Source: Candidatus Hermodarchaeota archaeon (GTDB lineage: Archaea > Asgardarchaeota > Thorarchaeia > Thorarchaeales > Thorarchaeaceae). Taken from it: a DNA stretch of 64,000 nucleotides. The translations under genes and the position numbers were made by a program. The stretch's first letter is position 1. Each line of letters starts with the position of its first letter. This document shows positions 1 to 64,000 of the stretch, one piece after another. The DNA lies in NCBI GenBank assembly GCA_048885865.1, contig JBHLLF010000002.1, forward strand, positions 1-64,000, written 5' to 3'. The notes below the pieces were generated by a model. It ran no database searches. It was not told the origin of the DNA and was given only the letters and a program-made list of their open reading frames with translations.

Positions 1-12
1 AGGTTGTCTGCA

Positions 13-3000
13 ATGAGGAAAGGTGCAATCATCAGTCTATCACTTGTAATCCTATTCTTCCTACCATCTGTCATACCGATGGATGGTTCATCTATGCCGG
101 CCGCGGTTATGCCAACTCCGTTTGATAGTCAAGGACTCCTAGCAGACAGCTCAGGGCCATATACGGGTAAAGGCGGAGCTCTAGACGTATCTTTTCAAGG
201 TTCATTCACTACAAACACTTCTACATGGAGTGCCACTGGGCAAAGCTATGCAGCAGACTATACTCTTGGGACATCCTTCTCAGTTCAGAATGCAAGTACA
301 GTCAGTTGGACTGCTTATGTTTCAGTTTCCCCGCCTGCAGAGGTGGAAGATGTCAGCTTCTCAGTGGACTATCCACGCCTAGAGTGGATTCCTACCGCAG
401 TGACAGACCCACTTGGAGTGTCCAAGACTTATTCAGCAGATTGGACCTTCTCTCTAGGAGTACTAACGGTTTCATCAACCGCTGTCACTACCTACGGCTT
501 ATGGAAGGTCGAGTTCCTAGGTGGCAACCATCTCTATGACATGCTGTTTGATGTGGGAGGAGGTCCCGAAGTTATCACAGCTACTTACGACATAGGACAA
601 GATTTGGAGATTATAGGCACTTCATCCTTCATCAACGGTGGGACTTCCCAACTTGTTTTGACTGACCCAACAGGAACAGTCTGGCAAACAATGACAAACA
701 CCACTTCAGGATTCAGTAGCCATGTCATACCCTCGTTCCAATACAAGAAGGACATTACAATCAATCAGGCTGCAGTGGGTGCAGACTTGGATTTCTTCCC
801 AGTGATGGTTAGCCTAATCGACACTGGTCTACATGATCATGCTCAGTCCAGTGGTAATGATATTGTGTTCGTCCAGAACGGCATGGTTCTCGACCATGAG
901 ATAGAAATTTACAACCCAACATATTCTCCAACCGAAACGAGGCTTATTGCATGGGTAAAAGCCAATGTTTCAGGAACGGTTGATACTGTAATCTCAATGT
1001 ACTATGGCAATCCAATTGTCGGTCCTCAAGAAAATCCTTCAGCGGTGTGGACTTCTAGTTACTCTGCAGTCTATCACCTTGGAGAGAGTGCCACAGATGA
1101 AGCAACAAATGCAGTACATTCTGATTCAACTAGCAACTCATATTATGGAAACCAAAATGGAAATGCAGACGCCACTGGTTTAGTCGGGGTGGGACAGGAC
1201 TTTGATGGGACAAACGACAAGGTAGTAGTGGATTCTTCTCTAGGCTTTGAGCCTATTGGTGACTTGACCATTTCTGGCTGGTTCAAGCTCGATAGTCCTT
1301 TTACATCTAGCTCAGGCACATCACAGGTACTCATGGCGAAATACTTGACAGCCGATGATGACATGCACATTGCACTTGCAGGAACTGATTATAGTCAAGC
1401 TACAATGACAAAAGGCTCATTGGTCTTTAAGATGGAGAACAATAATGCCCAGAAATACAAATGTACACAGAGAATCACATGGGGTAGCTCAAATTGGTTC
1501 TACTTCGCTGCTACAGTAGACGCGGATACACCAAACAACAACCAGATCTACATCAACGGACTTCTAGACACAAACGCAACGAGGGTTGCAGGAGGCGCAT
1601 CATATGGCAATCTGACCTTCCAGGCAGACTGGGAGATTGGTGGTGGATTCACCGATGGCCAGCTCCCTGGAGGACAGGGATTCTTTGATGGCGTGATGGA
1701 CGAGGTTCGCGTGTCAAACACACTTCGTTCTGGGGCATGGCTCCTGGCTGAATACTACAACCTCGCTTTGCCAGGATCGTTCTATTCTGTAGGACTTGAA
1801 TCCGAGAGTTCAGTTGTTTCTCCTAAATTCACAAAAGCAATAGACGCGACAGCCATAGCTGGCCTATGGACAGCCTGCCTTCATTACAACGACAGCGGTT
1901 CCTCCGTGGACCACAGAGTAGGAGAATACCAGAGAGAGTTCATAGTTCAGCATGACTCGACTCTTACTATTGATTCCCCCACCGGAATTGCCACAAAGGT
2001 TGTGGGAGATCTCCTATACATAGTTGTGAATCTGACAGACGATATCACATCTGGTTTCGTCAGTGGCGCAACCGTGACTGCAAACTGGACAGATACAGGA
2101 ACGCCAACAATAGTAACCCTGGATGACTATGGGGATGGTAGGTACGGCAAGGTCCTGAACACTTCTGATCTCCAGGATAACAAGCGTTGGCGAGTCGACA
2201 TTCAGTCTTCCCATCCGTATTACAACGATGCGTCTAGTTTCTTCAATCTTGACCTTACTCATGATACGACTCTGACATATGACTCACTGACGACAACCCC
2301 AGTGGGATGGAGGCTCGAAGTAAGTCTGCTCTATAAGGACATGTTTGATGGGTCACCAATCGCTGGAGCTACAATCAGGTTCTCAAATGGCACCTTAGCT
2401 GATGTTGCCTGGGCTGGTGGAGGGCGATACAATCTTTCCCTATCCTCATTCGGACTTAGTAAAGGAAACCACATGTTCTCTTTCGTTGCTGAACCTCAAA
2501 GCTCCTACCTAGCTGACGGGACTGTTGATGTGACTTTCACAATTCGAGCACACCAAACCGCAGTTTCAGTTTCTGGAGATTTGCTGGTGCCATTCGGTGA
2601 AGATACTCCTCTAACAATCCAGTTGATAGACTTGGATAATCAGACCATAGTTCCTATTGGGAGCGTTTCCGCTTTCACATTCACAACCTCAAGCCACGGC
2701 GTCCAGAGTGATAACTCTCCTGCAGACTATCTCTTTACGCTCGTAACAAATGGGTGGTCAATAACTCCTTCGGAATCTGTTACACTTTCGGTGACATTTT
2801 CGAACTCGAATTATAAGGCTCCTGATGACCACGTTTTCAGCATTGAGATTCGAGCCCATTACACATCTGTTAGCGTGTCTGGAGACCTTGACAAACCCTT
2901 GGGCAACAACACGCCAATTACCGTAATCTTGACTGACCTTGACACTGGTTCTCAGATAGACATTGGGAACGTTGCCTCCTTTTCATTTGCCTCTAGCTAC

Positions 3001-6000
3001 GGAACTCAAAATGAGAATTCGCTCTCTTCATTTGATGTCACTTTGTCAACTTCTGGATGGGCCGTCGGCAGCACAACGGTCACGCTAACTGTGGCTATGT
3101 CAAGCTCCAATTACTTTGCCCCTGCTGCGTATGATTTTGATGTAGTGATGGAGAGCCTTACTATCTACATGTATCATGAACCGAGCAATCTGAGGTTTTC
3201 AACTGGTCAGGACTTCTTCGTGATTTTGAGAGTAAATGTCAGTGAACCAGGACCAAGCTACGGAAGTCCGGTACAAGGTCTTATTCAAGGCGAGTTCTCA
3301 GTACCAGGATATTCCATCTCCATCGACACAACTGACCAATTGATTGGAAGATACAGTCTCACAATCTCAGCTGCGAGTTTCAGTGACGGCTATCACACCA
3401 TAACGGTCTACCTTGATCCGTCCAGTGCTAACTACGCTAGCACGACGCTGGTGATCACATTTAGATATGAACCAGGTCTGGCTGCTTTGTCATCACCAAG
3501 CTATCCCCAAGTCACAACACCATTTGGAACCGATGTCCAAATCTCACTCACCTATGAGGACGCTGACAGTGGTACACCTATCACTGGAGCAACAATCGGG
3601 GGTGATATTCCGACATACGGTCAGGCATATGCTGCAGGCGCATACACAATCTGGATTGATGTTGCAGGATATGCCGAGGGTTCCCATCAGTTCACCCTGT
3701 GGGCTGATGAAGCAAACTACCAGAACAAGACTCTCACATTCACCCTGGTCATCCGATACGCTTTCACCTATGCGCTACCCAGCGTAGGTGCTCTTGACAT
3801 ACCTCTTGGTAATGATCCAGTGTTCACAGTCGATTATCATGACATAGATAACGATGTTCCAGTGTCAAACGATACATTCGAGGTCACAGTCGTTTCTAGT
3901 TGGGGCAACTTCGATGTTGTTTATCTGTCTGGACCAGGGCTGTATGAAATTACATTCAACACAGTTGACACAGATACTCTGGTTCAAAACTTGGTTGTCA
4001 CTTTCACATTCTCACGGCCAAACTACCAAGATGGAGCATTTGCAATTTCAGTGACTATCCGTCCCCATAACACTGACTTCCGACTCGTCAGTGCAGTTGC
4101 ACCAACTACGTTCAATGGAATCATCAATATTTCATTGTACTACGGTGACATCGACAACGCCGCTGGAATTGGCCCCCTTGGGAGTCTTACGATTACTGCT
4201 GAGAATGATTCAGGGTCTGTTTTGTTCAGTACTATAGACGAAGGTGGAGGGTTCTACACAGTTCAAATCGCAGCAAACCAATTCGGACAAGGCCTCCAGA
4301 CCTTTAACATCACTTTTAGCTGGTCTGGTCCAATTCAGAAGTATCAAACAAAATGGCTTGAAGTCAACGCGAATGTAATTGGTGAAGACTCTCGCCTCAC
4401 ACTAATGGTTGCCTCAGAGCCAACTGCCTATCTTGGTATTATGAGCTATGTATTCTTCTACAGCGACCAAGGTAGAGTTGGCATTACAAACGACACATTC
4501 AATGTCCACATCTCAGTGTCCTTCCAAGGGACTTCAGTAGATCTTGGACAAGTCAATATCCAAGAGATAGACAGCGCAACCCAACCCGGCAACTACTCGA
4601 TTGACTTCAATACTACCCTCTTCTCGGCAACTGGACTTTATTACATGAATGTCTACATCAATTGGACTCAGGGTGTAGCTCCATTCTACACCAATCGTTT
4701 TGATGTAATTTCTGTACGAGTGCTACCTCGCGACACACTGGTATCTGTCAATCCTCCATCACCCACATACTATGGCGAAACCGCATGGTTCATTTTCACC
4801 TTTGATGATGTGACTGGAGGAAGCAATGTTCCCATTGCGGATGATCCCGCATTAGACATAACACTAAGTCTTCCAGGCTATAGTGTCAACTACTTGTCGG
4901 GAACGAAACAGTTCAATGTGAGCTTTGACACGAGTCTACTTGGGGCTCCTCTGGGATCCAGGCCTTTCACATTGGATGTCACGTGGGCCGGTGCTCCATT
5001 CTATACAAACCGTACAGGTCGCACAGTTTCTGTTGTTCTCTTGTCACGCCTGACGGTTCTAGATTATCAAGCTCCAGCACCCACACAGTACCAAGACAAT
5101 GTCACATTTACTGTGACTTGGACAGATGTAACGAATGTCGCATCAGGGATATCTATTGATACACTTGTGCTGTATGATGATGCAACTCCAATTCCCTATC
5201 CTACATACTACTCCTGGACTTCACTTGGAAATGGTCAGTACGAAATCACAGTTAATACAACATACTATACAGATCCAGGGTTCTACAATCTGATAGTTGA
5301 ACTCACATCCGCGGACTTCTTCATCTCAGATGTGAGCGCATCTCGGGTGTTCAATGTCAGGCAACGAGTGACACTTCTATCTGCAGAACCTACCGACAGG
5401 CTACCCTACAACTCTACACTACAATTTGTCCTGAACTACCAAGACCTATTGACCCTAGGAGTCATCGGCAATGGTTCCGGGCTTGTGACCTTCGAGATTC
5501 TAAATGCATCCACATGGCTCTACTCAATATCTTGGAATGCAGTCCTTGAGCAATATGATTTCACTGTGGAAACATACAATCATCCCACTCTGGCTATTGA
5601 TACGCCATATGCTTTGGAGGTCAAAATGAGCTATGCGAATTTGGCTCCATTCTATGGTGCCGATACTGCATACATCCTATTTGAGTTGAGATCCAGATCC
5701 ACTAAGATTGTACTTCAAGACACTCCTGAATCAACGGCATATCTGGACTATGCAAACTTCACAGTCTTCTATAGAGACCTTGATGCTGCAGGCTCAGTTG
5801 GCATAGTCGCCGATAGCATTGAGGTGTACAAGGGCGCTTTTACACTTACACAAGGCATAGACTATTTGGTGTCGAACCTCGGCGTCGGAGTCTATTTGAT
5901 ATCTGTAAATACTACGGCTCTAGATGGTCTAGGCACAACGGTGATAGATGTCTTTGCCAATTGGAATCCTTCGAACAGACCGTATCATGACGATGCTGCT

Positions 6001-9000
6001 GTCAGCGTATCAATCGTAACAACCGAGCGAGACGCCAACGTGCAGATTTTGGTTCCTCCGTCACAGACCCAATATTGGGACAATGTGACTTTGACCTTTG
6101 CATACTATGACCTTGGAAGAGGTGTAGAGATCACCAGCATAACAGTTTCAGACATTGAGGTTTGGGCTGACGGTGTGCTTCTAGCCTCAGATGACTTCAT
6201 TCTGACCTCTGTTGGACCCAATTTCCAGCTAGAAGTAAACTCCTCTGTCTTGAGTCCGACTTTGGTAAGCGGCTATAATCTAACAATTTTCGTTGACTGG
6301 AATGATCTTGTTGCACCATACTACCTTGATGATTCGACAATGGTTAGAGTCACTCTTGTCGGAAGGAAAATGACATTTTCAGCTGACCCCATTAGCGATG
6401 CTGACCTCGGAGAGCTCTTGAGCATCACATTCCGCCTTCAGGATCTAGATCAGGGATGGCTGGTAGCTGGTGCTATAATCTCCTTTGATGGCCAGACTGT
6501 TTCTCTGACAGAAGGTGTGAATTATTGGGTTAATGATGTAGGCGGAGTATACACTATCGATGTCGATACCCTGGCATTAGGCAGTCCCGGCCCTTACAAG
6601 TTTGATTTGGATATTGCGTGGAATCCTGGCACAGCCCCATTCTATAGCGCCCTCGCAACAATTGAATTGACCGGTGTTGTTAGAGAGATAGACACCGATT
6701 TGACATTGCTTAGTCCTGCTACCGGAATTGTTGAGGTCTATTGGAAGGATCAAGCGTACGTTGAAGTTTCCTTTGATGACTTGTTTAATCTAGTTGTTAT
6801 ATCCGGAGCAACAGTGAGGTATGACTCAGCCATTGCGAATGGTTTCTTTGATGAATCCATAGCCACTCCCGGGACTTACAACGCTTTTATCTCTACAGAG
6901 AATGCCACGTCCCCTGGAACTCAGGTTGTGACCATAACTGCGAGCCTATCCAATTATGAGACCGCAGTAGCATATGTCACTCTTCTCATAAAGGCACTGC
7001 CGTCAGAGATGATTCCAATTTCCCCGGTTTCTGGGCAGGACTTCATGAGCAGAGGAAGCGCCATAGAAATAACCATCTATCTGCGAGATGACTACATTAC
7101 ACTCGCACCTATAGTAGACTCCAAAGTGCTATCAGTTCTGGCGAGATTTGAAGGACTTGACTATCCACTTGTCTACAACGGCACAGTAGGATATTACGAG
7201 CTTCTCATACCGGCAGATGGCCCAACCATTCTTGACATTGGGACTTACAATGTCCAAATTACAGCGACCTTCAACTTCTATGACCCTGCTACGTATCTTT
7301 TCAGAGTCACACTGACTCAATCAGCCACCGAGCTTCGGTTCACAGGAACCACAGCAGAGGATATGTCACGTGTATACACTCAAAGTGTCAATTTCTCAGT
7401 TATGCTGGTTCTGCCTGATTTTGGAGATGCCCCGTTCTATAATTCTACTATCACGTGGTCCGTTGTTGGTACTGGTCTGTCTGGAACATTGGCAAATCCA
7501 CGAACAGGTTATTATTCAACCATTGTCGATACCACTACTATTGGATACGGCATCTGGCCTATATCCATTAGAGCAAGAACATGGGCCAATGCATCAGAGT
7601 TTGCGGACACATCCATACAACTCACACTGACAATAACGAGGATTCCAACAACTGTTATTCGTCCTGGGAATCTTGATGTCTATTGGGGCTGGAGTGGAAA
7701 TATTGAGTTCATCTACTCCGCGGGTTCATTCGGCAATGTAACAGGTGCTAATGCCCCATTCACATGGGATGTAGTGAGTGGGAATGCAACTGAAGGGCCA
7801 AATGGTCGGTATTTTGTATTCGTTAACACTTCGCTGGTTACCCCAGGATTCTATACCCTAAGTCTCACACTCAGCAAGGAGAACTACCAAGAGGGACCCG
7901 CATCAATATTGATTAGAGTCCTAGAAGTGCCCACATCGATCTTCGTAGACTCAGTCGTCTATACTCCAGCATATGCAGGAGAATTACTCTCGATGACTGA
8001 TTTACAGATTCCTCTTGGCGAGTCGATGGTCATCAATTTATGGTATAATGACACTGATGACTCCGAAGGCTATCTTGGAGGACTACCTGGAGCATTTGCC
8101 ACAGCTAATAGCTTCCTCAGAGGCCCGACAATAGACACACCATTGAATGTTTCTTTGGTTGATTTAGGGCTTGGACTGTATCGAATATGGTTTGACACGA
8201 CAGACCCTGCTATCGCAGCCATTGTCACAGAAGAGCCTTACAGATTCTACATTGAATTGGGCCTGGCGAATCGCAGGATAGCTGAGATATTGATTAGAAT
8301 CGTGGTTATCAATATTCCAACTGAGCTGACTATCATTGGTGACGTACCTGACACGATAATTAATGGGGACACAGTAGACTTCGAAGTATTTCTCAATGAT
8401 ACTTGGCATAATGCTGGGCTTGCAGGACAAGACATTGTGCTGACAGTTGAAGGCGGCTTACAAGGCTTAGTAGGATTGGATTGGGAGGAGATTGGCAGTG
8501 GGCGCTACCGTGTCATTCTCAGCACTGGCGGAATTATGATGAATGCAGGCTCTGGCTTCGTCACAATAAGCGTCGAGATTCCTGGTTATGCCCCTATGAC
8601 TACAAATGTGCTGCTATCCGTCTTGTTGAGCGAAACCGATCGAATGTTTCAAACGGTACTCGTCTTTGGACTCCCAATAAGCTTGGTGCTATTCATTTTG
8701 CTGGGGGCCTACGTTAGGGTTTGGAGTGTACCAAAGAAAATTAGGCAAATCAATGGCCAGATCAAGAAGCTCAGGAAAGGCAAGATGCCTGAACCAATAG
8801 CGGATGTGAAGAGCCGTCGAGAATTGATTGCAGGCCTCTTCAATAGCACCTTTAGCGAATTGAAACTGACAAGAGTCGCATCTCAGATGCCAGAAGAGTC
8901 GGTTCCTATCGAAATTCCAGAAATGGGTGACCTTCTCATCCAATTGGCTATTCTGACGAATCTTGATGCTGATGAGCTTGATGAGTTCAAGGCCGATATC

Positions 9001-9426
9001 TCAAAGATGAAAATCAGTGAACAAGCAGCCTTTGTCCGAGAGGTCATTGAGCAGGAGGCAGTTAGAGCTGCTCGGCGTGAAGGAAAGACGGTTGAAGAGA
9101 TTCTCAATCAAGTTGCTGCTCAGGCTGCTCGCCAACTTGAAGGAGTCGAGGAAGAAATTCCTGCACCGCAGATCTTGGATGTAAAGCCAGAAGTGGCTGA
9201 AGAGGTGGAAGAGCCTATTGTCGGTGAGCCAGAGGAAGCCGAAGAGATGATTGAAGTCATTATGGATGACCGACTCAGCACATTTGAGATCGAGGATATC
9301 AAGATTGAGCTTGTCCGTCGTGGTGTTCCTGCTCATGAGATCGATACAATCATTGAACAGGTCAAGGACTTGCCTCGAGAATTGGTGGACGAGCTGATCA
9401 AGAGCGTAGATCGAAACGAGAAGTAG
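13..9426 (+). CDS. Giant single-pass cell-surface glycoprotein (DUF2341-like + LamG/ConA-like domain + many Ig-like beta-sandwich repeats, C-terminal TM, ~235-aa cytoplasmic tail)
   Basis: Signal peptide MRKGAIISLSLVILFFLP (ATG at 13). DUF2341-like segment YKKDITIN...FPVMVSL...GNDIVF...LDHEIE...AWVK...ISMYYGN. LamG-like segment LTISGWFK...WFYFAAT...IYING...FFDGVMDEVRVS. Recurring ~100-aa units (Y.D.D...I.GA...G.Y.I..NT). TM VLVFGLPISLVLFILLGAY followed by basic residues. Confidence 0.9.
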   Translation: MRKGAIISLSLVILFFLPSVIPMDGSSMPAAVMPTPFDSQGLLADSSGPYTGKGGALDVSFQGSFTTNTSTWSATGQSYAADYTLGTSFSVQNASTVSWTAYVSVSPPAEVEDVSFSVDYPRLEWIPTAVTDPLGVSKTYSADWTFSLGVLTVSSTAVTTYGLWKVEFLGGNHLYDMLFDVGGGPEVITATYDIGQDLEIIGTSSFINGGTSQLVLTDPTGTVWQTMTNTTSGFSSHVIPSFQYKKDITINQAAVGADLDFFPVMVSLIDTGLHDHAQSSGNDIVFVQNGMVLDHEIEIYNPTYSPTETRLIAWVKANVSGTVDTVISMYYGNPIVGPQENPSAVWTSSYSAVYHLGESATDEATNAVHSDSTSNSYYGNQNGNADATGLVGVGQDFDGTNDKVVVDSSLGFEPIGDLTISGWFKLDSPFTSSSGTSQVLMAKYLTADDDMHIALAGTDYSQATMTKGSLVFKMENNNAQKYKCTQRITWGSSNWFYFAATVDADTPNNNQIYINGLLDTNATRVAGGASYGNLTFQADWEIGGGFTDGQLPGGQGFFDGVMDEVRVSNTLRSGAWLLAEYYNLALPGSFYSVGLESESSVVSPKFTKAIDATAIAGLWTACLHYNDSGSSVDHRVGEYQREFIVQHDSTLTIDSPTGIATKVVGDLLYIVVNLTDDITSGFVSGATVTANWTDTGTPTIVTLDDYGDGRYGKVLNTSDLQDNKRWRVDIQSSHPYYNDASSFFNLDLTHDTTLTYDSLTTTPVGWRLEVSLLYKDMFDGSPIAGATIRFSNGTLADVAWAGGGRYNLSLSSFGLSKGNHMFSFVAEPQSSYLADGTVDVTFTIRAHQTAVSVSGDLLVPFGEDTPLTIQLIDLDNQTIVPIGSVSAFTFTTSSHGVQSDNSPADYLFTLVTNGWSITPSESVTLSVTFSNSNYKAPDDHVFSIEIRAHYTSVSVSGDLDKPLGNNTPITVILTDLDTGSQIDIGNVASFSFASSYGTQNENSLSSFDVTLSTSGWAVGSTTVTLTVAMSSSNYFAPAAYDFDVVMESLTIYMYHEPSNLRFSTGQDFFVILRVNVSEPGPSYGSPVQGLIQGEFSVPGYSISIDTTDQLIGRYSLTISAASFSDGYHTITVYLDPSSANYASTTLVITFRYEPGLAALSSPSYPQVTTPFGTDVQISLTYEDADSGTPITGATIGGDIPTYGQAYAAGAYTIWIDVAGYAEGSHQFTLWADEANYQNKTLTFTLVIRYAFTYALPSVGALDIPLGNDPVFTVDYHDIDNDVPVSNDTFEVTVVSSWGNFDVVYLSGPGLYEITFNTVDTDTLVQNLVVTFTFSRPNYQDGAFAISVTIRPHNTDFRLVSAVAPTTFNGIINISLYYGDIDNAAGIGPLGSLTITAENDSGSVLFSTIDEGGGFYTVQIAANQFGQGLQTFNITFSWSGPIQKYQTKWLEVNANVIGEDSRLTLMVASEPTAYLGIMSYVFFYSDQGRVGITNDTFNVHISVSFQGTSVDLGQVNIQEIDSATQPGNYSIDFNTTLFSATGLYYMNVYINWTQGVAPFYTNRFDVISVRVLPRDTLVSVNPPSPTYYGETAWFIFTFDDVTGGSNVPIADDPALDITLSLPGYSVNYLSGTKQFNVSFDTSLLGAPLGSRPFTLDVTWAGAPFYTNRTGRTVSVVLLSRLTVLDYQAPAPTQYQDNVTFTVTWTDVTNVASGISIDTLVLYDDATPIPYPTYYSWTSLGNGQYEITVNTTYYTDPGFYNLIVELTSADFFISDVSASRVFNVRQRVTLLSAEPTDRLPYNSTLQFVLNYQDLLTLGVIGNGSGLVTFEILNASTWLYSISWNAVLEQYDFTVETYNHPTLAIDTPYALEVKMSYANLAPFYGADTAYILFELRSRSTKIVLQDTPESTAYLDYANFTVFYRDLDAAGSVGIVADSIEVYKGAFTLTQGIDYLVSNLGVGVYLISVNTTALDGLGTTVIDVFANWNPSNRPYHDDAAVSVSIVTTERDANVQILVPPSQTQYWDNVTLTFAYYDLGRGVEITSITVSDIEVWADGVLLASDDFILTSVGPNFQLEVNSSVLSPTLVSGYNLTIFVDWNDLVAPYYLDDSTMVRVTLVGRKMTFSADPISDADLGELLSITFRLQDLDQGWLVAGAIISFDGQTVSLTEGVNYWVNDVGGVYTIDVDTLALGSPGPYKFDLDIAWNPGTAPFYSALATIELTGVVREIDTDLTLLSPATGIVEVYWKDQAYVEVSFDDLFNLVVISGATVRYDSAIANGFFDESIATPGTYNAFISTENATSPGTQVVTITASLSNYETAVAYVTLLIKALPSEMIPISPVSGQDFMSRGSAIEITIYLRDDYITLAPIVDSKVLSVLARFEGLDYPLVYNGTVGYYELLIPADGPTILDIGTYNVQITATFNFYDPATYLFRVTLTQSATELRFTGTTAEDMSRVYTQSVNFSVMLVLPDFGDAPFYNSTITWSVVGTGLSGTLANPRTGYYSTIVDTTTIGYGIWPISIRARTWANASEFADTSIQLTLTITRIPTTVIRPGNLDVYWGWSGNIEFIYSAGSFGNVTGANAPFTWDVVSGNATEGPNGRYFVFVNTSLVTPGFYTLSLTLSKENYQEGPASILIRVLEVPTSIFVDSVVYTPAYAGELLSMTDLQIPLGESMVINLWYNDTDDSEGYLGGLPGAFATANSFLRGPTIDTPLNVSLVDLGLGLYRIWFDTTDPAIAAIVTEEPYRFYIELGLANRRIAEILIRIVVINIPTELTIIGDVPDTIINGDTVDFEVFLNDTWHNAGLAGQDIVLTVEGGLQGLVGLDWEEIGSGRYRVILSTGGIMMNAGSGFVTISVEIPGYAPMTTNVLLSVLLSETDRMFQTVLVFGLPISLVLFILLGAYVRVWSVPKKIRQINGQIKKLRKGKMPEPIADVKSRRELIAGLFNSTFSELKLTRVASQMPEESVPIEIPEMGDLLIQLAILTNLDADELDEFKADISKMKISEQAAFVREVIEQEAVRAARREGKTVEEILNQVAAQAARQLEGVEEEIPAPQILDVKPEVAEEVEEPIVGEPEEAEEMIEVIMDDRLSTFEIEDIKIELVRRGVPAHEIDTIIEQVKDLPRELVDELIKSVDRNEK

Positions 9427-9442
9427 AAAATCAATCTCCTTT

Positions 9443-10207
9443 TCAGCTCTCCTCGGTGTTGAGGAAGTGGGAGAGTGGAAGAGTGGTGCCTGATGCAATT
9501 GGCTTTGTCCTTGAGGCTCGTCTAACTGGATACTGTGGATGCTTCGACAGAGTGTACTTGATATACATCTTGGACTCCTCTACGTGCACGTGCACCTGCG
9601 CGCAGCTGGCTAGCGCTTTACCTCCTGCGGGAGTCCTCGCGCTTCTTGGTGATGATGGTGCTGAGATTACTGTGGCTATTCCCCTCTGAAGGGTGAATGT
9701 CATCAGCTTGGTCGCCATGTGGGTGAGTTGTTGGAGTCCCTCCCCTGTCAACCCCTCTGAGATATACAGGTCCGGAAGTCCAGTCACGATGAGAAGTCTC
9801 GCATGGACTCTATCGAAGAAAGACTCGAGTTGATCCATCACAAGGTCGTATGTCTGAGACGCGTTGAATGCTCGAGAGATATAGATCCTGTCCATTGCAT
9901 CCTCTGGCTCAAGTCCGAGGTCGAACGCGTGGTCACTGATTCTCTCTATCTTGATCATATTGGCACTATCGATAATTATCGTTGGACTGTCCGCCCCGCC
10001 TCTGTCATTAGGGAGTTGAGCCTGAACTGCAAAACGGAGTAGGTCATCATGAAGGCTACGTGTGCCGTAGAAGAGGTGTGTGAGGCCCATCTCAATGCCG
10101 CCCCCGAGTAAGTTATCGATTGAAACGTAGCCACTGCTCATTCTTCGTCTCTCCACCTTGTCCGCAGTGAAAAATCCCAGTCTTGTATTGGATTCCGCGC
10201 CCTTCAT
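9443..10207 (-). CDS. RadA/Rad51-family paralog with degenerate Walker A/B motifs
   Basis: SSGYVSIDNLLGGGIEMGLTHLFYG, AVQAQLP..GG, IIIDS and IYISRAFN are RadA-core motifs. No GxxxxGKT, and Walker B reads LLIVTG. Start uncertain (10207 or 10249). Confidence 0.8.
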   Translation of the reverse strand: MKGAESNTRLGFFTADKVERRRMSSGYVSIDNLLGGGIEMGLTHLFYGTRSLHDDLLRFAVQAQLPNDRGGADSPTIIIDSANMIKIERISDHAFDLGLEPEDAMDRIYISRAFNASQTYDLVMDQLESFFDRVHARLLIVTGLPDLYISEGLTGEGLQQLTHMATKLMTFTLQRGIATVISAPSSPRSARTPAGGKALASCAQVHVHVEESKMYIKYTLSKHPQYPVRRASRTKPIASGTTLPLSHFLNTEES

Positions 10208-10322
10208 CTCACACTCGTCCTCCGCTCGAGCGTTTTTATCCACCCCCAAAAAGCGCGAGTGCAGTTGCCACTCACTTTAAATGTCATACCCGCATATGTA
10301 TGTTCTCAGGCCGGGAGGAATC

Positions 10323-10526
10323 ATGGATAAAACGCAGAAAATCAGAGTGTGCCCCCGTTGTGGGAATTCCCAGATACGAGAGGCCAAGACTTCTGTAAGT
10401 GGCTGGCTGGTTCCAAAGACCTACTATTGCTCAAATGAGGAGTGCGGCTATTCCGGTTCCGTCTTTGTCGAGGTCGAGGCGGATGAGGCCGACAAGTTCA
10501 GGCGTGCGATCAATGGCGACAAGTGA
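10323..10526 (+). CDS. Small zinc-ribbon protein
   Basis: CPRCG...YYCSNEECGYSG; GGAGG Shine-Dalgarno just before ATG 10323. Confidence 0.75.
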   Translation: MDKTQKIRVCPRCGNSQIREAKTSVSGWLVPKTYYCSNEECGYSGSVFVEVEADEADKFRRAINGDK

Positions 10527-10596
10527 GAACATTGCTATCTGAACGAAGCAATAGACTCAAAAGTGGGCAAGGAACATCCTGCAGCGGTGACTACTA

Positions 10597-11022
10597 TTGG
10601 TTACGTACGAAGGTTTTGAGTGGCCTGACGATCTGTTCTATACTGAAGACCAGATCTGGTTGAAGAAGGAGGACGGAAAGGTCCGCCTTGGATTTACCAC
10701 TTTCGGCATGGACCTGGCTGGGAAGATCAAATTCGTACGCCTACGACCTGCTGGCAAAGCCATCAAGGCTGGCCGCAGCATTGGCACTCTCGAGTCAGGG
10801 AAATGGACTGGTCCCGTCAAGTCCCCAGTGTCTGGGACCATCTCAGAGGTCAATGATGCTCTGAAGGACAATCCTGGACTGCTCAATGACGACCCATATG
10901 GGGCAGGTTGGGTAGCAGTGGTTGAACCGGATGACCTTGCTGGGGAGATCGGCACCCTTCAAGGAGGAGCTGGTCTCGAGGAATGGGTCAAGAAAGACTA
11001 TGCCGAGAAAAAGGCTCAATAG
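10597..11022 (+). CDS. gcvH: Glycine cleavage H-protein / lipoyl-carrier protein
   Basis: DLFYTEDQIW, GTLESGKW (lipoyl-Lys), SPVSGTISEVN, LLNDDPYGAGW. Confidence 0.88.
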   Translation: MVTYEGFEWPDDLFYTEDQIWLKKEDGKVRLGFTTFGMDLAGKIKFVRLRPAGKAIKAGRSIGTLESGKWTGPVKSPVSGTISEVNDALKDNPGLLNDDPYGAGWVAVVEPDDLAGEIGTLQGGAGLEEWVKKDYAEKKAQ

Positions 11023-11040
11023 ACAAAGACAAAGACAAAC

Positions 11041-11066
11041 TGTGGTGCCGGACTCCCCGGCCCACA
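11041..11066. terminator. GC-rich hairpin between convergent gcvH and cdc6-like genes
   Basis: TGTGG-T-GCCGG-ACTCC-CCGGC-CCACA imperfect inverted repeat in the 50-bp convergent gap. Confidence 0.4.
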
Positions 11067-11072
11067 ATCACT

Positions 11073-12263
11073 TCATTTTCTCCGAGCTAACTCTCTACGT
11101 AGACTCAGCGCGGCATCATAGAGTATCTCAGGAGGAGCGATAAGATATAGTAGATTCCTGGAGTATCCTGATTCAAAGACAATACTCTGGAATATAAGGG
11201 TCTGAAGGCTCTTCTCGATGTCCTCTGGAATAAACCTCACGCCTAGTTCTTCACACTTGATCATTACAAGTTCGTTGAGGGTCTGTCTGTCAATGTAGGT
11301 TTCAGTCTTGTATGTCATCAGATGTTGAGAAAGACTCTCTAGAACTAAGAGCGTCATGAAATCATTCATGCTGATAGCATCGATAGTGTCCATGTAGTCC
11401 AAGTCCTGTGCTGCAGTGGTGATGTTCGAGGTGGCTGCTCGAACTGCATCCGATGTTATCTCCTGACCGCTTGATGCCATGGGCCATAATGCCTTGAGGG
11501 CTTCAACAGAAGTTCTTGGCTTTCCAGCATCAAATTCAATGACGCAGTCAGTGATGTATCTAACAACTTCTTCAGTGAGGCCAAGCGGAAACGTGTCCTC
11601 CACTCTTTGTCTGACTATCTCATAGAGCTGTGATTGAGTATAAGTGTCAAGAGGAATCTCAAAGTCATAAGCGACCTTGGTTGCTGGACCCTTTGTGAGC
11701 AGTCTGTAATCGTGACTGTTCAACACCCCAATTGTGCTGGCTCTGATCTCCTTTGACAGATGCGCGAGCTTTGAATAGACCTCCTCATTTGTTTCATCGA
11801 TGCCATCGATGACGAAGACAGTCTTCTTTGTCGCAGAGGCTGCCATTCTCTTGAACTGCATCCAGAGCACATCAAGATCGAACGCCACGGTGATTGGAGA
11901 ATTGGTTTCCCGGTGTATCTTGTCATTCAGCTCTGCAACAACTTCTAGGGTGTCCTTCCTGCGAGCATCAACATAGACAGTATAAGCGTCAAAATGCTGT
12001 GGCGTGAGTTTGGTTAGGAAGTACCTGCTAAAAACAGTCATGCCGACGCCCGTTATTCCATGGACAAGGCAATTGACACCATAGTCCTCTTCGTAGCTGT
12101 CGCGGTATATCCCCTTAATCGCGTCAAGTTCTCTGTCTCGATGAAGGAGATTCTCCGGGACGTGGTAAGGATCAAACAAGCCCTTCGGGCTTCGATTCTG
12201 ACGGACCATTCCTATCAGGGATTCGTCTTGATTGAGGTATATAAACCCCCTAAGAGACATCAC
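11073..12263 (-). CDS. Cdc6/Orc1-family AAA+ protein, degenerate Walker A/B
   Basis: FDPYHVPENLLHRDREL N-terminus, HGITGVGMT (Walker A Lys replaced by Met), VFVIDGIDE, YTQSQLYEIVRQRV, probable C-terminal winged helix. Confidence 0.82.
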   Translation of the reverse strand: MMSLRGFIYLNQDESLIGMVRQNRSPKGLFDPYHVPENLLHRDRELDAIKGIYRDSYEEDYGVNCLVHGITGVGMTVFSRYFLTKLTPQHFDAYTVYVDARRKDTLEVVAELNDKIHRETNSPITVAFDLDVLWMQFKRMAASATKKTVFVIDGIDETNEEVYSKLAHLSKEIRASTIGVLNSHDYRLLTKGPATKVAYDFEIPLDTYTQSQLYEIVRQRVEDTFPLGLTEEVVRYITDCVIEFDAGKPRTSVEALKALWPMASSGQEITSDAVRAATSNITTAAQDLDYMDTIDAISMNDFMTLLVLESLSQHLMTYKTETYIDRQTLNELVMIKCEELGVRFIPEDIEKSLQTLIFQSIVFESGYSRNLLYLIAPPEILYDAALSLRRELARRK

Positions 12264-12288
12264 CGAAAGTATTCTTGCTCTCTTTTGG

Positions 12289-13626
12289 CTACACCATTGA
12301 GCTCAGGACGTCGTTGCATGCTTCATCAAGGATGAAACTATTGAATCCGCCCCCAATGGTCTCCCGAAGCTCATTTAGACGGGCGGACTTGGCCTTGTCA
12401 TCAAAAGGCCACTTATGCTCAGGCTTGGGCGTTATCCCAAGAGAGTCGCATTTCTCCACAATATCAAGAATGGTCTGTAGCAGCTGTTTTCCTGTCTTGC
12501 CTTCTGGCCGAATCTCTCTAGAATGCATGATGATGCCATACGCTGCACTATTGTCGCCTAGGTACCACTTACTAGGGGCGTGACCATATTTTCCAAATGG
12601 CACTAGATCATTGCTCCTCAGCAGGGCATCAATCTCATCCAAAGTGTGCTGCATATTCCTCAAGCTATCCTCATGAAAGCCATAGCCCTCAAACAATGCG
12701 AATTGGACTCCTTCCTTTGGATTTCGCTTGGGCAGTTTGATTCGAATGTCCTTCATCCGTTCAAACTCATCTTTGTCTAGCCGCTTGGCGTCAACAAACT
12801 CCTCTAACTCTGACTCATAGTCTTCTGGATATTGAAGGATGAGGAGTGGCGGATTGAAGCCTTCACGAACATCTGGATGGGCCATCACAATAGTTTCTCC
12901 ATAGCGAATCGGACTCTTACGCTTGATCATCCCATCAACTGCTTGACCTAGAGCGTCGTAGTCAGGGAATTCGGCCAATGAACCAACTAGAGTTTCACTG
13001 ACCAACGGTCGAATTGTGAGCTTCAATTCAGTGATGAATCCTAGAGTGCCATGAGAACTAGCGACATCATGAATGGTCATTCCTTTCTTGTTGAGATCTT
13101 CTTCAAGGTCAGGATCGTCAGATTTTACTCCTTCATGACTGACGGTGAGTCTTCGCCCATCGTATGTGACCATCTTTACCTTGATGGTGTTATCCCGCAT
13201 TGTTCCATTTACCCAAGTATCATTGCCACCGCCATCCGTTGAGAGAATACCTCCCACAGTAGCGATATCTCTACTGCTGGGTGCCACAAACAGCTTCATT
13301 CCCATCGGCTCAAGAACTGCATTGATTTCATCAGGGCTCAGTCCGGGTTGGACATCGACAAAACCCATGTCCTTTGAGACAGCAAGCATCTCTGTCATCT
13401 GCAGGCTGCTCATCATGATGCGTTCAGTATCCCCACCTGTGCAAGCTCCACTGAGGCCGGACCCGCCACCCTTAGGTGTGACGTCATATCCATTTTCTCG
13501 GGCAAATGAAATGGCAGCCAGCACATCAGCTTCAGTCTTAGGATAGTAGACTCCCCTTATCTTCTTGAAGTTCAATCTATAGTACATCGAGGCGTTCGCA
13601 CCGATGGCAATATCTCTCAGTTTCAT
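12289..13626 (-). CDS. FAD-binding oxidoreductase (GlcD / D-lactate dehydrogenase-like)
   Basis: VYYPKTEADV, PKGGGSGLSGA, APSS..ATVGG, SHGTLGFITE, C-terminal H...H...EH metal ligands. Start immediately follows the upstream gene's stop. Confidence 0.85.
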   Translation of the reverse strand: MKLRDIAIGANASMYYRLNFKKIRGVYYPKTEADVLAAISFARENGYDVTPKGGGSGLSGACTGGDTERIMMSSLQMTEMLAVSKDMGFVDVQPGLSPDEINAVLEPMGMKLFVAPSSRDIATVGGILSTDGGGNDTWVNGTMRDNTIKVKMVTYDGRRLTVSHEGVKSDDPDLEEDLNKKGMTIHDVASSHGTLGFITELKLTIRPLVSETLVGSLAEFPDYDALGQAVDGMIKRKSPIRYGETIVMAHPDVREGFNPPLLILQYPEDYESELEEFVDAKRLDKDEFERMKDIRIKLPKRNPKEGVQFALFEGYGFHEDSLRNMQHTLDEIDALLRSNDLVPFGKYGHAPSKWYLGDNSAAYGIIMHSREIRPEGKTGKQLLQTILDIVEKCDSLGITPKPEHKWPFDDKAKSARLNELRETIGGGFNSFILDEACNDVLSSMV

Positions 13627-13627
13627 C

Positions 13628-14740
13628 TTATTCGTCGCCTCCCTTGCTGGCATCCGCCATGAGTTCGATAATGTCCTTAGTTTTGTTATCACTTGCAAGT
13701 AGCTGTTCACGACATGATGGACACGCTGTTACTACAACAGTATCCCTTAGCTTCTCCTTAGCTGCTCTGGCTTGAATGATAATGTCGCTTAGTCCGGGAT
13801 CCGTCATCCTTAGGAGTCCTCCACCCCCACAGCAACTGGCTTCCATTTCACGATAATCCACACCGAGTTTCTTCAAGAGTGACCTTGGCTCGGTCTTAAT
13901 GCCAAGAATCCTATGAAGCTCGCAAGGATCGTGATATGCCAGCTCCTCTGTTTGCTTGTACTTGGGTGTGGTCTCCATCTTCTGGTCAAAGAACTGGGTA
14001 TGGTGAAGCGCCTCTACATTCTCAAGATTGTGATGCTCTCTCAGCTGGATTAGACAGCCTGGGCAACATGTCACCACTCTTTTTGCCTGCGCATCTCTAA
14101 TCACTGTCCTGTTATGCTCTCGGAGATCCTCAGCACCTTTCTCATCGCCCATCAGATAGAGAGGATGACCGCAACAATTCTCCTCAGCTCCCATGATTAG
14201 GTAATCTTCACCAATATCCTCTAGCATCATAAATAGAGACCTTACTACATCCATCTGACTTCCACGAAATGACATGAGGCAGCCAAGGAAGACCATTGTG
14301 TCAGCAGTCTTGCCCTTCTCATAGAGGCGATCTGCAAGTTTTGGGATGTCGTCTTCCAGCTCATCAAGCCAGTAAATAGCTCTGTCCTCGGGGTCCAGCC
14401 CATAAATATTCGCTACATTGGCCAGCGCATCCTTCAGAGCGTCCAGATACTCAAATTCCTCGGGTGCGGTTTCGATAGCCTTTGCCCTCTGTTCATGCCA
14501 AACTCGAAGCAGATCCACGTCGGACGAGCAAATCTCTGAGCATCTGCCACACATGCTGCATTGAAAAAGCAATTGCCTGAACTCCTTTGCGAGTTCTGGG
14601 TCATCCTCGATTTGGTCCATTATCTGCAACATGTACGCCTTTCCACGAGGTGAGTACTGCTCTTCACCTACTGCATCAAATAGGGGGCAGAACTTGACGC
14701 ATGATCCACACCTTACACATTTGTCGTATGATGATGACAT
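13628..14740 (-). CDS. Fe-S protein with 4Fe-4S dicluster and two CCG domains (GlcF/HdrD-like)
   Basis: CVRCGSCVKFCP, CSMCGRCSEIC, ENCCG, TCCPGC, YHDPC, CCGGGG, TACPSC. Confidence 0.88.
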   Translation of the reverse strand: MSSSYDKCVRCGSCVKFCPLFDAVGEEQYSPRGKAYMLQIMDQIEDDPELAKEFRQLLFQCSMCGRCSEICSSDVDLLRVWHEQRAKAIETAPEEFEYLDALKDALANVANIYGLDPEDRAIYWLDELEDDIPKLADRLYEKGKTADTMVFLGCLMSFRGSQMDVVRSLFMMLEDIGEDYLIMGAEENCCGHPLYLMGDEKGAEDLREHNRTVIRDAQAKRVVTCCPGCLIQLREHHNLENVEALHHTQFFDQKMETTPKYKQTEELAYHDPCELHRILGIKTEPRSLLKKLGVDYREMEASCCGGGGLLRMTDPGLSDIIIQARAAKEKLRDTVVVTACPSCREQLLASDNKTKDIIELMADASKGGDE

Positions 14741-14838
14741 TGTAGATTCTCCGTGACTGAGAGCTATAGCATCGCCGAGCTGCAGCAATTTTAGTCTTGC
14801 TGATAGCTGCTTTTTTTGACTAGAAAAAGAGAGGGATT

Positions 14839-14857
14839 GCGGCGGATTATCCGCCGC
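14839..14857 (-). terminator. Hairpin plus T-rich tract downstream of malic enzyme
   Basis: GCGGCGGA-TTA-TCCGCCGC perfect 8-bp stem about 10 nt past the stop, followed on the minus strand by CTCTCTTTTTCT. Confidence 0.6.
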
Positions 14858-14866
14858 TTGAAATTC

Positions 14867-16228
14867 CTAGGTTTTGGGTGCTTTAGGTATGTAGCCTTCC
14901 TTATACAGCATCTCAGATGCAGCACGTGCGGTCCGGATGATATTCTCTGCATTCTTGTACAGGTCCTTCTCTTCCCAATGCTTCCTTGCAATGCCCTGCT
15001 CCATAGCTTTCATACCGACCGCAGTAGCCTCTAGCGGATAGAGTTCCCATTGGTCCATGGTCGGAATGACCTTTCTCTCATTGGCCTCCTTGGCACCGAG
15101 ATCCGCCAATGCCTTGGCTGCGGCAATACACATCTCATCAGTGATTGTCGTAGCCATTACATCTAGAGTTCCTCTAAAGATACCCGGGAATCCCAGCGAG
15201 TTATTGATTTGGTTATCAAAGTCGCTTCTGCCTGTACCCACTATTCTTGCACCCGCCTCCTTTGCATCCCAAGGCCAGATTTCAGGCAATGGATTTGCAC
15301 AGGCGTACACGATAGCGTCGGATGCCATCTTGGACACCCACTCCTTCTTCACCGAGCCAGGTGTGGGTGTGGAGGCAGTAATCAGGATGTCGCTTCCCTC
15401 GATGACATCACCTAGGTTTCCAGTCATTCTATCAGGATTGGTCTTCTGCGCCAGGTCGTACTTGAATGCATCATAGTCTTTCTTTTCCACTATGTCCTCT
15501 CGGTCTGCATATATCGCACCTGTCCTATCAACCATTATGATGTTCTTGGGATCAACACCAGCTGAAATCATCAAATAGGCTGTTCGTGTATTAGCTGCGC
15601 CAACTCCGAGAAACGCAACCTTGACATTCTCAACGTCCTTCTTGACTACATTCAGACCTCCAAATACGCCTGCGAGTACAACAGTTGCAGTCCCCTGCGC
15701 ATCATCGTGCCAGACAGGGATTTTTACATCCGGGTCACTCCTAAGCTCCTCTAGAACTCTGTAGCATTTTGGTTTAGAGATGTCTTCGAGGTTGATTCCA
15801 CCAAATGATGGCTGCAGAAGCTTCACGGTTCTGATGATTTCGTCAGGGTCCTTCGTGTCTAGGCATATTGGCCAAGCATCCACGCCCCCCAGATATTTGA
15901 ACAGAATTGCCTTCCCCTCCATGACAGGGCCAGCTGCGTAAGGACCAATATCTCCAAGGCCCAGTACCCTGGTTCCATCGCTCACGACAGCGACCATGTT
16001 ACCTCGGTTGAGCATGTCATAGGAGGCTTCTTCATTCTCCTTAATCGCTAGGCAGGCCTTAGCTACACCAGGAGTGTACCAGATTGCAAAATCAGAAAAG
16101 TCACGGACTGGCGCCTTTCCGATGCTCTGAATCTTCCCCTTGTAAAAGGGATGCAGTATCATGGCGTCCTTCCCCGGCTTCTCAGCCTTCTTCTTCAGTT
16201 CTTCAACTGTGAGTTTCTCTTCAGGCAT
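14867..16228 (-). CDS. NAD(P)-dependent malic enzyme
   Basis: WYTPGVA, VAVVSDGTRVLGLGDIG, PVMEGKAILFK, GGINLEDI, HDDAQGTA, ANPLPEI, GRSDFDNQINN. Confidence 0.95.
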   Translation of the reverse strand: MPEEKLTVEELKKKAEKPGKDAMILHPFYKGKIQSIGKAPVRDFSDFAIWYTPGVAKACLAIKENEEASYDMLNRGNMVAVVSDGTRVLGLGDIGPYAAGPVMEGKAILFKYLGGVDAWPICLDTKDPDEIIRTVKLLQPSFGGINLEDISKPKCYRVLEELRSDPDVKIPVWHDDAQGTATVVLAGVFGGLNVVKKDVENVKVAFLGVGAANTRTAYLMISAGVDPKNIIMVDRTGAIYADREDIVEKKDYDAFKYDLAQKTNPDRMTGNLGDVIEGSDILITASTPTPGSVKKEWVSKMASDAIVYACANPLPEIWPWDAKEAGARIVGTGRSDFDNQINNSLGFPGIFRGTLDVMATTITDEMCIAAAKALADLGAKEANERKVIPTMDQWELYPLEATAVGMKAMEQGIARKHWEEKDLYKNAENIIRTARAASEMLYKEGYIPKAPKT

Positions 16229-16384
16229 TATATGGAGCCCCTTCATTTCACTAGACGTACCTAAATCGGGCCGTCACGCAGGTACCGGGGCACATGTAGC
16301 TTCGATTAAAGTCTATGCCTTTTGGACTGATAGTCGTAAGAGCTATTTCATAAGCCTCTGCCATGATTTCGGTCGTGATGAGAA

Positions 16385-17128
16385 ATGCCTGGCATTGGTG
16401 ATGATTTCTATCGAAAGTCAAAGTACACAAGAGGTAATCTTCCCAGACATAGACTAGATTGGAGCAGCAAACCGCCAACCTACAAGAGCTATGATTCCAC
16501 TCAGAGAATTCAGCTGCCAACTCCATCCGTTGAAGGCGGTAGGAGTTTGTGGGAAGTCCTCAGAAGTAGACGAAGCAGACGTGCCTATACAAATGAATCT
16601 CTGACTCTGGAGGATTTATCGCAAATAGTCTGGGCAACTCAGGGAGTCACTGCGCAGGTAGGCGATTATGACCTCAGAACTGCTCCATCTGCAGGAGCTC
16701 TCTACCCCATTGAAACCTACCTCTGTGTCAATAGGGTTTCCGGATTGGAGTCGGGTCTGTATCACTATTCGGTTCCTAAGCATGAGCTAGAGTTCATCAA
16801 GCCCGGAGAATTCGGTGGAGAAGTCAGCAGAGGTGCACTTGACCAGAAGATGACGGAGCGGGCAGCTGTAGTAATCATTTGGTCTGCAGTATTTCAAAGG
16901 TCAAAGTGGAAGTATCTTCAGCGTGCTTATCGATATGTGTTCCTTGATGCCGGGCATATAGCGCAGAATCTTGCGTTGGCTGCAGAAGCACTTGGCTACG
17001 GTACATGTCAGATTGGGGCGATCTATGACGATGAGCTAAACCAGCTTCTGGACCTTGATGGTGAGGAGGAAAGTGTCATTTACTTGAGCACGGTGGCCCG
17101 CCCACAGAGACAGCATCAGCGCCCTTAG
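16385..17128 (+). CDS. SagB/ThcOx-family nitroreductase-like dehydrogenase
   Basis: RRSRRAY, RTAPSAGALYPIE, KYLQRAYRYVFLDAGHIAQN. Confidence 0.9.
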   Translation: MPGIGDDFYRKSKYTRGNLPRHRLDWSSKPPTYKSYDSTQRIQLPTPSVEGGRSLWEVLRSRRSRRAYTNESLTLEDLSQIVWATQGVTAQVGDYDLRTAPSAGALYPIETYLCVNRVSGLESGLYHYSVPKHELEFIKPGEFGGEVSRGALDQKMTERAAVVIIWSAVFQRSKWKYLQRAYRYVFLDAGHIAQNLALAAEALGYGTCQIGAIYDDELNQLLDLDGEEESVIYLSTVARPQRQHQRP

Positions 17129-17598
17129 AGCTTGAGCCCCCAATACTTCACTATCTGTGATGCGTGTTCTGATGAGCGTACTTTATCCTGCCCCTCAGAA
17201 CCTCCAAAGATAGCTTCGACCTTACCCTCTTCATCAATCAAGTATGTTATGCGCTTGACTCCAACTCCAATTACGCTCAATTTGCTGAAGGCTCCATAGA
17301 GCTTGGCTATCTCAAGATCCTCATCCATAAGAATGTTGAATGGAAGATTGTATTTCCCTCTGAACTTCTGGTGTAGCTCTGCTGACCCACCAGAAATTCC
17401 GAATATCGGTATTCCCGACCCCTCAAAGATCTGATAGCTATCTCGAAGAGAGCATGCCTCAGCAGTGCACCCAGGTGTGAAGTCTTTTGGATAAAAGTAG
17501 AGGACTATCTTCTTTCCACGGTAATCGCTGAGTTTGAACTTGTTACCTGTGTCGTCTTCGGTTTCGAAATCTGGAGCGAAGTCGCCTACGCGTAGCAT
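17125..17598 (-). CDS. bcp: Peroxiredoxin Q (BCP)
   Basis: APDF, LYFYPKDFTPGCTAEAC, RITYLIDEEG. Confidence 0.92.
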   Translation of the reverse strand: MLRVGDFAPDFETEDDTGNKFKLSDYRGKKIVLYFYPKDFTPGCTAEACSLRDSYQIFEGSGIPIFGISGGSAELHQKFRGKYNLPFNILMDEDLEIAKLYGAFSKLSVIGVGVKRITYLIDEEGKVEAIFGGSEGQDKVRSSEHASQIVKYWGLKL

Positions 17599-17609
17599 GA
17601 CATCCGCTC

Positions 17610-18101
17610 CTACAGCTTGAGGTCCCAGAACTTGATGACCTGATTCGCATGATCCTTGGTCTTGACCTTCTCGATGCCCTCTGGGCCACCGAATACTCCC
17701 TCCACTTTGCCATCCTCATCAATAAGGAATGTTGTTCGAACAATTCCTAGGTATTCCTTGCCATACATCTTTTTCGTCTGGTAGACATCATAGAGCTTTG
17801 CTATCTCGAAATCCTCATCCATAAGAAGCGGGAATGGGAGGTCGTTCTTGTCCTTGAAACTCTGGTGTGACTTTGTACTTCCTCCAGAAACACCAAAGAC
17901 AGGAATGTCATTTCCCTCGAAGACATTGTAGGCATCTCTGATTGAGCATGCTTCAGCTTTGCATCCTGTAGTATTGTCCTTCGGATAGAAGTAGAGAAAT
18001 ACTTTCTTTCCCTTGTACGCACTGAGCTTGAATTCATCTCCAGTTTCTGTCTTTGTCTTGAAATCTGGAGCTTTATCACCAATCTTAATCATAATTGTCA
18101 T
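17610..18101 (-). CDS. bcp: Peroxiredoxin Q (BCP), tandem paralog
   Basis: APDF, LYFYPKDNTTGCKAEAC, RTTFLIDEDG. Confidence 0.92.
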   Translation of the reverse strand: MTIMIKIGDKAPDFKTKTETGDEFKLSAYKGKKVFLYFYPKDNTTGCKAEACSIRDAYNVFEGNDIPVFGVSGGSTKSHQSFKDKNDLPFPLLMDEDFEIAKLYDVYQTKKMYGKEYLGIVRTTFLIDEDGKVEGVFGGPEGIEKVKTKDHANQVIKFWDLKL

Positions 18102-18236
18102 CCCACAAGAAAATTAATTATTGTTAATATTGCTGGAATAATTATTGATAAACCTTGCTCTCTGGCAGAAATCCTTTGTCCTGAATCAGCAATCCTTAAA
18201 GAGACCATCATTTCGAAGGGATGAGTTGATGGAGAG

Positions 18237-19235
18237 ATGTCTGCTAGTCCAGTTGCGTATAAGTCGGATTGGGGATTCATCATTGCCTTCAATGTTGGAA
18301 TCGTATTGAACTTGGTAGTGGGCATTATTCTTTCATCAATCTATTTACCCCTCCCATTCGATTTGTTGCTAATGCTTTCACTCTTTCTTGGGTTCCCAAC
18401 GCTCTCGGCAATCTTCGCCTATTTCATCGGTTGGTATACCAAAAAACACATTGTAGAATATACCCCGCCAGACTGGGAATTTCAGCCAATTCAAATGCAG
18501 CTCGAACAGGTACCTGAAATGGTCGATGAATACCACCGTGACTATTGGCGACTTGAGGCTAGGAGTAACTATTGGACATATCACATCCCTCTAATTGTGA
18601 TCATGTTGATATTCAGCCTCCCATTCTATCTATCTTTTATCGACTCAAGCATTCTGCTAGTGGCTCAATACATAGTTCCTGTAGGACTGATACTCAATCA
18701 TGCCGTCGCCTCCTTCGGAGCGTTCTTTGCTACATCCAATGAATCATCAGAAGACTTCGCGCTCCCGTTGATCAGAGAGGCACTCTGGCTTGGAAATGTG
18801 CAGTTCAAGGTTCCTGGGGTCAGCCAACTCCGCCTAGTCTTGGATAAGGCGGTTCATGAGAGTTTTCGAATATATCGAGAGCCCCGAATTGTTATGCGTA
18901 TCTCTGGGTTTGAGCATGATGGCTACATCGAGTCTTGGTCCGAGGACCTTAGGGCAATAGCAAGAGTACTATGTCGACTGTATGAGAGTGAAGAGCATGG
19001 CCAGGTAGTCTGGTGGTGGGTTTCAACCGATCGCAATTTTCGGAAGTATACGGATGTAGAAGACACTGGCTACTATGTGCGTCTTCCTGTACCATCTCCG
19101 GTGAAGGAATTGGGAGTCAGAGATGTACGCCTCGTGACGGAGAATGCAGTGGCAATTGTGTTGCTAGAGCTCTCACGGCTTCAAGGCGAATCGAATGAAA
19201 TCGCCTCTCTCTTGGCAGACCTTGGCGTTGCTTAG
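18237..19235 (+). CDS. Hypothetical 4-TM membrane protein (paralog 1 of 3)
   Basis: Two pairs of hydrophobic helices, then a soluble C-terminal domain. Shares a linker motif with the next two ORFs. Confidence 0.75.
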   Translation: MSASPVAYKSDWGFIIAFNVGIVLNLVVGIILSSIYLPLPFDLLLMLSLFLGFPTLSAIFAYFIGWYTKKHIVEYTPPDWEFQPIQMQLEQVPEMVDEYHRDYWRLEARSNYWTYHIPLIVIMLIFSLPFYLSFIDSSILLVAQYIVPVGLILNHAVASFGAFFATSNESSEDFALPLIREALWLGNVQFKVPGVSQLRLVLDKAVHESFRIYREPRIVMRISGFEHDGYIESWSEDLRAIARVLCRLYESEEHGQVVWWWVSTDRNFRKYTDVEDTGYYVRLPVPSPVKELGVRDVRLVTENAVAIVLLELSRLQGESNEIASLLADLGVA

Positions 19236-19284
19236 TTTACACCCATAATACTCAACAATAAGGACTTCAAACTGATTTCGAGGA

Positions 19285-20241
19285 TTGACAGTGACAGAGG
19301 AGCCAGTGACATATTCATCACTAGTGCCATATTACATTCTGCTCTTAGCAGTCCTTGTCATTTGGTCCTTTGCTGGTGTTGATGTTTCATCGTATCTCGT
19401 GGTCAGCCTATATTCAAATCCATTCGTCTGGGTTGCCTACTCAATATCCATAATGCTAGCAATTACTCCAATTCTTTGGCTTATTGCCAGAACAATGAAG
19501 CAGCGGATATCCCTTAATCCTGATGTTTCCTGGAAATTCCACAGTCAGGAGCTTCATTATGATGAATATGCAGCAATGATGGCAGACTACAGTTCGGGAT
19601 ATTCGCATCTGATTTCAAGGAGTGATAAAAAACTCCTGATTGCTTCCTTTACTATACTGATTGTAGCTGTGATAGGACCTGTAGCACTTGCAGCTGTTTC
19701 AGTCAGTCTTGTCTTCATTCTTCCCTTTACCTACGGTGGACTGCAGCTAATCTATGGAATCCTATTAACGACGTACTTCTATCGTAGTATCTCTAATGAA
19801 GCGAGTGCGCACTTCCACTATGAGGATCCTGCGCGCTTGAAAGCTGCCTGTATGCTTCTGGAAAATACGCCAGGATTTGCTTTGGTTGGGGTAGCATTCT
19901 CAATTGGAGAAGCAGGGGGATACTACGCATTTCGAAGTCCAGTTGCCATAGGTCGAATAACTGGGATTGAGGCTGTCGCAAAAGTTGAGGTCAGTGTTGG
20001 AGATATATTTCCTCCAATGACAGCCTTTGGTACTGTTTCTTCTGCTGTGGAGGGTGAAGAATCGAAAAGAATGATTGAACTTCAGCCAGGAGATGAGCTG
20101 AAGCAATTGGAAGGAATCGTACGATGGTGTATCACAATCTATGTAGAAGAGAATGGAAGCAATGAGATTCTGGATGAATTGATGGAAGAGCTTGGCATTG
20201 ATAATCCATCCAGCGATGATGCTCCTCCTTCAATCGATTAG
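19285..20241 (+). CDS. Hypothetical 4-TM membrane protein (paralog 2 of 3)
   Basis: Same layout as its neighbours; GAGG before the TTG start. Confidence 0.75.
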   Translation: MTVTEEPVTYSSLVPYYILLLAVLVIWSFAGVDVSSYLVVSLYSNPFVWVAYSISIMLAITPILWLIARTMKQRISLNPDVSWKFHSQELHYDEYAAMMADYSSGYSHLISRSDKKLLIASFTILIVAVIGPVALAAVSVSLVFILPFTYGGLQLIYGILLTTYFYRSISNEASAHFHYEDPARLKAACMLLENTPGFALVGVAFSIGEAGGYYAFRSPVAIGRITGIEAVAKVEVSVGDIFPPMTAFGTVSSAVEGEESKRMIELQPGDELKQLEGIVRWCITIYVEENGSNEILDELMEELGIDNPSSDDAPPSID

Positions 20242-20280
20242 CTTATCTCGGCAATTGACCCTCAAATCGAAGTAGCAGGG

Positions 20281-21261
20281 TTGATGATATTGGCTGAAGA
20301 TGAGATAGTAAATTATCAGAGACAAGGTCCAGTGAACAGAACCTTCGCAATTGTGCTATTCGCCATTATTGTTGTCGCTGCGTTTTTGAAATTCTCAAAT
20401 CCTACTGATGAAGAGATAGGCTACTGGTTGTTCATGATTCTTCCAGTAGGTGTTCTTCTTGTTTCCACCGTATTTGGGGTGCTCTCCAAACGTGCTATCG
20501 ACTATGTTCCGGGAGATTGGAATGAAACAAAGGTCTGGATGAGCTTCACAGATTATGAACAGACGGTCGAGGAATATGAGGATGCATACGGCCATCTTTA
20601 TGGCAATCCTGAGGGATTCACCATCTTCTGTTGTCTGCTCCCAATGGCTTTTGCCTTGGGTCTGCTGTCTGCCTATTTTCTGACTTTGTCGGTGCCCCTT
20701 TTTGATCCCTTGATTGACTCTCTACTACTACTCACTATTCTGTATGTAATTGTTGGAGTGGCAGGATTCGTCAACGGATTTAGAATCCCCGCTATTGATG
20801 CTGAGGAGTTCTTCAAAGCACCAGTGAAGGGAGATGTGTACGACTTCGCTAGCGAACTGCAAGGAGTGAAAGGATACCGAGCAGGGCTCAATGTCAAATT
20901 CGGAGTAAGGTCTGGAGTACAGACAATACTCGATGCTGAAATCAAGACCTACCTCGAGGGACTCCCTGATACTGTTTCAGTGGGGGTGCAAGTATCGCAC
21001 TCAGGCTTTGCCTACCCCTATCTTGTTGGGACTGTGTATAAGGGAAGTCCGGTTTCTGAGGGTAAGGAGCGCTACAACATCGGTACCAGATATCCTGCCA
21101 TGGTTGAAACTTCGATGGATGGCGATGTCTCTGTATTTGTGACAAGATTTGACATCCCCCGAAGGACAAGTGGTGTGCCAAGTATATCGAACCGCGACTT
21201 CAGGAAACTTGCCCTATTATTGGCAGCACAACTCAACGAGAATTACAATGCATCTGGATGA
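20281..21261 (+). CDS. Hypothetical 4-TM membrane protein (paralog 3 of 3)
   Basis: Same layout as its neighbours. Confidence 0.75.
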   Translation: MMILAEDEIVNYQRQGPVNRTFAIVLFAIIVVAAFLKFSNPTDEEIGYWLFMILPVGVLLVSTVFGVLSKRAIDYVPGDWNETKVWMSFTDYEQTVEEYEDAYGHLYGNPEGFTIFCCLLPMAFALGLLSAYFLTLSVPLFDPLIDSLLLLTILYVIVGVAGFVNGFRIPAIDAEEFFKAPVKGDVYDFASELQGVKGYRAGLNVKFGVRSGVQTILDAEIKTYLEGLPDTVSVGVQVSHSGFAYPYLVGTVYKGSPVSEGKERYNIGTRYPAMVETSMDGDVSVFVTRFDIPRRTSGVPSISNRDFRKLALLLAAQLNENYNASG

Positions 21262-21341
21262 CAGATGAACGATGTTATAGGCACCTTTAATTGTGGTTCA
21301 GTTTCGCAGAGACCCATCGCTTCTTGGAGATGAGAAATCGG

Positions 21342-21653
21342 ATGGCGTCATCAAACTGGACAAACAAATGGATAGTTGCACTGATGATTGGAATTGTTCT
21401 CCAAGTCATTACTTACAGCTTCATCGCCTTTGCAAAGCCTGCTGGTTTCATTAGCCATCCCTTCTTCTATGACGTAGCTCTGATTGGCTTCATATCTGTA
21501 GCAATTCAGATTGGTGGCTTTGCTATAATAATGTCAAAGACAAAGGATGCTGATCCATCCATCTACGGACAAGGTAGACCTTTCCGCCACAAACTTCGTG
21601 AAGAGGATGAAGAGCAAGCAACTCGCAAGCCAACATTTGAGGGTCAATCGTAG
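21342..21653 (+). CDS. Small 2-TM membrane protein
   Basis: Two hydrophobic helices and a charged C-terminal tail; start uncertain. Confidence 0.6.
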   Translation: MASSNWTNKWIVALMIGIVLQVITYSFIAFAKPAGFISHPFFYDVALIGFISVAIQIGGFAIIMSKTKDADPSIYGQGRPFRHKLREEDEEQATRKPTFEGQS

Positions 21654-21679
21654 TTTTCCCATTATTGTTGCAGAAACTT

Positions 21680-22552
21680 CTACCATTCAAGAAGTGGTGG
21701 GAATATCCTTGTGGGGTCATGAGGTGGGATGAAGCCTGGTATCCACTGATTCAATAGCGGTAGATATGGAGCTATGGCTATCGTGACTAGCAAGAGCACT
21801 GCGAAGGTCAGCGTGTGAACTGCTGTGACATAAGTGTAGTAGGGGCGAATATAGCTATAGAACGCAAAAGCTGGAATCGACAATGCAGCCATTGCCATAA
21901 TCTCAACTGGACTGAAGAAGAAGGGCAAGCATGCAGGGAATATGAAGTAGAAGACCCATGTTATCTTCTCACTTGACGTTTCATGGTGCCCAATCTTGTG
22001 GATACCATCAATTCCCTGTGATAGGAAGAATACCGGTATGAACATCCACCATTGAAGTCCAACGAAGAACATTGCCCCGGCATAGAAGAATAGGTCGCCA
22101 AAGCTCTCAAATCGTTCCCAGAGGGGATTGCGCGAAAAGTACTCTGTCGCCTCTGTCATGTAATAGCCCAGCATTTGAAATCCAACGAGAAGTGGTAGGA
22201 ATATGAACGATACAAGGATCATAAGCACTGCTGCTCTGGGTAGTACCGATATCTTTCCCTCGTGGTAGTTGTCAAGTGGATAGATCCCATGAAGCGTGAA
22301 TGCTGTCAGGAGGGCTAAAATTCCCGAAGGTATGCCTGGTACGATTAGCTCCAGAGGTTGGCAAAGATAAACCAAAGGACCTATAGCTGATTCCACAGCA
22401 GGAAGGAGATATACATTCGTTGTGAGTGATTCTGGAAGCAAATACCAGACTCCAAAGACGACCAAAAGCTCAGGGATGAGCATCTTGAAACGATAGTCCT
22501 GGATGAATTTCATTAACGCGCCTGGTTCTTTCTTCTCTTCACTCATGGGCAA
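21680..22552 (-). CDS. Hypothetical polytopic membrane protein
   Basis: About 7 hydrophobic segments; no family recognised. Confidence 0.7.
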   Translation of the reverse strand: MPMSEEKKEPGALMKFIQDYRFKMLIPELLVVFGVWYLLPESLTTNVYLLPAVESAIGPLVYLCQPLELIVPGIPSGILALLTAFTLHGIYPLDNYHEGKISVLPRAAVLMILVSFIFLPLLVGFQMLGYYMTEATEYFSRNPLWERFESFGDLFFYAGAMFFVGLQWWMFIPVFFLSQGIDGIHKIGHHETSSEKITWVFYFIFPACLPFFFSPVEIMAMAALSIPAFAFYSYIRPYYTYVTAVHTLTFAVLLLVTIAIAPYLPLLNQWIPGFIPPHDPTRIFPPLLEW

Positions 22553-22648
22553 TTCTCACCGCGTTGAAACGGTGACCGCACCATCCATCACTTAAGCCTA
22601 TCTCATTGGGAAAGCTATGTTGTTATCTGCAACGGCTGTCTATCGCTT

Positions 22649-24367
22649 TCACACGCTTTTTTTCCCTTTTACCTTTCTTCTAACCACTCTGTTGCAGGAT
22701 TGAATTGCTGGGCAGCCAAGACAAGCTTCTGGCACATCAGTGACCGAATGGTCGCCATATAGGAGCACTTGCTCAGCTATTGCTGTGCCTGGAGTTATCT
22801 CAATTGGAGGAGCTTCCTTGCCAGCTATCCTAACATTGCATTTGTGTTCTCCCAAGTCTTCATCCAGCTGGTCCATATCGCCCGTGACGATCATAGCCGT
22901 TGGACCAACCCTTCTGACAGCGTATTTCTTGAAATCATCTAGAAGCAACAGATCCTCCATCTCTCTCTCAGTTTCTGTTTCAAAGAGCATGATATCAGAA
23001 AGTGTGGCAAATGTTGTCTGGGAGGTCCAGTCCTTAATTGATCTCTCTACATTTCTAGGAACTGGCTTACTGCTTTCTTTCTTAAGGAAATCAAGCATTG
23101 TGCTCTCTCTCAGCCCTATCTCAATTGCTTCGAATACTGACTTGTCAGTTATTTTGTATGTGCTTACGATATCGGTCTTGATTGGTTCTGTGAACAACAT
23201 GAGTTGGTATACCTTGTAATAGTCCATTTCAGACGTGAAAGCAGTGACCTCGAAATTGGGAACGACAAAGAATGTTTCATCAGCCTTCTCATCCCCTTCC
23301 ATAGACTCTGCTAGTACTTTTTCTCCAACTGTAGTTAGTTTGACTGCGACCAGATTCTTCCCTCTGTACGCTCCCTCAATAAGTCCAAGACGCAGAGGGG
23401 TTTCCAAGGCTAGCCTGACACGATCATCGTCGACTTGGACCCATTTTAGTGGTTGAGCGTCAATGAAGAGTTCAGAACGAATCCACTCTTTCATCTCCTC
23501 TATTGGTATCCATTCATCTTTGTCACTTTCTCGAAGTCTGCAGATTGCGAGGTTCATAGTATACTCAGTCGGCTGATCTGGAGTCGCCCATATTGCACGA
23601 GTTCGCCCAAGGGAAGACAGAAGAAATCTTCGTGAAACTGTTTCCTGTTTTCCTGAGAACAACGATTCAATCTTGCCAGGAACTACTCTATCTTCCTCCA
23701 CAATGACATACACGCCCGCTTTTCGTGCCATCTTCTGAACCAGTTCAAATCGCTCTTCAGTTGGCTTGGACATAGCTACTCTGATCTGGTCTGCTTCCCT
23801 CTTTGGAAATTCCCACGAGGTTGTCATTCTTACTTCATGTTTTGCAAGGTAGGACGCAAGTAGCAGCATGTCGAGGAGAAGAGTATCACGGTCATCGGTA
23901 ATATCCCGCGCTTTCTTGGGGAGCTCTCTGCTAGGTTTAGGTTTCTTTGAGAACATCTCTGATAGAAAAGGCATAAGATAGTCCAGGATTTTAAACTCCG
24001 CAACTTCTCTTCCAAAATCTGTTAGCCTCGACAATAATCTACGAATGATGATTCCTTTCTTCCTGAGGTCTCTCTCAGTCTGGTTGAGCTGTCCATAGCT
24101 GTAGATCTTTCTGAATGGCTTGAGTCTATCGTAACTCATCGCACCCTTGTTGAGTGCGAGCATCCCAAGAAGGTCCTTTTCTCTGTCTGAGAATGTCCCG
24201 AAGACACGGTTTCTGGTTTCCTTGTCCTTCATCTTTTCGGCAAGCAGTGAAACAAGCTTTGTACCGGAGTCGCTCCCACTGACATCGATGTCCCAATACT
24301 GACATGCGAACATCAAGTCCTCTCTCAGTATATGTTCCAATTCTTTCTGAAGTGATTCCTTGGGCAT
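22649..24367 (-). CDS. XPB-helicase-associated domain protein (Helicase_C_3 / Tfb2-p52-like)
   Basis: FFVVPNFEVTAF...LMLFTE....DIVSTYKITDKSVFEAIEIGL...DFLKKES.KPVPRNVERSIKDW is the XPB-NTD / p52 clutch-type domain. No helicase motifs. Confidence 0.8.
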   Translation of the reverse strand: MPKESLQKELEHILREDLMFACQYWDIDVSGSDSGTKLVSLLAEKMKDKETRNRVFGTFSDREKDLLGMLALNKGAMSYDRLKPFRKIYSYGQLNQTERDLRKKGIIIRRLLSRLTDFGREVAEFKILDYLMPFLSEMFSKKPKPSRELPKKARDITDDRDTLLLDMLLLASYLAKHEVRMTTSWEFPKREADQIRVAMSKPTEERFELVQKMARKAGVYVIVEEDRVVPGKIESLFSGKQETVSRRFLLSSLGRTRAIWATPDQPTEYTMNLAICRLRESDKDEWIPIEEMKEWIRSELFIDAQPLKWVQVDDDRVRLALETPLRLGLIEGAYRGKNLVAVKLTTVGEKVLAESMEGDEKADETFFVVPNFEVTAFTSEMDYYKVYQLMLFTEPIKTDIVSTYKITDKSVFEAIEIGLRESTMLDFLKKESSKPVPRNVERSIKDWTSQTTFATLSDIMLFETETEREMEDLLLLDDFKKYAVRRVGPTAMIVTGDMDQLDEDLGEHKCNVRIAGKEAPPIEITPGTAIAEQVLLYGDHSVTDVPEACLGCPAIQSCNRVVRRKVKGKKSV

Positions 24368-24523
24368 TGTGTTGTTCCCTGACTTACTAGATACTTGTCA
24401 AAGCCTTGTTGCGGCATCCAAGTGCCCTGAGTTTCAATGCATAAGACCATTGTGGTCTTGACCTTCTTTGCAGCTCCCAGTTGAGGGGCAACCTTATTTT
24501 GATATCATCTGACCTGACACTGG

Positions 24524-25645
24524 GTGAATCGATTGGAGCCTCCTCTCTGGAGCGTGAAGTACAGTCCAAAGACGTGGGATGACTTTGCTGGGCAAGATAG
24601 CGCTGTCGCCAAGCTTCGAAATCTAGCAGAAGCAGGTTCATGTCCTAATATGATACTGTACGGACCATATGGAACTGGGAAGACAAGTGCCGCGCAAGTC
24701 TTTGCCAGAGCGTTTCTTGGTGACTCCATCTCTGCAAATTACAAGATGCTGAATATCCGCGATGTTTCCGACTTTTCAGTTGCTAAAGCAAAACGCGACA
24801 TCAAAGACCTAGCTAAACTGGACCGCAGCAAACGTACTGAATTGGATGAGTATATGTCCATTGTATTCAAAGAGGTCAAGGCTGACATGAAGATAAAGGG
24901 CAGGACACGAGATCCAAACAAGTCCCAGCTGCTACAAGGAGCTATCAGCCTATTTGCCTCCACAGTCACGGTTTCTGACGAAATGATCAAAATCCTAGTT
25001 CTTGATGAGGCAGACGCATTGACCAGTAGCATGCAACAAGCACTACGCAGGACTATGGAGATTTACAATAAGGTATGTCGGTTCATCTTCACCACACCTA
25101 CACTTGCTGGTTGGAGCCCCGCTGTGATCTCGCGTTCGCTGGTCATCAATTTCCCGAGTCCCCCTCGAAGTGTGATTGTATCATTAGTAAATAGAATCGC
25201 TGAGTATGAGGGAGTTGAGGTGGATTCAGCTGGTCTAAATGCCATAGCCCATGAGTCCAGCGGTGACATGAGGCGAGCCATTAACTTGCTCCAGATTGCG
25301 TCTGCAGAAGGCAAAACCGTTAACGAAGATGCAGTTTATGCTTGCTCTGAAACCACTCTTTCGAAAGGAGTACGCAATATGATTTCCGCAGCAATTGATG
25401 GTTCATTCGTCATTGCTAGAGAATCTCTCAGGGGACTCTTAGCTCTTGAGGGATACTCGCCAAGTGAGGTAATGCTTCAGGTCGAGAGGGAATTATTGAA
25501 TCGTCCGTTTGAACCTGATATCCTCAAGACTCTATTGGATAGAGTAGCTGAGATAGACTACCGTCTTGTTCAGGCACGAAATCCTTTCATACAACTTACC
25601 GCACTTCTGGCTTCTATTGGAAAAATAGCATCTACCCCTGGTTAG
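24524..25645 (+). CDS. rfcS: Replication factor C small subunit (with ~50-aa insertion)
   Basis: WSVKYSPK, GPYGTGKTS, LDEADALT, QQALRRTME, GDMRRAINLLQ, IQLTALLA. Confidence 0.9.
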   Translation: MNRLEPPLWSVKYSPKTWDDFAGQDSAVAKLRNLAEAGSCPNMILYGPYGTGKTSAAQVFARAFLGDSISANYKMLNIRDVSDFSVAKAKRDIKDLAKLDRSKRTELDEYMSIVFKEVKADMKIKGRTRDPNKSQLLQGAISLFASTVTVSDEMIKILVLDEADALTSSMQQALRRTMEIYNKVCRFIFTTPTLAGWSPAVISRSLVINFPSPPRSVIVSLVNRIAEYEGVEVDSAGLNAIAHESSGDMRRAINLLQIASAEGKTVNEDAVYACSETTLSKGVRNMISAAIDGSFVIARESLRGLLALEGYSPSEVMLQVERELLNRPFEPDILKTLLDRVAEIDYRLVQARNPFIQLTALLASIGKIASTPG

Positions 25646-25935
25646 ACCATAGGCTCAACAGATTCTTTGTATCTGATATTTCTGCTGAATATAGGTGCCT
25701 GATTAGGCGAGAGCTTTTGAAGATCATAAATAAACTCCGCAATAATCTGATTACCATTTCTGGATATCATCTCACTATTCAACGCAGCTGAGAGAAGACG
25801 TCTGATATTGCTCGGTTTTCCATATCTGCACCTGAACGAGAGGAACCTTACAGCTTCGTCTATGGATGTCTGATTGCCTCTAGATCTGAATAGATGCGTC
25901 AGAATGAGCAGGACCTCTCTTCCATTCATGCGCAA
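25642..25935 (-). CDS. Small archaeal hypothetical protein (DUF2240-like)
   Basis: LFRSRG...EAVRFLSF...LLSAALNSEMI resembles DUF2240; stop overlaps the RFC stop. Confidence 0.55.
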   Translation of the reverse strand: MRMNGREVLLILTHLFRSRGNQTSIDEAVRFLSFRCRYGKPSNIRRLLSAALNSEMISRNGNQIIAEFIYDLQKLSPNQAPIFSRNIRYKESVEPMV

Positions 25936-25959
25936 TGCGGCTGCTTAGATACTCTTTAA

Positions 25960-26946
25960 GTGCTTCGTGTCCCAGATATTATCGCGCTGATGACGGATCA
26001 TGAACTCAAATCCTATGGGTATCTTAAGGACAATCTAGAGCTTCTTTTCAGTGATGCTTTGGAGATTCCCAGGATATCAATAGAACGAACTCTAGGTGGT
26101 ATGTCCAATATCAACCTGCTTGCTCATTGCGAACCAGAACACCTAGTTCTACGGATACCATCGCTATTCATCGAGTATCCCTCTAATCATTACGCGCAAG
26201 AGTTTCTTGTATTATATGAAGCAGCTCAAAGGGGATTGAGTCCTCGTCCAATGACATATGGGACTCTTGCTAATAAAAATCAAACCCCCTTCTTGGTTTA
26301 CTATTACGAACCTGGGATAGTTCATTCAGGCCTGAGTTCTATTAGTATTGATGAGTTTCGTAGACTGGAACAAAGTCTAGACCTACTTCAGAATCTTGAT
26401 GTTGCTGGAGCACCAGCCTATTCGTCCGCTGTGGAATACCTATATTATCTTCACTCGCGAGTTGACTCAGTCCTACCCGATTCAGAGATTCAATCAGAAA
26501 GAATGAAACGTGCTAGGTTTTCGGTGGATACGCTTCATGCGTCACTGGAACTCATATTGGATGGTGTGCGTTGGCCTACGGGTGCCATGCACAGTGACCT
26601 TCGCCCAAGTAATATCATCTTTCAAGAAGATCATGTTTTGCTTCTGGATTGGAGTGAGTTCTGCACGGGATTTGCCAACTATGACATAGCGTATTTTCTC
26701 TCCGAGCCAGTAGAGCCGTTCTCATCTGATATACTGGTGAGTTCAGGGTCGAGAGATGTGACTGAAATACCCAAATTACAGAGTCTTGCTTTATTCTCCT
26801 GCATCTCCTGGACATTTGAACGATTGGTTCGTTGTGAACTCGGACAGGTACCTTCTACCCTGTCTAATGATGACATGGTGGAATCTATGGAGACCTACAT
26901 CAGGATGCAGATGGACCAGCTAATTGAGATATTGAACCAACTTTAG
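25960..26946 (+). CDS. Aminoglycoside phosphotransferase / choline kinase-family protein
   Basis: GGMSNIN, LVLRIP, HSDLRPSNI (Brenner motif), LLDWSE, YDIA. Confidence 0.8.
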   Translation: MLRVPDIIALMTDHELKSYGYLKDNLELLFSDALEIPRISIERTLGGMSNINLLAHCEPEHLVLRIPSLFIEYPSNHYAQEFLVLYEAAQRGLSPRPMTYGTLANKNQTPFLVYYYEPGIVHSGLSSISIDEFRRLEQSLDLLQNLDVAGAPAYSSAVEYLYYLHSRVDSVLPDSEIQSERMKRARFSVDTLHASLELILDGVRWPTGAMHSDLRPSNIIFQEDHVLLLDWSEFCTGFANYDIAYFLSEPVEPFSSDILVSSGSRDVTEIPKLQSLALFSCISWTFERLVRCELGQVPSTLSNDDMVESMETYIRMQMDQLIEILNQL

Positions 26947-28646
26947 AAAAAGCTCTCTGGTGCCCTTTCCCAGATATCCTCATCAATTGATGCAATCACA
27001 TATTGATAGCCCTGCTCGGTCAAGAAGAGCTGACGTTTTGCAGCGAAGTCCATATCTCGAGTGTCCTTTGTGATTAGAGAGTAGAACCGTGCAAAGCTAC
27101 CATCCGTCTTTGGTCTTAGAATTCTACCAAGTCGCTGTGCTTCTTCCTGTCTGGACCCAAACGTGCCCGACACCTGAATAGCTACATTGGCATCGGGAAG
27201 GTCGAGTGCGAAGTTTGCGACTTTCGAAACTACGAGGATTTTTTGCTCGCCCTCTCTAAATGCCGTATATAATCTCTGACGTTCTGAGTTGGGAGTCTTA
27301 CCGGTTATTAGAGGTGCCTCTATCTCCTCTGCAATAATCTTGAGCTGGTCAAGATACATCCCGATAATCAGAACATTGTCATCTTCATGATAGGCTGTTA
27401 GTGTTTTGATGAGTTTGTTCTTCTCTGGGTTCTCTGCGGCAATTCTGTACTTCTTTCTGTCTTCAGCGAGGGCATATTTCCTTCTCATTGGGTCCGGCAA
27501 CTCAAGGCGTATCTCATAGCATATAGCTGTGGCAATCCATCCCTGGTCTTCAAGTAGCTTCCAAGGCATGTCATATCGCTTTGGTCCAATCAGACTGAAT
27601 ACATCTTCCTCCCGCCCATCCTCGCGTACAAGAGTGGCGGTTAGTCCGAGACGTCGAGTCGCTTGTATTGTTGCAGTCGCTCTAAATACCGGAGCGGGGA
27701 GAAGGTGGACCTCGTCATATATGATTAGCCCCCAATTCCTCGCCTCGAAGATGCCGAAGTGTTCAAAGGAGTCATCTCGAGATTTCCGCCACGTGAGTAT
27801 CTGATAGGTAGCAACGGTAATAGGACGCACCTCTTTCAGGTCCCCAGTGTACTCACCTATGTCCTGAGGCTTTAGGTCAGTCTTGTCAAGAAGCTCTTGA
27901 ATCCATTGTCGGACTGCAATCACGTTTGGACAGAGTATGAGAGTTGATGTCTGTAGTTTCTCAATGGCGCCCATCCCAACCATTGTCTTGCCCGCTCCAC
28001 AAGGCAATACGACAACTCCCGAGCCTCCCTTGACGCCCCCACCAGCATAGAATGTATCCACGGCGTCGCTCTGGTATCTTCGTAGTCCCCACCTTTTCCC
28101 TTCAAGTGTCACATCCCGCATTCTTAATGCGAGAGCATCTCCTTCCACATAGCCAGCGAGGTCTTCTACTGGATGGCCTAGCTCAAGCAACGCATGCTTC
28201 AGAAATCCCCTTTGACCTTCAATAACTAGAAATGACCTCTCATCGATTCGCTCTTCAAGATACTCCTCAAGTTTTGTCTGGGCACCAATCTCTTCAGCTA
28301 GGTCTTCTTCGGCGCATTCCAAGATGAGATCCGGGCCCTCCATGTACAATGTGATCTGACCATATCTGGACATGTACTCAATGATTTCGCGCTTGATGTT
28401 GTCAGGAATGGGATACTTGGCATATGTTTCCAAGGCATCAATAACTTCTCTAGCAGTCATGCCCATTGCAGCAGAGTTCCAGAGGCTCAACGGAGTAACT
28501 CGGTATGTGTGTACATATTCTGGACTCTTCACTAGCTCAGCGAATCTAGCCAGCGAATCCCGGGCTTCTTCATACTTGGGATTGTCCACTTCAAGAAGGA
28601 CTGACTTGTCTGACTGCACTATCAGCGGATTCATTGGATTGGGCAT
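26943..28646 (-). CDS. xpb: XPB/Rad25 SF2 helicase with N-terminal Helicase_C_3 domain
   Basis: PLIVQSDKSVLLEV N-terminal domain, LPCGAGKT, DEVH, GLTATLVRED (RED motif), QRLGRILRPK. Confidence 0.95.
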   Translation of the reverse strand: MPNPMNPLIVQSDKSVLLEVDNPKYEEARDSLARFAELVKSPEYVHTYRVTPLSLWNSAAMGMTAREVIDALETYAKYPIPDNIKREIIEYMSRYGQITLYMEGPDLILECAEEDLAEEIGAQTKLEEYLEERIDERSFLVIEGQRGFLKHALLELGHPVEDLAGYVEGDALALRMRDVTLEGKRWGLRRYQSDAVDTFYAGGGVKGGSGVVVLPCGAGKTMVGMGAIEKLQTSTLILCPNVIAVRQWIQELLDKTDLKPQDIGEYTGDLKEVRPITVATYQILTWRKSRDDSFEHFGIFEARNWGLIIYDEVHLLPAPVFRATATIQATRRLGLTATLVREDGREEDVFSLIGPKRYDMPWKLLEDQGWIATAICYEIRLELPDPMRRKYALAEDRKKYRIAAENPEKNKLIKTLTAYHEDDNVLIIGMYLDQLKIIAEEIEAPLITGKTPNSERQRLYTAFREGEQKILVVSKVANFALDLPDANVAIQVSGTFGSRQEEAQRLGRILRPKTDGSFARFYSLITKDTRDMDFAAKRQLFLTEQGYQYVIASIDEDIWERAPESFF

Positions 28647-28797
28647 TCGTATTCCTCATACTACATTAGATGGGTTACATTCCTTAACCTGGAATCATAG
28701 ATTCGTGATTTGGAAACCGGAGGACGGCGAGATGACTTTAAGATAAATCCTTCCGTCTGGCATCAAATTTCCTTCGCGTCACGCTGACCACAAATCC

Positions 28798-29142
28798 TTT
28801 ATAGCTAATTTGAAGGGTTGAGCCTGCATGACTCGAAAGGAGGTGCAGTTCCATATGATGGCGATAAGATTGGTTAATGCAGTGGACACTTGCACCCGCG
28901 ATAAGGGTGTCAATTAGAACGACATCCGCTGTTTCTCTGTGCTAGCATTCATTTCACGCATCGTGTATGTACTGCTCATTGATGCGCATTGCGTGGGGCT
29001 GGCTGTCTGCTGATATTGGTTTGATGTGCTTAGAATGTAGGATGCGTACCAGCTCAGTCAATGAGAGTGAAATCAGAAGTTGAAAAATAACACGAAACAA
29101 CGAATGCTGGGCTCACATTTCAGTAGGTGTAAATCGTGAGCC
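28798..29142 (+). promoter_or_regulatory. Putative promoter and long structured 5' leader of the RIO kinase operon
   Basis: TTTATA at 28798-28803, four nested complementary helices across 28942-29110, and a hairpin at 29110-29142 covering the GTG start. Confidence 0.55.
28855..28917 (+). CDS. Putative 20-aa leader peptide (uORF) MMAIRLVNAVDTCTRDKGVN
   Basis: Strong GGAGGTG SD at 28839-28845, 9 nt before ATG 28855, TAG at 28915-28917. In-frame alternative ATG at 28828. Confidence 0.4.
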   Translation: MMAIRLVNAVDTCTRDKGVN

Positions 29143-29972
29143 GAGTCGAAAAGCATAATCCTCTGAAGAGTGGCGTGATCGCTCAGAAGCGTGCTGCACT
29201 GAAGGGAGAAACCTCTGGTAGAATGACAGAGATCAAAGAGCTGACCTTTGACACGGTCCGTGAAGATGCGATACAATTTGGTCTTGCGACTGATGTCATC
29301 TACCAGATTAACGCTGGAAAGGAAGCCTCAATCTTCCTTGCTCAATGGAGAGGACACCATATAATCCTGAAAGCCTACCGGCTGTGGCAATCCTCTCACA
29401 AGATGTCAAAGAAGAAGGGATACATTGCTCAGGGCACAGGCAAGAGGACATACTTCATCCTTGGAATGATGGAGGATTTAGCTGTCATGGAGTACGACTA
29501 TCTCATGAACTGCTTCAAAGCAGGGGTTCACGTTCCCACTCCCATTGGTCGAGTTGGAAACTACCTCACAATGAGATTCATCGGCGATGGGACTCAGCCT
29601 GCGCCTCAACTCAAAGATGTCCATCTTGAGAATCCTGAAAGAGTCCTAGATCAGATACTGGATGACTATCTCCTAATGTATAGCAAAGCCCACTATGTCC
29701 ACGGAGACCTCAGCAAGTACAATATACTCTGGTGGCAAGACCGCCCTTGGATTATCGATGTTCCGCAAGCGGTCATCGTCAACAAGTGGTCTGATATGCT
29801 GAGGATTGAGAAGTTGCTCATGAGGGATATTGAGAATGTTCTAAGTCATTTCGAGAGCTACGACATTCATCGCGATCCAGATCATATCCTCGAAGTCTTC
29901 CTGTCAGAGTATGTTCCTGAGAATTTGAAGAACTACAGAGAACTCAAGTCTGAAGGTATTGAGTTGTTGTAG
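29136..29972 (+). CDS. RIO1-family atypical Ser/Thr kinase
   Basis: GKEASIF, ILKAYR, GVHVPTP, MRFIG, PAPQL, HGDLSKYNIL, IIDVPQA. Confidence 0.92.
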   Translation: MSRVEKHNPLKSGVIAQKRAALKGETSGRMTEIKELTFDTVREDAIQFGLATDVIYQINAGKEASIFLAQWRGHHIILKAYRLWQSSHKMSKKKGYIAQGTGKRTYFILGMMEDLAVMEYDYLMNCFKAGVHVPTPIGRVGNYLTMRFIGDGTQPAPQLKDVHLENPERVLDQILDDYLLMYSKAHYVHGDLSKYNILWWQDRPWIIDVPQAVIVNKWSDMLRIEKLLMRDIENVLSHFESYDIHRDPDHILEVFLSEYVPENLKNYRELKSEGIELL

Positions 29973-29989
29973 GAGTAGGAGGTGGCTGC

Positions 29990-39158: not shown

Positions 39159-40382
39159 TTGATTCTAATGGATGTTGGAAGAGAATTCATACGGCTTTGT
39201 GGCGAGGTAGGAAATTTTTCAAAAAGTGTGACCGGCCTCAGCATTGTTGATGCCTATTATGGACCGGATGAATTGGCGCCAGACCGACAGGCAAAGGATC
39301 GCGAGCCAGACATAATGATGCATGAGCTATCAGTTTTATACGACAATATTAAGGATGAGATTAAACTGCCTCTGCGCTCGAAGTATCTCACTACGGAAGT
39401 TTATTCGCTGCAATCTGTTGTCAGATGGATGACAGGAGAGGAAATGTCCTATACTGACATTGTGGAGAATGTCTTTGGTATCAAACCAACTAGATTCTCT
39501 GAGAAAGAAGTAGAAGAAGCAATGAAGAATGTTGAGGCTGCATTTTCAGACTGTCCTGGCAGTGATACGAGAGAGCGTGTGGAGCAATTCAAACTTGATG
39601 GCCAGGTGCAAGGAGTGGAGGCAAAGAACTACATCGAAGGAGAATTGCAGCAGAGTGCAAAGGATGTAGGGATGTTATTCCAGAAAAAAGTCTACGCTAG
39701 CATGGATGCCACTGTGATTGACAATGGCATTGAGTATAAGGCGGTGACAGACAAGCCCTGGGGAGGCTACAACTATTACCAAGGTGACTACAAATCAAAA
39801 AACGAGTTCAATGTTGACCGTCCATTTAGTAAACACGGACTAGCTGCTGTAATCTATCACGAATATGAGCATCATGTTTCGAATCTATGGAGAGAAAAGG
39901 CGTATCGCGAAAACAATTGGACAGACCTCTCCATTGTTCCCCTTACTGGAAGATGCGTGATCTCTGAGGGAACTGCTGATACTGCGATGGACTTCCTTGA
40001 AGTTGGCGAAGGAACTGATGCGCTAAGAATGCGAGCTTTAACGAACCTATCTCGGATGTGCAGCATGAACGCGGCACTAATGTTGAATCATGAGCACGCC
40101 TCTGATGATGAGGTTGTTGAATATCTGGTTGAATGCACATTCGGCAAGGAAGAGAGAATAAGACCATCCCTTGAATTTTCTCGACCCAAGACCAAGGAAG
40201 GGAAACCAAATCTTTGGGCTCCTTACATCTTCAATTATCTCACAGGTAGAAAGGACTTTGTCTATCCAACATTTCTCAAAGCCAAGGAAACTGACAAGCT
40301 TCCAGACTTCTTCAGAACAGTCTACCTCAATCCTTATTCAGGTTCAAGCAGAACTTGGAACGAAGCCTTCGATTGGCTTTAA
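39159..40382 (+). CDS. DUF885-like / zincin-like protein (HExxH)
   Basis: VDAYYGP, WGGYNYYQG, YHEYEHH, VISEGTA, YIFNYLTG. Confidence 0.7.
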   Translation: MILMDVGREFIRLCGEVGNFSKSVTGLSIVDAYYGPDELAPDRQAKDREPDIMMHELSVLYDNIKDEIKLPLRSKYLTTEVYSLQSVVRWMTGEEMSYTDIVENVFGIKPTRFSEKEVEEAMKNVEAAFSDCPGSDTRERVEQFKLDGQVQGVEAKNYIEGELQQSAKDVGMLFQKKVYASMDATVIDNGIEYKAVTDKPWGGYNYYQGDYKSKNEFNVDRPFSKHGLAAVIYHEYEHHVSNLWREKAYRENNWTDLSIVPLTGRCVISEGTADTAMDFLEVGEGTDALRMRALTNLSRMCSMNAALMLNHEHASDDEVVEYLVECTFGKEERIRPSLEFSRPKTKEGKPNLWAPYIFNYLTGRKDFVYPTFLKAKETDKLPDFFRTVYLNPYSGSSRTWNEAFDWL

Positions 40383-40390
40383 TCCGCATC

Positions 40391-40645
40391 ATGAGGGCCT
40401 GGGATTTGCGAAGCAAGAAGAAAAAGTCAAGCAATACTAGAAGCCGTAGGTATGCCCATCTCTTCTTTCTGTTAAATATCTCATTTCTGATTGCCCTTTG
40501 GCTTCTTATACAGTACTATTCGATTCCGCCGCTGGACATTCTTCTATCTTGGCTATTTGTTACAATTGTCATGATTGTGATTCTGTGGTTCGTTGACCGA
40601 AGGGCCGCGAAGATGGTTCTTAAAGATCTAAGCCGCAGTTCCTGA
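40391..40645 (+). CDS. Small 2-TM membrane protein
   Basis: Two hydrophobic helices flanked by basic residues. Confidence 0.55.
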   Translation: MRAWDLRSKKKKSSNTRSRRYAHLFFLLNISFLIALWLLIQYYSIPPLDILLSWLFVTIVMIVILWFVDRRAAKMVLKDLSRSS

Positions 40646-40674
40646 AATGAAAGCAGGGCGAGAAAAAGAATGAG

Positions 40675-40702
40675 AGTGTGATGATCGAAAGACCATCACA
40701 CT
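40675..40702 (-). terminator. Hairpin between convergent genes
   Basis: AGTGTGATG...CATCACACT stem, followed on the minus strand by CTCATTCTTTTTC. Confidence 0.55.
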
Positions 40703-40716
40703 ATACTGGAGTTCCT

Positions 40717-42114
40717 CTATTCGCTAGTTTGAGCTCTTGAGTATGCACCCTCAAGTTCTCTTTCCATAGCCGATGGAATAACAGTCTTGGTGAAGTCGCC
40801 ATCTTTCTTTCTGATGAAGACGTAGAGCAACGTGACATATACAATGTCAAACGTGCGCAATACTAGTGATACTGGAATTCCTGCTAGAACTGCAAAGACA
40901 ACTCCTAGAACTACAGTTGCAATTAAATCTCCAGCAAAGGCAACCCAGCCTACGACTGCTCCTCCAAGTGCAAAACCAAGGAAGAATATGACAGCCAGAA
41001 CACCAAAACCCCATCTTACTGCGGTTTCTTTAATCATGACATCTACGAAGTTGTCCTTAACAAGACCTGCACTTCGCTTGATGCCATCCCTCGCTCCAAG
41101 CTCTTCCGCCACCATCGCAGGGATTGTGAAGTAGTTTATCAGGAACCAAACATAGCTTATGATTCCACCTGCTACCCTGCCAACTGCTGCTCCTCCTACA
41201 CCTCCGACCTCTCTACCTAAACGCTCAAGAATCATCCTGATGATAACGATTAGCACACTCAATAAGCTCAAGACGATGATGCCAGTTATGACACCAAGAG
41301 ATGACCTGACACCATCACCAAGGTCAGGATCTCTGCCACGCATATAGAGGTAGACCATTGCAGATGATGTTCCATAAGCGAAATTGTAGAAGAATATTGT
41401 AGCAAAGAGATACAGGACAATTCCAACGGCCGCAACCCATCCAGTTTCAATGGTTAGGTCTTGAGCACCTGAGATTATCTGCAGTGCATTTCCTCCAGAC
41501 AGGACATCAATTGAATAGAATGCAATGCCTCCAAACATGACAGCTGAAATTAGGGTGAATATCATTACGAGAGTGGGCGGTACAAAGACTCCCTTTTCAT
41601 CAAGACAGACCTGTCCAGTCAGTTTAATGATCTCACCTGCACGGCGGACTCTATCTCGAAACACTGTGAACAGTAGAAGGGTGATGAACAGCGCAAAGAG
41701 TCCCGGTATCAATACCGGCCAAGCGAAGGCAACTCCGGTAGCAAACAGCAAAATAGGAATGGCTAGTGTCATTACGAGCATGAATGCTGCGCCGATGTAA
41801 ATCAAAGTCCCTCCCAGCCTCCTTGCGAGCCATGAGGCAGCATATGCCACAAAGAGACTCAGTAGGATGATTCCAAGCAAAATGGCTGCAATTGCTATCG
41901 CGGCATCAGTCGGTGATATCACTAGGCTAACGACCGATAGGATTTCGTTGATGGCATTCATCACTTGGGTTCCATAGGACGCCCAGAGCCCCATCAACGA
42001 ATAAATTCCTGCTGCGAAGAAAGCTCCAAGAACGATTACAACTCCAAGCACCGCTTTACCGTGGCTTGGATAGTTCTGATTATCATGATACTCGATCACA
42101 TCAGTACGTGCCAA
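40717..42114 (-). CDS. Polytopic membrane protein resembling the choline transporter-like (CTL/SLC44) / DUF6159 family
   Basis: About 10 TMs; RDRVRRAGEIIKLTGQV..EKGVFVPP, GVRSSLG..TGII.LSLLS.LI.IIRMILE, NYFTIPAMV, KRSAGLVKDNF, FDIVYVTLLY. Confidence 0.65.
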   Translation of the reverse strand: MARTDVIEYHDNQNYPSHGKAVLGVVIVLGAFFAAGIYSLMGLWASYGTQVMNAINEILSVVSLVISPTDAAIAIAAILLGIILLSLFVAYAASWLARRLGGTLIYIGAAFMLVMTLAIPILLFATGVAFAWPVLIPGLFALFITLLLFTVFRDRVRRAGEIIKLTGQVCLDEKGVFVPPTLVMIFTLISAVMFGGIAFYSIDVLSGGNALQIISGAQDLTIETGWVAAVGIVLYLFATIFFYNFAYGTSSAMVYLYMRGRDPDLGDGVRSSLGVITGIIVLSLLSVLIVIIRMILERLGREVGGVGGAAVGRVAGGIISYVWFLINYFTIPAMVAEELGARDGIKRSAGLVKDNFVDVMIKETAVRWGFGVLAVIFFLGFALGGAVVGWVAFAGDLIATVVLGVVFAVLAGIPVSLVLRTFDIVYVTLLYVFIRKKDGDFTKTVIPSAMERELEGAYSRAQTSE

Positions 42115-42260
42115 CTAATCTCCTCCAATTAGTAGTAAACACTTGAATCAACTCCTCATCTGTTACAGTTAAATCTTAGCAACGATAGCAAGAGAGGTGC
42201 ATAGTAAGCTGAAAATCACCTATGCTAATATATTTCAGAGGGATAAAGGAACGTAATGCT

Positions 42261-42734
42261 ATGGAATCCATAACTTACTGCGAACCAGATCATATCTTCT
42301 GCAGGGCAAATAAAATCCTGTTTGCGGGTGATGGAAGTGAAAATGCAGCCAAGGCAATGAAGGTGGCAATTGAGCTTGCAGAGCTGACAAATTCCAAGCT
42401 ATTCATTGTTCATGTTGTACCCACGCCAACAGTCAAGCAGATGGCAGTTATGACTAGTATGAGTCAAGAGGAAGTCATGGACAAGTATGTTAAGAATGGA
42501 GAGATTCTCTTGAAAGGCTACAAAGATTCGGCATTGGAATACAATCTCAAAGTCGAAACAATTCTTGAGAGAAGCGCTCCTTCAGAAGGAGTACTTGCAG
42601 TAGCCAAGGCGAAAGAAGTGGACCTCATTGTGATTGGTTCAAGGGGCGCATCTGGCACAAGACGTGCTGGCATGGGCAGCAATACTGAACGAATCGTAAT
42701 AAACTCAGAATGTCCGGTTTTGGTCGTGAAGTAG
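42261..42734 (+). CDS. Universal stress protein (UspA family)
   Basis: KILFAGDGSE, DLIVIGSRG, GSNTERIV, CPVLVVK. Confidence 0.92.
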   Translation: MESITYCEPDHIFCRANKILFAGDGSENAAKAMKVAIELAELTNSKLFIVHVVPTPTVKQMAVMTSMSQEEVMDKYVKNGEILLKGYKDSALEYNLKVETILERSAPSEGVLAVAKAKEVDLIVIGSRGASGTRRAGMGSNTERIVINSECPVLVVK

Positions 42735-42765
42735 TGCTCAAAAATGATGGTGGACAGCAACCGGA

Positions 42766-43068
42766 CTATTCCAGCTCCCTTATCTGCCCAATCATACTCA
42801 CCATTTTTCGAATGGAGAGAATATCCTGTCCTGCTGCTGCATAGGTGGCTGCAAGCTCCCTCGCATAATCTTCAGGAAGGCCGTGCTTGACTAGGCTCTT
42901 ATGAAACGCCTTTTTTGACTGCCTGACCCTCCACCTAGCATTGACATATGCTCCTAGCAATCCTGCTACGATCTTCACACTACCCGAGATTGCAGTCCAG
43001 ACAATGGAGGCGATTTCTCTCGGAGAATCGTCATCACTCAAGATCCTCTTCATCCTCAAAGTCGTCAA
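42766..43068 (-). CDS. Hypothetical protein
   Basis: KKAFHKSLVKHGLPEDYARELA; overlaps the upstream gene (true start probably ~43053 or ~43041). Confidence 0.65.
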   Translation of the reverse strand: MTTLRMKRILSDDDSPREIASIVWTAISGSVKIVAGLLGAYVNARWRVRQSKKAFHKSLVKHGLPEDYARELAATYAAAGQDILSIRKMVSMIGQIRELE

Positions 43069-43399
43069 TTTCGATGGACTTTCTTCTTTTCTTTCCCTTT
43101 TCTTCCTCCTGTACGATATTCATTAACTTTGTAATGTTGAACATGTCAAGACCAGCGACATATTTCTTGGTCAACTCCATAGCCATCTCATCTGGAATCC
43201 CTTGTTCTTTGAGTTTCGCATAGAAACCACCTATGGCTGCAGCCATGTCTTCCGCTCTTTCAGCGCTATAGACGCTGCCTATAAGTCCGCCAATAAGCTT
43301 AGGAATCGAGTCACTAAGCGCACCAAAAATCTCCTTGATCTCTTCAGCTTCGCTTTGTCCCGGCTTTTTCCTTTCATCTTTTGAATCATCATTACTCAT
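43034..43399 (-). CDS. Hypothetical protein
   Basis: AAAIGGFYAKLKEQGIPDEMAMELTKKY; shares an L...G(I/L)P...A.EL motif with the downstream ORF. Confidence 0.7.
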   Translation of the reverse strand: MSNDDSKDERKKPGQSEAEEIKEIFGALSDSIPKLIGGLIGSVYSAERAEDMAAAIGGFYAKLKEQGIPDEMAMELTKKYVAGLDMFNITKLMNIVQEEEKGKKRRKSIEIDDFEDEEDLE

Positions 43400-43428
43400 G
43401 ATTATTTATCACCAAGAGAGAATATGTC

Positions 43429-43491
43429 TGGTCACTCATCTTAAAAAAAGTGGAAAAAAGTGACCACATCCTATTCAGATTACGGTCACTT
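43429..43491. promoter_or_regulatory. Putative operator: three GGTCACT boxes around a TATA-like element
   Basis: TGGTCACT 43429-36, AAGTGACCA 43458-66, GGTCACTT 43484-91; TTTTTTTAAG on the minus strand at 43440-49. Confidence 0.5.
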
Positions 43492-43506
43492 CACGCCATA
43501 GGGAAG

Positions 43507-43995
43507 TCATGCCAATGCGAAATATCGGGCACGATCATCATCTTCATCCTCAATGACTTTGAGAATGCCTCGCCCAAGAAGGGACTGAACCCTTTCTCTT
43601 ATTATACGCCTAGAGGCTGTTCCACGTTCGGCTCTCACGGCAGCAGTAATTTGACTGATATTGAGAGGTCGAGATCCATCAAGGATTCTGATAATCTGCC
43701 AACTGATATCGTCCTTACGAAGGTCACCATATCTAGATTCCAAGCGTTCAGCTCGAGTGAACTTGGACATTAGCTTGACCATGCTGTCATAGAACTCAAA
43801 GCCCTCACGTATGACCTTAGCAGACTCCCCGACTTCTTCAATACCCGGTCCAAGTCTCTCAATGAGGGTCTCAACTCGAGCAAGTCTTGATGAGATTTCA
43901 TCCAATCGGTCTTGAACCTCTTCAATAGTGAGCTGTGGTGAGTCATCCGGACTTTCTTTGTCCTTTGAATCTGACAACTCCTTCTTCTTGCTCAA
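43507..43995 (-). CDS. Coiled-coil + winged-helix transcriptional regulator
   Basis: N-terminal coiled coil; IIRILD...LNISQITAAVR..RGTASRRIIRERVQSLLGRGIL. Confidence 0.75.
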   Translation of the reverse strand: MSKKKELSDSKDKESPDDSPQLTIEEVQDRLDEISSRLARVETLIERLGPGIEEVGESAKVIREGFEFYDSMVKLMSKFTRAERLESRYGDLRKDDISWQIIRILDGSRPLNISQITAAVRAERGTASRRIIRERVQSLLGRGILKVIEDEDDDRARYFALA

Positions 43996-44096
43996 GGTTC
44001 AGCCTCAGGCTTGCTCACATATTGCTTGAGATAAGTTTGATGGCAAGCGAAATCCGTTTAATAGCGATTGCTTCCCCATTCGTATTGTGACTAGAG

Positions 44097-45512
44097 ATGA
44101 ATAAAGAGGAGAGGCAACATTCTCACGTCAATGTGAAGCCACTCCGCCAGCTCTTTCATTTCTCACATTTCTCGCATTTCTATAGGCTCTATGTTCCTGC
44201 ATCTCTGCTGATTGGCATCGTCTGTGGGTTATTCATGGCAATCTTTCAGTATCTCATAGACTTGACAACTGGTGCATTTGTTGGTTTGCCCGTGTTCCTC
44301 GTTCCTCTTCTTGGAGGAGGGTTCTCCGGCTTGTTGATATATTTTGGCCGAAGAGAGATTGAGGGGAGTGGTATTTCAAAAGCTATTGAACTCACACATG
44401 ATCCGCAGGAATTAATGCCTTCTACTGCTGTTACAAAGATGATTGCTACATCAGTTTCGATTGGAACTGGGAACCCTGTTGGGAGGGAAGGTCCTGCGGT
44501 CCTTATTGGTGCTGCTCTAGGGAATTATATTGGGAGGCAATTTGGATATGACAATCCAGCTCATCTACGTGTCTTCATTATGATGGGCTCGGCAGCATGT
44601 ACTGCTGGTATTTACAAAGCTCCACTTGGAGGTGCATTATTCGCCTCTGAAGCTCCTTACAAACGCGATGCGCGGTTAGGTTACTTTGTGCCTACAGTTC
44701 TGGCGGCAATAACATCCTTCATCATTTTTGCTGTAATCTATCGGATTGATCCGCTTCTCAGTCTACAGATTGATTTCACCCTCACCCTCGAGGTCATCCC
44801 ATTAGTCCTCCTGTTGGGTATCTTTGCTGGTGTTATTTCGCTATTCTTCTCAGTCTTTTTAATGGCCACACGTAATTTCTTTAACCTCAGACTACCTGAC
44901 TGGGCTGACCCTGTGGCTGGCTCGTTATGTGCATGTGTGATATTGTTCCTTGTTGGTCTGTGGTTGGACCCACAATACACTGTTGCAGGACTTGGGTATG
45001 ATGTTATTGAGCTAATCGCATCCCCTTCATCCTCTCTTCCTATCGCAGCCCTGCTTCTGCTAATGATTGGCAAGCTCCTGGCATCATCCTTTGTCGTGGC
45101 TGGAAGGGTGTCAGGTGGAGTGCTTGCATCATCGATTTTCGTCGGCGCAATGCTAGGTGCCATATTCGGTCATCTATTTGCTCCGCACTATCTTACTGCT
45201 TTTGTTGTACTTGGCATGGGTGCAGTCCTTGCAGCAACAACAAATACACCAGTCGCCACCATAGTATTGATTCTTGAGATTAGTCACTCGTTCGAACTCC
45301 TCATTCCTATAGCAATCTGCATCTGTGTATCTTATCTCCTAGCAGGTGGAACATCTCTATATGAGGGGCAGAAAGTTACTAGGGATGATGAAGATCCTGG
45401 GTATTATGCTAGGATTAATGTACAGCCAGAAGAGATGGCTCTGGACATCTTACATGATGATGCAAATCCTGTAAATCATGAGCCCTCTCGCAATCCAGAT
45501 GCTGATGACTAA
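44097..45512 (+). CDS. ClC-family chloride channel / H+/Cl- antiporter (no CBS domains)
   Basis: EGSGIS, GREGP (gating Glu), APLGGALFASE, SGGVL, TSLYE. Confidence 0.92.
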   Translation: MNKEERQHSHVNVKPLRQLFHFSHFSHFYRLYVPASLLIGIVCGLFMAIFQYLIDLTTGAFVGLPVFLVPLLGGGFSGLLIYFGRREIEGSGISKAIELTHDPQELMPSTAVTKMIATSVSIGTGNPVGREGPAVLIGAALGNYIGRQFGYDNPAHLRVFIMMGSAACTAGIYKAPLGGALFASEAPYKRDARLGYFVPTVLAAITSFIIFAVIYRIDPLLSLQIDFTLTLEVIPLVLLLGIFAGVISLFFSVFLMATRNFFNLRLPDWADPVAGSLCACVILFLVGLWLDPQYTVAGLGYDVIELIASPSSSLPIAALLLLMIGKLLASSFVVAGRVSGGVLASSIFVGAMLGAIFGHLFAPHYLTAFVVLGMGAVLAATTNTPVATIVLILEISHSFELLIPIAICICVSYLLAGGTSLYEGQKVTRDDEDPGYYARINVQPEEMALDILHDDANPVNHEPSRNPDADD

Positions 45513-45617
45513 TTCCCACCGCTTGGATAAGTTAATAGGCGTACACATTAAGAGAACCTAGTTCAACCCCTTTTCTGGGGATTATTCGCTAGTATCGCGT
45601 CTCAGGAGGATTCCGAT

Positions 45618-48290
45618 ATGAGAAAAGGTCTGATTTGCACGCTGCTCCTCTTGCTGTTTCTAATTCCGCTTATCCCATCCATTCCAGCCTATTTTGGTGC
45701 TGAGGATTCTAGCGCCCAACATACCCCACGAATCAAGCCCATTGATTTTCACGCTATGACTGAAACCTACGGTCCTGAGATTCCTTTGGTGGTCGAGTTT
45801 GCTCAACCATTGACCGAGATTCAGATTTTAAAACTTGAAGCGAATGGCGTTAGATTCACTTTCGGCACTCCATCAATGAGTCAGGTTGGGAATTACTATC
45901 TAATCAGAGGTTCCGCTGATGGCTTAGCAACAATGTATGAATCAGGAGTGTTTGATAGTGTGTCCTTCCAGACTCCTATGAGGCATTTGCATGCGCCTAG
46001 AGATGTATCAATTCCTGAGATTGGTGCCGATGACATTTGGGCTACTCTTGATGACCTGAGTCAAAACGTCACTGGCAAAGGAATCCTTATAGCTGATTTG
46101 GATTCTGGAATTGATTGGACTCATCCTGATCTATGGTTTGCTGATGGTGGCTCATACGACTGGCTAGATGGTGTCCCTGATTCAATATTCACCAATGGAA
46201 GCGACGGAGTAGATCTCAACTTCGATCTAGCTCTACAACCAGATGAGACCCTTTACGCTATTGATTTAGATCGAGATGGGATTTTTGATACCACTACTGA
46301 ATGGATTTGGGCTGATAATGTCACGCAAGATGGCCAGATTCAGATAGGAGAGCCATTCTTCGTTGTGAATGATACCAATGACAACGGGCAATTGGATCCT
46401 GGTGAGCAGCTCGTTATGTTAAAAACACCAAAGACGAAGTACATCGTGGAGGGAGATGGTACACCAGTAAGCAATGAACATGTTTGGGTACGAGGAGTTA
46501 ATCTCACAGCAAGTACACATGTCGATGATAATGGACACGGAACAGCTGTATCAGGTATTCTCGTTGGTGGACAACTCGGATTTAGGAAATACATGGGCGT
46601 CGCACCTGATGCCGAATTAATGATGATAAAGGTCCTCAGTACGAACTACACCAAGTATGACTGGCTCTATGTTGAGGATGGCCTAACCTATGCATATACT
46701 CATGGAGCAGATGTGATTCTCACAGAGATTGGTTCTTGGACGTATGAATTCCTAGATGGAAGTTCAGCCGCTGCTACGCTAATCGATACAATCGTTGCTT
46801 CTGGAATTCCAGTTATCTCTCCAAGTGGAAACCTTGGAGGTAGCAATAAACATGCACGCTTTGCTACGATTTCAAATATGCCATATTACGTCGATTTTGA
46901 CCTTCCTCCAACGGTTGAAATCTATGATGTCTACATCACAGTCCTGTCGATTAACAGCACAGACTTCAGTGTATGCAATTTCAGTCTGATATTCAATCTC
47001 CAATCATGGAGTGGTGGCTTGAATAATATCATCTACCTTCATCCAGGCGTAGGCTATCCAGGTAGGGTTGCTCAAAAAGTGATTACAATTACCACAAAAG
47101 ATCTGTGGGTTGAATCTTTCATTGACACATCATCCCGCGGCACGAAGATGCTGGGAATCCATATTTGGGCTGAAGACCTTACTTATCCGCCTACCTTCCG
47201 CATACCTCTTCCTATGATTACCGCTCCGCCTTTTGACCAGCTAAACATCACAGCACCCTCGGACACTACTTTCCATTCATACATTTCTGACTCTGCCACA
47301 TCTTGGTCTGGTGGAGCTATCTGGATGACAGATGCAACTGATGACTATCACATTACATGGCCTTCAACAGCTGACTCCGCCCTAAGTGTCGCAAGCTATC
47401 GTACTCGTAATCTCGTTTCTCCTGAGGTCATAGGTGAGATAGCGAGCTTCTCATCACGTGGCCCAAGGATTGATGAAACTGAGAAGCAGGGCATTGCAGC
47501 CCCTGGCGGATTTGACATTGTCACTGACTATACAAACGATTCTGTATGGGCTTCGTGGTATAATGATGGGGGAAGTCTTCCTTTTGATGAACGATTTGGG
47601 AGCTACCGTTTATTCAGTGGTACCAGCGCATCAGGCCCGCACGTTGCTGGTACAGCTGCTTTGATGCTTCAGGTCGACTCCGCTGTAGGAAGTATGGTCG
47701 CTGATATAATCAAGGGCACAGCACGCATAGATGCATATACAGGTGCAGTTCATAATCCAATTTGGGGGTATGGAAAGCTCAATGCATCTGCAGCGGTTGA
47801 GTTCACATCTCAAGATCTCGTAGGGCCAACCATAGGAGTGCCCGAGCATGAACCCCAGCAGCCTACTGATGCAGATGATGTGAACGTTAGTGTAACTGTC
47901 ACGGACTTGAGTGGAGTTGATTCAGTTATCCTCGCATACCACAATGGAACTCACTGGAACAACGTGACTATGATATGGAATGGAACCCATTATGTCGCGA
48001 GTATCCCGGCTCTTTCGATGGGAACCACTGTAACATATCGGATATATTCGAATGACACATTAGACAACTGGTCTACTTCATCTGATTACCAGTATATAGT
48101 CGGGTCATCAATCACAACCCCGACAACTACGACGTCAACCAGCACAACGACAAGTGGGCCTACAACAACGCCGCCTCCAATTCCGGAGGTACCTAATTAC
48201 TTGAGAATAGCAATCATGCTTGTATTCATCCTGTTACTGATTGTCTTCTCAATAGTACTCTCCAGAAGGCGGACGCAACGGTTGGAATGA
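45618..48290 (+). CDS. Membrane-anchored S8 subtilisin-like serine protease
   Basis: Signal peptide; DLDSG, HGTAVSG, GVAPDA, FSSRGP, GTSASGPH; Thr-rich linker, C-terminal TM and RRR. Confidence 0.92.
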   Translation: MRKGLICTLLLLLFLIPLIPSIPAYFGAEDSSAQHTPRIKPIDFHAMTETYGPEIPLVVEFAQPLTEIQILKLEANGVRFTFGTPSMSQVGNYYLIRGSADGLATMYESGVFDSVSFQTPMRHLHAPRDVSIPEIGADDIWATLDDLSQNVTGKGILIADLDSGIDWTHPDLWFADGGSYDWLDGVPDSIFTNGSDGVDLNFDLALQPDETLYAIDLDRDGIFDTTTEWIWADNVTQDGQIQIGEPFFVVNDTNDNGQLDPGEQLVMLKTPKTKYIVEGDGTPVSNEHVWVRGVNLTASTHVDDNGHGTAVSGILVGGQLGFRKYMGVAPDAELMMIKVLSTNYTKYDWLYVEDGLTYAYTHGADVILTEIGSWTYEFLDGSSAAATLIDTIVASGIPVISPSGNLGGSNKHARFATISNMPYYVDFDLPPTVEIYDVYITVLSINSTDFSVCNFSLIFNLQSWSGGLNNIIYLHPGVGYPGRVAQKVITITTKDLWVESFIDTSSRGTKMLGIHIWAEDLTYPPTFRIPLPMITAPPFDQLNITAPSDTTFHSYISDSATSWSGGAIWMTDATDDYHITWPSTADSALSVASYRTRNLVSPEVIGEIASFSSRGPRIDETEKQGIAAPGGFDIVTDYTNDSVWASWYNDGGSLPFDERFGSYRLFSGTSASGPHVAGTAALMLQVDSAVGSMVADIIKGTARIDAYTGAVHNPIWGYGKLNASAAVEFTSQDLVGPTIGVPEHEPQQPTDADDVNVSVTVTDLSGVDSVILAYHNGTHWNNVTMIWNGTHYVASIPALSMGTTVTYRIYSNDTLDNWSTSSDYQYIVGSSITTPTTTTSTSTTTSGPTTTPPPIPEVPNYLRIAIMLVFILLLIVFSIVLSRRRTQRLE

Positions 48291-48371
48291 CCGGTCCCTG
48301 ATACGTACTACATCGATGGAATGTGTTATATGATTAACATTCTTCGTGAGCCTGAATTCTAACATGAAGGG

Positions 48372-48737
48372 ATGAGATTCAGAATGAAGCGCCTCGGTGG
48401 ATTCGACCTTCGATTGGAACGGTCATTTAGATCCTCTCGCAAATCTATCCCAGTTGAGGTGCTTGTAGATACTGAGAATACAATCATTGTCTTGGACTGT
48501 AGTTGCTGTGAAGACCTGCTTGCAAGTCGGCTACCAGGAGGAGTGCTGATACCGATTGCTTCAAGTCTCAAGTCATTCTTTGGCACTAGAGACATGCGCA
48601 ACATTGACGTCCAAGTGAGTGGCTCTCTGATGAGACGGACCTACAAGGGAATCTGTATGGAAGATGCAGTCCCCGAGATTAAGAGTGTTTTAGAAGGCGC
48701 TGTCTCCAGGTACAACAAGAAGCGGAAGAAACGATGA
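48372..48737 (+). CDS. Hypothetical protein (DCSCC motif)
   Basis: 121-aa ORF filling the gap; no family recognised. Confidence 0.65.
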   Translation: MRFRMKRLGGFDLRLERSFRSSRKSIPVEVLVDTENTIIVLDCSCCEDLLASRLPGGVLIPIASSLKSFFGTRDMRNIDVQVSGSLMRRTYKGICMEDAVPEIKSVLEGAVSRYNKKRKKR

Positions 48738-48781
48738 ACCTGTAGAAATGGGAAGATTTTCGAGCCTTTTTTTCTGCCTGT

Positions 48782-49867
48782 CTACTCGTGATTTTCCTTG
48801 AACTCCACTAGAAAGTCTGCTAAAGCTTCAACACCTTCCTTGGGCATCGCATTGTAAATTGATGCTCTCATGCCACCAACTGATCGGTGACCTTTGAGCC
48901 CAACAAGCCCTCTAGCGGTGCCTTCTTCTACGATTTCCTTTTCGAGCTCCTCAGAAGGCAATCTGAATGTTACGTTCATGAGTGATCTTGAATCCTCTCT
49001 TGCATGGCCTTTATAGAAGCCACCAGAAGAGTCGATTACATCATACAAGATCTTGGCCTTTGCTCTATTCCTCTTCTCAATCTCCGATATGCCGCCTTCA
49101 CCCTTCCAATAATCAAGTGCAAGTTTACACACGTATATCGCAAAGCAGGGTGGAGTATGAAACAATGAGTTCTTCTCAACCTCAGTCTTCCACTTGAGTA
49201 GAGTGGGTGTATCTTCTGGTACTCTATCCACTAGGTCTTCTCTAACAATGACTAGTGTGACACCTGCAGGGCCTAGATTCTTTTGGGCACCTGCGAATAT
49301 CACACCAAAATCGTTCACATTTATTTCTCTGGCCATTAGGTCTGATGAGAAATCGGAAACCAAGGGGACGTCATCCGGGACATCAGGCCATTCATGCCAT
49401 TCTGTACCAAAGATTGTATTGTTACTTGCAATATGCCCATATGATGCATTGTCACTGAAACTAACACCACGAGGAATATAGCTATACTTCTCATCCGCAG
49501 AAGACGCTATTACTTCAACATCTCCATAGAGTTTCGCCTCTTTAATCGCCTTTGAAGTCCATGCTCCGGTGTCAACAAATTGGATTGGTTTTCCAGGAAT
49601 GTGCAGATTCACTGGAGCCATATAGAATTGAGTTGATGCTCCACCTTGAAGCCAAAGAATCTTGTATTCATCAGGGACTCGCATGAGTTCTCGAACCAAA
49701 TCAGTTGCATCAGTATGCACCTTGTCATATTCCTTTGACCTGTGGGAAATCTCAAGGATTGACATTCCTGTTCCAGCGAAATCCAAAAGCTCCTCCTGCG
49801 CCTTCTCCAAGGCAGGTAGTGGGAGAGTTGCAGGTCCTGCGTAGAAATTGTACACTCTTTTAACCAA
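48782..49867 (-). CDS. serC: Phosphoserine aminotransferase
   Basis: YNFYAGPATLP, EISHRS, QGGASTQF, NNTIFGT, AGAQKNLGPAG, GHRSVGGMRASIYNA. Confidence 0.96.
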   Translation of the reverse strand: MVKRVYNFYAGPATLPLPALEKAQEELLDFAGTGMSILEISHRSKEYDKVHTDATDLVRELMRVPDEYKILWLQGGASTQFYMAPVNLHIPGKPIQFVDTGAWTSKAIKEAKLYGDVEVIASSADEKYSYIPRGVSFSDNASYGHIASNNTIFGTEWHEWPDVPDDVPLVSDFSSDLMAREINVNDFGVIFAGAQKNLGPAGVTLVIVREDLVDRVPEDTPTLLKWKTEVEKNSLFHTPPCFAIYVCKLALDYWKGEGGISEIEKRNRAKAKILYDVIDSSGGFYKGHAREDSRSLMNVTFRLPSEELEKEIVEEGTARGLVGLKGHRSVGGMRASIYNAMPKEGVEALADFLVEFKENHE

Positions 49868-49876
49868 TCAAATCAC

Positions 49877-51211
49877 CTATTGCATCTTGTTTATTGTGAA
49901 TCCTGTCCAAACTTTGGGATGGAAGAATGTGCTCTTCTGAGGCATGACTTCGATGTTGCGGGATACTGCTTCAACTTCCTCAATTCGCGTCGGATTCATA
50001 AAGAATACTGCTTGAGCCTCTCCTTTCACCGAATCAATTGCCTCATCCACAGCGTCTCCAATTCCTTTTATATACACGACGTATCCGCCTCCCTTCATTG
50101 TTCCCTGGGCAAGTTTTTCCCTATCGATACCGAGCTTCATATCCAGAATTAGAGAGTGAAGTATTGCCACGTCCAGACCTCGATGTTCAGCGGACTTGTC
50201 AGGCAGAATTTCATCCATTACTCTGGAATCCTTCAATGTCAGGGAATAGAACTTGTCATCATTCATGAACAGTCCGAATGCATGTTCTCCACCGATGAAC
50301 TTTTCGTTCATTAGAGAAAACATCTCATCCTTATTATCGAACTCTGCTATCTCGAAATGCTGACCTATTGAATCAAGGATCTTCTCCTTGGAGAATTCTT
50401 CCAGATTTTGTACAATGCGATGGGTGGGAAGAACAACAAGTCCCGGATTCGAGATATTCACAAAAGTAAGCATCCTGTATTTTGCTGATTCCAACTCTGG
50501 ATTCTCCTTTGAGAGAGCGAGTGCGGTCTTGTAGCGATGATGTCCGTCGGCAATGATCACATACTTATCCTCCATGTATTTCGTCACAAGACTGGTGTCG
50601 TCCGGGTTGTCGATAATCCAGAGCCTATGACGCACACCATTGCTATCCATTATATCATCCGCTGGTCTCTCCTTCATGGCCTTCTCCAACACATCATCCA
50701 CCTGGCCTTCATGATCGGGATAAATCACAAAGATCTGACCAAACTGTGCCATACATGCTCTGCAGAGACTGAGTCTGTCTTGGATGTCCTTCGGAAGCGT
50801 TTCTTCATGCTGAAGTACTCCAGAGAATGCATCCTTGCTGGGAGCTTCACTGGCGAATTCCTCAAGTCGGATAAGACCAATGAATCCGAATCTGAACAGC
50901 TCTTGCTCATTCACTTTGAAATTCTGGCCGTAAACATAGAACGATTCTTTCTCGTCTTGCTTCAGAGCTCCGCTATCAATCCAATTCTCTAGAAGATTAC
51001 GTGCTCTAGTATATTGATTGACTTGATCTGTATCGCCTTCCTCTGGTTTATTCTTAATAATCCAAGAGATGTTATGCTCTGAAAGAGCCTGAAGTTCATC
51101 CACTTTCTTTCCTTTGATTATGTCATACGGAGGAGCAACTACCTTACTTATCTCACCTACTTTTGACTCATCATATCTGAATGCCTTGAAGGGAATAACA
51201 CGGACCAACAC
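49877..51211 (-). CDS. DUF1015-family protein
   Basis: PFKAFRY, APPYDII, HEETL, IADGHHRY, MPQKSTFFHPK; AGGAGG SD before GTG 51211. Confidence 0.9.
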   Translation of the reverse strand: MLVRVIPFKAFRYDESKVGEISKVVAPPYDIIKGKKVDELQALSEHNISWIIKNKPEEGDTDQVNQYTRARNLLENWIDSGALKQDEKESFYVYGQNFKVNEQELFRFGFIGLIRLEEFASEAPSKDAFSGVLQHEETLPKDIQDRLSLCRACMAQFGQIFVIYPDHEGQVDDVLEKAMKERPADDIMDSNGVRHRLWIIDNPDDTSLVTKYMEDKYVIIADGHHRYKTALALSKENPELESAKYRMLTFVNISNPGLVVLPTHRIVQNLEEFSKEKILDSIGQHFEIAEFDNKDEMFSLMNEKFIGGEHAFGLFMNDDKFYSLTLKDSRVMDEILPDKSAEHRGLDVAILHSLILDMKLGIDREKLAQGTMKGGGYVVYIKGIGDAVDEAIDSVKGEAQAVFFMNPTRIEEVEAVSRNIEVMPQKSTFFHPKVWTGFTINKMQ

Positions 51212-51394
51212 TATGTTCCTCCTTAGGAAGATGTCCACAGATGCGGATGAAACGCCCGCCGTGTCATCTTCGACATAAGTGTTTCTTTTCGCACTCAATT
51301 TCATGCAAAGAGGGTTGATAGCGGGTCAACAGTCAAACTTAAATGAATAACATGAACGAGCACGAGAGCTAAAACCACTAGTGAGGAGAGAGCA

Positions 51395-51655
51395 GTGGAG
51401 TTCTGCGAGAAGTGCGGTGCATTAATGCTCCCAAAGAAGAAGGATGGCAAGCCAATTCTGAAATGTAGGGAATGCGGGCATGAGAAATCAGTTAAGGCCC
51501 CTCCTCAATACAAGGTCGAATATAGAATAAAGCATAGTCCTAGGGAGAAGATAGTTGTCGTAGAAGAGAGTGATACACGTCGGGAAGAGATGTCCGAAGA
51601 TGAAAAGAGGGAGCGGCGAAAAGAAATCCTAGAGCATTTTGAGGCTGAGGATTGA
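51395..51655 (+). CDS. RpoM/TFS-like protein with only the N-terminal zinc ribbon
   Basis: MEFCEKCGALMLP...LKCRECG; lacks the C-terminal TFIIS ribbon (QTRSADE) and ends in a charged helix. Confidence 0.8.
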   Translation: MEFCEKCGALMLPKKKDGKPILKCRECGHEKSVKAPPQYKVEYRIKHSPREKIVVVEESDTRREEMSEDEKRERRKEILEHFEAED

Positions 51656-51788
51656 ATCATTCTAGATAATGCTTTAAGCTTGGACGACCATATTGTAACA
51701 TCTAAGTGGAAGGGCTGTTGAACTATTGCTGGTTAATCTCGGAGGTGCTCTTCTCAGACTGGTCTTCTAATCTCCAGGAGGTTTTTCA

Positions 51789-52670
51789 ATGAATGAACAC
51801 AGGACTAACCATTTCTACGACTTAGAGAATTTTATCATTGAGCATGGCAACATAGCAGACATCCTGCGACTCATTGCAGCAGGATACAAGATTGATGATG
51901 ATATTGTGAATTCTGTACTGAACGAAGTTGAAGGTCTGTTAAACAGAGATGGAGGAGTTCCGTTCGGTCTGGAAGAAGGCAATCCCAGCTCAGTGAAAGA
52001 AACCTCAGAGCTATTGCCGCTTCTTCTAAAATTCAGGAAGACTCACGAGCGTCTCATTCAGAGGATGGCAGATTTCTTGGTGTCGCGTCAGAAGAATGAT
52101 GGTGGCTTTGCGGAAACAATGAATCTTGATTATTTGATTGAAGATCGATATGGCGCAAAGTGGGGAAGTGAGTTCTATCCAGTGGGCAAAAGCGTCACAT
52201 GGCTCACTGGAAAAGCCTTGGAAGCATTGTCATTGGCGAAGCACAATGACGAGGTTCGCTTGCGACGAGCCCGTGATTTTCTGTTGAATTCGCAAAATGA
52301 GGATGGGAATTGGCCTGACTTCATAAACATGGGCCAATCCGACCCTTTAGCTACGGGTAACATTCTAACAGGTCTAAGAGCTGCTGGAGTTGATTCTAAA
52401 GCTAAGGTCTACAGGGATGCTAGAGCCGCTCTATACCAACATCTCAAGGATGCGCTTGAGTCCAAGTCAACTGATGACATGATTGACTTGACAGCTGTGT
52501 GCCCTGCAGAAACAGACAAAGAACGGAATGTCATTAAAGGCGCTCTAGAACTCATTATCGCGACTCAGAAGAATGATGGCGGTTGGCAGCCCCTGGGTTC
52601 AAAGAAAAGCGATACTGAATTGAGCTCTATTCTCGGTTTCGTTCTAAAGGAATGCGAGAAGTACAAATAG
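51789..52670 (+). CDS. Prenyltransferase/squalene-oxidase repeat (QW-motif) protein
   Basis: LNRDGGVP, QKNDGGFA, QNEDGNWP, QKNDGGWQ repeats. Confidence 0.8.
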   Translation: MNEHRTNHFYDLENFIIEHGNIADILRLIAAGYKIDDDIVNSVLNEVEGLLNRDGGVPFGLEEGNPSSVKETSELLPLLLKFRKTHERLIQRMADFLVSRQKNDGGFAETMNLDYLIEDRYGAKWGSEFYPVGKSVTWLTGKALEALSLAKHNDEVRLRRARDFLLNSQNEDGNWPDFINMGQSDPLATGNILTGLRAAGVDSKAKVYRDARAALYQHLKDALESKSTDDMIDLTAVCPAETDKERNVIKGALELIIATQKNDGGWQPLGSKKSDTELSSILGFVLKECEKYK

Positions 52671-52690
52671 ATTCACGTTAGGGTGTAGCC

Positions 52691-53197
52691 ATGCAAGAGA
52701 AGAGAATTGCAATTCTGCAAAGGGATAGGAACTGCATAGCTGGTGTCTTTACATCTTCAGGTCTTTTTGCCACGACAACACCTAGGAAGAGCTGCAAAGA
52801 AGCTGTATTAGCCGTTAATGGAGCTGACCTAACACGCAGCGAATCGAAAGATGATCTGGCAGTACTAAATGCGGTTTTTGATATTGCGGAAGGGATCGAA
52901 GTTCCTGATGTTGACAAGATTAGACTAGACCTCTCTGAAATGACAGAGAAGCAGCGTCAGGTTGTCAAGGCGACTCTTTCCATCCCCCGCGGGGAAACCG
53001 CTACATATGGAGAAGTTGCTAGAAAGGCTGGACTCCCTGGAGCCGCACGTTTTGTTGGCAATGTTATGGCAAGCAACCGTCTATATCCTCTCGTCCCATG
53101 TCATAGAGTCATTTCGTCTTCAGGTCTAGGTGGATATGGCCTGGGTATAAAAAAGAAGATAGAACTCCTAAGGCGCGAAGGGGCATTCGCGGATTAG
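52691..53197 (+). CDS. ogt: Methylated-DNA-protein-cysteine methyltransferase
   Basis: IPRGETATYGEVA, AARFVG, PCHRV active site, LGGYG. Confidence 0.93.
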   Translation: MQEKRIAILQRDRNCIAGVFTSSGLFATTTPRKSCKEAVLAVNGADLTRSESKDDLAVLNAVFDIAEGIEVPDVDKIRLDLSEMTEKQRQVVKATLSIPRGETATYGEVARKAGLPGAARFVGNVMASNRLYPLVPCHRVISSSGLGGYGLGIKKKIELLRREGAFAD

Positions 53198-53237
53198 TTT
53201 CTCATAACGTTTTAAATAGCTTCTAATAGTTCACAAT

Positions 53238-53741
53238 GTGGGACCTATCTCTACGGAGTGTGTGTGGTTGAACCTAAAAGTACGCAGAGAAGATGAAACT
53301 GTAGAATTGCGCAAAGTTGAGCTTGAGTCTCTAAGTCCACCACTTTTTCGAACTTTCATTGGCTACAACTCCTTGAAGCGACTAGGATATTCTATATCTT
53401 TCATACGCCCCAAGAAGAGCTCCAGTGGCGATTTCGAGAGAATACGCTACAATTTCATGGAACGAGGCGTTATGACGCGCCAACTTGAGGATGAGCTTGA
53501 GCCAGACATGAAACGCGGAATCCTGAATCAACTCCCCCGTGGAAACTTCAGCATTGTATTGCTGCTTACTCAAGTGCCTCGTCGAGGTGTAAACATCCGG
53601 CTTGACAAGTTCATGTACAACTTCCTCGGATGCATTCTAATGCGCAACGATGAAGTGCTTGATGTCGTAATGAATACTACTCCCACAAGAGACATCCTAA
53701 TGCCAATGTACGAGCAGCAGGTGGAATCGATAGAAGCCTAG
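53238..53741 (+). CDS. Hypothetical protein
   Basis: 167-aa ORF; start uncertain; no family recognised. Confidence 0.6.
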   Translation: MGPISTECVWLNLKVRREDETVELRKVELESLSPPLFRTFIGYNSLKRLGYSISFIRPKKSSSGDFERIRYNFMERGVMTRQLEDELEPDMKRGILNQLPRGNFSIVLLLTQVPRRGVNIRLDKFMYNFLGCILMRNDEVLDVVMNTTPTRDILMPMYEQQVESIEA

Positions 53742-53809
53742 CAAGCAAAGTCTGCAATCAATCTTATCAGGCACCAGAACAAGCGTGTACACGCTGTGGT
53801 GTTCAATTC

Positions 53810-55504
53810 ATGTCACGTAGGGCCAGGGATGTGCCCAAAGAAATAGCGTCTTTTGGGCAGAGACAATTTCGAGAAACAGGCGCTTCTGCTGTCGAGGTTC
53901 TTCGTGTGAAAGCCTCAACAATGAGGAAGCATTTCTCTAAGCTAAAAGGGATTACATTCCTTGTTGCAGTCATCAGCAAGGATCGAGTGCGTGTCTACTT
54001 CTTCAATTCTGCTGGTATTATGCTCATCGGGGAAAATATTGAAGTCGAGAAATATGGAACGATCCGCAAGACTTCCAAGCTTGTAGCTAAGTTTGAAAAG
54101 CCAAGACCTCTCACCAAAGAGGAGCTCAGAATAGAAGCCACAGAAGAACTTAGGCAGAATTTGTCTAGAACTCTGAAACGTGTTGTCAGATTCCTTGGCA
54201 GGAAGGAACCTGAATTCCCAGTGATCTATGTTACAAGAGAAGCATCCATCGGCACTAGTCAAGGATTTGGACTTCTAACAGAGGACGATGGCTCCCTGGT
54301 ATTTGAGCAGGGTATTCTAGAGTCGAAATGGCGTGATGGTCTTATAACTCGTGCAAGTGTTCTTCAGCTTCTTGAAGCAGACAAACGTAATTTGGATTTC
54401 AGCTCGACCATTGGTAATGCAATAGCCTTTGCTTCTCTAGATGGCCAGAAACGAATTGATTGGCTGGACATTTGGAAAAAGAGAACGAAGGAGACCTCGT
54501 TCACGCCTATTGTCAACCACTTATCCAAACATGCATCCGCCTATTCATGGGTTGGGTTTGCAAGGATTTTGAATCTAGTTGAAAGAGTTCCAGAACTGAC
54601 AGATGACAAATGGATTCTAGCGTTGAATGAAATCCATGAATCTTTCGAAGTAACGCTTGGAACGGAGGAACAACTCTCGATACAAGGTTTCTGCGAAAGC
54701 TTGTCAAAACCCAGAAAGCTAGCAACTAAACGCCATACTTTGGAATCAATCCATCTTGCGCCAAGAGCTTTGTGCGATCCCTCCTCGCTAGGCTTGACCT
54801 TGTCAGTTGGCGAGAGAAGATCGAAAGATGAGCCATGGCTTTGGATAGAGTATGTCGATGGAGCACAAAAGAGGTGCCTTACAATCATCGAGGGAGAAGA
54901 GAATCCACTTTCGCAAATTGTGTATACTCTGAATATTGAAGACATCTTTCCAAAGGCAGGAGGGGTGCTTGGCAAGGGCAAAGATGTTCTCGCCTGGATC
55001 CTCAGGACACTCGGTGTTGAAGAAGAGAGAAAGCGCACATTTCAAACCACGATAGAATTCTCAAGAAAACAAGTGTCCGCAGCTGAGAATGCGGTTCTTG
55101 AACGACTGGTCGGGGGAGGTCTAAAGGTCCTCTCAGATTCTCTTATTGGATCTCCCCAGAGAGTGGATGGATTGGTGAAGAGCGGGGCTGTTGCCCTTCT
55201 ACCTGATTTCAATCATATCGGCTTTGGTCCAAATCTGTTGCTCCAGGGAGAATATGACCAGCTTGTTGAAACTGTTTCACATAGCATTGAATCTACTATC
55301 TTTCAGGCCGCCAAAGGCAGCTTTGCACTTACTAGTGCTCCATCATCATGGAGGCGTTTAGTACTCACTAGTGCATCTGAAAATGGGATTGCTGTCCAGC
55401 CAGTCATCCAGGCAAGGTCATCAAGAAGAATGATCCGGTCTGAGGAAGTGTTTCCTAAGAGTTCTGAGATGCTATTTTGGAGTGAGGAGCGGCCTAAGAA
55501 ATAA
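53810..55504 (+). CDS. Hypothetical soluble protein (564 aa)
   Basis: Long uninterrupted ORF; no motif recognised. Confidence 0.75.
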   Translation: MSRRARDVPKEIASFGQRQFRETGASAVEVLRVKASTMRKHFSKLKGITFLVAVISKDRVRVYFFNSAGIMLIGENIEVEKYGTIRKTSKLVAKFEKPRPLTKEELRIEATEELRQNLSRTLKRVVRFLGRKEPEFPVIYVTREASIGTSQGFGLLTEDDGSLVFEQGILESKWRDGLITRASVLQLLEADKRNLDFSSTIGNAIAFASLDGQKRIDWLDIWKKRTKETSFTPIVNHLSKHASAYSWVGFARILNLVERVPELTDDKWILALNEIHESFEVTLGTEEQLSIQGFCESLSKPRKLATKRHTLESIHLAPRALCDPSSLGLTLSVGERRSKDEPWLWIEYVDGAQKRCLTIIEGEENPLSQIVYTLNIEDIFPKAGGVLGKGKDVLAWILRTLGVEEERKRTFQTTIEFSRKQVSAAENAVLERLVGGGLKVLSDSLIGSPQRVDGLVKSGAVALLPDFNHIGFGPNLLLQGEYDQLVETVSHSIESTIFQAAKGSFALTSAPSSWRRLVLTSASENGIAVQPVIQARSSRRMIRSEEVFPKSSEMLFWSEERPKK

Positions 55505-57158
55505 TCTCAATAACTGTCCCAATCGCTCTTGTGTTTGCTTCTCGCAGCACAATCTTATCACCCAGCTCTATCGGTTCTGGGAACGACATGAATTCCAATC
55601 TCACTCGGGCGAAGTCGCCCACACTAAGATACTCTGCATCATAGATACGTTTCAGAATAACAGTATGCTGAATCGTATGGCATTGAAGCACAGGTGAGTA
55701 CCCCACTGAGATTCTGGTTGGATGTCTTGTGACAACAATGTTAGCCTCAAAGGTTCGGCAACTCTTAATGGTGTCATCAGGGTCAGCCACAACTTGACCT
55801 CTTCTCACGTCATGTTTGTCCACATCTTTGACATCAAATCCGAAAAGGTCTCCAGCACGGACAGAGCCAATTCTCTTCTTGAACATCTCAATACTGAATA
55901 GCCTTCCGTCCTGCATCTCCCCATTCTCATCCGGTCCTATAATGACACTCTGTCCCTTCTTGAACACGCCCGTCTTCACAGTGCCAGTAATCACAGCATT
56001 TGTGCCTCTAATTCCGCGATACACCTTGTCTACATATGCTCGAGCTGGTTTAGTCAAGTCTACAGTCTTTGAGTTTGAAGGCAACCTCCGTAATAGCTCT
56101 GTAAGAAGTGTGAGGGATTCTTCTTTCGTAGAAGCAATTTCAATCATAGGTACAACAACCCTATGCTCTATCTCGCTCACTAGGGTGTCTATCTCATCCT
56201 CATTCTTCAGACTGACAGGTATCTTGCCAATCTCTCTGAGAGTATTTCGGACAACTTCATTGACGAGTGCCAAGTCTTTAGAATTCGTCTTATCCACTTT
56301 TGATAGGATGACGATGAATGGCGCCTCTTGATTTGACATCAATATAAGATGCTCTCGTGTGATATCATCTAGCCTTCTGAGACCAGTCTTTCTTTCTTCA
56401 CTACGAATCAAATTAGCTTCTTCCGGGCCGGGAACCAGCACTAATCCATACTGAGCATCTGCTCCTAGGATGCTCCTTATCATGGTCTTGCTATACTCCT
56501 GATGTCCAGGCGCATCAAAAAAAGTGAGAATTCTTGCTGATGCATCCAGTACCCTAGCGGCCTCTTCCTTGTTTCTTGGATTATCTAGATGTATAGTCTT
56601 CCCATCACCAGTGAATCCCATGAATGCTAGATGAATGTCTGCGGTCTGCCCGCGCGTTATTTCCTGCGGATGAATGAGCAGAAATGATCGTGATTTGCCT
56701 GAGCCATTATCCGGAGATCCAGTGACCAGAGAGCCAATTAGTGTCGATTTGCCCGAGTTCACTCGACCGGCCACATTGAAGGAGCAAGTTTCCTTGACTT
56801 CAAGTGCTGCTATTCTCTTGAGAAGATATTTGCCCACCAATCCGTGCTCTGTTTCGATTCTCTCTTCTTCGATTATCTCGACCTCGGCTTCTCTGCACAA
56901 TTCAATGAGCACTGTTTCAGCGGTCTTAATTCTGTCCTCAGATAGTCCGTATACCTCCCATGTCTTTCCAGCTAAGTCTTCAATCCCAATGAGAAAGATG
57001 CCTTCAAAGGGATTCTCGCATGTCATGTATCTTATTCGAGTAACCAGTTTCTGGCGCCGGTCCGATTTGAGGTCTGCCTTCGTGAGACTCCGCTTGAATT
57101 CCATGTTGCGGGCTTCCCCTTTGCGAAGAATCTCTGCGATTTCCTCAACCGATGTCAT
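55494..57158 (-). CDS. GTPBP1/GTPBP2-like translational GTPase with N-terminal AlbA_2-like domain
   Basis: GEARNMEFK N-terminus; GRVNSGKST, HPQEITRGQT, DAPGH, SKVD; EF-Tu-like domains II and III (HPTRISVGYSPVLQCHTI). Confidence 0.9.
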   Translation of the reverse strand: MTSVEEIAEILRKGEARNMEFKRSLTKADLKSDRRQKLVTRIRYMTCENPFEGIFLIGIEDLAGKTWEVYGLSEDRIKTAETVLIELCREAEVEIIEEERIETEHGLVGKYLLKRIAALEVKETCSFNVAGRVNSGKSTLIGSLVTGSPDNGSGKSRSFLLIHPQEITRGQTADIHLAFMGFTGDGKTIHLDNPRNKEEAARVLDASARILTFFDAPGHQEYSKTMIRSILGADAQYGLVLVPGPEEANLIRSEERKTGLRRLDDITREHLILMSNQEAPFIVILSKVDKTNSKDLALVNEVVRNTLREIGKIPVSLKNEDEIDTLVSEIEHRVVVPMIEIASTKEESLTLLTELLRRLPSNSKTVDLTKPARAYVDKVYRGIRGTNAVITGTVKTGVFKKGQSVIIGPDENGEMQDGRLFSIEMFKKRIGSVRAGDLFGFDVKDVDKHDVRRGQVVADPDDTIKSCRTFEANIVVTRHPTRISVGYSPVLQCHTIQHTVILKRIYDAEYLSVGDFARVRLEFMSFPEPIELGDKIVLREANTRAIGTVIEIIS

Positions 57159-57374
57159 TTAGGATACATCCGAGTATCTCCTCTGTAACTAGATGCTGTT
57201 ATAAGCGCTAGCACGAGCGTCGTCGTTGGATTCCTCCACGATTCAACGCTTGGTCACGACCACTCGCGTTTCAGCCACTGTATTGGATTTTGAAGCAAAT
57301 CTATGGCTGATATCGTAAGCTTATTAGATAAATCGGATGTGGCTAGGAAAGGAAGTCTGCAGGGTTGGATTAAA

Positions 57375-58763
57375 TTGTTTGATAAACTAGAGAGTGCAGT
57401 AGAACAGGGAATAGGCCTGGGAGCTAGCTATGTTGAACTCCGGGGCGAATCTGGATTCATAGAGTATATCCAGATGGACGATAGTCGTGTAAGCGCTTTG
57501 ACTCAGAGGATTGAGCAAGGAGTAGCGGTAAGGGTCCTTGCTGATGGTGCTTGGGGATTCGTTACAACCGGCGATTTGAATGGGCTAGAGAGCGCAGTCA
57601 AGGATGCATACTCAATGGCCAAGGCTGCAGCAGCTACGCGCCAGGAGCCGATCGTCTTGGCCGACACAAAGGGCCATGAGGATGTTGTTGAATTCAATGT
57701 GAAGCGCGATCCTCGTCATGTTCCTATAGAAGAGAAGCTCGAGTATATGCAGGATATGACCAAGGCAATCCGCGATTTTGACTCACGGATTACTGCTGTC
57801 ACCGTGAAAGTGCGGACAGCGTCTGGGAAGAAATACCTGATGACCTCTGACGGCTCAAAAATCCAGACCGATGTTGTCTTGGTATGGAGCTATCCATGGG
57901 TAACAGGCAAAGAGGGAACCCGTCTTAGTGCTGCTCGCTACGAAGACGCCTCGACAAATAGAGGATGGGAGTATATGGAAGAGGTTGCAACGCCTGAAGT
58001 TATTGGCTTGGCGGCTGCGAGACGTGTCAAGCTCCAGCTTGAAGGAACCCCTGCAAAAGGCGGGTCATTTCCATGCGTTCTCGGTCCTCGTGTGATTGGA
58101 GTTCTTGCCCATGAAGCTTTGGGTCATCTGGCCGAGGCAGACCTCACTGTCCAGAGTTCCTTCAATGGCAAGCTAGGCGAGGTGGTTGCTTCAGAAGGCG
58201 TTAGCATGACTGACAATGGAGTCGATGAAGATAACCTTGGTACATCAAAATATGACGATGAGGGTTCATTGGCATCAAGAGTTGAGATCATAAAAGACTC
58301 AGTACTGACTGAACTGCTCACGAACAGAGAATATGCGGCAAAGATCGGCCAACGAGTTACGGGGAATGCCAGAGCCGAGAGCTACCTCCATCCACCAATC
58401 ATACGCATGAGGAATACACTGTTTGAGAGAGGCGATTATAATCCTGATGAGATGTTTGAGGACATAGATTTTGGTTACTATTGTGCAGACTTCAGAGGTG
58501 GACAAGCCCAGATGAATGCATCCTTCCAAGTTGGTATTCAAGAAGCTTATGAGATTGTAAATGGCGAGCTAGGCAAGCCAGTAACAGACCTATCCATATC
58601 AGGTATTGCCACTGATTCTCTTTTCAAAATCGAAGGTGTTGCAAATGAGGATTTCCCCTTTGAACTAGGACGATGTGGAAAGGGGCAGGAGGCATTCGTT
58701 GCAGCTGGAGGGCCAAACATTCGGTTCTTGAAGGGTGGTATCACTTTTGGAGGTTCAAGCTAG
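57375..58763 (+). CDS. tldD: TldD-family metalloprotease subunit
   Basis: GVAVRVLADGAWGF, LAHEALGH (HExxH), YDDEG, GNARA, RMRNT, CGKGQ. Start inferred at TTG 57375 (ORF open from 57303). Confidence 0.92.
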   Translation: MFDKLESAVEQGIGLGASYVELRGESGFIEYIQMDDSRVSALTQRIEQGVAVRVLADGAWGFVTTGDLNGLESAVKDAYSMAKAAAATRQEPIVLADTKGHEDVVEFNVKRDPRHVPIEEKLEYMQDMTKAIRDFDSRITAVTVKVRTASGKKYLMTSDGSKIQTDVVLVWSYPWVTGKEGTRLSAARYEDASTNRGWEYMEEVATPEVIGLAAARRVKLQLEGTPAKGGSFPCVLGPRVIGVLAHEALGHLAEADLTVQSSFNGKLGEVVASEGVSMTDNGVDEDNLGTSKYDDEGSLASRVEIIKDSVLTELLTNREYAAKIGQRVTGNARAESYLHPPIIRMRNTLFERGDYNPDEMFEDIDFGYYCADFRGGQAQMNASFQVGIQEAYEIVNGELGKPVTDLSISGIATDSLFKIEGVANEDFPFELGRCGKGQEAFVAAGGPNIRFLKGGITFGGSS

Positions 58764-58775
58764 GAGGTTCATATC

Positions 58776-64000: not shown

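What the first reader, a model, noticed from the sequence alone, without database searches (positions are those of the whole stretch)
28798..29142. uORF and large nested RNA structure that buries the RIO kinase start codon: candidate ribosome-sensing attenuator
Seen: TATA-like TTTATA (28798); strong SD GGAGGTG (28839-45) leading a 20-aa uORF (28855-28917); four nested helices CTAGCATTC 28942-50 / GAATGCTGG 29102-10, ATTTCAC 28951-57 / GTGAAAT 29067-73, CTCATTGA 28975-82 / TCAATGAG 29058-65, GGGCTGG 28996-29002 / CCAGCTC 29049-55; and a final hairpin GGCTCAC-ATTT 29110-20 / AAAT-C-GTGAGCC 29131-42 that pairs the GTG start (29136) and encloses the AGGTG SD. The ~490-bp gap is the longest intergenic region in the window. 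Established: RIO kinases act in small-subunit maturation, and leader-peptide attenuation controls bacterial ribosome-stress genes. Inference: an undescribed cis-regulatory RNA couples RIO expression to ribosome stalling.
Basis: partly seen in the sequence, partly recalled or inferred. Interest (0 to 1): 0.78.

Follow-up and report, generated by a model that had tools for sequence, protein, structure and literature searches.

The report
Translated two-uORF leader before RIO-like kinases

Summary
The gap 28647-29135 is a conserved about 310-nt mRNA leader of a Thorarchaeota-specific tandem pair of divergent RIO1-like kinase genes. I compared 58 orthologous leaders from about 17 genera.

Conserved parts:
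- An invariant 7-nt Shine-Dalgarno (SD) sequence and a frame-preserved uORF1 of 18-26 codons.
- Helix P1, which pairs that SD with codons inside uORF1.
- Hairpin P2, which displays the uORF1 stop codon in its loop.
- A strongly covarying long-range helix P3, which closes a constant-size domain of about 77 nt.
Its start codon varies TTG/GTG/ATG between species, and its stop overlaps or abuts the kinase start.

The same design recurs with unrelated sequences in other genera.

The best reading is a translation-coupled leader. uORF1 translation would remodel the RNA, uORF2 would then initiate, and the kinase would be translated by coupling. What the switch senses is unknown.

There is no Rfam match, and I found no paper describing it. 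The scan has already noted the same leader in other Thorarchaeota genomes.

The parts
28783..28803 (+). Promoter: conserved GCTGACC-like motif (28783-89), BRE-like ACAAATCC and TATA box TTTATA (28798-28803). The inferred transcription start is near 28825-28830.
   Evidence: The block GACCACAAATCCTTTATAG is almost invariant in 14 same-genus loci, including two with a different upstream gene. A TATA-like box lies about 41 nt upstream of the SD in most of the 58 leaders. The transcription start is inferred, not mapped.
28839..28845 (+). SD1, GGAGGTG, the ribosome-binding site of uORF1.
   Evidence: Invariant in 58/58 leaders. Complementary to the 16S 3' tail ATCACCTCCT.
28855..28917 (+). uORF1: ATG, 20 codons, stop TAG at 28915-17.
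   Evidence: Open in 58/58 leaders at 18-26 codons, with stop TAG, TAA or TGA. Length changes keep the frame: 54/58 are 1 mod 3 over 11 different lengths.
28842..28896 (+). Helix P1: GGTGCAG (28842-48) pairs with CTTGCACC (28889-96, of which 28890-96 pair). This masks the 3' half of SD1, and the uORF1 start codon lies in the enclosed loop.
   Evidence: 95.7% of cells are paired, and the helix extension covaries between genera. Duplex energy averages -15.9 kcal/mol against -9.0 +/- 3.0 for 168 SD-led genes of the same genome. P1 is present in both the minimum-energy and centroid folds.
28905..28927 (+). Hairpin P2: GGGTGTC / GACATCC, with the uORF1 stop codon in its loop.
   Evidence: All 7 pairs show changes on both sides across 58 leaders. 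The stem sequence differs completely between genera. The stop codon lies in the loop of a hairpin with a stem of 4 bp or more in 38/58 leaders, against 90/500 control stop codons.
28928..28954 (+). Pyrimidine-rich conserved linker (consensus CGCTGCTTCTgTGTGC, then TTCATTCATTTC).
   Evidence: Conserved block in alignments A1 and A3. Pairing partner not established.
28955..29048 (+). P3 domain. Long-range helix P3 (28955-62 with 29041-48) plus its extension P3b (28964-68 with 29035-39) close an inner domain of constant size (about 77 nt). The domain carries conserved motifs (cATTGAaGCACA, TCTGCTTtT, TGTGCTA).
   Evidence: 11 of 12 pairs show changes on both sides, for example AU:30/GC:26 and GC:42/AU:11. 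Inner length is mostly 72-83 nt (three of the 58 are outside that range: 70, 104, 105). Covariance model R1 finds exactly one copy per genome. A candidate inner helix P4 (28984-90 with 29023-29) is only weakly supported.
29050..29079 (+). Conserved block CAGCTCAGTCAATGAGAGTGAA, with an SD-like GAGAGTG (29063-69) 10 nt upstream of the uORF2 start.
   Evidence: Highly conserved across genera, at a constant 9-10 nt spacing from the start codon.
29080..29139 (+). uORF2: TTG start, 19 codons, stop TGA at 29137-39 overlapping the kinase GTG (GTGA).
   Evidence: No indels in 14 same-genus sequences, although the sequence varies. The start codon is TTG in most species, GTG in four and ATG in two or more. 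Length is 15-63 codons, and in the 38 of 58 leaders where my scan located uORF2 it nearly always ends overlapping or within a few nt of the kinase start; in one genus the TTG is the kinase start itself.
29106..29146 (+). SD3 AGGTG (29125-29) lies at the 3' edge of the apical loop (only its A is unpaired in the MFE fold), and the GTG start is in the 3' arm.
   Evidence: -18.8 kcal/mol, z -3.46, 0/200 shuffles as stable. Four pairs change on both sides within the genus. Other genera show analogous hairpins with unrelated sequence. 41% of orthologous start windows fold at or below -18.8 kcal/mol, against 3.75% of 400 control genes.
29136..29972 (+). RIO1-like kinase A (278 aa, GTG start).
   Evidence: Pfam RIO1 at 3.2e-36. 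Only 95 bits to the Rio1 equivalog model. The N-terminus aligns with the paralogue from residue 4.
29990..30802 (+). RIO1-like kinase B (270 aa, TTG start, own SD GGAGGTG at 29978-84).
   Evidence: 59% identical to kinase A. Pfam RIO1 at 8.9e-34. Sequence read.

Best explanation
The region is the 5' leader of the mRNA for two lineage-specific RIO1-like kinases. It acts in cis, at the level of translation.

Shown:
- A conserved promoter precedes a short reading frame (uORF1) with an invariant strong SD.
- That SD is masked by pairing with codons inside uORF1 (P1).
- The uORF1 stop codon sits in the loop of a covarying hairpin (P2).
- A covarying long-range helix (P3) closes a constant-size domain.
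- A weak SD and a TTG open a second short frame (uORF2).
- The uORF2 stop overlaps the kinase start codon, which is itself buried in a stable hairpin.

Inferred:
- Ribosomes that translate uORF2 unwind the start hairpin and hand over to the kinase start by termination-reinitiation coupling.
- How often uORF2 is initiated depends on the fold of the P3 domain and the linker.
- That fold depends on whether a ribosome loaded on SD1 before P1 closed and translated uORF1 through P1 and P2.

On this reading, kinase output reports the translational state of the cell, such as the availability of initiation-competent small subunits or the progress of elongation and termination on uORF1. The direction of the response (on or off) and the signal are not known.
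For: Conservation:
- The leader is as conserved as the flanking genes in 14 same-genus loci. Conservation starts exactly at the promoter even where the upstream gene differs.
- The same architecture occurs in all 58 leaders collected from one Asgard family.
- A related form occurs in a second family, where 15 of 16 loci have an SD plus a 25-28-codon uORF containing the anti-SD CACCTCC.

Translation of uORF1:
- The SD is invariant and complementary to the 16S tail.
- The frame is preserved through 11 length variants.
- The stop codon type varies, but its position in the P2 loop is kept.

Structure:
- For P1, P2 and P3, 81.6% of cells are paired.
- The covariation score is 0.298, against 0.189 +/- 0.008 for shuffles (0/500 reach it) and 0.075-0.10 when partners are slid.
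- 22 of 27 pairs change on both sides.

uORF2 and coupling:
- The start codon is interchanged among TTG, GTG and ATG.
- The stop overlaps or abuts the kinase start in the genera where uORF2 was located (GTGA, ATGA, TAATG, TAG-GTG).
- The start hairpin is unusually stable here and in many genera.
- Termination-reinitiation coupling at such overlaps is shown experimentally in archaea (PMC6728339, found).

Specificity:
- There is one copy per genome, always directly upstream of the RIO-like gene.
- It was found in 60/85 genomes of the family and in 0/124 other Asgard genomes with model R1.
Against: - No pair of mutually exclusive helices, the hallmark of an attenuator, could be shown. Duplex energies between the P3 inner domain or the linker and the uORF2 initiation region do not exceed shuffles (mean z -0.22 and 0.00).
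- The inner fold of the P3 domain is unresolved. RNAalifold finds only P3, and P4 is weak.
- Single-sequence thermodynamics gives no signal for the P3 domain (z +1.02).
- The start hairpin is absent in one subgroup with long uORF2s.
- No transcript, ribosome-profiling or reporter data exist for these uncultured organisms, so the transcription start and translation of both uORFs are inferred.
- The uORF1 peptide is not conserved at family level, so a peptide-specific stalling mechanism has no support.
Confidence: 0.65

Rival explanations
1. The P3 domain is a binding platform, either an operator for a protein or an aptamer for a small molecule. Candidate proteins are the RIO-like kinase itself or the small ArsR-like wHTH protein that follows the kinase gene in other genera. 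Binding, rather than uORF1 translation, would decide whether uORF2 and the kinase are translated. This could coexist with the main explanation.
For: - The domain has a constant size (mostly 72-83 nt) and is closed by a strongly covarying helix.
- Its conserved motifs lie in regions that are not predicted to pair, and the motif pair CTGCTTCT...TGTGC occurs twice.
- Thermodynamics alone does not explain the conservation (z +1.02).
Against: - There is no match to any Rfam riboswitch or protein-binding leader.
- There is no sequence similarity to 16S rRNA that would suggest mimicry of a RIO binding site.
- This model does not explain why uORF1 keeps its frame and places its stop codon in the P2 loop.
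Confidence: 0.2
2. uORF1, uORF2 or both encode functional micropeptides, for example partners or substrates of the kinases. The region would then simply be the start of a polycistronic operon, and the helices would serve mRNA stability.
For: - Both frames are preserved.
- uORF1 peptides share a hydrophobic N-terminal half and a C-terminal x-C-T-[DN]-V-E-like motif in many genera.
- uORF2 reaches 55-63 codons in some genera.
Against: - The conserved Cys-Thr is the TGCACC anti-SD arm. One genus reads it in another frame, as S-A-Q/H.
- Within the genus, N-terminal codons change non-synonymously, while the 3' half is invariant even at synonymous sites. That pattern indicates an RNA constraint.
- uORF2 products are low-complexity, fall into unrelated sequence types between subgroups, and shrink to 15 codons or to nothing.
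Confidence: 0.08
3. One reading: four nested helices (28942-29110) plus the final hairpin form one large structure that buries the kinase start, and ribosome stalling on the 20-codon uORF opens it.
For: - All arms are complementary as stated.
- The final hairpin is real.
- On the family alignment, H2-H4 pair in 62% of cells, somewhat above slid controls. H3 links two conserved motifs.
Against: - The region is no more stable than shuffles (z -0.08), and the helices are absent from the minimum-energy fold.
- Within the genus, H1-H3 are broken by uncompensated changes.
- H2 overlaps P3, and H3 and H4 cross it. P3 has far stronger covariation.
- The uORF ends 25 nt before the first helix, so a stalled ribosome would not reach it.
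Confidence: 0.05

Closest known systems
erm/cat-type leader-peptide translational attenuators of bacteria (ermCL-ermC, cat86, cmlA)
   Same: A leader ORF of about 20 codons with its own strong SD lies upstream in the same mRNA. The start region of the regulated gene is held in a hairpin. Control is cis-acting and at the level of translation.
   Different: - This is an archaeal (Asgard) mRNA.
- The leader ORF's own SD is masked by pairing inside the ORF.
- The leader's stop codon is displayed in a hairpin loop.
- A structured domain of about 100 nt and a second, coupled uORF lie between the leader and the gene.
- No alternative-helix pair and no stalling motif or inducer have been identified.
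Translational coupling by termination-reinitiation at overlapping stop/start codons (shown in Haloferax volcanii and E. coli, PMC6728339)
   Same: The uORF2 stop overlaps or abuts the kinase start (GTGA here; ATGA, TAATG, TAG-GTG elsewhere). The downstream start lies in a structure that the upstream ribosome would open.
   Different: The upstream partner is not a protein-coding gene of a complex. It is a short, poorly conserved bridging frame whose only conserved features are its start site and its end point.
uORF-assisted unmasking of a structured ribosome-binding site (for example the Salmonella mgtA intergenic small ORF, PMC8092293)
   Same: Translation of a small upstream frame is proposed to open a sequestered initiation region downstream.
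   Different: Different domain of life. Two uORFs act in series. There is no sequence or structural relation.
Rfam cis-regulatory families (riboswitches, ribosomal-protein leaders)
   Same: A conserved, covarying structured element in a 5' leader, with one copy per genome and tied to one gene family.
   Different: No Rfam model matches. No ligand or binding protein is known. The element contains translated frames.

Membership tests
erm/cat-type leader-peptide translational attenuator | Short leader ORF with its own ribosome-binding site upstream of the regulated gene on the same transcript | tested here: met
   An invariant SD plus ATG opens a uORF1 of 18-26 codons in 58/58 leaders, and the frame is preserved. 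That the leader and the gene share one transcript is inferred from the conserved promoter.
erm/cat-type leader-peptide translational attenuator | Ribosome-binding site or start codon of the regulated gene sequestered in a stem | tested here: met
   The kinase start hairpin has z -3.46 and recurs in many genera. Sequestration of the uORF2 start was not established.
erm/cat-type leader-peptide translational attenuator | Mutually exclusive alternative helices that link the leader ORF to the sequestering stem | tested here: inconclusive
   No conserved alternative pairing stands out from shuffled controls. The inner fold is unresolved.
erm/cat-type leader-peptide translational attenuator | Programmed, inducer-dependent ribosome stalling on the leader peptide | not testable with these tools
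   The peptide is not conserved at family level. Toeprinting or ribosome profiling would be needed.
Translational coupling by termination-reinitiation | Co-directional frames whose stop and start overlap or lie within a few nt | tested here: met
   GTGA here; ATGA, TAATG, TAG-GTG or a 1-3 nt gap in other genera.
Translational coupling by termination-reinitiation | Downstream translation depends on upstream translation | not testable with these tools
   Requires reporter constructs with premature stops in uORF2.
Amino-acid-operon type transcription attenuator (trp, his, leu) | Run of regulatory codons in the leader peptide and an intrinsic terminator with an antiterminator | tested here: not met
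   The 58 peptides contain no codon runs. No terminator-like sites were found. T-runs are not conserved in the window's genus.
Known Rfam RNA family | Match to a curated covariance model | tested here: not met
   The best hits have E 5.8-6.6, far below gathering scores. No family matched anywhere in the window.
Canonical Rio1 kinase (NCBIfam NF041310 equivalog) | RIO domain present and a score near the equivalog cut-off | tested here: not met
   The RIO domain is present (PF01163). The score is only 95 bits against a cut-off of 480. The genome's other RIO gene, on contig C9, scores 232 bits. These two genes are divergent RIO1-like paralogues.

The most novel reading that the evidence does not exclude
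The leader would be a sensor of initiation-competent small ribosomal subunits, feeding back on a RIO-type kinase. The invariant 7-nt SD of uORF1 would be contested between the mature 16S 3' tail and the intramolecular anti-SD, which is transcribed about 50 nt later. Whether a subunit wins that race would decide the fold of the P3 domain, and so initiation at uORF2 and the kinase.

A more radical variant: ribosomes that terminate at the stop codon displayed in P2 are passed across the base of P3 to the TTG 70 nt away in space. That would be a shunt-like long-range reinitiation in a close relative of eukaryotes.
Probability: 0.15. Interest if true: 0.85.

Novelty: new variant of a known kind. 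Interest (0 to 1): 0.66.

Why it matters
Regulation by upstream reading frames and structured leaders is well documented in bacteria and eukaryotes. It is hardly documented in archaea, and I found nothing for Asgard archaea, the closest prokaryotic relatives of eukaryotes (literature searches).

This leader is a clean, comparatively well-supported case. It has two translated uORFs in series, an SD masked from inside its own reading frame, a stop codon presented in a hairpin loop, and a covarying domain of unknown partner. All of these are tied to one kinase family.

It gives a concrete RNA for testing how Asgard ribosomes initiate, terminate and reinitiate. If the kinases do act on ribosomes, it may be a feedback loop between translation capacity and ribosome maturation.

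Unchecked notes from this scan report uORF leaders ahead of RIO kinase genes in unrelated bacteria too. If that holds, the link between RIO kinases and translation-sensing leaders would be recurrent.

Tried and rejected
- Rfam search of the region at E up to 10, and of the whole window at gathering scores: nothing. No tRNA or tmRNA.
- Single-sequence folding as evidence. The 216-nt region gives z -0.08 on the + strand and -1.42 on the - strand. The P1-P2 module gives z -1.36 and the P3 domain z +1.02. Only the start hairpin is significant alone. Thermodynamics neither finds nor refutes the conserved helices.
- Search for the switching helices. Duplexes of the P3 inner domain or of the linker with the uORF2 initiation region are not stronger than shuffles and do not fall at consistent positions.
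- RNAalifold on the MAFFT alignment of the inner domain recovers only P3. A candidate inner helix P4 (AGCACA/TGTGCT) pairs in 67% of cells, mostly through one-sided changes.
- A structure-aware aligner (mafft-qinsi) was not installed.
- rRNA mimicry. The leader shares only 7-10-nt words with the 16S rRNA of a same-genus genome. The window's own assembly has no 16S.
- Second copies or a regulon. nhmmer finds one copy in this genome, and the covariance model finds one per genome.
- Transcription attenuation. No terminator-like sites were found, and oligo-T tracts are not conserved in this genus.
- C/D-box or k-turn reading of the P3 domain: considered by eye and dropped, because no D box is conserved.
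- The downstream ATG at 29223 as the true start: rejected, because the residues before it are conserved in the paralogue and in orthologues.

Full report
**Setting**

The finding lies in the 489-nt gap between two divergent genes. On the minus strand is an XPB-type helicase gene (26943-28646). On the plus strand is a RIO-domain kinase gene (29136-29972), followed 17 nt later by a paralogue (29990-30802, 59% identical).

Record titles of the closest public contigs name the organism group as Candidatus Thorarchaeota, an Asgard archaeon.

The genome has four RIO-domain genes. One, on contig C9, scores 232 bits to the Rio1 equivalog model. The two in this window score 95 bits. They are therefore a divergent RIO1-like paralogue family. 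That family was found at E <= 1e-60 in 69 of 85 other genomes of one family and not in the single sister-family genome searched.

**Check of the observation**

The four nested helices do not stand out from chance:
- The 216-nt stretch folds no better than dinucleotide shuffles (z -0.08), and its minimum-energy fold does not use them.
- Inverted 7-8-mers are about as frequent in this 700-nt region as chance predicts.

The final hairpin over the start codon is different. It folds at -18.8 kcal/mol, z -3.46, and none of 200 shuffles is as stable.

The gap is the second-longest ORF-free stretch of the window on a crude ORF map, not the longest.

**Comparative evidence**

I collected the upstream regions of orthologous RIO-like genes from 58 genomes of about 17 genera.

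Within the genus, the gap is as conserved as the coding flanks. In two genomes with a different upstream gene, conservation begins exactly at the promoter block GACCACAAATCCTTTATAG. A TATA-like box at a constant distance of about 41 nt from the SD, preceded by a GCTGACC-like motif, recurs across genera.

This places the likely transcription start near 28825-28830.

**uORF1**

- GGAGGTG is invariant in all 58 leaders. It is complementary to the 16S 3' tail ATCACCTCCT seen in a same-genus and a same-family genome.
- An ATG 9-11 nt downstream opens a frame of 18-26 codons in all 58. The stop codon is TAG, TAA or TGA.
- The distance from the ATG to the anti-SD core takes 11 different values, and 54 of 58 are 1 modulo 3. 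Insertions and deletions have therefore kept the reading frame. This is the strongest sequence evidence that the frame is translated.
- The peptide itself is poorly conserved. Its recurring Cys-Thr is the sequence TGCACC, which one genus reads in another frame.
- Within the genus, the 5' codons change non-synonymously, while the 3' half is invariant even at synonymous sites.

**Conserved helices**

Three helices are conserved.
- P1 pairs the 3' half of the SD and the following bases (28842-48) with 28890-96 inside uORF1. Its extension differs compensatorily between genera, for example CAGACA/TGTCTG, CAGATTG/CAATCTG and CAGTT/AACTG.
- P2 (28905-11 with 28921-27) is a 5-7-bp hairpin with a completely different stem sequence in different genera. 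The uORF1 stop codon lies in its loop.
- P3 (28955-62 with 29041-48, extended by 28964-68 with 29035-39) is a long-range helix with abundant compensatory change, for example ACGCATC/GATGCGT, ACGCGTC/GACGCGT, ACACGTC/GACGTGT and TACACGCC/GGCGTGTA. It encloses a domain of nearly constant length (mostly 72-83 nt).

On the 58-sequence alignment these helices score as follows:
- 81.6% of cells are paired.
- The covariation score is 0.298, against 0.189 +/- 0.008 in 500 shuffles (none reaches it) and 0.075-0.10 when partners are slid.
- 22 of 27 pairs change on both sides.

Controls from 168-500 genes of the same genome give:
- SD-to-downstream duplexes of -9.0 +/- 3.0 kcal/mol, against -15.9 kcal/mol for the leaders.
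- A stop codon in a hairpin loop in 18% of control stops, against 66% of the leaders.

- On the genus alignment their covariation score is 0.100, against 0.088 for shuffles. H1-H3 are broken by uncompensated changes.
- On the family alignment H2-H4 pair in 62% of cells.
- H2 overlaps P3, and H3 and H4 cross it.

**uORF2 and the kinase start**

Downstream of P3 lies a highly conserved block ending in an SD-like GAGAGTG. A TTG follows 9-10 nt later, at 29080. From this TTG a frame runs to a TGA at 29137-39, which overlaps the kinase GTG at 29136.
- The frame has no indel in 14 same-genus sequences, although its sequence varies.
- Its start codon is TTG in most species, GTG in four and ATG in two or more, all of which are valid start codons.
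- Across genera it is 15-63 codons long and of unrelated, low-complexity sequence.
- Where my scan located it (38 of the 58 leaders), it nearly always ends overlapping or within a few nt of the kinase start. In one genus the TTG is the kinase start itself.

The kinase start hairpin recurs with unrelated sequences in at least seven other genera. It has the same design each time: the SD in the loop and the start codon in the 3' arm. Of the orthologous start windows, 41% fold at or below -18.8 kcal/mol, against 3.75% of 400 SD-led genes of this genome.

The GTG start at 29136 is supported by four observations:
- The paralogue alignment begins at residue 4.
- Orthologues are conserved from the same point.
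- An in-frame TAA lies at 29130.
- The uORF2 stop overlaps the start.

**Distribution**

A covariance model of the P3 domain plus the downstream block (R1) finds exactly one copy per genome, always just upstream of the RIO-like gene. It hits 60 of 85 genomes of the family and none of 124 other Asgard genomes searched. nhmmer also finds a single copy in this genome.

The model misses divergent forms. A note from an earlier follow-up in this scan led me to examine a second Asgard family, whose RIO-like gene is 38% identical. There, 15 of 16 loci have GGAGGTG, an ATG and a 25-28-codon uORF about 215 nt upstream, with a different anti-SD (CACCTCC) inside the uORF.

**How it most likely works**

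*Shown by sequence comparison:* a translated leader frame whose own SD is masked from within; a stop codon displayed in a hairpin loop; a conserved closed domain; a second frame whose only conserved properties are where it starts and where it ends; and a buried kinase start.

*Established elsewhere:* overlapping stop and start codons couple translation by termination-reinitiation in archaea as well as bacteria (PMC6728339, found).

*Inferred:*
- Ribosomes translating uORF2 open the start hairpin and reinitiate on the kinase.
- Initiation at the weak uORF2 site depends on the fold of the linker and P3 domain.
- That fold depends on whether uORF1 was translated, which in turn depends on a ribosome capturing SD1 before or despite P1.

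I could not identify the competing helices that such a switch needs. The mechanism between uORF1 and uORF2 is therefore the weak link. A protein- or ligand-binding role for the P3 domain remains a serious, non-exclusive rival.

**Comparison with known systems**

The closest known systems are the bacterial erm/cat leader-peptide translational attenuators and simple termination-reinitiation coupling. This leader shares their logic. It differs in domain of life, in having two uORFs in series, in the self-masked leader SD, in the stop-in-loop hairpin, and in the large intervening domain.

It matches no Rfam family. Full-text searches found no description of it.

The scan's own earlier notes describe the same leader in other Thorarchaeota genomes. 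I reached the structure independently before reading them, and I tested one of their claims, spread beyond one family.

**Verdict**

- The element is a real, conserved and apparently undescribed archaeal cis-regulatory leader.
- I class it as a new variant of a known kind.

Noticed in passing
window 28783-28789 (and the same position in loci L014, L017, L020, L111-L133, L142): A conserved GCTGACC / GTGACCG-like motif directly abuts the BRE/TATA box of the leader promoter in nearly all genera. It may be the operator of a transcription factor, which would add transcriptional control on top of the leader.
   Followed up: partly
window 28712-28760: A second conserved block lies in the same gap (GGAAACCGaAGGACGGCGAGaTGACTTTAAGATAAATCCTTCCgTC). 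It is present only where XPB is the neighbour. It contains a minus-strand TATA-like TTTATCTTAAA and a possible hairpin, and is probably the XPB promoter and 5' leader.
   Followed up: no
L157 3095-3160 (16S rRNA of a same-genus genome) and L156 1400-1520 (minus strand): Thorarchaeota 16S genes carry short insertions close to the 3' end. One is about 30 nt, between GGATGG and ATCAATCACCTCCT. The other genome has repeated GTCACATTTCGTGAC-type hairpins. These could be small introns or expansion segments next to the anti-SD.
   Followed up: no
L015 2319-2609, L016 1195-1494, L017 2319-2609, L020 1193-1498: In genera with a single RIO-like gene, a gene for a protein of about 95 aa overlaps the kinase stop codon. 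The protein is ArsR/SmtB-like winged-helix (NCBIfam HTH_metalloreg, 7e-07). The window's genus has a second kinase paralogue in that position instead.
   Followed up: partly
loci L158-L176 (second Asgard family): RIO-like genes 38% identical to the window's have a related but shorter leader. It has GGAGGTG and a 25-28-codon uORF whose codons for A-T-S/A-A-S spell the anti-SD CACCTCC, followed by a T-rich tract and a GAGAGTG...TTG block. My covariance model R1 does not detect it.
   Followed up: partly
window 13711-14866: This is the longest stretch of the window without an ORF of 90 codons or more (1156 nt). No Rfam family matches there.
   Followed up: no
window 31240-31656 (minus strand): A 138-aa protein with no Pfam or NCBIfam match lies convergent to the kinase pair. 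It is a conserved neighbour of the RIO-like locus in several genera (C-terminus ...VSRVVLRKVD).
   Followed up: no
Three species have CTG at the window's start position, so that GTG must be their start. In the window's clade a TAA or TGA follows it immediately, so the start has shifted three codons downstream.
   Followed up: partly
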